A stretch of 32,000 bases of DNA from Candidatus Saccharimonadota bacterium (GTDB lineage Bacteria; Bacteroidota; Bacteroidia; Cytophagales; Amoebophilaceae): NCBI RefSeq assembly GCF_003351905.1, contig NZ_CP022339.1, positions 480,001 to 512,000 on the forward strand. The letters are read 5' to 3'. Under the pieces are notes generated by a model. The model saw nothing but the letters and a program-made list of their open reading frames with translations, was not told the DNA's origin and ran no database searches. The position numbers and the translations under genes were made by a program. Of the stretch, positions 1 through 32,000 are shown piece after piece. Each line of letters opens with the position of its first letter. Positions within the stretch are counted from its first letter, which is position 1.

Positions 1-19
1 CCCATTTTGTAGGGATTGA

Positions 20-80
20 TTTTTGGTTACTTCCTTATCAAGGAAAAAGTAGAAATAAAAATGCCTTACGAAGCAATGGC
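20..80 (-). repeat. Degenerate copy C of an intergenic A/T-hairpin repeat family, inverted relative to the copies at 9201 and 15758
   Basis: tttttggttacttccttatcaaggaaaaagtagaaataaaaatgcc aligns by eye with the reverse complement of 9217-9261 (ttttttgtccacttttttatcaagaaaaaagtggaataaaatgca). It lies just downstream of the stop of the minus-strand gene ending at 274. Boundaries are approximate. Confidence 0.4.
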
Positions 81-273
81 GTGAATAGATAGCTATTTGT
101 TACTGTTTCGATACACCTGGTTCTAATGATTCCGTTCTCTTTCCAAGCCTATTGCTCGGCTATATGGAGTGAGGTACAATTTCATTGTTAACCAGTTACT
201 CTCTTCTTAGCTAAATTCCATTTGTAGCTTGCTTTATCTATTTCCAATAGGTATCTCGTCCACTGTGTTGCTT

Positions 274-3200
274 CTATTTAGGTGGAGACAAGATTTGCTG
301 ACAAAGCGCTTCCATTTCCGGTATCCAGTTCACCATATTGTTTTGTTTAGCCCAAGGGATATAAAATGTTACCGTTTCCTGCGCAACTTTTAGTTGAGCT
401 GTGTATTTACGTGCAGATAAAGTTCTTAGGTTATGCAACCTATCCGCTAATTTGATTTGCATCACACGGATATCCTTACATTGATGTAATGCCAGATGCC
501 TTTCCGATCGATCTAGTTTCCGTCGATAACCCTGTGTGGTGTAATGCGTCACCATACCCACGATATGAGCTATTTCTGATCCATATAATAGTTCTATTTG
601 ATCTAGGGTAACAGCTGTATCCTCTACGGTGTCGTGCAATAAGGCCGCTAAAAGCGTTGTGGGGTTTTGGGTCACCTCTAAGGTAAGTTTCGTGACGGCC
701 ATCGGATGCGTGTAATAAGGATCACCTGATTGACGAGTAGCTATCCCATGGGCTTGCTTGATAAAAGCAAGCGTTTGCTCTATTTTTTCTTGTGTTAATG
801 TGGTTTCTTTCACCAACAAATGGATTAGTTCCTTTTCTTGCGCTAGGCTTTCAACTGTTTCTGCTACTTCTTGGAATAAGTCTTCCATGTGGTGCCTTTT
901 TAAGCGCATGACTTTTTTACCACATAAAGGTAATACATAAAGGAAAGTCAAGTTTTCTGCTGTCTCTGTTATTGCTGTATATCCGCCATGGGCTTGTATT
1001 ATTTGCCTGCTTTCTACTTGATACAAACTATGTGTCTCTTTAGGTAAATAAGCTGCAATCACTTCATCGGTCATTACATAAGTAGGTAGCAGATTGGGCG
1101 TAGCTGTATCTGTAGAAATACAAAAAGCCAGTGCAGGGAGTAGGGGAGGGCTGAGTGGTTTGATGTTGTCTATAGCTAACTGGTTATCTTTATGGGCATG
1201 GTACGCCAATAAGGTATCTGCTATCGTTAGGGTAATGATATGGTTTGTCGCCTGTTTGCTTTGGCAAATTTCCCAAAAATTTATAGTGAAACATCGCTCA
1301 ATAAGCGCAGATGCGGCTAATATATGGGTCGCTTTAGTTTGTTTTCTTACTAGTAATTGAAGCGGTTTGGATAGGTCACGAACCGTTTCATACGCTTTAA
1401 AGATCGCTGCGTCGATATCTACTTGTTGTAAAGATTGGGGATCCAAAGTCAGCGTGCGTTCTTCTTTCGCTCTCTGTAATAAGATGCGGCTCAAGGCGTA
1501 GAGCTTCTGTTTTTGTGCATCTACACATTCAATATCAGGCTCTAGTGTATCAGCTATTTCTTGTAGTATTTTGCCATTATAGGTAGGATCTAAACGATTC
1601 CAGTTGGCTTGGTTATGCATGGATGTTAAGATAATACTCCTTTCGTAGTTTCTGGTTAGTTCAATAATTTGACATTTTAGTTGGATTTTGCGTCTTGCAT
1701 AGTGATAGGTTAGACAACTGATCAGGGAAACGCATGTGATGGTTACGGCGCTTACCCATTCTAGTGTAGTAACTGCTCTATCTAACCAGATGACCTGAAG
1801 CGGTAAACCAGCTATCATCCACCTATTGATAGCCAGTACTATCGCCAACATCATAAGCACTATAGGTAAGGGCAGTAATAGGCTACTTAAAGCAATATTG
1901 GCGATGATGAGTGCACAGGATATAGGGGCAAAATGACTGAGTGTAGCAAATGTAAAAGCTGAAACAAATAAAACTATATAAAGTAAGATAGGCCATAGTC
2001 CATCTAAAAAAGCATGGCTCCCTTTGTGATAGTTATGCCAAGCAGGATAGAAAGTAATTAATGTGCCTATAGCCATAATGGCTATATACCAATAGATATA
2101 CAGGTACAGATAGGTTTTTTGTATATACAAAAGGGATATAGAACTATAGATAATCAGGTAAATACCAAATGCAATAAAAGTAGAAGTATGCTTAGGGAAG
2201 ATGCTAGACCAATAATATTTTGTAAAAATAGATTGGATATATTTTATTTTTCTTAACCACCAACGCTTAATTTCTTGATTTTGTAGTTGTACGGGACTAT
2301 CATCTAAAATATTTACCCAACCTGTGTGTGCCCTTTTAGGTAGGAGGTAGTGTAAGATGAACAATATAAAAGTATTTGTTATCACAGATTTAAATATGTC
2401 ATGTTGCTCTATAACTTCTCCTTTTATAAAGATGGTATAGGCGGTTAGTGTGGTATTAAGCCCCATAGTGCATAAGACCGTAGCCGCACGAGGTCTAAAC
2501 CCAAAGCAAGCTATAATAAATGGAACGGTAATAGCAGAAGTATAAAATAATGCTGCTTTGTTTAGAAGTTGGATAATGCTTGTCGTATAAAGCGCAGTGA
2601 TCAGACTCAATAGGCCTATGGTTGCAGCGGTAATACGTGCTGTTTTAAGAGATGCTTTACGAAGTGCGCTAAATTTTTTAAATAAGAAAGGAAATAGGTC
2701 ATTGGTACATAAAACAGATGCAATATGTAAGTCAGAGTCAGCAGTGGACATTAATAAAGCAATAATGGATGATACCAGAAACCCTTTGATACCCAGAAAG
2801 TAATCGAGGTCTATAATATAGTCTATGACCTGTTGCCCTGGAGGTAGGATGTGCCCACCTATATGTAGCATAATGGCAACCATACAGGCTAGTATAGAAA
2901 ATAGGATACGTATGGCCGCAGTATTGCAAAAGACCTTGGTGGCATGTTGCACGGAGGTAGACATATACATACGTTGAATAAGTGATGGATTAATGGGAAA
3001 TAACATTAAAGTTGCATAACTGCTTAGGGTCTGGCCAATATTATGCCATGTAAAGACCTTTATGGGATTAAACTTTGGTATTTGTATTAATGCTTTCCAC
3101 GCATCCCATGGATGTGAGGTGTGGTATAGAAGGACAAGAATAATAACTGGCAGACAAATGAAAAACAAAAAAAACTGGTATACATCTGTAAATGTTACCG

Positions 3201-3723
3201 ACTTAGCGCCTCCAAATGAGGCATAAACAATCACAATACAAGATAAAATGATTCCCCATAGCATAGACCCATTTTTTATGGTAGGGAAGACAATAGGTGC
3301 TATACTTAAACCTACTTTAAACTGAATGGCCACGATCGCAATGGCCATAAGTACGCCAAAAAGTGCTGTAATGATGCGAATAGCTTGGCCATACAACATA
3401 CCCATTGATTCAGCTATAGAAAGATGGCCTATAAAGGATTTCATTCTGACAATCATCAGGCGAGCAGTTATATAAAAACCTATAGGAAAAACTAAATCCC
3501 TCATTAATGTGTACAAGCCCTTATGATAGTGGGCATTTAGCCTAGTAGTTAAAAACCCACCTCCATAAACAGTAGCTATTAAAGAAGCCGTTAGCACAAA
3601 CGTAGACATCTGTCTATTCCCTACCGCGTAGTCTTTAAAGGTCGTAACCCCTTTGCTACCATATAGCCCAACAGCCAGTATGGTCGTCAAGCATACCGTT
3701 ATAATGATCCAATCAACATACAT
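274..3723 (-). CDS. Multidomain membrane protein: SSF/SLC5 sodium:solute symporter, ~6-TM block, degenerate histidine-kinase-like core, RelA/SpoT-type HD hydrolase domain (catalytic motifs intact)
   Basis: 1149-aa ORF. The N-terminal ~470 aa carry SSF hallmarks (GGAKSVTFTDVYQ, QRMYMSTSVQHATK, LLMSTADSDLH). Residues ~500-690 form a second hydrophobic block. Residues ~690-935 resemble a DHp+HATPase_c core (TSMHN with His codon at 1615-1617; IIQAHGGYTAITE..FLYVLP), but I cannot recognise N/G1/G2 boxes. Residues ~985-1149 match the RelA/SpoT HD hydrolase pattern: SGDPYYTHP, LLHDTVEDT (nt 616-642, HD codons 631-636) and IKLADRLHNLRT. Confidence 0.8.
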   Translation of the reverse strand: MYVDWIIITVCLTTILAVGLYGSKGVTTFKDYAVGNRQMSTFVLTASLIATVYGGGFLTTRLNAHYHKGLYTLMRDLVFPIGFYITARLMIVRMKSFIGHLSIAESMGMLYGQAIRIITALFGVLMAIAIVAIQFKVGLSIAPIVFPTIKNGSMLWGIILSCIVIVYASFGGAKSVTFTDVYQFFLFFICLPVIILVLLYHTSHPWDAWKALIQIPKFNPIKVFTWHNIGQTLSSYATLMLFPINPSLIQRMYMSTSVQHATKVFCNTAAIRILFSILACMVAIMLHIGGHILPPGQQVIDYIIDLDYFLGIKGFLVSSIIALLMSTADSDLHIASVLCTNDLFPFLFKKFSALRKASLKTARITAATIGLLSLITALYTTSIIQLLNKAALFYTSAITVPFIIACFGFRPRAATVLCTMGLNTTLTAYTIFIKGEVIEQHDIFKSVITNTFILFILHYLLPKRAHTGWVNILDDSPVQLQNQEIKRWWLRKIKYIQSIFTKYYWSSIFPKHTSTFIAFGIYLIIYSSISLLYIQKTYLYLYIYWYIAIMAIGTLITFYPAWHNYHKGSHAFLDGLWPILLYIVLFVSAFTFATLSHFAPISCALIIANIALSSLLLPLPIVLMMLAIVLAINRWMIAGLPLQVIWLDRAVTTLEWVSAVTITCVSLISCLTYHYARRKIQLKCQIIELTRNYERSIILTSMHNQANWNRLDPTYNGKILQEIADTLEPDIECVDAQKQKLYALSRILLQRAKEERTLTLDPQSLQQVDIDAAIFKAYETVRDLSKPLQLLVRKQTKATHILAASALIERCFTINFWEICQSKQATNHIITLTIADTLLAYHAHKDNQLAIDNIKPLSPPLLPALAFCISTDTATPNLLPTYVMTDEVIAAYLPKETHSLYQVESRQIIQAHGGYTAITETAENLTFLYVLPLCGKKVMRLKRHHMEDLFQEVAETVESLAQEKELIHLLVKETTLTQEKIEQTLAFIKQAHGIATRQSGDPYYTHPMAVTKLTLEVTQNPTTLLAALLHDTVEDTAVTLDQIELLYGSEIAHIVGMVTHYTTQGYRRKLDRSERHLALHQCKDIRVMQIKLADRLHNLRTLSARKYTAQLKVAQETVTFYIPWAKQNNMVNWIPEMEALCQQILSPPK

Positions 3724-3935
3724 GGTTTCTACCTAATATTATGTTTGCGCAATAAATTTTATTAGCCTAATTACCTTTTGACTTTGAATAATATAAGTAT
3801 TATAACTTTTTTCTGTAAAATATAAAGTATATTGTAGCTACACATTTAGTAGCGTTTTATTGTAAGCATTACAAGAAATAATGTACAGAACTCAAGGGGC
3901 CATGAATATTTTTTGCCTTTTTAACGTTTGATTTT

Positions 3936-6900
3936 ATGGTATGCTTTCATATGTCTCTTGTAATCATAGGGGCTTTTTTGTTGTTGACTTTGGCAGTAGG
4001 TATCTACTTTAGTAGAAAAAAAACCTCTTTTAGAGAACATGCTGTGGGGAATAAGCAATTCGCTACGGCTACTTTAGTGGCTACGGTGTTGGCTACTGCT
4101 TATAGTGGAGGGGGGTTACTACGTACGGTAGAGTGTGTCTATAATCTGGGTCTGTGGTGGATAGCCATTACCCTTATAACATGCTTAGATGCCTACCTTA
4201 TTAGTAAACTAGCGTTACGTATGGGGCCATTTATGAATCACCTTTCTATGGCAGAAACGATAGGGTCCATTTATGGTAAATATCCAAGGATTATGGTTGC
4301 GTTGGTTAGTGTTTGTGGTGCTATAATTGCAATTACTATGCAAATCACTGCAATGTCCAAGGCTATTACCATGTGTATAGATACCGTTAACCCTAACATA
4401 GCTGCTATGATTTCTACCTTAGTGCTTATTTTTTACTCCACTTTTGGGGGTGTTCGTGCGGTGACCTATACAGATGTATTGCAGTTTATAACCTTTTCCA
4501 TTATTATTCCTTTACTAGCTTGGTTTATGTTTATTAAAACAGGCAAGTCAACTGTAGAAATTGTTTCGTTTCTAGGGGGGTATACTACTAAATTTCAATT
4601 TAGTAGCTTGTTTGGTTGTGGTAAGAAGCTCATAAGCATGGTGTTATTGATTCTCTCTTTTTTGATAGGTCGTATGTACCCATCTATCATACAACGTGTG
4701 TACATGGCTTCTGGTCCAATCCAGGCGCAAAAAGTGTTTGCGCATGTCACGATCTGTAGCGTTGCTATATGGAGTTTTATAATCTTGGTGGGTATATTCG
4801 TTTTTGTAGGCGCACCGGGCTTATCAGGTCCAGAAATTTGGACATATATAGTAAACAATGTGCCGCTTGTCTTTAAAGCTTTGCTTGCGGTTAGTTTGTT
4901 GGCTATGGCGATGTCTACAGCTGATTCTAACTTAAACGCCTCTGCGGTTATGTCTATTCATGATCTCCTAGGTCATATACCGGTTTCTAAAAATATAGCT
5001 CAGGTTAACCAACTGAGGTTAGCTAAATGGGCTACGTTAGTCATAGGCTTATTGGCGATGATACTAGCTTTTTATTGTAATGATTTACTTAAACTGATGT
5101 ATTGGGCCCTTAATTGCTATGTGCCCATAGTGATCGCTCCTTTTGTATTGGCCGTTTTTGGCTTTCGAGGCAGTTCCCGTACCGCTTTAATTGGTATGGC
5201 TGCAGGTGTACTGACTATGCTATCTTGGAACGAGTGGGTAGAACCTATCACATCCATGGATGGCTCCTTTATTGCTATGTTGGTCAATGCCCTGTTCATG
5301 ATGGTTGTCCACTATCTATTCAAACAGCCGGAAGGTTCCGGTTGGGTGCCGCCCCAGCGGGATGATATGGTGCATCAAATGAAGCAAGAAACGGCCCGTA
5401 AGCAAGCAGAGCGCAAAGAAACCATTCAAAATGCTTGGACAAATAAAAAAGATACTTTGGCTAAGCTGCAGCCCAGCCGTGTTACGCTAACCAGTCTAGG
5501 CCTCTATGTAGTGATCATTAATGTGCTGACCTACTTTATAGGCGCTATTACCGATCATAGTGGTTGGCTAATTGCACAACTCTTGGTAGGTGTTTGTTTT
5601 TTAGGGTATAGCACCTTTACAGAAAAGATATCCATTCCGCGTTGGGTAATGGGTTTATTTTGTGTGCTTGGTTTGTCTTTTTGCCTGCCTATCAATGTAC
5701 TTTGGCACTGGTGGCATGGTACCAATCTGCTCTTAACCCTAGGTATATCTTTGGCCCATTTGTCGGTCACCTTGTTGGTGCTTCCGCTTTATCTAAGTGT
5801 AAGTTTTTTAGTAGCTACCCTATGCATAGTGGCCTATCTTAGTCCTACCTACTGTACCAAGACACTGGTACTATCGCCATCATCTATTGTGTTGCTGTTG
5901 TTGCTCTGTTTGGGCGTGGGCTTGCTTATTTTTAGCATTTTTGTTTACCTAAAGGCCAAGAATAATCGTTACTTTGACCAAGTCATTTACCTAAAGGGTA
6001 GAGAAAGGTTTAGCACATTGCATAATTTCAAGGCAGCGCTGTATGACGCAGCTATGGCTCCTGGCTTGCGTGTACCGCAAGGACAGGGCTCTATTTTAGC
6101 GCAAGTAGTAGGTAAAGTGGAGGAATCGATCTCTTTTTTAGATAGTTATATGCCCCTTTATAAGCAAGATTTTCAAAGTATTATCAATAAGCTCTATGAT
6201 TGGGTAGCCTATTTTAATAAAAGAGAAAAGGCCAAAAACCATGCATTGCTACAGCCTATTAAAATTACTTTAGATAAGTTGATTCGTCAGGTAGAGGTTA
6301 CTTTGTCCCAAGAGGTCTCCCACCCGCCTAGGCTATTTGTAGCGCCCTCTAGTGAGACGCCATGCACCCATATTGTATGTGATATCCATCAAGTTGTTTA
6401 CTTATTGGTGCAAAGCATTTTACGGGTTAGTGGTCAGTTAGATGGTTCCAGTCTACCAGTTGTACGCATACACTTCCATCCCACTTCTTTACAATTCAAA
6501 CAGGCGGAGCCTATTGATGAGCGTGCACCTTCGGTGCTGCTTTTTCAGGCGATTGGGTTAGTCATAAGTAATGATCAGGCCACTCCAGCTTCATTGCTCA
6601 AGGTTAAGCCTTTATACGATGATAGGCTGGGTGTGATCGGCCCTGAGGGGAAGCAGGTAGTACCACCATCTATAGATCTTCGGCAAGACACGATAGTCAG
6701 TATGGTAGATGCCCATTATGGCTATTTGGAATACCCTGCTGATGGTAGTCAAGCAGCTATGCTGCTGGTGTTGCCTATTGATGTGGCCCATATTCGTGAT
6801 AAAATGACTACTAAGCTTCCTTTAGACTGCTTAACCTCAGACGCTCCTGTTACGCCTAAGGAGCAAGCCGATTCGATGATGGCCTTAATGCAGTTTCATG

Positions 6901-7523
6901 ATTATATCTGTCAATCTGCTCATTCAAATGATCCTGTAGATATAGGTACAATTTCAGGTTTGCTTTTATTGTTGCGGCAACATTTTGGCTTTAAGCGCCA
7001 TGCTTCGGGCCAATTGTTTTACGTGCGGGCGGTAGGTATTGCCACATTAGTGGTAGATTGGGTTTTTCATTCACCTAAGGTGATTTATGCCGCTTTGCTT
7101 TATGAATTGGTTCGGCATACTTGTTTGCCACTTTCTTATATCAAGCAACATTATAATTTAGGGGTCTATGCCTTTGTATTGAATGTAGTAGGCATAGATA
7201 AACGCCAAAGCTTGGATCATCCTTCCTTGCTGTATGTACAAAATCGGTTGAAAGCAGCGATTAAGGAAGACCATGTACAGCTTTCTGTTCTTTTTATTAA
7301 ACTAGCTGAACGGCTCTATGACTTGCGTCATGCATCAGGCTATGTGCATCTAGCAGAGGTGCAGCATATGGCGCAAGAAACCTTGTCCATAGATGTCCAA
7401 ATAGCCCATACATACTTAGGCTCAGAGGTAGGCACCACGTTGGAACAAGCCGCTAAACAGGCATTAGCGGTTTGTCAAAGTAAGCGGAAACAATCCTATA
7501 CCAAAAAGGATAAAGATAGATAG
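3936..7523 (+). CDS. Paralog of the 274-3723 protein: SSF symporter, ~6-TM block, degenerate kinase-like core, HD-like domain with all catalytic residues replaced
   Basis: 1195-aa ORF (alternative ATG at 3951). SSF motifs: GGVRAVTYTDVLQ, QRVYMASGPIQAQK, AMAMSTADSNLN. A second TM block follows. The kinase-like region contains STLHN (His codon 6021-6023), IVCDIHQVVYLLVQSILRV and VSMVDAHYGYLEY..LLVLP. The C-terminus aligns with the paralog's HD domain, but LLHDTVEDT becomes LLYELVRHT (YE codons 7101-7106), THP becomes VRA, and ADRLHN becomes AERLYD. Confidence 0.8.
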   Translation: MVCFHMSLVIIGAFLLLTLAVGIYFSRKKTSFREHAVGNKQFATATLVATVLATAYSGGGLLRTVECVYNLGLWWIAITLITCLDAYLISKLALRMGPFMNHLSMAETIGSIYGKYPRIMVALVSVCGAIIAITMQITAMSKAITMCIDTVNPNIAAMISTLVLIFYSTFGGVRAVTYTDVLQFITFSIIIPLLAWFMFIKTGKSTVEIVSFLGGYTTKFQFSSLFGCGKKLISMVLLILSFLIGRMYPSIIQRVYMASGPIQAQKVFAHVTICSVAIWSFIILVGIFVFVGAPGLSGPEIWTYIVNNVPLVFKALLAVSLLAMAMSTADSNLNASAVMSIHDLLGHIPVSKNIAQVNQLRLAKWATLVIGLLAMILAFYCNDLLKLMYWALNCYVPIVIAPFVLAVFGFRGSSRTALIGMAAGVLTMLSWNEWVEPITSMDGSFIAMLVNALFMMVVHYLFKQPEGSGWVPPQRDDMVHQMKQETARKQAERKETIQNAWTNKKDTLAKLQPSRVTLTSLGLYVVIINVLTYFIGAITDHSGWLIAQLLVGVCFLGYSTFTEKISIPRWVMGLFCVLGLSFCLPINVLWHWWHGTNLLLTLGISLAHLSVTLLVLPLYLSVSFLVATLCIVAYLSPTYCTKTLVLSPSSIVLLLLLCLGVGLLIFSIFVYLKAKNNRYFDQVIYLKGRERFSTLHNFKAALYDAAMAPGLRVPQGQGSILAQVVGKVEESISFLDSYMPLYKQDFQSIINKLYDWVAYFNKREKAKNHALLQPIKITLDKLIRQVEVTLSQEVSHPPRLFVAPSSETPCTHIVCDIHQVVYLLVQSILRVSGQLDGSSLPVVRIHFHPTSLQFKQAEPIDERAPSVLLFQAIGLVISNDQATPASLLKVKPLYDDRLGVIGPEGKQVVPPSIDLRQDTIVSMVDAHYGYLEYPADGSQAAMLLVLPIDVAHIRDKMTTKLPLDCLTSDAPVTPKEQADSMMALMQFHDYICQSAHSNDPVDIGTISGLLLLLRQHFGFKRHASGQLFYVRAVGIATLVVDWVFHSPKVIYAALLYELVRHTCLPLSYIKQHYNLGVYAFVLNVVGIDKRQSLDHPSLLYVQNRLKAAIKEDHVQLSVLFIKLAERLYDLRHASGYVHLAEVQHMAQETLSIDVQIAHTYLGSEVGTTLEQAAKQALAVCQSKRKQSYTKKDKDR

Positions 7524-7608
7524 TGTCTATGCAGCGGAGTGGTTTTTAAGTGATAATACGTTGCAACTGCTGGAAGAGATTTAGTTTTTGTTGCCTCCAA
7601 GTTAGGTA

Positions 7609-7734
7609 TCAAGAGAGGACCTCTTCTAGGAATTTGTTACCTCTTTCCGATTGCGTAAAATGTGAGTTTTGACGATATACCACGTAATGTCTGATTTGTC
7701 TCTCAGCTAAGTTATTGGTCAATGAAATCTGTCT
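7609..7734 (-). pseudogene. Remnant of a transposase C-terminus (IS66-family-like motif)
   Basis: Minus-strand translation gives RQISLTNNLAERQIRHYVVYRQNSHFTQSERGNKFLEEVLS*. This matches the IS66-type C-terminal pattern TNN.AER.IR....R.N..F..S..G......SLI. It is bounded upstream by an in-frame TAG, and no catalytic part of a transposase is present nearby. Confidence 0.5.
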
Positions 7735-7955
7735 CTAATTAATTTTAATTTATTTTATGGCTTTAAAACTATACCATACGGAAAATAAAATAAAAGTATG
7801 TCCGATTTTTTAGGCCATTATGTTGCGAATCACACAACTAAATATTCCATTCACTTTACAGATACCTTTTTCTTTTCCAAGCTATTTTTTTAACTTGCGT
7901 GCGGCAGATTCAGGTATGCGTTGCTAGCCTATGTTTTTACTTTATTATTTTGACC

Positions 7956-9167
7956 ATGCCCCATCCATTACCATCTTCTGGCACGCACACATGGGCAAGT
8001 AGCCATTTACAAGTAGCTACTGAAGTGGTACATGCTGGTGTATCTCCAGAATCCCATACAGGTGCTATCCTTACGCCTATTTTTCAATCATCCGTATTTG
8101 TACAGGAGTCCATTGAAACCTATTTAGCCAAGGGCCATTCTTATTCTGGGTCAAGAAACCCTACTGTTTCAGTGCTTGAAGAAAAGATTGCTACGCTGGA
8201 AAAAGCACAAGTTGCCTATTGCTTTGGTTCAGGCATGGCAGCCATTGTTACTACCATGGCCACTTTTTTACGCCATGGGGACCATTGTATACTCTCAAAC
8301 GGTTGTTATGCCACTACACAAGAAGTGGCACGTGACCTTTTTGGCCAACTTGGCGTAACTTTTTCTTTTGTAGACTTTTCCAGTCTAGTAGAAATAGAGG
8401 CAGCCATACAACCCAATACGAAAGTACTTTTTTCAGAATATCCGACCAACCCAACACTTACTTTAACCGATTTAGTTGCGGTTAGTGCATTGGCCCATCA
8501 AGTAGGTGCCAAACATGTGTGCGATAGTACCCTCGCCTCACCTATGGTGATTTGTCCGTTGAGCTTTGGTGCAGATATAGTGATTCAATCTACTACTAAA
8601 TACTACGATGGGCATAATATGACCATCGGTGGTGCCGTAGCATGTGCATCTGAAGAAAATGGGCCTCAAATTTTTGCTTATAGAAACAGACATGGGAGTA
8701 TCATGAGCCCTATGGTTGCCTTTTTGACTTTGCAATCCACTAAAACCATGCACTTACGCATACGAGAACAGTCTAGCAATGCAACACAGATTGCTGCATT
8801 TTTAGCAGATCATCCTAAGGTAGATAAAGTAGGGTATCCAGGATTGTTGGATTTCCCACAAAAAGCATTGGCAGATAGGCAACATAGTAATGGCCTGCAT
8901 GGTGGTATGTTATACTTTATACTCAAAGGAGGCGCCGATGCGAGTAGTAAATTTATGCAAGCGCTGTGTCGTCCATGGAGTTTTGGCGCCAATTTAGGTG
9001 GTGTAGAGAGTTTAATTTCCTATCCTCCTGTGATGTCTAATGGGACAATGGATGCTACACAGCTTCAAGCCATTGGCATAAGCGAAGGGTTTGTACGTGT
9101 ATCTTGTGGTATTGAAGATGCACAAGACCTTATCGATGCCCTGGAAGCTACTTTGCGTACATGCTAA
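7956..9167 (+). CDS. Cys/Met-metabolism PLP-dependent enzyme (cystathionine beta/gamma-lyase or gamma-synthase family)
   Basis: Family pattern VHAG...HTGAILTPIFQSSVF, GSGMAA, and the PLP-lysine motif QSTTKYYDGH. The ORF track starts at a GTG (7899). I prefer the ATG at 7956 (MPHPLP...) because the extension is a hydrophobic, non-homologous 19 aa. Confidence 0.75.
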   Translation: MPHPLPSSGTHTWASSHLQVATEVVHAGVSPESHTGAILTPIFQSSVFVQESIETYLAKGHSYSGSRNPTVSVLEEKIATLEKAQVAYCFGSGMAAIVTTMATFLRHGDHCILSNGCYATTQEVARDLFGQLGVTFSFVDFSSLVEIEAAIQPNTKVLFSEYPTNPTLTLTDLVAVSALAHQVGAKHVCDSTLASPMVICPLSFGADIVIQSTTKYYDGHNMTIGGAVACASEENGPQIFAYRNRHGSIMSPMVAFLTLQSTKTMHLRIREQSSNATQIAAFLADHPKVDKVGYPGLLDFPQKALADRQHSNGLHGGMLYFILKGGADASSKFMQALCRPWSFGANLGGVESLISYPPVMSNGTMDATQLQAIGISEGFVRVSCGIEDAQDLIDALEATLRTC

Positions 9168-9200
9168 TGGGCGTTTCTCTGTTTTAATGTATCTTTTCAC

Positions 9201-9281
9201 ATTACTGGTTAATGGATGCATTTTATTCCACTTTTTTCTTGATAAAAAAGTGGACAAAAAACCACTGCGCTGAATACATAC
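9201..9281 (+). repeat. Copy A of the intergenic A/T-hairpin repeat (short form)
   Basis: attactggttaatggatgcattttattCCACTTTTTTcttgatAAAAAAGTGGacaaaaaaccactgcgctgaatacatac. There is a perfect 10-bp stem (9228-9237 / 9244-9253). Both flanks recur at 15758-15816 and 15977-16002. It lies between convergent genes. Confidence 0.7.
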
Positions 9282-9348
9282 GTTTTAATGTAGTAAACTA
9301 AACGCCCCACCAGCTGAACCGATGAGTAAGCGTTGGATGGTTGCATCC

Positions 9349-10899
9349 TTAGGGATGTGTTGTTGCTATATCCGAAATGTATTGTACGTTACCTAAACGT
9401 ATATCAAGTTGGTTGGCCAGCTTTAAAATAAGGGGTATTACATTATTCTTACACGCATGTTCTATACTGCTTTCCGTGGTATCCAAATGGAAGGTAAACA
9501 TAATGACCAATCCGTTCTGGTTCATTTTATCTAGGTAGATGTTTGTTCTTTCTGGTTGTACCAATGGTTGTGATTCGGCAATGGTACGTAATCCCTTTAT
9601 AAACCTTGGTAACACTTCTAAAGAGATCGTATAATTTAGTGGTACTTCTAAAGAGACCATGCGCGAAGTTCTTTTCCCAAAGTTATCAATATAGGCATCC
9701 GCTAATTTTGCATTGGGGATGTACACTAAAGAACCTTCTTTTGTACGTAATAAGGTAGAACGTAAACCCACTTCTTCTACTTTGCCGCGGATGCCTCCAG
9801 AAACAATCTCATCCCCTACACTAAAAGGCCGATCCATCGTAATCATCAATGATCCAAATAGATTCTTAATGGTATCTTGACAAGCCAAACCCAGACCCAG
9901 TGTACTAAAAGAAAGTGCCTTCACTAAAGAGCCTGTTGCAAATCCAAGGTTGTCAATCGTTTGTACCAAACCCACAATCCCTACGATAATTTTAGCCGTT
10001 ATGCTAAAAAGAGGCAATATATGGATCATAAATTTATTGTGTTTCTTAGCAATTTTGATTCTATATTGCATTAAATTAACACATTCATACGCCAAACACA
10101 TCCATAAAAAGGAAGTGGTGGCCTCTATGACCCGATTGATAAAAGAGGTTAAGGATTCAGACTGGAACATCGTTAAGCCACTTTTTAAGAAGTAGATGCT
10201 AATCACCAGCATGAGTAACCGCTCTATAGCAAATGATTTTTTACTACCTATAAACTTATATACCATAAGTTTTAAAAAGTAGGGCATAATTTTATAGGTC
10301 AGCCAAATAATAATGGCCAAACCGATCAACATGATATATTGCCAAATGGTAAGGTTTAATATCTGTTTTTTACAAAATGCTTCGGGTAAAAAGTGATACA
10401 AAATCGTGTGTAAGCGATCCGCTACTTCATATTCCCTTATAAAATCTAGTGTTTCTTTACTGTAACGCCATTGTTCACCCTCTTTGATTAAGTAAACTTT
10501 TGGTAGCTTTTTAGATAAAATAAATCTATTTTCATTTATCGTTGGATCCATATAGTTCGGATCTTTCGGTATGGTTTCAATATTGATACCCTTAAGCGTT
10601 AGTAACCTTTTTAACTTAATCGCCATTTCTTTGCTTTGTTGGGTTTCGCCATGTGGAAATACAATCCCTACATGCGCAGCAGCTTTATTGCCCGGATTTA
10701 AAAGCATAAAATGGGTATATACGGTATCATATGGGGAGCTTAAATTTACTTTAGGATCATTTACGCGCTTATTATTGGCTTGTAAGGTAACCGGTGCGAG
10801 CATGTAGCTAAATGCCAAGCAAACAAGGTATGGTACCTGCTTGATCCGTACAAAATAGGGGGTCATTTTGTTTATACAAAATCGATAGAGGCTATTCAT
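9349..10899 (-). CDS. Mechanosensitive ion channel (MscS family) with an N-terminal signal/periplasmic extension
   Basis: 516 aa with TM helices, followed by the MscS core pattern NLFGSLMITMDRPFSVGDEIVSGGIRGKVEEVGLRSTLLRTKEGSLVYIPNAKL. Confidence 0.8.
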   Translation of the reverse strand: MNSLYRFCINKMTPYFVRIKQVPYLVCLAFSYMLAPVTLQANNKRVNDPKVNLSSPYDTVYTHFMLLNPGNKAAAHVGIVFPHGETQQSKEMAIKLKRLLTLKGINIETIPKDPNYMDPTINENRFILSKKLPKVYLIKEGEQWRYSKETLDFIREYEVADRLHTILYHFLPEAFCKKQILNLTIWQYIMLIGLAIIIWLTYKIMPYFLKLMVYKFIGSKKSFAIERLLMLVISIYFLKSGLTMFQSESLTSFINRVIEATTSFLWMCLAYECVNLMQYRIKIAKKHNKFMIHILPLFSITAKIIVGIVGLVQTIDNLGFATGSLVKALSFSTLGLGLACQDTIKNLFGSLMITMDRPFSVGDEIVSGGIRGKVEEVGLRSTLLRTKEGSLVYIPNAKLADAYIDNFGKRTSRMVSLEVPLNYTISLEVLPRFIKGLRTIAESQPLVQPERTNIYLDKMNQNGLVIMFTFHLDTTESSIEHACKNNVIPLILKLANQLDIRLGNVQYISDIATTHP

Positions 10900-11117
10900 A
10901 GGTATACATATTTAATGTTAATTGGATATAGATTATTTGCCCGCTAAATTAAGCTATATCTTGCGTTTTGCACAAAAGATGGGTGTTTAAAATTTTGGAA
11001 ATCACAATTATGGCCATTAATTTTTTATCCTTTATCCTTTTTGCAGATTGGTAGGTGCGGGTGCTCTTCTTACGGAACGCTATATGGGGCTATTCAGGTT
11101 TCACCTGATGAAATTGC

Positions 11118-13976
11118 TTGAGCAATATGATAGATAAAATGGATAGACAACAGGCTAATCACGTTTTGCAAGATCGTTATGGTTTTGATTATGTGGAAGT
11201 GTTAGGAGCAAGGACCCACAATTTAAAAAATATTGATGTAGTTTTCCCACGCAATCAATTGGTTATCATTACAGGTGTCAGTGGCAGTGGGAAATCATCT
11301 TTGGCTTTTGATACCATCAATGCAGAGGGGCAAAGGCGGTATAGAGAAAGTTTTAGTGCCTATGCACGGGGATTTTTAGGTAGTTTAACCAGACCGGAAG
11401 TAGATAAAATCAATGGATTAAGTCCGGTTATTGCCATTGAGCAGAAAACAACCAATCGCAATATACGTTCTACGGTCGGGACTACTACAGAAATCTATGA
11501 TTTTATGCGTTTGCTTTTTGCACGCGTAGCAGATGCCTATGCCCACACTACAGGTAATAGAATGGTCACACAGGATGAGGAACAGATTCTTGCCCATCTA
11601 TTACGTGCTTTCTCTAAGCAAAGGGTTACCCTCATGGCGCCTGTTATTAGAGGTAGAAAAGGCCATCATGAAGCACTACTCAAACGTATTATGAAACTCG
11701 GTTTCAATAAGGTTAGAGTGAATGGCACCATTATAGAATTGACCGATAGCTTAAAGCTGGCCCGCCATAAAAAACATGATGTTGCCTTGATTATAGATCA
11801 TGTTTTAATAGACCTAAAAGCATTGGATCGTATTAAAAACGCACTACAATTGGCGCTACAATATGGAAAAGGGACCCTATTAGTAGTAGATCCTGCGCAA
11901 AAAGATTACTATTTTTCCACCCATTTAATGGATGAAGAGACAGGGCTTGCCTATGATGCACCAGAACCAAGCCTTTTTTCTTTTAATACGCCTTATGGCG
12001 CTTGTCCCATCTGCGACGGATTAGGTGAAATTACCCATGTAGACATAGATACGGTTATTCCAGATAAAAGTATAAGCATTAAAAATGGGGCCATTTTACC
12101 ATTAGGGCCCTATAAGACATCATTATTGTTTAAAAAAATAGAAGCCTTATTAAGGTTTTTCCAATGCAAAATAACCGATCCAGTTGAAATACTACCTCCA
12201 GCTGTATTGAACTTGTTGTTATTTGGCAATGTTATACCTTATCGTTCTGTGCTTATTGCCGATTGCGTCGAGCCCTTTGAGGGCATTATCGCTGTGCTCA
12301 TCAAACAACAAGAACGAGAGATGGCTGCACGAAATGGTAGTATAGAAGAGGGGTTTGTTTACACAACTATATGTCCAGATTGCCAAGGTACTAGATTAAA
12401 CCCAATAGCTAGGTCTTTTAAGATTCAAGACAAAAGTATTACGGATTTGGTCGCAATGGACTTAGATGCACTCAAACAATGGTTTGCTACCTTATCCACT
12501 TTATTAACAGAAAAACAGCAAATCATTGCCCATGAGATTATAAAAGAAATTGCCAAAAGACTACAATTTTTAATTGATGTTGGCTTGCATTACCTACATC
12601 TTAATAGAAGTATAAGTAGCTTATCCGGCGGGGAAGCACAACGTATTAGGCTGGCTACACAAATAGGTACCCAGCTACTGGGTGTCCTTTACATTCTTGA
12701 TGAACCAAGTATTGGCTTGCATCAACGCGATAATAGCCGTTTGATTGGTGCCTTAAAAGCGCTTAGAGATATCGGTAATACAATATTGGTCGTAGAGCAT
12801 GATAAAGAAATCATGTTGGCAGCAGACTATCTGATTGAAATAGGACCGCAGGCTGGTCTTTATGGGGGAGAAGTAGTTGCAGCAGGTCCCTTAAACGCGT
12901 TTTTGGCACAACCCAGCGCTACAGCTGCATTTTTAACCGATAAAAGGCATGAGCGGTTCAATCGCAAACCAGGAAATGGTAAAACCCTAACCATTAGCGG
13001 CTGTAGGGGCAATAATTTAAAAAATGTAACCTTAACCCTTCCATTGGGTCTAATGATTTGTGTAACAGGGGTATCAGGAAGTGGTAAGTCTTCGCTGATT
13101 CGTAAAACCCTCTTGCCTATTCTTAAAAAACACCTTTATAACAGCCGCATCATTGCCCTACCCTATACAGAAGCACTTGGCTTAACACACATCAATAAGG
13201 TGATAGAGGTCAGTCAATTACCTATAGGCAGAACCCCTCGCTCTAACCCTAGTACCTATACCGGTATGTTTACAGATATACGTAGCTTTTTTTCGATTTT
13301 GCCAGAGGCTAAAATTAGAGGCTATAAGCCAGGTCGATTCTCTTTTAATCTAAAAGAAGGCCGGTGTAATACTTGTGAGGGCGCTGGTATTCAACGCATC
13401 GAAATGGGTTTTCTGCCAGAGGTATATGTAACGTGTGATAACTGTAAAGGCAAACGATATAGCCGTGAAACATTAGAGATACAATATAAAGGCAAATCTA
13501 TTGCGGATGTCTTAGATATGACCGTATCCAATGCGATTCCTTTTTTTGAAAGCCATCCATCTATATTGGCTAAACTCCGTACCTTAGAACAAGTAGGCCT
13601 AGGGTACATTACCCTGGGGCAACATGCCACTACCTTATCAGGTGGAGAAGCACAGCGGGTCAAGTTGGCCACAGAGTTGGCCAAAAAGAGTACGGGAGAT
13701 ACCCTGTATATCTTAGATGAACCCAGTACTGGCCTGCACTTTCAAGATATTCTAGCGCTATTATCTGTGTTAAAAAAGTTAGTCGACCAAGGCAATACGG
13801 TACTGATTATAGAGCACAATATGGATATTATAAAGGTAGCAGACTATGTGATTGATATTGGTCCAGATGGTGGGCGAGAGGGGGGGTATCTAATTGCACA
13901 AGGTACTCCAGAAGCTGTGGCCAAGGTACCAGAGAGCTATACGGGCCATTGCTTACAAAAAGAATTATATTTGTAA
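11118..13976 (+). CDS. uvrA: Excinuclease ABC subunit A
   Basis: 952 aa with two ABC modules: Walker A GVSGSGKSS twice, signature LSGGEAQR twice, and Walker B ILDEPS twice. Zinc-finger cysteines are present (CPICDGLG; CNTCEGAG...CDNCKGKR). The start is uncertain (TTG 11118 versus ATG 11127 or 11139). Confidence 0.95.
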   Translation: MSNMIDKMDRQQANHVLQDRYGFDYVEVLGARTHNLKNIDVVFPRNQLVIITGVSGSGKSSLAFDTINAEGQRRYRESFSAYARGFLGSLTRPEVDKINGLSPVIAIEQKTTNRNIRSTVGTTTEIYDFMRLLFARVADAYAHTTGNRMVTQDEEQILAHLLRAFSKQRVTLMAPVIRGRKGHHEALLKRIMKLGFNKVRVNGTIIELTDSLKLARHKKHDVALIIDHVLIDLKALDRIKNALQLALQYGKGTLLVVDPAQKDYYFSTHLMDEETGLAYDAPEPSLFSFNTPYGACPICDGLGEITHVDIDTVIPDKSISIKNGAILPLGPYKTSLLFKKIEALLRFFQCKITDPVEILPPAVLNLLLFGNVIPYRSVLIADCVEPFEGIIAVLIKQQEREMAARNGSIEEGFVYTTICPDCQGTRLNPIARSFKIQDKSITDLVAMDLDALKQWFATLSTLLTEKQQIIAHEIIKEIAKRLQFLIDVGLHYLHLNRSISSLSGGEAQRIRLATQIGTQLLGVLYILDEPSIGLHQRDNSRLIGALKALRDIGNTILVVEHDKEIMLAADYLIEIGPQAGLYGGEVVAAGPLNAFLAQPSATAAFLTDKRHERFNRKPGNGKTLTISGCRGNNLKNVTLTLPLGLMICVTGVSGSGKSSLIRKTLLPILKKHLYNSRIIALPYTEALGLTHINKVIEVSQLPIGRTPRSNPSTYTGMFTDIRSFFSILPEAKIRGYKPGRFSFNLKEGRCNTCEGAGIQRIEMGFLPEVYVTCDNCKGKRYSRETLEIQYKGKSIADVLDMTVSNAIPFFESHPSILAKLRTLEQVGLGYITLGQHATTLSGGEAQRVKLATELAKKSTGDTLYILDEPSTGLHFQDILALLSVLKKLVDQGNTVLIIEHNMDIIKVADYVIDIGPDGGREGGYLIAQGTPEAVAKVPESYTGHCLQKELYL

Positions 13977-14147
13977 AATATCGGCACCAAGGAGTCGGAT
14001 GTACTTTTTTGTTCACCTCTGTGCTGCATGACAGGCTATGGTTCTGTCGTGCTATCTGTCTACTTTTTTGTAACAAGTCCGCGCTATGGGTGGCTCATGT
14101 AAAACTATTTTCAGCATGGTGTTCTTTTGTTATTAAATACAGTTGCA

Positions 14148-14819
14148 ATGCGTTATTTATTTCAGGCTATTTGTTTCTATTTTCAAGGTCTTTTCAAGAA
14201 AATTTATCTATACCTTACCCTTGTTATCCTTGGTACTTTGGGCATAATACCGCTCCAGGCAAAATCAAAAAGTAAAGGCAACTTACTTAGTATAGCGCAT
14301 CACCAAGAGACGGTTCCTAGGCAAACAAAGCGCAAGCCAAAGTACATGGTTAAGCCTGGTAAAAGGAAAAGCAGTCAACAGGATGTTTTTGTAAAGGAGC
14401 AAATGAATGAATTGTTTCGGTCTACTATCCAACTCTTCGTATCAACTGGCTTAATTTTTGGCTTGCATCAGTTATGCAGCAAGCCTTTTGACTTATCTAC
14501 TTTAGTGGCGCCGCTCATAGGCAATCTTGCTGCCGATCCACTTGAAGCTATAGGACGTTCTTCTGCCATGTTGTTTTTTCCATTTTTATCCAAACCTAGA
14601 CTCAATCAAGCAATAGACTTAAAAAGGCAGTATGCAGCAAGGAAGCACACGTTTTCGGCAACTATGCAGAGTTTTATAGAACAGACCTTAAATCGGCATA
14701 TCTGGGCTATACAACGATTTGACTATTGTAACGATAAATATGTAGAAGTAATCCAAGAGGTATTGCAATTTCCTATAGGACCTAAGCAAATTGTGCCTAA
14801 TACAGTGGTTATAAACTAA
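14148..14819 (+). CDS. Fragment 1 of the disrupted AAA+ gene: N-terminal signal-anchor/TM region, no recognisable domain
   Basis: The ORF has a hydrophobic N-terminus (MRYLFQAICFYFQGLFKKIYLYLTLVILGTLGIIPLQA), a basic stretch and one more hydrophobic helix. The ATG at 14148 is preferred over the TTG at 14127. Confidence 0.5.
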   Translation: MRYLFQAICFYFQGLFKKIYLYLTLVILGTLGIIPLQAKSKSKGNLLSIAHHQETVPRQTKRKPKYMVKPGKRKSSQQDVFVKEQMNELFRSTIQLFVSTGLIFGLHQLCSKPFDLSTLVAPLIGNLAADPLEAIGRSSAMLFFPFLSKPRLNQAIDLKRQYAARKHTFSATMQSFIEQTLNRHIWAIQRFDYCNDKYVEVIQEVLQFPIGPKQIVPNTVVIN

Positions 14820-14822
14820 TTT

Positions 14823-15158
14823 ATGCGCAACTATCCAGAAGCGGTTCGTCTGGCTATTGGTGCATTTGTTGCCACTATAGTTGAGGATGCCAAAAGCAGT
14901 CTATTAACTAAAAAAGCAACCCCGATTATGTTTGTAGGGCCACCTGGAACTGGCAAAACCTATTTGGCCAAGCAATTGGCCAGCTTGTTGCAGCTACCTG
15001 TGCAATGTATGGATATATCTAGGTATAAGCGCGTACATGGCACTGGATTTGATTCCTCTAATCCTGAAAAAGGAGTCATAGCAGAAGCACTGATAGGCGC
15101 GTCTAGTCAAGCACAGAACTGGTCTAATAAAATACTCGTATTAGATGAAATAGAATAA
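14823..15158 (+). CDS. Fragment 2: AAA+ Walker A / Walker B segment
   Basis: Walker A is FVGPPGTGKTYLAKQLA and Walker B is ILVLDEIE, immediately followed by TAA. Spacing and sequence resemble the Lon AAA+ module. Confidence 0.65.
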   Translation: MRNYPEAVRLAIGAFVATIVEDAKSSLLTKKATPIMFVGPPGTGKTYLAKQLASLLQLPVQCMDISRYKRVHGTGFDSSNPEKGVIAEALIGASSQAQNWSNKILVLDEIE

Positions 15159-15168
15159 AGCCCTAGCC

Positions 15169-15741
15169 ATGGATAACAATGGAAAATTTGTAGCCAGCAA
15201 TGGATCAGACATATATAATCTGTTGCATACCCTTTTAGAAGCACAAGAAGTAGCAGTGCCGTTGTCTCGTTATGACCATGCATGCCCTGATATCTCTCAG
15301 CTAAAAATTGTTTTGATTGCCAATAAAACCTTTACAGAAACCTTGACAGCAGATAAGGCAGCAGCCTTAGAAAGCCGTATAAAAGTCATTCATTTTGATG
15401 AAGGTTTCACCCCTGCAAGGAAGTGCGCGATTGCAACGACTTATGTGGATGAGCTACTGACTAAAAAAGGTATAGATCGATCGCAATTCGATCAAAATGT
15501 AATAGATGCCATTGTAGCAGAAGATAGCCGTATAGGTTTGAAAGGAGTACGTGTTTTGCTTAATGTGATTGATCAATACATAGACCTATTAAAATATCAA
15601 AAGTTGATTCATGAAATTTCAGGTATACAAACGACTACTTTTGATGTAAAACAAGCCTATGCACCTTATCATCTTCAAGCAGGCCCATGCGCTGACTTAA
15701 ATGATACAAAACTGGCTCCTAAAAAAAGCGTGAGCAAATAG
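15169..15741 (+). CDS. Fragment 3: remainder of the AAA+ module (sensor/lid region)
   Basis: LLHTLLEAQE...IVLIANKTFTETL...LESRIKVIHFDEGFT...GLKGVRVLLNVI parallels Lon ALLEVLDPEQN...FIATAN...LLDRMEVI..GYT..AGVRNLER. This reading frame is open from 15154. Confidence 0.6.
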   Translation: MDNNGKFVASNGSDIYNLLHTLLEAQEVAVPLSRYDHACPDISQLKIVLIANKTFTETLTADKAAALESRIKVIHFDEGFTPARKCAIATTYVDELLTKKGIDRSQFDQNVIDAIVAEDSRIGLKGVRVLLNVIDQYIDLLKYQKLIHEISGIQTTTFDVKQAYAPYHLQAGPCADLNDTKLAPKKSVSK

Positions 15742-15757
15742 CGAGTATCTGTTCACG

Positions 15758-16002
15758 ATACTGGTTAATAATGAGTTTTATCCTACTTTTTTCTTGATAA
15801 AAAAGTGGACAAAAAATCAAGCCCTCGGTAAACAGCCGCTGAAAGTGCCATCTTACAGATGGAAAAACAGAAAGCGCCCACTGCGTGGGCTTTAAAGGAA
15901 ACTGTTTTTCCTAATCATCTGTAAAATGCCACTTTCTACACCGCGCCTTTTTAAAGGGGCGTTGTTCTTTGAACGCAAAAAACCACTGCGCTGAACACAT
16001 AC
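15758..16002 (+). repeat. Copy B of the intergenic hairpin repeat (long form, with a 160-nt internal segment absent from copy A)
   Basis: The 5' part atactggttaataatgagttttatcctacttttttcttgataaaaaagtggacaaaaaa and the 3' part aaaaaaccactgcgctgaacacatac match copy A. The extra 160 nt (15817-15976) is bracketed by caaaaaa direct repeats. Confidence 0.7.
15841..15936. repeat. Long imperfect palindrome (~96 nt hairpin), MITE-like or structured-RNA-like
   Basis: gaaagtgccatcttacagatgg (15841-15862) pairs with tcatctgtaaaatgccactttc (15915-15936), 19 of 22 positions. The inner stem ggaaaaacag (15861-15870) pairs perfectly with ctgtttttcc (15902-15911). The apical stem gcccac/gtgggc lies at 15876-15890. 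Confidence 0.6.
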
Positions 16003-16190
16003 AATAGTGATGACCGGTCTCATACAGGCTAGGCCATTGTAGGCATTCTTATCCGTTTGATTCATTTGTTTGCTATGGTTTTAACGCGTAAATTTATTAC
16101 CTATTTTATATTCGTTTACACTACTCTAGTCAAGATTTGGGCCTATTAAGCCATAGGCTGGGCGTGCAGCGGTTTCATTGTATTTTCTAC

Positions 16191-16727
16191 ATGTTGGTTT
16201 CTTTATCGGTTTTTTTTGTCCTATTGAAATACCTCCGAAAAGTTTGCATGCTCTTTGGGTTATTGGGGGTGTTATCTTGTAAAGACTTTAAAAGTTGGGA
16301 AAGTAAATATGGGAATCAGGTAAAAATTGCATTTGCGCCAGCAAAGGACAAACGGGTCCCAGGAGCCTTAGCAGACTTGCAGAGCGAACTGCTTTCGGAA
16401 TTAACTTTTTATAAGTTGTCTCCGCTCCTTACAAAGGATAGTCCACCCTTTTTGCTAAAAGATGGTTTATCTATATCACTTGACCCCAATGCCGATGCAG
16501 TCAGTTTTGAGCTAATAGATGAAAATAGGTGCTACTACTTCCAAGTTACCATTTGCTATGAACGTATGGTCTCCCTGATTTCTACTGAAGCTGGAGGGCT
16601 TCAAGTACAATATACTATTCAGGAGGTGCAATGTAATAAAAAAGATTTCTTCAAGAAAATTACTATAGACGGTCCAGTGCCATTGCAAGCAGAGAAAGAG
16701 AAACCCAATGTTACGTTATATTATTAA
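16191..16727 (+). CDS. Hypothetical protein, probable lipoprotein
   Basis: The ORF has a lipobox-like LGVLSC after a hydrophobic stretch. The start is ambiguous (TTG 16137, ATG 16191, ATG 16248). I recognise no domain. Confidence 0.5.
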   Translation: MLVSLSVFFVLLKYLRKVCMLFGLLGVLSCKDFKSWESKYGNQVKIAFAPAKDKRVPGALADLQSELLSELTFYKLSPLLTKDSPPFLLKDGLSISLDPNADAVSFELIDENRCYYFQVTICYERMVSLISTEAGGLQVQYTIQEVQCNKKDFFKKITIDGPVPLQAEKEKPNVTLYY

Positions 16728-17463
16728 GTCAATAGGTTATATGGTGTTGTCTGTTGTGCTCCCTCAGTGTGTAGTGGCCAATGTCCAACTATCCAACCAT
16801 AGGATTTGGCCTACTACTTGGTACCTTGGCATAGATGTAGCCAAAACTTGTGTGGGTTGGTACCAAAAAACAGGCCCTGCCTATGAAATACATAGTTCTA
16901 TTGATTTTTATCCCATCTTATTAGATGTAGACTATGGCTTGGGCCAAATTCAGCGGGATGGCAGGCCACATAATGGCTCCTTTGCATCTGCGCGTGGTCA
17001 ATATTTTAGGGTAGGCTTAGGGTATAATTTTTTAACACCTACTGCCCATCACAATCAATTTTTTATAGGATTACGTTATGCTAGAAGTTTTTTTGATTTT
17101 CAACTAAAAAGTAATAAGTTACAATGCAACCACCCGTCCAATAAAGCTTGTTCGCCTCAACGATGTATAGCACCTATAGCTTTGCGACATAGCAAAGATG
17201 CTGCAATAGTGCATTGGTGGGAGGTGGTGGCAGGCGGAAAGGTATACCTGATGCGTGCCCTATCTATCGGTTGTACGGTGCGTTATAAGTTCAGCAAAAA
17301 AATAGAAAATAAGTTATGTGCTTTGCCATTTGATATCCCAGGTTTTGGTTTAGCAGAATTTGACCATGCTTTTGGTTATAGTTTGTATGTTTTGTTGCGT
17401 ATTCCACTGCAGCAGAACAAGCAGCCTTCTGGCGGGAATGTTGCGCAAAAAAGCGTAAGTTAA
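16708..17463 (+). CDS. Hypothetical protein, possible outer-membrane beta-barrel
   Basis: 251 aa with an N-terminal signal-like segment and alternating aromatic/hydrophobic strands (YFRVGLGYNF, FFIGLRYARSFFDF, FGYSLYVLLRIPL). It overlaps the upstream ORF by 20 nt, which suggests translational coupling. Confidence 0.45.
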   Translation: MLRYIIKSIGYMVLSVVLPQCVVANVQLSNHRIWPTTWYLGIDVAKTCVGWYQKTGPAYEIHSSIDFYPILLDVDYGLGQIQRDGRPHNGSFASARGQYFRVGLGYNFLTPTAHHNQFFIGLRYARSFFDFQLKSNKLQCNHPSNKACSPQRCIAPIALRHSKDAAIVHWWEVVAGGKVYLMRALSIGCTVRYKFSKKIENKLCALPFDIPGFGLAEFDHAFGYSLYVLLRIPLQQNKQPSGGNVAQKSVS

Positions 17464-17507
17464 GTCTATTTTAATCTTGTAAACCGTATATGACACATTA
17501 TAGTAGC

Positions 17508-18119
17508 ATGAAACGATATGTAAAATACCTTTTAGTATTGTTTCTGGTAATCTTTGCAGATCAAGGATGCAAACTTTGGGTCCATAACCATATGGAATTA
17601 GGGCCAGATTACCATATAAAAATATTAGGAAACCTATTTAAGTTGACCTATGTGCTAAACTATGGCATGGCTTTTGGGTTACAATTTGGTTTTAAGTATG
17701 GAAAGTTGCTGATTACCTGTGTGCGTCTTTTTGCTTCGCTCTATATTATGCTTTATATCGTTCGGTCATTGGCTCAGTCAACCCCTACTGTATGGATTTG
17801 GGGCTGGGTCCTGCTTTTAGGAGGTGCTATTGGCAATACCATAGATAGTATTTTTTATGGTGTTTATTTAAATAATGCACCTGATATAGCGCCTATGCAA
17901 TGGTTCCATGGGCAAGTCATTGATATGCTCCATCTTGATTTTTGGTCTGGTGTACTGCCCCACTGGGTACCTATTTGTGGAGGGCAAGAGATCGGTCTGT
18001 TGCCTATTTTCAATATAGCAGATCTGGCTATTTTTCTCGGACTATTGTTGATGTTTTGTTCTTTTCATGCATTGGTACCATCGAACAAAAAAAGTCAAGT
18101 AACGGATTATACCGTATAA
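17508..18119 (+). CDS. lspA: Lipoprotein signal peptidase (signal peptidase II), copy 1
   Basis: LspA pattern ADQ..K, LNYGMAFG, GGAIGNTIDS and PIFNIAD, so both catalytic Asp contexts are present. The track start is 17490. The ATG at 17508 aligns with the start of copy 2 and gives an exact 624-nt offset. Confidence 0.85.
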   Translation: MKRYVKYLLVLFLVIFADQGCKLWVHNHMELGPDYHIKILGNLFKLTYVLNYGMAFGLQFGFKYGKLLITCVRLFASLYIMLYIVRSLAQSTPTVWIWGWVLLLGGAIGNTIDSIFYGVYLNNAPDIAPMQWFHGQVIDMLHLDFWSGVLPHWVPICGGQEIGLLPIFNIADLAIFLGLLLMFCSFHALVPSNKKSQVTDYTV

Positions 18120-18131
18120 AAGTTTATATAT

Positions 18132-18719
18132 ATGCAACGGTTTATAAAATATTTTTCTATTGTATTGTTTATTGTTTTGGCAGATCAAGCCTCTAAGCTT
18201 TGGGTGTACAACCATATGGAAATGGGGACAGATGGGCACATTAATCTTTTGGGAAATATTTTTAAGCTTACCTATACCTTAAATCCTGGAATGGCATTTA
18301 GCATCCATCTAGGTTTTAAATATGGTAAGTTATTGATTACCACCTTCCGTGTTTTGGCTTCTTTATATATTTTTTGGCACATCATTCAATCCATCAGACG
18401 CCATACACCTGTTGCTTGGATCTGCGGATGGGCTTTGGTGTTAGGAGGTGCTATTGGCAATAGCATAGATAGTATTTTTTATGGTGTCTATCTGAATAAT
18501 GCACCTACTGATGCACCTATGAAATGGTTCTACGGACAGGTCATTGATATGCTACACATTGACCTTTGGTCTGGTGTGATGCCTAGTTGGCTACCTATTT
18601 GGGGCGGGTACTATATATATTGCCTACCTATTTTTAACATAGCTGATGTAGCTGTATCGGCTGGGTTAGCAGTTATTTTATGTCTGTTTCATGGAACTCC
18701 TCATCCCAAACCTTACTGA
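18132..18719 (+). CDS. lspA: Lipoprotein signal peptidase (signal peptidase II), copy 2, tandem paralog
   Basis: Contains ADQASK, LNPGMAFS, GGAIGNSIDS and PIFNIAD. It is collinear with copy 1 over the whole length and starts 12 nt after the copy 1 stop. Confidence 0.85.
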   Translation: MQRFIKYFSIVLFIVLADQASKLWVYNHMEMGTDGHINLLGNIFKLTYTLNPGMAFSIHLGFKYGKLLITTFRVLASLYIFWHIIQSIRRHTPVAWICGWALVLGGAIGNSIDSIFYGVYLNNAPTDAPMKWFYGQVIDMLHIDLWSGVMPSWLPIWGGYYIYCLPIFNIADVAVSAGLAVILCLFHGTPHPKPY

Positions 18720-18754
18720 TAAGGTTAAAAATGACTTATTGGCTGAATAAATAT

Positions 18755-19402
18755 TTAGCCTAAAATGAGGTCCATATGTTTTTGTACATAATCCAGCGCA
18801 CATCCACTTCTTGTAATGCTAAAAGAGCCTTTAACAGAAAGGTCCACAATGGTAGAACCCAACCGCATCGGATCGATGGCACCCAAAGTACCTCCATCAA
18901 AAACGGCGTCCAATTTAGGCCAGAGCTGCTTAAATTCCTGCACATGTAAACAACTGGGTTCACTACTTTTATTGGCACTGGTTAGTGCAATCGCTGCATT
19001 ACATATGCGCATAACATCCATCATGAATGGGTGATCTGGCATTCTAATGCCAACCAAATTTGTTTTGGGAACCAAACTTTTATTAAAATATGGTAATGCT
19101 TCGAAAAGAAGCGTAACCGGACCAGGGAGCAATGCGTTAAGCAAAGGCGTAATGGTTGCGTCTATCTTGCCATATCTAGATAGCGCTTGAATAGATCCAA
19201 TACAAATGGCAATGGGTTTATCATTGCTACGCTGTTTGAGCTGAAATAATCTTTTTACTGCCTTTTTATTTTTAGCCAAACAGGCCAGGCCATAAACCGT
19301 ATCGGTAGGTACAGCGATTACACATCCTCTATTAAGTAAGCATGCAGCGTGTTGAGCAGCAGATAGATTAGAGATGTCTAATGGAATGTTTTTTATGTAC
19401 AT
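18755..19402 (-). CDS. tsaC: L-threonylcarbamoyladenylate synthase (YrdC/Sua5 family)
   Basis: 215 aa with the YrdC-domain pattern VIAVPTDTVYGLAC...SNDKPIAICI...GPVTLL...SANKSSEP. Confidence 0.8.
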   Translation of the reverse strand: MYIKNIPLDISNLSAAQHAACLLNRGCVIAVPTDTVYGLACLAKNKKAVKRLFQLKQRSNDKPIAICIGSIQALSRYGKIDATITPLLNALLPGPVTLLFEALPYFNKSLVPKTNLVGIRMPDHPFMMDVMRICNAAIALTSANKSSEPSCLHVQEFKQLWPKLDAVFDGGTLGAIDPMRLGSTIVDLSVKGSFSITRSGCALDYVQKHMDLILG

Positions 19403-20667
19403 GGATACTGTTCTATGTTCTCCACAAATGATTCACATGCCTTGGCCAGATATTTTAAAAACCCTCCCCCTATGGCTCCATCTATAATCCGGTGGTCGTA
19501 GGTATGGGATAGGAAAAGTTCATCACGAATCGCTATGGTCTCTTTTCCCCCTATATGGACCACAGCAGGGCGTTTTTCAATAAGACCCAAGGCAAGGATC
19601 GCTACCTGTGGCTGCACAATAATAGGTGTGCCCATCAGGTTATCAAAGCAACCGATATTAGAAATGGTATAGCTGGCACCGGTTAATGCGTCTGGCCGAA
19701 TCGTCCCATTACGTGCTTGATGGACTAAAGCATCGATCTGTCGCGCCAATGGTACCAACCCAAGCTGCTCTACTTGATGGACCACAGGAACCACTACATT
19801 ACCATTTGGTAGTGCTACTGCAAAACCTATATTAATATGCTTGCGTTTGATAATCTGATCATCTGCCACTACCGCATTGAGCAACGGGAAGTGCTGTAAG
19901 GCACGTGCAATCATTACCATAAAAATAGGGTTGTAACTCAATTTAATCCCATGTTTTTCTTCAAAAATGGTCTTATGTTGATTTCTCCAGGCAACAAGTT
20001 CCGTTACATCGGCACGTATAAAAGAGGTAACATGCGGCGCTATTTTCTTAGATGCTACCATGCGATCTGCAATTAGTTTTCTTACACGATCCATTTGGGT
20101 CACTTCATCTCCTTCTAGTGGCGTAACGGTCTCATGAAATAAATGGTGATTCGTAGTATGCGTATCTATAGGTAGGTGTACACTTAAATAGTCTGCAATC
20201 GCTGATTTGGTCACCCGATTGTCCCTAGTATCCCCCGCTAATCTTGTTAGCACATCTGATGGAATCAGATGCTTGTGGGCCATATGCTTGGCTACAGGCG
20301 TGAGTTTTACCTGGCTATAGATAGGCAAAGATGCTATTCCCCTATTAGGTGATGGGGTAATAGCTGTTACAGTAGGTTTTGGGTCTACAAAAGATGGTTC
20401 ATGGGTTGTAGCTGGTACAGCTCCATTTTCCACCTCTAATAAAGCAATCGGTGCGCCAATGGCGACCACTTCTCCTTTGCTGACCAATAATTTTTTAATC
20501 TTACCAGAGTAAGCAGCAGGAATCTCTGCATCAACTTTATCTGTGGCCACTTCCAACAGAGGTGCCCCTTCCATCACTACTTCTTCCTCTTTGACACACC
20601 AATGCAATACGATAGCTTCTACCACACTTTCACCCATTTTAGGTAAATAAAGCGTTATTAAGGACAT
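19393..20667 (-). CDS. Dihydrolipoamide acyltransferase, E2 component of a 2-oxoacid dehydrogenase complex
   Basis: Contains a lipoyl domain (EVATDKVDAEIPA), a peripheral-subunit-binding segment (TPVAKHMAHKHLI) and the catalytic motif SHTYDHRIIDGA. The ATG at 20667 is preferred over the GTG at 20676. The stop overlaps the tsaC start by 10 nt. Confidence 0.85.
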   Translation of the reverse strand: MSLITLYLPKMGESVVEAIVLHWCVKEEEVVMEGAPLLEVATDKVDAEIPAAYSGKIKKLLVSKGEVVAIGAPIALLEVENGAVPATTHEPSFVDPKPTVTAITPSPNRGIASLPIYSQVKLTPVAKHMAHKHLIPSDVLTRLAGDTRDNRVTKSAIADYLSVHLPIDTHTTNHHLFHETVTPLEGDEVTQMDRVRKLIADRMVASKKIAPHVTSFIRADVTELVAWRNQHKTIFEEKHGIKLSYNPIFMVMIARALQHFPLLNAVVADDQIIKRKHINIGFAVALPNGNVVVPVVHQVEQLGLVPLARQIDALVHQARNGTIRPDALTGASYTISNIGCFDNLMGTPIIVQPQVAILALGLIEKRPAVVHIGGKETIAIRDELFLSHTYDHRIIDGAIGGGFLKYLAKACESFVENIEQYPCT

Positions 20668-20701
20668 ACCAACCACACTTAAAAAATTTAAACCCTTACC
20701 A

Positions 20702-21193
20702 TTAGTCCGTTGGGCTATGATGGGTCGTGGAGATTAGGGAGCGCTCTTTTTTCTCCATTAAAGAAGAGAGGTATTCAGCCAGCTGCTTCAATGCTTTCCC
20801 GAGCTGATTTTTATCCAGGCTATCGGGTAGCTTTCCTATATCCTGTTCCAGGTTGCATAATTGGTTATGCATATCAATTAATAGCGTTTGTGCAATTGGA
20901 TGCCCTATAATCTTTTGACGGGCGATTAGTTGTGGTATTAGACCTACAAGTAATTGATACGGCTTTGTGAGATCTTTAGGATGATCAGCTGCTTTGCTGA
21001 GTATATTTCCATGTTCATCCACTTCCTGATACTTGCCTGTAATATACGCGGATGCCTCTACCAGAGGTCTCATCAGCTCATCGCGCAACAACAGCTCGCT
21101 GCCCTTATTACCTTTTAGACAGGAAGTAAAATAAACAGTTGTCACGCATAACAGCGTCCAATATTGTATGAAATAAAATAATCTTAAGCGCAT
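20702..21193 (-). CDS. Hypothetical protein, probable lipoprotein
   Basis: 163 aa with a signal peptide ending in the lipobox-like YFTSC. I recognise no domain. Confidence 0.5.
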   Translation of the reverse strand: MRLRLFYFIQYWTLLCVTTVYFTSCLKGNKGSELLLRDELMRPLVEASAYITGKYQEVDEHGNILSKAADHPKDLTKPYQLLVGLIPQLIARQKIIGHPIAQTLLIDMHNQLCNLEQDIGKLPDSLDKNQLGKALKQLAEYLSSLMEKKERSLISTTHHSPTD

Positions 21194-21284
21194 GGCATAT
21201 AGTGGCTAAGTCAGGCCAAAAAAGGTAGATAGAGCCTGTAAAGATAGATGCTTAATTATAGCGTTAAAAAATTTAAAAAATTGG

Positions 21285-21301
21285 CCTGGTTTGTAACCAG
21301 G
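21285..21301 (-). terminator. Candidate intrinsic terminator downstream of mgtE
   Basis: The minus strand reads TAG-tc-CCTGGTT-aca-AACCAGG-ccaattttttaaatttttt. This is a 7-bp stem with a 3-nt loop, followed by T-runs, immediately after the stop codon. Confidence 0.45.
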
Positions 21302-21302
21302 A

Positions 21303-22694
21303 CTAACAGCTACTGACTGGATAAATAAGCCAATAGATGATTATATAATAAATGAGTACGCCCAATAATTCTACAGTTGTATTAATGGCAGGGCTTGCCG
21401 CTACGGCAGGATCTCCATTAAAGTACTTAGCGGCCAGCGGGAAAGCCGCTCCAATAAAAGCAGAAAAAATAACTTGTAATACAATACTCAAGGCTACTAC
21501 AAACATTACCTGATAGTGTCTATTGGTCTCTACATCCAGGCTAGAAGTTAAGAATACTTTAATATAAGCAAGAAAAAATAAAACAGAAGCCAACATAATG
21601 GCAATCCTTAATTCCTTTAAGATAATCCTTACCCAATCAGATAGCGTGACTTGGCCGCGATTCAATGCCTGGAGCACTACTGAAGCAACTTGGCTGCCTA
21701 CATTGCCTCCAGTATCCGTAATCATGCTCAAATAAAAAATTAGATTAAATTGGTTAAAAAGCGTGCTTTTAGCATGTGTAAAAGAATGACTTACAATGCT
21801 GGCTATAAATACTACTACAATCCATTTGATGCGTTTCTTAAGGTGTTGTAGACTAGATACCTTGAGATAATCGGGTGCATCTTCTTCCGAAGTAATACCC
21901 ATAAACTTATCCATATCCTCTACTTGTTCCGCCCTGATAATATCTATAGCATCGTCATAGCTGACAATACCTACAATTTGCTCTTCTTGATTGAGAATAG
22001 GAATAGCTACCAAATCATATTGTTCAATTTTTTTGGCAACAACTTCTTGATCCTCATCAACCGTAGCATAAACAAAATTTACATTGAGTATGGTCTCTAT
22101 TTTTTCTTGAGGAGAACGCATCACCAAGTCTTTTAAAGAAATAAAGCCAACTAGTTTCATCTTTTCATCTACTACATAAATGTAGTACAGCATCTTTTTA
22201 GAGGGTGCATCCTCCCGGATTTTAGCGATGGCCTCTTCTACCGTCATTGAATTTAAGACCGTTGCAAAATCTGTATTCATAATACCCCCCGCCGTATCTG
22301 GTACATAGGCACTGAGCATAATCACATCTTCTCGTACCTTTCTGCTCAAATAGGGTAATAAACGCGCATGGTCTTTACTATTCAGTCGTTGGTAAAAATC
22401 AACACGCAGATCAGAAGGCATACAAGAAAAGATCTTTGCAAAACTACTTTTTGGAATGCTATGGTAGATTTGCATCTGCAATTCACTGTCCTTCAATAAG
22501 GCAAATATTTCCCCTTTTCGTGCGATAGATAAGGTGCTAAATATGCCTATAACCAACTCAAAAGATTGCTTTTCAAAGAATCTAGCCACCTCTATAGGTG
22601 ATGCACGCTCCAAACAATAGGTCAACCGCTTCTCCTGCTGCTGCTTGAGTAAACGCATCCACTTAAAAAACTTATGTTCCCCTTTTAGTTTCAT
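21303..22694 (-). CDS. mgtE: Magnesium transporter MgtE
   Basis: Contains an MgtE N-domain, two CBS-like repeats (VVDEKMKLVGFISLKDLV; ILNQEEQIVGIVSYDDAIDI) and a membrane domain with DTGGNVGSQ. The track start is a TTG at 22793. I prefer the ATG at 22694 (MKLKGEH..), giving 463 aa. Confidence 0.85.
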   Translation of the reverse strand: MKLKGEHKFFKWMRLLKQQQEKRLTYCLERASPIEVARFFEKQSFELVIGIFSTLSIARKGEIFALLKDSELQMQIYHSIPKSSFAKIFSCMPSDLRVDFYQRLNSKDHARLLPYLSRKVREDVIMLSAYVPDTAGGIMNTDFATVLNSMTVEEAIAKIREDAPSKKMLYYIYVVDEKMKLVGFISLKDLVMRSPQEKIETILNVNFVYATVDEDQEVVAKKIEQYDLVAIPILNQEEQIVGIVSYDDAIDIIRAEQVEDMDKFMGITSEEDAPDYLKVSSLQHLKKRIKWIVVVFIASIVSHSFTHAKSTLFNQFNLIFYLSMITDTGGNVGSQVASVVLQALNRGQVTLSDWVRIILKELRIAIMLASVLFFLAYIKVFLTSSLDVETNRHYQVMFVVALSIVLQVIFSAFIGAAFPLAAKYFNGDPAVAASPAINTTVELLGVLIYYIIIYWLIYPVSSC

Positions 22695-22974
22695 AATCGT
22701 AGTTTTTTGGTTCCATATGGTACAACCATGCTTAACAAGCCTAGATGAGAGAATAGATTTATAAAAATCCTCTAAAAGAACGAGCGTAGCCAAAGAAGCC
22801 CTGCAATAAAAAACAACATGGTTCCCAGACTAAAACATAGCCCCCACCTATGCTAACTACAAGTAGAGTCAAGAAGAAGACTTAACGAAAGGTAAATTTA
22901 AGAGAATCTGAAGTAAATTACCAATAGGTAAATCTAAAATTATATACATTATATAATATAAAACGCAACACACC

Positions 22975-23070
22975 ATCAGGGGAAGCCTGGTTGAATAACA
23001 AGGTGGACCTCCTCTCTGGCCAAGGGCTAATCACTCAGCCAGAACCGAGTTTTCCATTAGTAAGAGTAAC
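22975..23070 (-). pseudogene. Possible second, more degraded transposase C-terminal remnant
   Basis: Minus-strand translation gives ..KTRFWLSD*PLAREEVHLVIQPGFP*, preceded by TLTNG in another frame. At the DNA level, caaggtggacctcctctctgg resembles caagagaggacctcttctagg of the 7609-7734 remnant. The patch looks G+C-richer than its flanks by eye. Confidence 0.3.
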
Positions 23071-23212
23071 CATGGATGAAAAAAATCAATTGTGCAACTG
23101 GTTGCTAACCCAATAGGTAAAAAATAAGCTATGGTAGGGTTGTGTATACCAGTAGGTACAATCTGTGTAGATAGGTGGGTCATTATGATTTGGTTTAATA
23201 GATTAAACAAAA

Positions 23213-23220
23213 TATATTTG
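23213..23220 (+). promoter_or_regulatory. Bacteroidota-type -7 promoter box (TAnnTTTG) for secDF
   Basis: TATATTTG ends 30 nt upstream of the secDF ATG. No Shine-Dalgarno sequence is present. Confidence 0.5.
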
Positions 23221-23250
23221 TTTGAATCTGTTTAAACTTGTTTAAATCCA

Positions 23251-26118
23251 ATGCAATCTAAAAAAATAGTACTTTGTCTGACCATTGTTATTTCCTCGCT
23301 TTCACTCTATTATCTCTCTTTTACCTTTGTAGACTATCGGGTACAAGGCCAAGCGGAGCAACAAGCCATAGATGCACAGGGCAGGATAGACTTTGATAAA
23401 CGTCAAGCTTATTTAATGGATGTATGGAAAAAGCCGGTTTACAATTTGTTTGGTTCTGTTTATACCTACGAAGCGGTCAAAGAGCGTGCACTTAAGCTTG
23501 GGTTAGACTTGCAAGGTGGCATGAATGTCACCATGGAGCTTGTTCCTGTAGCGCTTGTAAAAGGATTGGCCGCCTATACGACAGATGCACATTTTTTAGA
23601 AGCCCTTCAATCGGCACAACAGGTGCGCAAACCGGGTGACTCATTTGGTAAGCTTTTTGTATCGGCTTATAAAAGGCTTGCCCCGAACGGAAATCTAACC
23701 GATATTTTTACTGCTGCTGGGGTAAGGTCTTTTTCTTGTGAAGAGGATATTATAAAAACCATTGATCAAGAAATTACAAAGGCCTTAGATCGTTCGCTGA
23801 CCATTATAAGTGCTAGGTTAGATCGCTTTGGCGCTACACAAACCAGTATCCAAAAGTTATCTGGCAGTGAAAGAATTCAAATAGAGTTGCCAGGTGTTAC
23901 CCATCCCGATCGGGTTAGAAAATTGCTACAGGGTGTAGCGCAGTTGCGTTTCTGGACTGTAGCGGAAGCTGATGCCTATCGTTCCGCATTAGAAGCTGTG
24001 AATGCCTTGTTATTGAAGAAAGAGAAAGCAACTATATCCGCAACCCTTGGGCTTACAGATGCCGAAAAAACAGAGCGCATGCCCAAGGAATCGATACTCA
24101 AAAGGCTTTGTAAAGCCCCTTTCCCTTATATGTTAGCCTATGCGCCTGAAGAGATGAACCGAATAGAGGCCCTGCTGCGCAGCAAAGAAGTGAAAGCTTT
24201 ATTACCCAAAGAGATTACCTGGATGTGGGACAGAAAAGCACAAGCCCTAAACGATGGTACGCAGGTGGTAACCCTTTATGCAATTCAACGCACCAGAGAC
24301 CAGAAGCCCCTTTTAGAAGGTGATATTATTACACATGCGGCTCAAGACATTGATCAAAATAGTGGGAAGCCAATAGTAAATATAAAAATGAATCAGAAAG
24401 GGGCACACGCCTGGAAACGCATCACGGCAAGTCATATTGACAAACGTATCGCAATCGTTTTAGATGATCGGGTCTATTCTGCGCCAGTAGTCCATCAAGA
24501 AATTCCAAATGGGAACTCCCAGATATCTGGTCATTTTACGATAGAAGAGGCCAAAGATTTAGCCAGTGTATTGGCAACAGGTTCTTTGCCAGCGCCACTT
24601 AAAATGGTAGAAGAAGCAATTATAGGGCCTAGTTTGGGTAAAGTAGCCCAAAAACAAGGCCTGGTGGCCACAGCCGTAGGTTTGGGCCTGGTGTTGCTTT
24701 TTATGTTCATTTATTATGCAAAAGGGGGGCTTATAGCCAATGTAGCCCTCTTATTTAATTTACTATTTATTATGGGTATTTTAGCGGAATTGGATGCTAC
24801 GTTAACCCTGCCCGGTATTGCTGGCTTGGTCCTTACCATTGGTATGTCTATTGATGCGAATGTATTGATATTTGAACGGATACGAGAAGAACGCATGCAA
24901 AAAGTGCATATTAAAGAAGCCATCCAGCGGGGGTATGCCAAATCATATAGCTCTATTATTGATGCCAATATTACCACTTTTCTTGCTGGCGTAATACTTT
25001 ATTATTTGGGGCAGGGGCCGGTTCGTGGTTTTGCCCTTGTCTTAATGATTGGCATCATCAGTTCTGTATTCGCTTCTATATGTATTACTAGGTTGATTTT
25101 CTCCTACTTTATGGATCACTATCGTACCCCAAAATTGACCTTTTCGTATCCATGCCTACCTATGCTTTTTAAAAATGTGCAGATTGATTTTATCAAAAAT
25201 CGTTTCCGTTTTTACGCATGTTCTTTATTATTCATAGCCATTGGCGCTTGCTGCTTTTACCACTATAAGGGGCTCTCCCTGGGCGTAGATTTCGCTGGAG
25301 GTCGTTCCTATACGGTCCATTTTGCTAAGCCTATAGAGGCCTCTATACTTAAGGAGGGGCTATCTGCTCAATTTAAGCAAGGCGTAGAGGTGCGTACCTA
25401 TGGGGCCAATAATGTAATGCAAATCACAACCAACTATTTGTGCAACGAGGATATGACTACCTCCGATGCAAAGGTACGCAACAAACTAGTTACTGCGTTG
25501 AAAACCTTAACCAAATTGGAAGAACAGCATACCTCGGCAGCTGACCATTCCTTTGCGATTACCAGTAGTACCAAAGTGGGCGCTACTGTGGCACAAGATG
25601 TGCAAAAAAGTGCAAAAAAAGCCATGGTGCTTTCCATATTGGGTATATTTCTTTATATTACTTTTCGCTTCAGAAGGTGGGGATTTGGCTTAGCAGCTGT
25701 GTTGGCCCTTATGCATGATGCCTTGGCGGTCATAGCTGGATTTTGTATCGCACGTGCTTTTGGCATGAGTTATGAAGTCAATGAAGTCTTCTTAGCTGCT
25801 ATGCTTACGGTTATTGGCTATTCCATAAATGATACAGTGGTTATCTTTGACCGTATAAGGGAAAGGTTAGCCAATAAGGCTACGGATGTATCCACGTCCA
25901 TGATTAATGATGCGATTGGAGAAACATTAAGTAGGACAGTTATTACCTCTTTTACAACCTTATTAACTGTCGTTGTGCTGTTCTTCTTTGGGGGAGAAGC
26001 ATTACGGAGCTTTTCTTTTGCATTATTACTAGGTGTACTGTTTGGCACTTATTCTTCTATCTGCATTGCAGCCCCTCTTTTAGCAGATTTTGGTCGCAGG
26101 TTTGCTATTACCAAATAG
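23251..26118 (+). CDS. secDF: Fused protein-export membrane protein SecDF
   Basis: 955 aa. The SecD part contains LGLDLQGG, a large periplasmic domain and a 6-TM block with SIDANVLIFERIRE. The SecF part contains LGVDFAGG and a second 6-TM block with SINDTVVIFDRIRE. Confidence 0.92.
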   Translation: MQSKKIVLCLTIVISSLSLYYLSFTFVDYRVQGQAEQQAIDAQGRIDFDKRQAYLMDVWKKPVYNLFGSVYTYEAVKERALKLGLDLQGGMNVTMELVPVALVKGLAAYTTDAHFLEALQSAQQVRKPGDSFGKLFVSAYKRLAPNGNLTDIFTAAGVRSFSCEEDIIKTIDQEITKALDRSLTIISARLDRFGATQTSIQKLSGSERIQIELPGVTHPDRVRKLLQGVAQLRFWTVAEADAYRSALEAVNALLLKKEKATISATLGLTDAEKTERMPKESILKRLCKAPFPYMLAYAPEEMNRIEALLRSKEVKALLPKEITWMWDRKAQALNDGTQVVTLYAIQRTRDQKPLLEGDIITHAAQDIDQNSGKPIVNIKMNQKGAHAWKRITASHIDKRIAIVLDDRVYSAPVVHQEIPNGNSQISGHFTIEEAKDLASVLATGSLPAPLKMVEEAIIGPSLGKVAQKQGLVATAVGLGLVLLFMFIYYAKGGLIANVALLFNLLFIMGILAELDATLTLPGIAGLVLTIGMSIDANVLIFERIREERMQKVHIKEAIQRGYAKSYSSIIDANITTFLAGVILYYLGQGPVRGFALVLMIGIISSVFASICITRLIFSYFMDHYRTPKLTFSYPCLPMLFKNVQIDFIKNRFRFYACSLLFIAIGACCFYHYKGLSLGVDFAGGRSYTVHFAKPIEASILKEGLSAQFKQGVEVRTYGANNVMQITTNYLCNEDMTTSDAKVRNKLVTALKTLTKLEEQHTSAADHSFAITSSTKVGATVAQDVQKSAKKAMVLSILGIFLYITFRFRRWGFGLAAVLALMHDALAVIAGFCIARAFGMSYEVNEVFLAAMLTVIGYSINDTVVIFDRIRERLANKATDVSTSMINDAIGETLSRTVITSFTTLLTVVVLFFFGGEALRSFSFALLLGVLFGTYSSICIAAPLLADFGRRFAITK

Positions 26119-26334
26119 TAAATCACAACCAAATACCATAATCGATAACGTAGTCGCCTACCATAGGTCGCTTTTGCAACTTATTTATGGCAAGCAATTT
26201 TTAGAGGCAGTTCCGTCGTGCACCGCAGCATACTTAGCGCTATTTGAGGAGCCTAGACAAGCCCCAATAGTCATGAGTTAATTGCATTCCGCAAGCGGGC
26301 CTATTAAGGCATTATAACCCAAATAAAGTAAGGT

Positions 26335-27552
26335 ATGTCTATGAAAATAAAACACATTATTCCTATTTATATGGTCTTAAATGGCCTGGGTACAATAGTA
26401 CCTACTATTTTAGTACTTGGTTTTTCAATCACTTTGTTTGAACAAGATAGCAGTGGTGTTTCTGCAGCTTATTTGGAACCAGCTAGTTTGTTAGGAATTG
26501 GCTTTGCTGGTTTAATTGGCGGGTTTTTTTTCAAACGTTTTTCTTCCTATACCATAGGAATAGGTGCACTCTTATGTGCAATTGCTATCTTGTTCATCTT
26601 GTCGGTATATAATGATGTGAATCTACGCGTTTGTACCCTCACATTATGGGCCCTTGCTTGCATTATGAGTATTGAACATTCCAATGGTCTTGCTTTTATG
26701 AGTAGGCAAATAGGGGCGCATGATAAGCCTTTCTTTTTTTCCACTTTTCAAATTTTTTTGCAGTTTTTTAATGTGTTGGCACCTATAGTAGCCAAAAACT
26801 TACTGGCCATTATGGGATTGAAAATGCTTCTGTTACTTTGTAGTGGTATCTACATTTTTCGTATCATACCCTGGCAATTGCTCCGAGACCTTGGTGCAAA
26901 AGAAATGGCGGTACAGCCATCTGGTATGTTGACAGGCTTTAAGGAAATCGTTCAAAACCCTGGCCTATTACGTATCACGACCTTTCGTCTGGTGAGCTAT
27001 ATTGCAACGATAGCCTATACGGTCAGTCTGCCCATTCTGGTTGCCAGAATGGCTAACGACAATAGCGAAATCAATGCACAATTGCATAGCTATAGCATCA
27101 GTTTGATGCACCTAGGCTTTATTGTAAGTGGCATATTTGGTTCATGGATCTTAAAAAGAAGACCTAAGTGTATTATTTGTTTTTTTAATATTAGTCCTAT
27201 TTGTATCGTAGTAGCTTCGATTATCGCTTTTTATGTGCGGCAGCCAGGTTATCTTCAGGCAACGGCATTATTGTATGGCATGGGACTCTATTTATTCAGA
27301 ACGGCTATTGCGATTATAGGGCAAGCTTTAACGCAAAAAGACAAACTCGCCCATGTTATTTTAGTGGGGGATGCAGTGGTGAAATCTTTTGCTTATTGCA
27401 TTGGTGCTTTGGTACCATTTTGGATTGTGCTTCCGCCTGTATGGGGTATAGCCCCTCCGTTTGTAGGGTTTGTCTTATGCTCTTTGCTTTCATTGGGTAT
27501 GATCAAACCGATCACTAAAATATATTTGGCATCTTTGTGCAAAAGAAAATAA
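26335..27552 (+). CDS. Polytopic membrane transporter, probably MFS-type
   Basis: 405 aa with ~12 predicted hydrophobic helices in two halves separated by a cytoplasmic loop (LRDLGAKEMAVQPSG). I did not see a canonical DRxGRR motif. Confidence 0.5.
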   Translation: MSMKIKHIIPIYMVLNGLGTIVPTILVLGFSITLFEQDSSGVSAAYLEPASLLGIGFAGLIGGFFFKRFSSYTIGIGALLCAIAILFILSVYNDVNLRVCTLTLWALACIMSIEHSNGLAFMSRQIGAHDKPFFFSTFQIFLQFFNVLAPIVAKNLLAIMGLKMLLLLCSGIYIFRIIPWQLLRDLGAKEMAVQPSGMLTGFKEIVQNPGLLRITTFRLVSYIATIAYTVSLPILVARMANDNSEINAQLHSYSISLMHLGFIVSGIFGSWILKRRPKCIICFFNISPICIVVASIIAFYVRQPGYLQATALLYGMGLYLFRTAIAIIGQALTQKDKLAHVILVGDAVVKSFAYCIGALVPFWIVLPPVWGIAPPFVGFVLCSLLSLGMIKPITKIYLASLCKRK

Positions 27553-27573
27553 TACCAAGTAAAGGCATATCGA

Positions 27574-27638
27574 TGGCTACTTTCTTATCAAGCAAAAGGT
27601 TAACCTAATGATGTCTTACAACGCTTCTATGGCAATGG
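27574..27638 (-). repeat. Degenerate copy D of the intergenic hairpin repeat family, same orientation as copy C
   Basis: ggctactttcttatcaagcaaaaggttaacctaatgatgtcttacaacgcttctatggcaatgg aligns by eye with copy C (ggttacttccttatcaaggaaaaagtagaaataaaaatgccttacgaagcaatgg). It lies between convergent genes. Confidence 0.4.
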
Positions 27639-27680
27639 GCCTAATAGGGAAGTTTGTGCTTGTTTTGTTTGTTGTATGCT

Positions 27681-28325
27681 TTATGGCTTGAGCCCTCTAT
27701 TTTTTATAAAATCAACCGCAATGGCTAACCCTCTATGGTCTATAGAATGTGCAAGGTCTGCTAACTTATGTGCGCTACATGGTATCTTATGGTCAGATAA
27801 ATAATCTATGGCATGATCTATCGCCTCTACGGTTATTACGCTATCTGATACGCCATGAACCAAACAAATAGGTGTAGTGGTATTGATGCATTGCGAAGGG
27901 GCTACCAACAACCCAGAAAATCCTATGGTGCATAAGAAAGGTTCCGGCTGTATAAGGGTTAGATAGATACCCATCATGGCTCCCTGTGAAAACCCGATCA
28001 CAATGGTATCTTTATTGGCAAGGTGTAGCGCCATTTGTTTTTGCTTAATAATAGCTGCTATTGATGCTACATTGCTTCCCAATAACCTTTGCATCACATA
28101 GGGTGTGCGATCTTCTAGGCTGAACCATTGCCGCCCATGGGAGGCCATATCATAGGGTTCTATGCCATGTGGGGCCATGAAATGGCAATCTGGTAAATCA
28201 TCTTGGATATATGGTACCAATTTGATTAAATCATGGCCATTAGAACCGACACCGTGCAATAATACTACTAATTTTTTTGCTGGTAGTACTTTACTATCTG
28301 CTTCAGGATGTATTAAATTACTCAT
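27681..28325 (-). CDS. Phospholipase/carboxylesterase-family alpha/beta hydrolase
   Basis: Contains [14 protein letters not shown], the nucleophile elbow GFSQGA and a C-terminal His context (LADLAHSID). I prefer the ATG at 28325 (214 aa) over the track start at 28403. Confidence 0.75.
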
Positions 28326-28451
28326 TATTGATTTGTTATTATTGTAAACCGAAAAGGTTGGTGCATCATCTATGCTATAACCATGGATGGAGCCATTCAG
28401 CATATGGTAACGTTCATGTAACCCCTATGATGCTTTTACCATCAATATATT

Positions 28452-29090
28452 ATGGAAAAACCAATAGTTGATACAATTTTTGAGATTTTAAGCCATAAAA
28501 ATCAAAACCCTACCACAGAACTAGTCTATAAAAATGCATTTACCCTATTGGTAGCGGTCATATTATCTGCACAAGCTACGGATGTATCGGTAAATATAGC
28601 CACAAAACCTTTATTTGAATGGTGTGATACACCAGAGCAAATGGTATGCCTTGGAGAGGAAGGATTGAAAAAATATATCAAATCTATTGGCTTGTTTAAC
28701 CATAAAGCCAAACATATTATTGCCTTATCAAAACAATTGATCAACCAGTATAATAGTTGTGTGCCCAACAGCTTTGAGGCACTTTTGCAATTACCTGGCG
28801 TAGGCAGAAAAACAGCCAACGTACTATTGAATTGTTTGTTTAACCAGCCCACTATTGCGGTGGATACCCATGTATTTAGGGTGTCCAAAAGGATTGGTTT
28901 AGCAAAGGGTACTACACCAGAAAAAGTAGAAAGCGAACTATTAAAGATCATAAATCCAAAATGGCACAACCATGCCCATCATTGGCTTATACTACATGGT
29001 AGGTATATTTGCAAAGCACGCAAACCCAACTGTACCGTTTGCCCTATTCAAGCATATTGCGCCTACTATCAAGAAGGTGGCAAAGCGTAG
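28452..29090 (+). CDS. nth: Endonuclease III (DNA glycosylase/AP lyase)
   Basis: Contains an HhH-GPD pattern ([22 protein letters not shown]) and a C-terminal [4Fe-4S] motif C-x6-C-x2-C-x5-C ([17 protein letters not shown]). Confidence 0.92.
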
Positions 29091-29113
29091 TCCCCCACTA
29101 AACTCCTTTCGGT

Positions 29114-30913
29114 TTAGTCATCCAACTTTAACACCGCCATAAAAGCCTCTTGTGGAATTTCTACTGAACCCACTTGTCGCATGCGTTTTTTACCTTTTTT
29201 TTGTTTTTCTAAAAGTTTCCTTTTTCGTGAGATATCACCACCATAGCACTTGGCAATCACATTTTTTCGTAATGACTTCACCGTTTCTCTAGCAATAATT
29301 TTCGTACCAATAGCTGCTTGAATACTTACTTCAAACATATGTCTAGGAATAATTTCCTTCAGCTTTTTACATAAAACCCTACCCCGTTCATAAGCATTTG
29401 ATCTATGTACAATAGCCGAAAGGGCATCTACCTTTTCGTTGTGTAATAAGATATCTAATTTTACTAGATCTGCAGCAGCAAACTTAGATAGTTCATAATC
29501 TAAAGAAGCATAGCCGCGTGAAATGGTTTTAAGTGTATCAAAAAAGTCGAAGACCACTTCTGCTAGAGGTAGTTCAAAAGAAAGCTCTACACGATCAGCT
29601 GTCAGGTAAACTTGATTTTTGAAAATCCCTCTTCGATCCATACAAAGTTTTATAATACCCCCCACAAATTCTGCCTTTGTGATAATTTGTGCCTTTATAA
29701 GCGGTTCTTCAATGCGATCAATGGTATTAGGGTCAGGCATATCTGCAGGCGCTTGCACATCTATGAGGCGACCTTTTTGGTCTATTACATGAAACTGTAC
29801 CGACGGTACGGTAGTGATAATGGTGATATTAAATTCTTTTTCCAGTCGTTCCTGGATAATCTCCATATGGAGCATGCCTAAGAAACCACATCGGAAGCCA
29901 AAACCCAAAGCAGCAGAACTTTCTGGCTCCCAAATCAATGCAGCATCATTTAACTTTAACTTTTCCATAGCATCCCGTAATGCTTCGTATTCAGTTGTAT
30001 CTACTGGATAGATTCCGGCAAAAACCATAGGCTTTACCTCTTCAAATCCCTTAATCATTGTGCCTACCGAACGGCCTGCTTTATCTACATGGGTAACTGT
30101 ATCGCCTACCTTTACCTCGCTTGCATTTTTAATGCCAGCAATCATATAGCCCACATGGCCTGCTGTTAAAAATGGCTTAGGTATTTGTTGCAATTTTAAT
30201 ATCCCCACCTCTTCCACTTTATAATCTGCATCTGTACTGATGCATTTAATTTGATCCCCTGTTTTAATGGTTCCATTAAAAAGGCGAAAATAGACCTCTA
30301 CCCCACGAAAAGTATTGTATAGCGAATCAAAAATCATCGCTTGCAGTGGCGCTTGTTGATCCCCTTTAGGAGCAGGTATACGGTGCACTACAGCTTCGAG
30401 TATCGCATCAATACCTATACCCTGTTTAGCGCTTGCAGCAATAATATCGGCTCGATCGCACCCTATGAGTTCTACGATTTGGTCTTTTACCTCCTCTGGC
30501 ATGGCCCCTGGCAAATCAATCTTATTTAATACAGGGATAATGGTTAGATTTTGCTCTAAGGCCAGATATAGATTAGAAATGGTTTGTGCTTCCACCCCCT
30601 GTGCCGCATCAACTACCAAGAGTGCCCCCTCGCACGCAGCAATAGAGCGGGATACTTCATAGGTAAAGTCTACATGCCCAGGTGTATCAATTAAGTTTAG
30701 TAAGTAGGGTTGACCATCGTATATATATTCCATTTGGATCGCATGACTTTTAATTGTGATGCCACGTTCACGCTCTAAGTCCATATTATCCAGTACTTGA
30801 TTTTTTTGCTCCCGTATCCCCACTGTTTTGGTTGCTTCTAGTAAACGATCTGCCAAGGTGCTTTTGCCATGGTCAATGTGTGCAATGATGCAAAAATTTC
30901 GAATATTTTTCAT
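29114..30913 (-). CDS. lepA: Elongation factor 4 (LepA)
   Basis: 599 aa. GTPase motifs [20 protein letters not shown] and NKID are present, with the LepA-specific C-terminus ..[24 protein letters not shown].. Confidence 0.95.
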
Positions 30914-30997
30914 TAAACTTAATTAAGTCACGGAACAAAGTTTTGATCTGTTTTACCATTTATGGTACTGCAAGGTACGGAATTTAAAAAATAGTAT

Positions 30998-31005
30998 TAT
31001 CTTTG
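30998..31005 (+). promoter_or_regulatory. Bacteroidota-type -7 promoter box (TAnnTTTG) for rplS
   Basis: TATCTTTG ends 31 nt upstream of the rplS ATG. Confidence 0.5.
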
Positions 31006-31036
31006 CATTAACTTTTATGCAATTTTCTAACCGGTC

Positions 31037-31393
31037 ATGAATAACTTAATAAAATATGTTGAGGCGATGTGTAATCCTCAACCTGCCCGTATATTCCCCT
31101 CTTTTAAGGCTGGAGATACCATAAACGTACATGTAAAAATACAAGAAGGGAACAAGGTGCGTATTCAACAATTTCAAGGAGCAGTTATCCAACGGAAAAA
31201 TCCTAATACCAATGGAGAAACCTTTACCGTACGTAAAGTATCTAAGGAGGTTGGTGTGGAGCGTATTTTCCCCTTGCTTTGTCCCAACATTGATAAAATA
31301 GAAGTAAAAAGAAAAGGCCGTGTGCGTAGAGCCAGAATTTATTACCTACGTGGCAAACAAGGTAAAGCAGCACGTATTAAGGAGTTGAGATAA
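31037..31393 (+). CDS. rplS: 50S ribosomal protein L19
   Basis: 118 aa with the L19 pattern [33 protein letters not shown]...[24 protein letters not shown]. Confidence 0.95.
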
Positions 31394-31501
31394 AGCATTT
31401 TATTGTATATACCCCTAGTGGTTGTTGTTGCCTTTTTCCCCATTCAGGAATCGGCTTTTTGCTTTACTTTTTTAGATAAGTGTTACAATGCCTTTTTGGT
31501 A

Positions 31502-31509
31502 TATATTTG
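31502..31509 (+). promoter_or_regulatory. Bacteroidota-type -7 promoter box (TAnnTTTG) upstream of tRNA-Thr
   Basis: TATATTTG ends 39 nt upstream of the tRNA 5' end. Confidence 0.4.
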
Positions 31510-31548
31510 TATATTCATTTGCGGTTTGTAGCAGTGCATTTTTTAGTA

Positions 31549-31621
31549 GCCTCCTTAGCTCAACTGGTAGAGCAACTGATTTGTAATCAGTAGGTTGCTG
31601 GTTCGATTCCGGCAGGGGGCA
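31549..31621 (+). tRNA. tRNA-Thr (anticodon UGU)
   Basis: Manual cloverleaf: acceptor GCCTCCT/AGGGGGC, D arm GCTC-AACTGGTA-GAGC, anticodon arm ACTGA-TTTGTAA-TCAGT, variable loop AGGTT, T arm GCTGG-TTCGATT-CCGGC, discriminator A. 73 nt, CCA not encoded. Confidence 0.9.
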
Positions 31622-31700
31622 CGCAATGGCGGGGGCTTAAGCGCAATCTATTCTGGCACAGAGGTGCAATAGGTCAAGTCACTCCCCTCCCTAAATCACA

Positions 31701-32000
31701 TCACACCCGCTTCATCCTATTCAGATCTACTGGACCCGTAATACCTTGGACAGGTCCTCTACTATCGTATTGCCAAATGCTCCAATCACGCCAACCCCTT
31801 GGTAACTCATCTGGTAAGGGTGGCTGTTCACGCCATCTAGCAATCCATAGTGGACATTTCTGAACTATATCAGGGGTTACTGCTACATACTTGTTCCAAA
31901 AAGATGTGCTTGTATAGATGTAAGGCATAACCTTGGCATAATCGTTGAGATACCGAACACTTTGTTCTGTAACACGCTGCACTAAAGTGTAATCAGCACC
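31701..32000 (-). CDS. Glycoside hydrolase family 25 lysozyme/muramidase, C-terminal part (ORF runs off the window edge)
   Basis: The C-terminal GH25 pattern is PLWIARW...W..WSIWQYDSRGPVQGITGPVDLNRM. The frame stays open upstream of the GTG at 31982 to position 32000 (GADYTLVQRV..). Confidence 0.7.
   Translation of the reverse strand, partial: GADYTLVQRVTEQSVRYLNDYAKVMPYIYTSTSFWNKYVAVTPDIVQKCPLWIARWREQPPLPDELPRGWRDWSIWQYDSRGPVQGITGPVDLNRMKRV

Follow-up and report, generated by a model that had tools for sequence, protein, structure and literature searches.

Transporter-like domains serve as the input of several sensor kinases. SLC5/STAC kinases (CbrA, CrbS, RpuS) and the SSF-6TM-HisKA-HATPase_c kinases that came up in this analysis (e.g. 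P0096) place an N-terminal SLC5/SSF domain before a cytoplasmic DHp-CA module, and CbrA-type proteins are not known to have the six extra TM helices. Among RSH proteins, E. coli RelA keeps an HD fold that has lost its catalytic residues and is a pseudo-hydrolase. Small alarmone hydrolases (SAHs) have no synthetase, TGS or ACT domain and can accept (p)ppApp or NADPH as further substrates. The rickSpo proteins of Rickettsiales are stand-alone, and an RSH census assigned one Rel[HS] and 14 rickSpo proteins to Amoebophilus.

The family considered here has been counted in Amoebophilus and Cardinium among expanded, highly expressed "putative symporters" (sodium/solute), and the literature views its members as importers through which a metabolically dependent symbiont takes up nutrients. 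A nematode Cardinium strain carries at least 27 copies; in cEper1 all 12 of 12 copies are expressed, two of them among the top ~25 genes, and in Amoebophilus expression of family members is stage-regulated. In this regard, we analysed a pair of such genes, A and B, in a window of 32,000 nucleotides (the whole stretch of DNA under analysis) from the insect endosymbiont Cardinium, in which a fusion of transporter, kinase-like core and hydrolase-type domain suggests a direct link between the uptake of nutrients and the starvation signal of the bacterium.

Results

The pair stands head to head, and an ORF check returned exactly the coordinates and spacer of the preliminary description (Table 1). 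A is an exact match to the Cardinium cSfur protein AXI24187, and B is 100% identical to P0121 (AXI24188) of Cardinium cSfur; both database entries carry no more specific name than "sodium:solute symporter family protein". Both reading frames are intact, and the dN/dS of A against its Cardinium sp. TP ortholog is 0.116. The two had been described as collinear, diverged paralogs alike along their whole length, and BLASTP agreed, with 25% identity from end to end (E 8e-68). Their proposed four-part order, with an SSF domain, about six TM helices, a core that is kinase-like but has no kinase motifs and a RelA/SpoT-type HD domain, proved correct in both proteins. Counting only matches above the Pfam gathering cut-offs, we found SSF and HD_4 in A and in B, but neither HisKA nor HATPase_c in either; the kinase fold became visible by profile-profile and fold searches.

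Table 1 Features of the A/B locus in window coordinates.
Feature	Position	Strand	Basis or remark
Gene A	274..3723	-	AXI24187.1, 1149 aa; A-type: SSF + 6TM + pseudo-kinase + RSH-type HD predicted to be catalytically intact
A SLC5/SSF symporter-fold domain, aa 1-465	2329..3723	-	Pfam SSF at 32-408
A basic cytoplasmic linker helices, aa 466-512, and six additional TM helices, aa 513-675	1699..2328	-	Hydropathy, AF2
A pseudo-kinase core: DHp-like helical hairpin, aa 676-760, and CA-like alpha/beta domain, aa 761-940	904..1698	-	hhalign, Foldseek
A RelA/SpoT-type HD (HD_4) hydrolase domain, aa 976-1149	277..798	-	Pfam HD_4 and HD, phmmer, Foldseek
Divergent AT-rich intergenic region	3724..3935	.	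212 bp, between A and B
Gene B	3936..7523	+	AXI24188.1, 1195 aa; B-type: architecture as A, with predicted pseudo-hydrolase HD
B SLC5/SSF domain, aa 1-470	3936..5345	+	Pfam SSF at 37-424, E 7e-14
B six extra TM helices, aa ~515-672, and pseudo-kinase core, aa ~673-975	5478..6860	+	Hydropathy, BLASTP collinearity with A
B degenerate RSH HD, aa ~1010-1160	6963..7415	+	Pfam HD_4 at 1015-1158, E 1e-8

The SSF domain of A matched CHT1 (E 7e-11), SiaT (TM-score 0.81), SGLT1/2, NIS and vSGLT in Foldseek, and E. coli PutP aligned with the family profile at E 2e-34. Residues S340/T341 of the PutP Na2 site correspond to S326/T327 in the family and are 93-98% conserved in both clades; over the ion-site residues S326/T327/D329/S330 conservation is 93-100%, and the MSTADS Na+-site motif is kept in the B-type clade. 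The AF2 full-length model of A (pLDDT 83.7, pTM 0.74) places a linker helix at 476-508 and the extra TM helices at 513-532, 536-565, 571-595, 600-616, 619-636 and 653-~675, the last of which runs unbroken into the DHp-like part as one continuous helix (653-709). The linker and six-TM region is common to the family and the SSF-6TM histidine kinases.

When the middle region of the family alone was compared with the DHp-CA region of histidine kinases by hhalign, the match had a probability of 93% (E 3.3e-7, 150 columns), and Foldseek matched the core of A to the DHp-CA folds of ZraS, RetS, CckA and HK853 (E about 1e-6). In the motif columns of the core, the acceptor His, the N-box Asn and the G1 and G2 boxes are not conserved; in the B-type the H-box His has become L (63%) and the N-box Asn A (77%). 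As modelled and aligned, the middle region of A and B is a DHp+CA histidine-kinase fold stripped of its catalytic motifs. Since neither the acceptor His nor any of the N/G1/G2 boxes is present, a phosphorelay is not expected. Despite the motif loss, dN/dS is 0.04-0.08 in the pseudo-kinase region of A. The DHp-like region is just 14-17% identical between A-type and B-type.

The HD domain of A was recognised by Pfam HD_4 (985-1127, E 1.5e-20), by Pfam HD and by NCBIfam TIGR00691 (spoT_relA, E 8.6e-37, over the N-terminal hydrolase part of the profile only). Its best PDB match by phmmer was A. baumannii SpoT (E 3.5e-28), followed by M. tuberculosis Rel and RelSeq, and Foldseek matched it to SpoT 7qpr (E 7e-9, 33% identity). 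The C-terminal structure model has a pLDDT of 86 and a pTM of 0.79. The catalytic set is complete (R997, H1006, H1030-D1031, E1034-D1035, D1094, N1098), and about 80 homologs share this signature. A thus holds the full residue kit of Mn2+-dependent (p)ppGpp 3'-pyrophosphohydrolases, with the substrate assumed from residue conservation.

In B, by alignment to B. subtilis Rel, every metal-binding or catalytic position is replaced (RelSeq numbering: R44 to H, H53 to R, H77 to Y, D78 to E, E81 to R, D82 to H, D144 to E, N148 to D). The substituted signature, H[FL]R.Y[EDG]R[HYR]TKERYD, is common to about 90 homologs, and some substrate-contacting positions (F/L, K, R, T) persist in the B-type. Judged by these residues, the B domain is a constrained pseudo-hydrolase, because the catalytic ligands have been swapped for other conserved residues and several substrate contacts have been kept. 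The alarmone-hydrolase-type HD output that had been ascribed to both proteins therefore stands for A, in which all catalytic residues are present, and does not apply to B, in which all of them are substituted. The preliminary description had overlooked this contrast in catalytic residues. Within each clade the HD is better conserved than any other domain (mean identity 63% among B-types and 48% among A-types, against 38-54% for SSF), and synthetase, TGS and ACT domains are absent from the C-terminal RSH HD of the family.

A and B belong to one family of inner-membrane proteins of about 1,150 aa. Its members come only from Cytophagales and Amoebophilaceae, namely from Cardinium and Amoebophilus, from related MAGs and from a small number of free-living forms such as Roseivirga. 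About 170 homologs and dozens of paralogs keep intact ORFs of this length in gene-shedding genomes. In an NJ tree without support values, the HD family forms one clade against SSF-HK outgroups, and the B-type is a monophyletic Cardinium-centred clade of 87 full-length sequences on a long stem. Family positions 1-932 align to SSF-HK positions 7-957 (hhalign). By these comparisons the family is a single clade with the genuine SSF-6TM-HisKA-HATPase_c sensor kinases as its sister group, which points to an ancestral sensor kinase of the transporter type in which an HD output took the place of the phosphorelay. In insect Cardinium the B:A ratio is 5:1 in the cSfur genome and 8:1 in the Philonthus strain. 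As the non-catalytic type outnumbers the A-type, hydrolysis cannot be the main role of most copies.

The divergent arrangement reported for this window is real, but it is not a conserved unit: the A ortholog of Cardinium sp. TP adjoins a B-type gene convergently, and the A ortholog of the Philonthus strain stands alone, as does the single B-type gene examined there (P0112). A search of the 212-bp intergenic region for a shared regulatory element found none; the region has no significant repeats, and its single TANNTTTG motif, at 3740-3747, is not enriched over chance.

Among all window ORFs of at least 120 aa, we detected no response regulator and no RelA_SpoT synthetase domain, as the preliminary description had also reported. 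A synthetase is probably encoded in another part of the genome; for three Cardinium strains a core orthogroup with the name relA has been reported, which is shared with outgroup Bacteroidetes, the name being an automated annotation only. The architecture had been presented as one not known to be characterised. Our literature search found no paper describing or characterising the SSF + 6TM + pseudo-kinase + HD arrangement, and the RSH papers do not mention the fusion, their texts being without the words "transmembrane" or "symporter". However, the family is not new to databases, since it is already catalogued as putative symporters, and its HD is most likely the rickSpo class of the RSH census, a match made from copy numbers.

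Discussion

We propose that these proteins are transporter-like sensors, derived from SSF histidine kinases, that now control (A) or answer to (B) alarmone turnover, and we give this reading a probability of about 50%. They would work as dimeric "transceptors", in which the SSF domain, on binding or transporting Na+/solute, would alter the TM bundle, and the change would reach the HD by way of the TM19-DHp helix and the pseudo-kinase scaffold, as in membrane histidine kinases. In the A-type, the relayed change would switch alarmone hydrolysis, so that a supply of host-derived solute might lower the (p)ppGpp made by a canonical Rel. The B-type, predicted to be unable to hydrolyse, would most likely bind the alarmone as a ligand or comprise non-catalytic regulatory or transport paralogs, and paralog expansion may have provided one sensor per solute. 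We infer the sensor-to-enzyme direction of signalling by analogy with histidine kinases only, and the gating of hydrolysis by solute occupancy that the preliminary description suggested is plausible.

The wiring could also run in reverse, the proteins being primarily Na+-coupled nutrient importers under the allosteric control of a pseudo-kinase/HD module that would bind (p)ppGpp and, in the A-type, destroy it. The starvation signal would then open or close uptake, in a manner comparable to the control of KimA or OpuC by bound c-di-AMP. The near-invariant Na+-site residues of both clades argue for real ion-coupled cycling, a highly conserved, non-catalytic B-type HD fold with some substrate contacts kept fits a ligand-binding domain, and B-types are the majority in insect Cardinium. 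The family is treated as nutrient importers in the literature, and c-di-AMP-bound KimA, which is among the LeuT-fold matches in Foldseek, is a precedent for nucleotide-regulated transporters. We nevertheless consider reverse wiring fairly unlikely, since the ancestry lies in sensor kinases, which use the SSF domain as their input, and since the full catalytic site of the A-type, needless in a pure ligand sensor, is under purifying selection. Alternatively, solute sensing might be tied to a different nucleotide pool, the HD acting on (p)ppApp, pGpp or, as in Mesh1, NADPH. The A domain does match Mesh1 (E 2e-15) and further small alarmone hydrolases, among them the (p)ppApp hydrolase 7smg, and both SAH promiscuity and the NADPH phosphatase activity of Mesh1 have been reported, but its best matches are the long-RSH SpoT/Rel enzymes (E 1e-27 to 1e-28, 33% identity). 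As A also holds all residues that RelSeq and SpoT use for ppGpp, and a Rel-type synthetase has been reported in the lineage (under the automated relA name), another substrate seems improbable.

An obligate heteromer of active and pseudo-enzyme subunits, co-regulated from the shared divergent promoter region and comparable to the RetS-GacS pseudo-kinase pairing, would take up the heterodimer considered in the preliminary description. It would fit the head-to-head placement of A and B 212 bp apart and the two types being neighbours in Cardinium sp. TP as well; DHp-like helices serve for dimerisation, and the fold matches include RetS. Such obligate pairing is distinctly improbable given the convergent order in Cardinium sp. 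TP, the lone A ortholog and P0112 of the Philonthus strain, an excess of B-types over A-types of 5-8 to 1, the low identity of the DHp-like regions and an intergenic region with no shared regulatory element. The database name, together with the loss of the kinase motifs and, in B, of the hydrolase motifs, might instead suggest ordinary symporters that drag along a functionless relic as their C-terminal half. We find this scarcely credible, because the C-terminal domains are no less conserved than the transporter (HD 48-63%), dN/dS is 0.04-0.13 across the pseudo-kinase and HD of A, the long ORFs remain intact across homologs and paralogs in genomes that shed genes, and the B substitutions are themselves conserved.

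Set against known systems, the proposed sensor family has close counterparts in the SSF kinases. It shares their N-terminal SLC5/SSF input and cytoplasmic DHp-CA module and can be aligned with the SSF-6TM-HK group (e.g. P0096) through SSF, linker, six extra TM helices and DHp/CA. Unlike these kinases, it has no acceptor His, no N/G1/G2 ATP-binding boxes, no response regulator nearby and no detected STAC or PAS domain, and it adds a C-terminal RSH HD. Compared with RSH hydrolases, the HD_4 domain of A is 33% identical to the A. baumannii SpoT HD, with all catalytic residues present. It resembles SAHs in having no synthetase, TGS or ACT domain, and the Amoebophilus expansion has been placed in the rickSpo subgroup (Atkinson et al. 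2011); in contrast to SAHs, the HD forms the C-terminal part of a membrane protein with 19 TM helices rather than a soluble protein of ~200 aa.

The B-type likewise keeps the RSH HD fold minus the catalytic residues, as E. coli RelA does, and the pseudo-kinase RetS is a top fold match of the kinase-like, non-kinase core. It differs from both in that its substitutions are a conserved signature of their own in about 90 sequences, unaccompanied by a synthetase domain. Like KimA with c-di-AMP, the family joins a LeuT-fold transporter to a cytoplasmic domain that would bind or turn over a nucleotide messenger, but in this family a kinase-derived transducer ties the nucleotide-handling domain covalently to the transporter, and in the A-type that domain is a predicted enzyme and not a receptor alone.

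Results

Gene pair and annotation

Genes A (AXI24187.1) and B (AXI24188.1) belong to the Cardinium endosymbiont of the planthopper Sogatella furcifera (cSfur; chromosome 1,103,593 bp), and their sole database annotation is 'Sodium:solute symporter family protein'. These matches place the window in an insect endosymbiont of the Bacteroidota (Amoebophilaceae). Both ORFs were found exactly where the preliminary description had placed them, and an end-to-end BLASTP alignment (25% identity, E = 8e-68) agrees with its view of the products as collinear, diverged paralogs. The four-part architecture proposed there, in which a solute symporter (SSF) is followed by extra transmembrane (TM) helices, a histidine-kinase-like core and a RelA/SpoT-type HD domain, is real in A and B according to Pfam and to fold data from models of A, and the SSF-pseudo-kinase-HD arrangement is under selection. 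The AT-rich spacer between the two genes (212 bp) contains just weak AT-rich inverted repeats and one non-enriched TANNTTTG motif, with no notable element, and shared regulation of the pair is unsupported by this sequence.

Coordinates of the features discussed in the text (window positions for cSfur, locus positions for the comparison loci)
Feature	Location	Coordinates	Strand	Description
Non-coding stretch	window	1-273
Gene A	window	274-3723	minus	ORF, 1149 aa
Gene B	window	3936-7523	plus	ORF, 1195 aa
ORF	window	14127-14819		no Pfam match
ORF	window	15169-15741		no Pfam match
ORF	window	16137-16727		no Pfam match
DUF6048 gene	window	16708-17463
lspA, first copy	window	17490-18119	plus	signal peptidase II, PF01252
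lspA, second copy	window	18132-18719	plus	signal peptidase II, PF01252
ORF	window	20702-21193		no Pfam match
Stand-alone HD_4 gene	L002, Tisiphia endosymbiont OZ183472.1	2012-2668		218 aa, rickSpo-like
P0088	L002, Tisiphia endosymbiont OZ183472.1	8001-11021		HD-less relative
A-type tandem array	L003, C. hertigii CP029619.1	10001-23471		head-to-tail
NUDIX gene	L005, Cardinium sp. TP	6952-7518		MutT-like
SSF-only gene	L005, Cardinium sp. TP	15539-16969		476 aa
NUDIX gene	L006, Philonthus Cardinium	7307-7753		MutT-like

Symporter domain

Pfam SSF (PF00474) matches the N-terminal part of both proteins (A 32.6 bits, B 51.9 bits; gathering cut-off 22.8), and the TIGR00813 and PutP models match too, with scores under their curated cut-offs. 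In the full-length AlphaFold (AF2) model of A, built from a 74-sequence alignment (pLDDT 83.7, pTM 0.74), the SSF core extends to about residue 460. Foldseek against the PDB paired this N-terminal part with CHT1 (E = 7e-11) and SiaT (TM-score 0.81), and also with SGLT1/2, NIS and vSGLT; A is accordingly modelled with the LeuT-type SLC5 fold. A single-sequence PDB search with the SSF domain returned nothing at E <= 1e-3, and the assignment came instead from this fold search and from a PutP profile comparison, in which the family profile aligned with E. coli PutP at E = 2e-34. Residues S326/T327 align with PutP S340/T341, the Na2-site hydroxyl residues of TM8'. Their conservation is 93-98% in the A-type and the B-type clade alike (members with canonical and substituted HD catalytic residues, respectively), and the surrounding MSTADS motif reaches 93-100% in both types of paralog. 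Judged by these residues, the SSF domain looks competent for ion binding.

Linker, extra TM helices and pseudo-kinase core

Beyond the SSF core, the model of A places two cytoplasmic helices in a basic linker and then six more TM helices, the last of which (653-709) is predicted to run unbroken into a long cytoplasmic helix. A second model, covering A residues 676-1149 (pLDDT 86, pTM 0.79), consists of a helical hairpin, an alpha/beta sandwich and an all-helical C-terminal domain. The histidine-kinase-like core of the preliminary description stood as a fold but not as a profile match. Neither HisKA (PF00512) nor HATPase_c (PF02518) matched A or B in Pfam, even at E <= 1. The related P0096, an SSF-6TM-HisKA-HATPase_c kinase, matches both domains, and P0088 of Tisiphia matches HATPase_c only weakly. 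With Foldseek against the PDB, the middle part of A aligned over about 250 columns with the DHp-CA regions of ZraS, RetS, CckA and HK853 (E about 1e-6). The family profile aligns through positions 1-932 with genuine SSF-6TM-HisKA-HATPase_c kinases, and hhalign of the middle region alone against the CA domain of those kinases gave a probability of 93%.

The family alignment has Y (36%) or H (14%) in the H-box column of A-type and L (63%) in that of B-type sequences, N (49%) or S (37%) in the A-type N-box column and A (77%) in the B-type one, and no DxGxG or GxGxG motif (G1 and G2 boxes). The kinase-like core is a pseudo-kinase, with a DHp and CA fold and no conserved acceptor His, N, G1 or G2 box, and it is under strong purifying selection: dN/dS between A and its Cardinium sp. 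TP ortholog is 0.04 in the DHp-like part and 0.08 in the CA-like part. As a separate observation, residue 804 of A, at the start of the CA-like N-box helix, is Ala where a conserved Asp occurs in 88% of A-type and 97% of B-type sequences, a strain-specific change.

The HD domain is intact in A and substituted in B

Both proteins carry HD_4 (PF13328) at the C-terminus above the gathering cut-off of 27.2 (A 73.9 bits, B 35.5 bits), which bears out the RelA/SpoT-type assignment of this domain. On A, TIGR00691 (spoT_relA) aligns over model positions 3-167, which is the N-terminal hydrolase part alone (E = 8.6e-37); the protein falls under the whole-protein cut-off of this model because the synthetase and C-terminal domains are absent. 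PF04607, TGS and ACT gave no match in A or B, and both proteins end straight after the HD domain. Foldseek with the C-terminal domain of A retrieved SpoT and Rel hydrolase domains (7qpr, E = 7e-9, 33% identity), and the A HD aligns to A. baumannii SpoT, M. tuberculosis Rel and RelSeq at E of about 1e-27 to 1e-28.

We scored the catalytic and metal-binding positions in RelSeq numbering (R44, H53, H77-D78, E81-D82, D144 and N148). A retains the full set (R997, H1006, H1030-D1031, E1034-D1035, D1094 and N1098), whereas B has H, R, Y-E, R-H, E and D at these positions and retains none. The earlier proposal of an alarmone-hydrolase HD output can therefore apply to A but not to B, whose pseudo-hydrolase status had been left unstated; of the two, only A is predicted to be capable of hydrolysis. 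When A and B served as queries, the full-length homologs retrieved included about 80 with the canonical signature and about 90 with that of the B-type, H[FL]R.Y[EDG]R[HYR]TKERYD. The HD has the highest mean pairwise identity of any domain within the B-type clade (63%, compared with 54% for the SSF), and it keeps the F/L, K, R and T positions. Because the B-type signature is shared, the domain is the most conserved one and the sequences form a single clade, the substitutions in B do not reflect decay, and B is predicted to be a constrained pseudo-hydrolase of single origin.

Phylogeny, distribution and copy number

In a neighbour-joining tree of the membrane part, computed without support values, the HD-bearing family is monophyletic against SSF-kinase outgroups, and the 87 full-length B-type sequences form one clade with a long stem inside the A-type diversity. 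Besides Cardinium strains, the full architecture is present in Amoebophilus asiaticus (e.g. Aasi_1009), in MAGs of Amoebophilaceae and Cytophagales, and in a MAG of a free-living Roseivirga. A search of 1.84 billion 50%-identity representatives gave just 82 proteins with a match to the cytoplasmic half (E <= 1e-30) and about 100 that span the CA-like and HD parts together; next in the ranking are ordinary long RSHs (RelA/SpoT homologs), whose match of about 40% identity is confined to the HD. Copy number differs among Cardinium genomes. The nematode strain devotes about 8% of its genome to at least 27 family members, and its tandem array comprises at least four A-type paralogs.

Family members per Cardinium genome
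Genome	A-type	B-type
Nematode strain CP029619 (C. hertigii), 1.19 Mb	at least 13	at least 14
cSfur	1	5
Philonthus strain	1	8

P0088, from a Tisiphia endosymbiont (Rickettsiales), combines the SSF-6TM part with a degenerate HATPase_c and has no HD. A stand-alone HD_4 gene lies 5.3 kb away, and P0088 is surrounded by toxin-antitoxin and transposase genes. We considered this arrangement as a 'Rosetta stone' for the fusion and found it unconvincing: the stand-alone HD is 37% identical to that of A, no closer than long RSHs are, and the two genes lie kilobases apart, on opposite strands, among mobile elements. The locus hints at module exchange between intracellular lineages.

Gene neighbourhoods

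A conserved divergent A/B unit was rejected. The Cardinium sp. TP ortholog of A (94% identity) and a neighbouring B-type gene are convergent, and in the Philonthus strain the A ortholog (L006) and a B-type gene (L001) each stand alone. A domain scan of the window genes upheld the earlier statement that neither a response regulator nor a synthetase is encoded in the window. Functionally linked neighbours were likewise discarded, the remainder of the window being housekeeping genes (a Cys/Met PLP enzyme, MscS, UvrA, two lspA, TsaC, E2, MgtE, SecDF, MFS, Nth and LepA).

Several further observations were made in these regions. The tandem lspA copies are 63% identical, and a kept duplicate is unexpected for a reduced 1.1-Mb genome. 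No Pfam family matched four ORFs (163-230 aa), the first three of which lie directly upstream of the DUF6048 gene. The SSF-only gene that comes after the B-type gene in Cardinium sp. TP could represent a shortened member of the family or a separate symporter. A MutT-like NUDIX gene stands immediately upstream of the A-type ortholog in both Cardinium sp. TP and the Philonthus strain and is absent from the cSfur window. Some NUDIX enzymes degrade (p)ppGpp, and this association may or may not be meaningful.

Earlier records of the family and a possible alarmone synthetase of the lineage

The preliminary description knew of no characterised example of the architecture. Full-text literature searches that paired symporter with ppGpp-hydrolase terms brought up no account of the fusion, but the family is already on record under two labels that have not been connected. 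The census of RSHs by Atkinson et al. (2011), whose text has zero occurrences of the words 'transmembrane' and 'symporter', assigns 14 rickSpo[H] and one Rel[HS] to A. asiaticus, and an orthogroup expanded in this species (18 copies) was named 'spoT.../sodium glucose cotransporter'. From these copy numbers and this name we infer that the HD of the family most likely corresponds to the rickSpo subgroup; Jimmy et al. (2020) list RickSpo among the groups with secondary domain loss. In transcriptome papers the proteins figure as 'putative sodium/solute symporters' of unknown function, with 12 copies counted in cEper1, all expressed and two in the top ~25 genes, and 19 stage-regulated copies in Amoebophilus; the C-terminal domains go unmentioned in the papers on both organisms.

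As to the synthetase, the supplementary tables of Brown et al. contain an orthogroup named relA by automated annotation, core to three Cardinium strains and common to outgroup Bacteroidetes. The long-RSH representatives closest to the A HD come from other lineages, with no Cardinium Rel gene among them; the long RSH P0326 lies in a Gram-positive-like dnaG-sigA-rel context with a sortase gene.

Discussion

The family most probably goes back to a transporter-type sensor kinase that gave up its phosphorelay, retained the DHp/CA core as a scaffold and gained an RSH hydrolase at its end. In the mechanism that we consider most likely, drawn by analogy from membrane kinases, the proteins would be dimers whose continuous TM19-DHp helix carries the state of the SSF (Na+/solute bound or cycling) to the cytoplasmic module. 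For A-type proteins this relay would gate the hydrolysis of alarmone, and (p)ppGpp would fall when a host-derived solute is available. B-type proteins, predicted to be incapable of hydrolysis, might bind a ligand and act as alarmone-regulated importers, or have a non-catalytic regulatory role; these roles are suggested because the HD fold is conserved and the F/L, K, R and T positions are retained.

On the broadest reading, Amoebophilaceae endosymbionts would rely on the family as their main system for sensing nutrients. The 6 to about 30 paralogs would each serve a different host metabolite as transporter-receptor and would set or read (p)ppGpp directly at the membrane through a kinase-derived transducer, with A-types as solute-gated hydrolases and B-types as alarmone-gated importers or non-catalytic modulators. 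We regard this proposal as tentative and give it a probability of roughly one in five. Several alternatives compete with the proposed mechanism. The wiring might be reversed for the whole family, the HD substrate might be a different one, or A and B might work as an obligate heteromer. It has also to be considered that the C-terminal part is a vestigial tail, a view contradicted by the conservation and dN/dS data.

Were the nutrient-sensing reading true, it would amount to a signalling logic not described before, standing in for two-component phosphorelays and for starvation sensing at the ribosome in these host-dependent bacteria. The proposed wiring would be the first case known to us in which an alarmone hydrolase is joined covalently to a solute transporter or receptor, and it would tie nutrient availability directly to stringent control without ribosomes or a phosphorelay. 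It would also cast in a new light a gene family that ranks among the largest and most highly expressed in Cardinium and Amoebophilus and has so far been filed as putative symporters. In addition, the family offers a natural series from enzyme to pseudo-enzyme, from kinase to pseudo-kinase scaffold and from hydrolase to a conserved pseudo-hydrolase clade, and an experimentally accessible way into the question of how reproductive manipulators gauge the nutrition of the arthropods they live in.

Among known systems, the long RSHs (Rel, SpoT and RelA) differ in that genuine Rel proteins such as P0387 and P0326 carry synthetase, TGS and ACT domains, which A and B lack. Compared with the SLC5/STAC kinases CbrA and CrbS, in which a STAC domain connects the SLC5 part to the signalling domains, the present family has a 45-aa linker that matches none of the Pfam families, lacks the kinase motifs, and is encoded in a window without a response regulator. 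Experimentally uncharacterised as a combination, it joins two known parts, an SLC5-input sensor and an output of the small-alarmone-hydrolase type.

What the first reader, a model, noticed from the sequence alone, without database searches (positions are those of the whole stretch)
6882..7446. Second paralog carries a dead HD domain, with every catalytic or metal-ligand position substituted
Aligned with paralog 1 and the RelA/SpoT hydrolase consensus, SGDPYYTHP becomes SGQLFYVRA and LLHDTVEDT becomes LLYELVRHT (YE codons 7101-7106). IKLADRLHNLR becomes IKLAERLYDLR. The surrounding scaffold stays alignable (AALL, IKLA.RL..LR). The ORF is intact over 1195 codons, so this looks like a maintained pseudoenzyme rather than decay. 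Pairing an active and an inactive paralog suggests a regulatory heteromer or an allosteric nucleotide-binding receptor.
Basis: partly seen in the sequence, partly recalled or inferred. Interest (0 to 1): 0.65.

Follow-up and report, generated by a model that had tools for sequence, protein, structure and literature searches.

The report
Remodelled dead-hydrolase tail on symbiont transporters
A transporter-like membrane protein of the insect symbiont Cardinium ends in a copy of an alarmone-degrading (RelA/SpoT-type) enzyme domain whose catalytic residues have all been swapped for a fixed new set; it belongs to a many-copy gene family in which this 'dead' domain is the most tightly conserved part, so the domain has been kept for a non-enzymatic or new job and is not decaying.

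Summary
ORF 3936..7523(+) (1195 aa) ends in a RelA/SpoT-type HD domain. Compared with Rel of known structure, R44, H53, H77, D78, E81, D82, D144, H147 and N148 read H, R, Y, E, R, H, E, Y and D. It is not a lone second paralog. The window comes from Cardinium (endosymbiont of Sogatella furcifera), and this gene belongs to a multi-copy family restricted to Cardinium/Amoebophilaceae, with 5 copies in this genome and up to 15 or more elsewhere. About 84 long family members carry the same substituted residues, mostly invariant. A sister clade of about 80 proteins, including the neighbour 274..3723(-), keeps the canonical catalytic set. The HD region has the lowest dN/dS of the protein (median 0.12, against 0.27-0.42 for the other regions; lowest in 182 of 184 pairs). 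The region between the transporter and the HD domain is a degenerate histidine-kinase core (DHp+CA fold, ATP-binding motifs lost). The protein is therefore an SSS transporter followed by a pseudokinase and a pseudohydrolase. "Maintained pseudoenzyme" is strongly supported. The idea of an active/inactive heteromer pair gets no support from synteny or copy numbers. What the remodelled site does (ligand sensing, scaffold or new chemistry) remains inferred. I rate it a new variant of known kinds (rickSpo expansions, RelA pseudo-HD, SLC5-kinase fusions).

The parts
3936..7523 (+). Paralog 2, the gene in the finding: 1195-aa protein made of an SSS transporter, extra TM block, degenerate histidine-kinase core and remodelled HD domain ('dead-type')
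   Evidence: Intact ORF. Pfam SSF plus HD_4. 100% match to a Cardinium endosymbiont of Sogatella furcifera protein on a 1,103,593-bp contig.
4044..5207 (+). Sodium:solute symporter (SSS/SLC5) domain, residues 37-424
   Evidence: Pfam PF00474 E 7e-14; NCBIfam sss and PutP/PanF-like hits below cut-off. It shares the invariant residues (e.g. Q253 R254, M326 S327 D330) with SSS-histidine kinases. dN/dS about 0.27.
5481..6005 (+). Second hydrophobic (TM) block, residues about 516-690; the fastest-evolving part
   Evidence: Sequence is hydrophobic throughout. Median dN/dS 0.42. 37-67% identity between copies in this genome.
6084..6812 (+). Degenerate histidine-kinase core (DHp-like helices plus CA/HATPase-like alpha/beta domain), residues about 717-959; ATP-binding N, G1 and G2 boxes lost
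   Evidence: AF2 model. Foldseek top hits are DHp-CA kinases: CckA 5idj, HK853, RetS. hhalign against SSS-HisKA-HATPase_c kinases gives prob 82%, E 1e-5, with N-box Asn->Q/R, DxGxG->NDQAT and a G2 box without Gly. No Pfam HATPase_c hit.
6882..7520 (+). Remodelled RelA/SpoT-type HD domain (residues 983-1195; Pfam HD_4 1015-1158)
   Evidence: AF2 pLDDT mostly 84-97 here. Foldseek match to SpoT 7qpr, rmsd 3.2 A over 209 columns. Lowest dN/dS of the protein, median 0.117.
6999..7028 (+). Motif H1022-A-S-G-Q-L-F-Y-V-R1031 (Rel R44->H, H53->R)
   Evidence: H1022, G1025, L1027 and R1031 are 99-100% fixed in 84 dead-type proteins, against R, G, P and H in 80 active-type proteins.
7101..7118 (+). Motif Y1056-E-L-V-R1060-H1061 (Rel H77->Y, D78->E, E81->R, D82->H)
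   Evidence: Y1056 100% and R1060 93% fixed. Position 1057 varies E/D/G and 1061 varies H/R/Y.
7308..7322 (+). Motif E1125-R-L-Y1128-D1129 (Rel D144->E, H147->Y, N148->D)
   Evidence: All three are 100% fixed in the dead-type clade, and D, H, N are 100% fixed in the active-type clade.
274..3723 (-). Paralog 1: 1149-aa protein with the same architecture but a canonical ('active-type') HD domain (HD_4 at about 343-771)
   Evidence: Pfam HD_4 E 1.5e-20 plus HD PF01966. NCBIfam spoT_relA 8.6e-37 over the HD region. Rel/SpoT PDB hits at 1e-28 with all catalytic motifs. 94% identical ortholog in Cardinium sp. TP.
3724..3935 (.). 212-bp AT-rich divergent intergenic region between the two paralogs
   Evidence: Coordinates. 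Sigma-70-like matches are not above shuffled expectation. Homology with Cardinium sp. TP stops inside it, at window 3865.

Best explanation
Paralog 2 is one member of a multi-copy family specific to Cardinium/Amoebophilaceae. The proteins are sodium:solute-symporter (SLC5/SSS) membrane proteins with a cytoplasmic tail made of two former enzymes: a histidine-kinase core (DHp+CA) that has lost its ATP-binding motifs, and a RelA/SpoT (rickSpo-like) HD domain.

Shown:
- The HD fold is retained.
- The residue positions aligned to the Mn2+-ligand and catalytic positions of Rel all carry different residues (the roles of those positions come from the Rel(Seq) literature, recalled from memory).
- Most of the replacements (H1022, R1031, Y1056, R1060, E1125, Y1128, D1129) are fixed across the whole clade.
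- This domain is under the strongest purifying selection in the protein.
- Several old paralog lineages are kept side by side in each genome, while other copies are pseudogenised.

Inferred:
- The domain no longer hydrolyses (p)ppGpp by the canonical metal-dependent mechanism.
- It instead serves as a common, non-catalytic regulatory module shared by transporters whose membrane parts have diversified.
- The most likely picture is this. The protein dimerises through the kinase-like helices. The remodelled pocket, where Arg/His side chains stand in for the metal and the acidic dyad, binds an anionic cytoplasmic ligand such as an alarmone, another nucleotide or a phospho-metabolite. Alternatively the pocket locks into a fixed conformation. 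Either way it would couple cytoplasmic state to transport activity, or report transporter occupancy.
For: Register and substitutions.

Fixation: 84 dead-type against 80 active-type proteins show a clean switch at R44/H53/H77/E81/D144/H147/N148, each 93-100% conserved within its clade. In a 34-sequence alignment reaching 31% identity, H1022, R1031, Y1056, E1125, Y1128 and D1129 are invariant.

Selection: NG86 dN/dS on 30 intact copies, 184 pairs with dS 0.3-1.2. Medians are SSS 0.27, TM2 0.42, kinase-like 0.27 and HD 0.117; HD is lowest in 182 of 184 pairs. Within this genome the HD domains are 76-88% identical, against 55-63% for the SSS domains.

Fold: AF2 pLDDT 77 overall and about 90 in the HD domain. 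Foldseek finds DHp-CA kinases and Rel/SpoT HD domains. hhalign to SSS kinases gives E 1e-5, with the ATP boxes lost.

Clade restriction: a dead-HD profile against 1.84 billion representatives finds only 23 clusters at E<=1e-30, all of them, where the aligned region covers the motifs, with the remodelled motif. Canonical HD domains then follow at about 1e-14.

Old paralog lineages: each copy's nearest relative is usually in another genome.

Precedent for SSS domains coupled to cytoplasmic signalling modules: relatives with HisKA+HATPase_c, and SLC5sbd+HK proteins proliferated in intracellular bacteria (PMC5615194).
Against: - No binding, transport or activity data exist.
- The AF2 coordinates could not be inspected, so the geometry of the remodelled pocket (salt-bridged shut or open to a ligand) is unknown.
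- Two former ligand positions keep carboxylates (E1057 in most copies, E1125), and D1129, Y1056 and Y1128 are new potential ligands. A different metal site or a new chemistry is therefore not excluded.
- Strong conservation fits a protein-protein interface as well as a ligand pocket.
- dS is near 1 for many pairs and comparisons mix orthologs and paralogs with recombination, so the omega values are approximate. The ranking of the domains, however, is very consistent.
- It was not established whether Cardinium makes (p)ppGpp at all.
Confidence: 0.55

Rival explanations
1. Pure structural or scaffolding pseudo-domain. Arg1031 and the retained carboxylates replace the Mn2+ as an internal salt-bridge network. 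The domain is kept only because it stabilises the dimeric tail or docks a common partner protein, with no small-molecule ligand.
For: High conservation extends over the whole domain (70% mean column identity in A5), not only the pocket. His->Arg with Asp->Glu at former metal ligands is the kind of change expected if a side chain fills the metal site. Position 1057 tolerates Gly.
Against: Seven former active-site positions are fixed to specific new residues, including two Tyr and a new Asp, which is more than fold stabilisation would seem to need. There is no structural or interaction evidence either way.
Confidence: 0.2
2. Neo-enzyme. The remodelled site (Y1056, E1057, R1060, E1125, Y1128, D1129, R1031, H1022) is a new active site with different chemistry or a different metal, so the domain is not dead.
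For: The replaced residues are invariant and chemically reactive (carboxylates, Tyr, Arg, His). The domain has the strongest purifying selection in the protein.
Against: By homology with Rel(Seq), all His ligands of the HD metal site and the Glu-Asp dyad are gone. Former positions D78 and D82 vary (E/D/G and H/R/Y), which is unusual for a catalytic centre. No known HD-superfamily enzyme with this motif was found in the PDB searches.
Confidence: 0.13
3. One reading: the dead-type protein forms a regulatory heteromer with the adjacent active-type paralog, controlling its (p)ppGpp hydrolase as a pseudoenzyme partner.
For: The two genes are divergent neighbours 212 bp apart. Both have a DHp-like dimerisation module. 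An active-type gene also lies next to a dead-type gene in Cardinium sp. TP (L001) and in an Amoebophilaceae MAG (L058).
Against: Copy numbers are far from 1:1, with 5 dead-type against 1 active-type in this genome. The arrangement differs (divergent here, convergent in L001 and L058) and the partner copy is not orthologous (64% identity; homology with L001 ends at window 3865). The closest homolog, P0002, has no active-type neighbour, and neither do most of the 63 loci. The DHp regions are only about 22% identical between the types.
Confidence: 0.1
4. Simple decay: a pseudogenising duplicate whose HD domain has drifted.
For: Many fragmented family members exist in Cardinium genomes (about 20 of 63 loci) and in the literature (PMC12039267).
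Against: The 1195-codon ORF is intact. The same substitutions are fixed in about 84 proteins. HD omega is 0.12, and 0.13 for this very copy against L029.
Confidence: 0.02

Closest known systems
Pseudo-hydrolase (inactive HD) domain of RelA in Beta/Gammaproteobacteria
   Same: A RelA/SpoT-family HD fold that has lost the catalytic His-Asp and Glu-Asp residues yet is conserved and used non-catalytically (established knowledge; divergence of the RelA HD is also noted in PMC3153485).
   Different: RelA's pseudo-HD sits next to an active synthetase domain, with TGS/ACT domains, in a soluble ribosome-associated factor. Here there is no SYNTH, TGS or ACT domain. The domain is the C-terminal tail of an SSS membrane protein, and the substituted residues form their own invariant motif.
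rickSpo small alarmone hydrolases (Atkinson et al. 2011, PMC3153485)
   Same: [quoted passage not shown] Brown et al. 2018 count 18 'spoT/sodium glucose cotransporter' homologs in Amoebophilus and 7/3/2 in Cardinium strains. This is very probably the same gene expansion, seen at the HD-domain level.
   Different: Those papers treat the proteins as hydrolases ([H]) or 'bifunctional spoT'. They do not describe the split into a canonical clade and a clade with a remodelled site, and Atkinson et al. do not mention the transporter fusion (no 'symporter' or 'transmembrane' in the text). I did not run the rickSpo HMM, so assignment to that subgroup is by description only.
SSS/SLC5-domain sensor histidine kinases (CbrA/CrbS type; 'SLC5sbd+HK' of Rickettsiales, PMC5615194)
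   Same: An N-terminal SSS domain followed by extra TM helices and a DHp-CA module. The nearest non-HD relatives in the database carry HisKA+HATPase_c. hhalign and Foldseek link the middle region to these kinases. They too have proliferated and spread among obligate intracellular bacteria.
   Different: No Pfam HisKA or HATPase_c hit. The N, G1 and G2 ATP-binding boxes are lost, and no invariant His lies in the DHp-like helices. The output is an HD domain, not phosphotransfer to a response regulator.
SpoT/Rel/Mesh1 (p)ppGpp hydrolase domains of known structure
   Same: Same fold (SpoT 7qpr rmsd 3.2 A over 209 columns; Rel 6s2u, 8acu, 1vj7) and same scaffold motifs (SG, LL, KLA.RL).
   Different: All catalytic and metal positions differ.

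Membership tests
RelA/SpoT homolog (RSH) hydrolase domain, HD_4 / small alarmone hydrolase | HD_4 sequence family membership and all-helical HD fold | tested here: met
   PF13328 at 35.5 bits against a cut-off of 27.2. PDB Rel hits at 1e-5 (single sequence) and 8e-9 (profile). Foldseek matches to SpoT/Rel.
RelA/SpoT homolog (RSH) hydrolase domain, HD_4 / small alarmone hydrolase | Mn2+ ligands H53, H77-D78, D144 (Rel(Seq) numbering) | tested here: not met
   They read R1031, Y1056-E1057 and E1125.
RelA/SpoT homolog (RSH) hydrolase domain, HD_4 / small alarmone hydrolase | Catalytic E81-D82 dyad and substrate-contact residues R44 and N148 | tested here: not met
   They read R1060-H1061, H1022 and D1129.
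RelA/SpoT homolog (RSH) hydrolase domain, HD_4 / small alarmone hydrolase | (p)ppGpp pyrophosphohydrolase activity | not testable with these tools
   Needs an enzyme assay.
RelA-type pseudo-HD of long RSHs | Inactive HD followed by SYNTH, TGS and ACT domains | tested here: not met
   Only SSF and HD_4 are found and the HD is C-terminal.
Sodium:solute symporter family (SSS/SLC5) | SSF profile match over the full transporter core | tested here: met
   PF00474 at 51.9 bits against 22.8, residues 37-424 covering profile positions 3-406 of 406. The NCBIfam equivalogs (PutP, PanF) fall far below their cut-offs, so substrate is not assignable.
Sodium:solute symporter family (SSS/SLC5) | Na+-coupled solute transport | not testable with these tools
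   Conserved core residues are shared with the SSS kinases, but function is untested.
SSS-domain sensor histidine kinases (CbrA/CrbS; SLC5sbd+HK) | DHp-CA fold after the SSS domain | tested here: met
   Foldseek hits to CckA, HK853 and RetS at E about 1e-5. hhalign prob 82%, E 1e-5.
SSS-domain sensor histidine kinases (CbrA/CrbS; SLC5sbd+HK) | ATP-binding N, G1 and G2 boxes of HATPase_c | tested here: not met
   N-box Asn->Q/R, DxGxG->N-D-Q-A-T, and the G2 box lacks Gly. No PF02518 hit.
SSS-domain sensor histidine kinases (CbrA/CrbS; SLC5sbd+HK) | Conserved phospho-acceptor His in the DHp H-box | tested here: inconclusive
   No invariant His lies between residues 700 and 800 of alignment A1, and no PF00512 hit. 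However, the H-box region was not aligned by hhalign.
rickSpo SAH subgroup (Atkinson 2011) | Match to the rickSpo subgroup HMM or placement in that clade of the RSH tree | not tested
   Only the published description (expansion in Amoebophilus) links them. The subgroup HMM was not available.

The most novel reading that the evidence does not exclude
The remodelled HD domain is a new, metal-independent receptor for (p)ppGpp or a related nucleotide. In this reading, Arg/His residues have replaced the Mn2+ and the acidic dyad so that the ligand is bound but not cleaved. The domain would gate a whole battery of SSS importers in an obligate intracellular symbiont. That would be an alarmone-effector domain evolved from the alarmone hydrolase itself, giving direct nucleotide control of host-metabolite uptake.
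Probability: 0.2. Interest if true: 0.8.

Novelty: new variant of a known kind. Interest (0 to 1): 0.55.

Why it matters
Cardinium genomes are about 1.1 Mb. Even so, they keep 5 to more than 15 copies of these 3.6-kb genes, so several percent of the genome is spent on the family. The literature lists these genes only as 'Na+/proline symporters' or 'spoT homologs'.

This analysis splits the family into two clades. One has a canonical alarmone-hydrolase tail. The other has a tail whose active site was rewritten once and then frozen, and that tail is the most constrained part of the protein. This makes it a clear candidate for a pseudoenzyme-derived regulatory or sensor domain on transporters.

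It also corrects the annotation: these proteins should not be counted as (p)ppGpp hydrolases when the stringent-response capacity of endosymbionts is reconstructed. It gives defined residues to mutate (R1031, Y1056, R1060, E1125, Y1128, D1129). And it offers a natural active/remodelled pair for asking how HD-domain enzymes become receptors or scaffolds.

Tried and rejected
- **Decay.** Rejected by the intact ORF, the fixed substitutions and the low omega.
- **Alignment artefact.** Rejected, because pairwise, profile-to-PDB, MAFFT and hmmalign alignments all give the same register.
- **Conserved active/dead gene pair.** Looked for in 63 genome loci, in the closest relative's locus and around the closest homolog. 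Adjacency appears in only 2 other loci, with a different orientation and a non-orthologous partner.
- **A third copy at the window's left edge.** Checked whether 1-273 holds the end of another dead-type copy, as in L001. It does not.
- **Promoter/terminator scan of 3600-8000.** Nothing above the shuffled expectation, and the tool does not model Bacteroidota promoters.
- **Biopython's cal_dn_ds.** Timed out, so I replaced it with my own NG86 code.
- **First structure job.** I rebuilt the alignment with accepted rows.
- **Literature searches.** I searched for a description of the remodelled HD clade using the Cardinium/Amoebophilus genome papers, the RSH classification and the Rickettsia metabolism paper. 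They mention only the gene-family expansion.
- **(p)ppGpp synthetase in Cardinium.** I did not determine whether one is encoded. No suitable search remained that would answer it.

Full report
**What is there**

The window (about 40% GC) carries two divergently transcribed large ORFs. Paralog 1 is 274..3723(-), 1149 aa. Paralog 2 is 3936..7523(+), 1195 aa. Both have an N-terminal sodium:solute symporter domain (Pfam SSF) and a C-terminal RelA/SpoT-type HD domain (Pfam HD_4, above the gathering score in both). Paralog 1 also hits the general HD model and NCBIfam spoT_relA. The two proteins share only about 22% identity over their C-terminal halves. A database search identifies the window as Cardinium endosymbiont of Sogatella furcifera, with a 100% match on a 1,103,593-bp contig. 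The rest of the window is ordinary chromosomal housekeeping: cystathionine-type PLP enzyme, MscS, UvrA, LspA, Sua5, E2 acyltransferase, MgtE, SecDF, Nth, LepA, L19 and tRNA-Thr.

**Checking the observation**

A pairwise phmmer search of the tail against all PDB sequences aligns it with Rel of B. subtilis (8acu, 6yxa) and S. equisimilis (1vj7) in this register: HASGQLFYVRA with RKSGEPYI(I/V)HP, LLYELVRHT with fLHDVVEDT, and IKLAERLYDLR with IKLADRLHNMR. A profile built from 20 family members gives the same register, at E 8e-9. So do MAFFT of 164 HD domains and hmmalign of 150 representatives.

In Rel(Seq) numbering, read from the 1vj7 alignment, the changes are R44->H1022, H53->R1031, H77->Y1056, D78->E1057, E81->R1060, D82->H1061, D144->E1125, H147->Y1128 and N148->D1129. 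From established work on Rel(Seq), which I cite from memory and did not re-derive here, H53/H77/D78/D144 hold the Mn2+ and E81/D82 are needed for catalysis. No alignment restores a His or Asp at these positions, so the finding's own refutation test fails. The YE codons are at 7101-7106, as stated. Paralog 1 has every canonical residue.

**It is a large family, not a second paralog**

Paralog 2 retrieves well over a hundred proteins of 1150-1200 aa, almost all from Cardinium, with more distant ones from Amoebophilaceae MAGs. Judged by shared contig length:

- This genome has five copies: P0001, P0009, P0013, P0029 and a 915-aa truncated P0055.
- The Philonthus and Nabis symbionts have 8 or more.
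- C. hertigii DK880 has about 15.

A scan of species-representative genomes returned 63 loci. About 30 are intact and about 20 are fragmented, so the family evolves by birth and death.

Paralog 1 defines a sister family with the same architecture. It occurs in Cardinium, Amoebophilus (Aasi_1009) and free-living Cytophagales/Bacteroidota, and is itself expanded in DK880. Next in similarity come SSS proteins with HisKA+HATPase_c, and Rickettsiales (Tisiphia, Megaera) SSS proteins.

**The substitutions are a fixed new motif**

All long dead-type proteins carry H.SG.L(F/L)Y(V/I/L)R., LLY(E/D/G)L(V/I)R(H/R/Y)T and (I/V)KLAERLYDL.. All active-type proteins carry R.SG.P(Y/F).(T/L)HP, LLHD..EDT and KLADR.HN.R.

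A column-by-column comparison of 84 dead-type and 80 active-type HD domains shows a clean switch, with each residue 93-100% conserved within its clade: R/H, P/L, H/R, V/I, H/Y, E/R, D/E, H/Y and N/D. The scaffold residues (S, G, LL, T, K, A, R) are shared. Only the former D78 (E/D/G) and D82 (H/R/Y) positions vary.

A profile of the dead-type HD searched against 1.84 billion cluster representatives finds just 23 clusters at E<=1e-30. All of those whose aligned region covers the motifs carry the remodelled motif (a few short fragments cover only part of the domain). After a gap, canonical HD domains follow at about 1e-14. The remodelling therefore happened essentially once, in the Cardinium/Amoebophilaceae lineage. 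A few free-living Bacteroidota proteins (P0118, P0199, P0274, P0375, P0257) show different, partial degenerations.

**Selection**

I made a codon alignment of the window's gene and 29 intact copies from the loci and computed Nei-Gojobori dN/dS for each region. Over 184 pairs with overall dS between 0.3 and 1.2, the results were:

| Region | Median omega |
|---|---|
| SSS | 0.27 |
| Second TM block | 0.42 |
| Kinase-like region | 0.27 |
| HD domain | 0.117 (IQR 0.10-0.13) |

The HD domain had the lowest omega in 182 of 184 pairs. For the window's copy against its nearest relative (L029) the HD omega is 0.13. Among the five copies of this genome, the HD domains are 76-88% identical, against 55-63% for SSS and 37-67% for the second TM block.

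Three caveats apply. dS is close to 1 for many pairs. The comparisons mix orthologs and paralogs. And 7 of 16 close pairs show at least 2.5-fold different dS between the N- and C-terminal halves, which indicates recombination between copies. The ranking of domains is nevertheless robust. Each copy's nearest relative is usually in a different genome, so several paralog lineages are old and have been retained in parallel.

**The middle region is a dead histidine kinase**

An AF2 model of residues 690-1195, built from a 42-sequence alignment, has mean pLDDT 77, and mostly 84-97 in the HD part. Foldseek against the PDB matches its first half to DHp-CA histidine-kinase cores (CckA 5idj at 8.6e-6, HK853, ZraS and RetS). 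It matches its second half to Rel/SpoT hydrolase domains (SpoT 7qpr, rmsd 3.2 A over 209 columns).

Profile-profile comparison with SSS-HisKA-HATPase_c kinases aligns the CA domain (prob 82%, E 1e-5). The N-box Asn residues are replaced by Q/R, the G1 DxGxG by N-D-Q-A-T, and the G2 box has no glycine. Pfam sees no HATPase_c. The model's equivalent of the ATP-lid is a low-confidence loop. Paralog 1 shares this degenerate region. The architecture is therefore an SSS transporter, extra TM helices, a pseudokinase (probably a dimerisation module) and an HD domain that is catalytic in one clade and remodelled in the other.

**Testing the pairing idea**

In the closest genome available (Cardinium sp. 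TP), paralog 1's ortholog is 94% identical. Nucleotide homology (92.6%) spans window 251-3865 only. It stops inside the intergenic region, and paralog 2 has no positional ortholog there. Instead, a different dead-type copy (64% identity) lies convergent on the other side of paralog 1. An Amoebophilaceae MAG (L058) also has a convergent dead/active pair. The closest homolog of paralog 2 (P0002, 74%) sits between a short SSF gene, a carbonic anhydrase and a transposase, with no active-type gene nearby. Most loci have none within 5 kb. Together with the 5:1 copy ratio, this gives no support for a dedicated active/inactive heteromer, although it cannot be excluded.

**Mechanism**

Shown:
- Retention of the HD fold.
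- Different residues at every position that aligns with a canonical catalytic or metal residue of Rel.
- Fixation of a new residue set.
- Strongest constraint on this domain.
- Diversification of the membrane parts.
- A kinase-like module without ATP-binding motifs.

Inferred:
- Canonical Mn2+-dependent (p)ppGpp hydrolysis is lost.
- The tail is a common regulatory module on a set of diversified importers or 'transceptors'.
- The chemistry of the changes (His->Arg, Glu->Arg and Asp->His/Arg in the pocket, with carboxylates lengthened to Glu) suggests two possibilities. A basic side chain may occupy the metal site, making the domain a scaffold. Or the pocket may have become a metal-free anion or nucleotide binding site, making it a receptor.

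I consider 'maintained, canonically inactive domain' about 85-90% likely. The specific ligand-sensing/regulatory version is about 30-35% likely within that. A new catalytic activity is not excluded.

**Comparison with what is known**

Atkinson et al. 2011 (PMC3153485) placed an expansion of HD-only RSH proteins in Amoebophilus, 15 RSHs including one long Rel, in the 'rickSpo' hydrolase subgroup together with the Rickettsiales expansions. Brown et al. 2018 (PMC6232779) counted 18 'spoT/sodium glucose cotransporter' homologs in Amoebophilus and 7, 3 and 2 in three Cardinium strains. Penz et al. 2012 set aside multicopy 'Na+/proline symporters'. A 2025 mite-symbiont paper lists SSS/HD fragments as repeat elements. 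Driscoll et al. 2017 (PMC5615194) describe proliferated SLC5sbd and SLC5sbd+HK transporters spread by lateral transfer among Rickettsiales, Amoebophilus and Cardinium.

The gene-family expansion and the SSS-kinase relationship are therefore known. In the searchable literature I found no description of the split into a canonical clade and a remodelled-site clade, of the constraint on the remodelled domain, or of the pseudokinase core. A conserved pseudo-HD as such has a classic precedent in RelA. Hence my rating: a new variant of a known kind.

**Verdict**

The real object is a clade-wide, multi-copy family of SSS-pseudokinase-pseudohydrolase proteins. Interest 0.55.

Noticed in passing
window 6084-6812 (paralog 2) and the equivalent region of paralog 1 (about 850-1600, minus strand): The region between the membrane part and the HD domain is a degenerate histidine-kinase core (DHp+CA fold) that has lost the N, G1 and G2 ATP-binding boxes. 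Both paralog types are therefore pseudokinases as well.
   Followed up: yes
window 17490-18119 and 18132-18719 (+): Two tandem signal peptidase II (LspA) genes, 63% identical over 188 aa. A retained duplicate of a housekeeping gene is unusual in a 1.1-Mb symbiont genome.
   Followed up: partly
window 14127-15741 (+): Three short consecutive ORFs (230, 111 and 190 aa). The middle one is only the N-terminal part of an AAA ATPase domain. It looks like a fragmented AAA-ATPase gene of the kind reported as multi-copy in Cardinium (PMC12039267, PMC6232779).
   Followed up: no
loci L012/L030, L011/L019, L014/L015, L008/L040, L002/L040, L022/L040, L015/L041: Within single pairs of family members, synonymous divergence differs 2.5- to 4.5-fold between the SSS half and the C-terminal half (e.g. 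1.03 against 0.23). This indicates recombination or gene conversion that shuffles transporter heads and tails between copies.
   Followed up: partly
L023 and L024 (Cardinium of Tipula unca, NZ_OZ026476.1 595293-608808 and 612355-625870): Two identical full-length dead-type copies (dN = dS = 0), a few kb apart in opposite orientation, so a very recent inverted duplication. The same genome holds at least six fragments of the family.
   Followed up: no
L053, L054, L056 (Megaera venefica and Rickettsiales MAGs); P0205, P0210, P0217, P0223 (Tisiphia): Rickettsiales encode SSS proteins of about 950-1050 aa whose transporter domain is 30-32% identical to the Cardinium ones. Some carry HATPase_c. This fits the lateral spread of SLC5sbd(+HK) genes among intracellular bacteria proposed in PMC5615194. 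Their C-termini lack the HD motifs.
   Followed up: partly
P0118, P0199, P0274, P0375, P0257, P0335 (metagenomic/free-living Bacteroidota, about 1150-1170 aa): Other members of the SSS-HD architecture show different, partial degenerations of the HD motifs (e.g. H/D.TGE..Y.RA, LMH.I.DKT, LA.RLH..R). These may be independent losses or intermediates.
   Followed up: no
L051 (uncultured Cytophagales MAG, CAJQOF010000089.1): Five SSS-domain genes in tandem within about 10 kb (tblastn hits at 760-2175, 4989-6362, 6433-7812, 7883-9247 and 9315-10682).
   Followed up: no
L064 11933-12961: A DDE transposase lies immediately downstream of the closest homolog (P0002) of paralog 2 in the Philonthus symbiont, with a short stand-alone SSF gene upstream. 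This fits mobile-element-associated turnover of the family.
   Followed up: no
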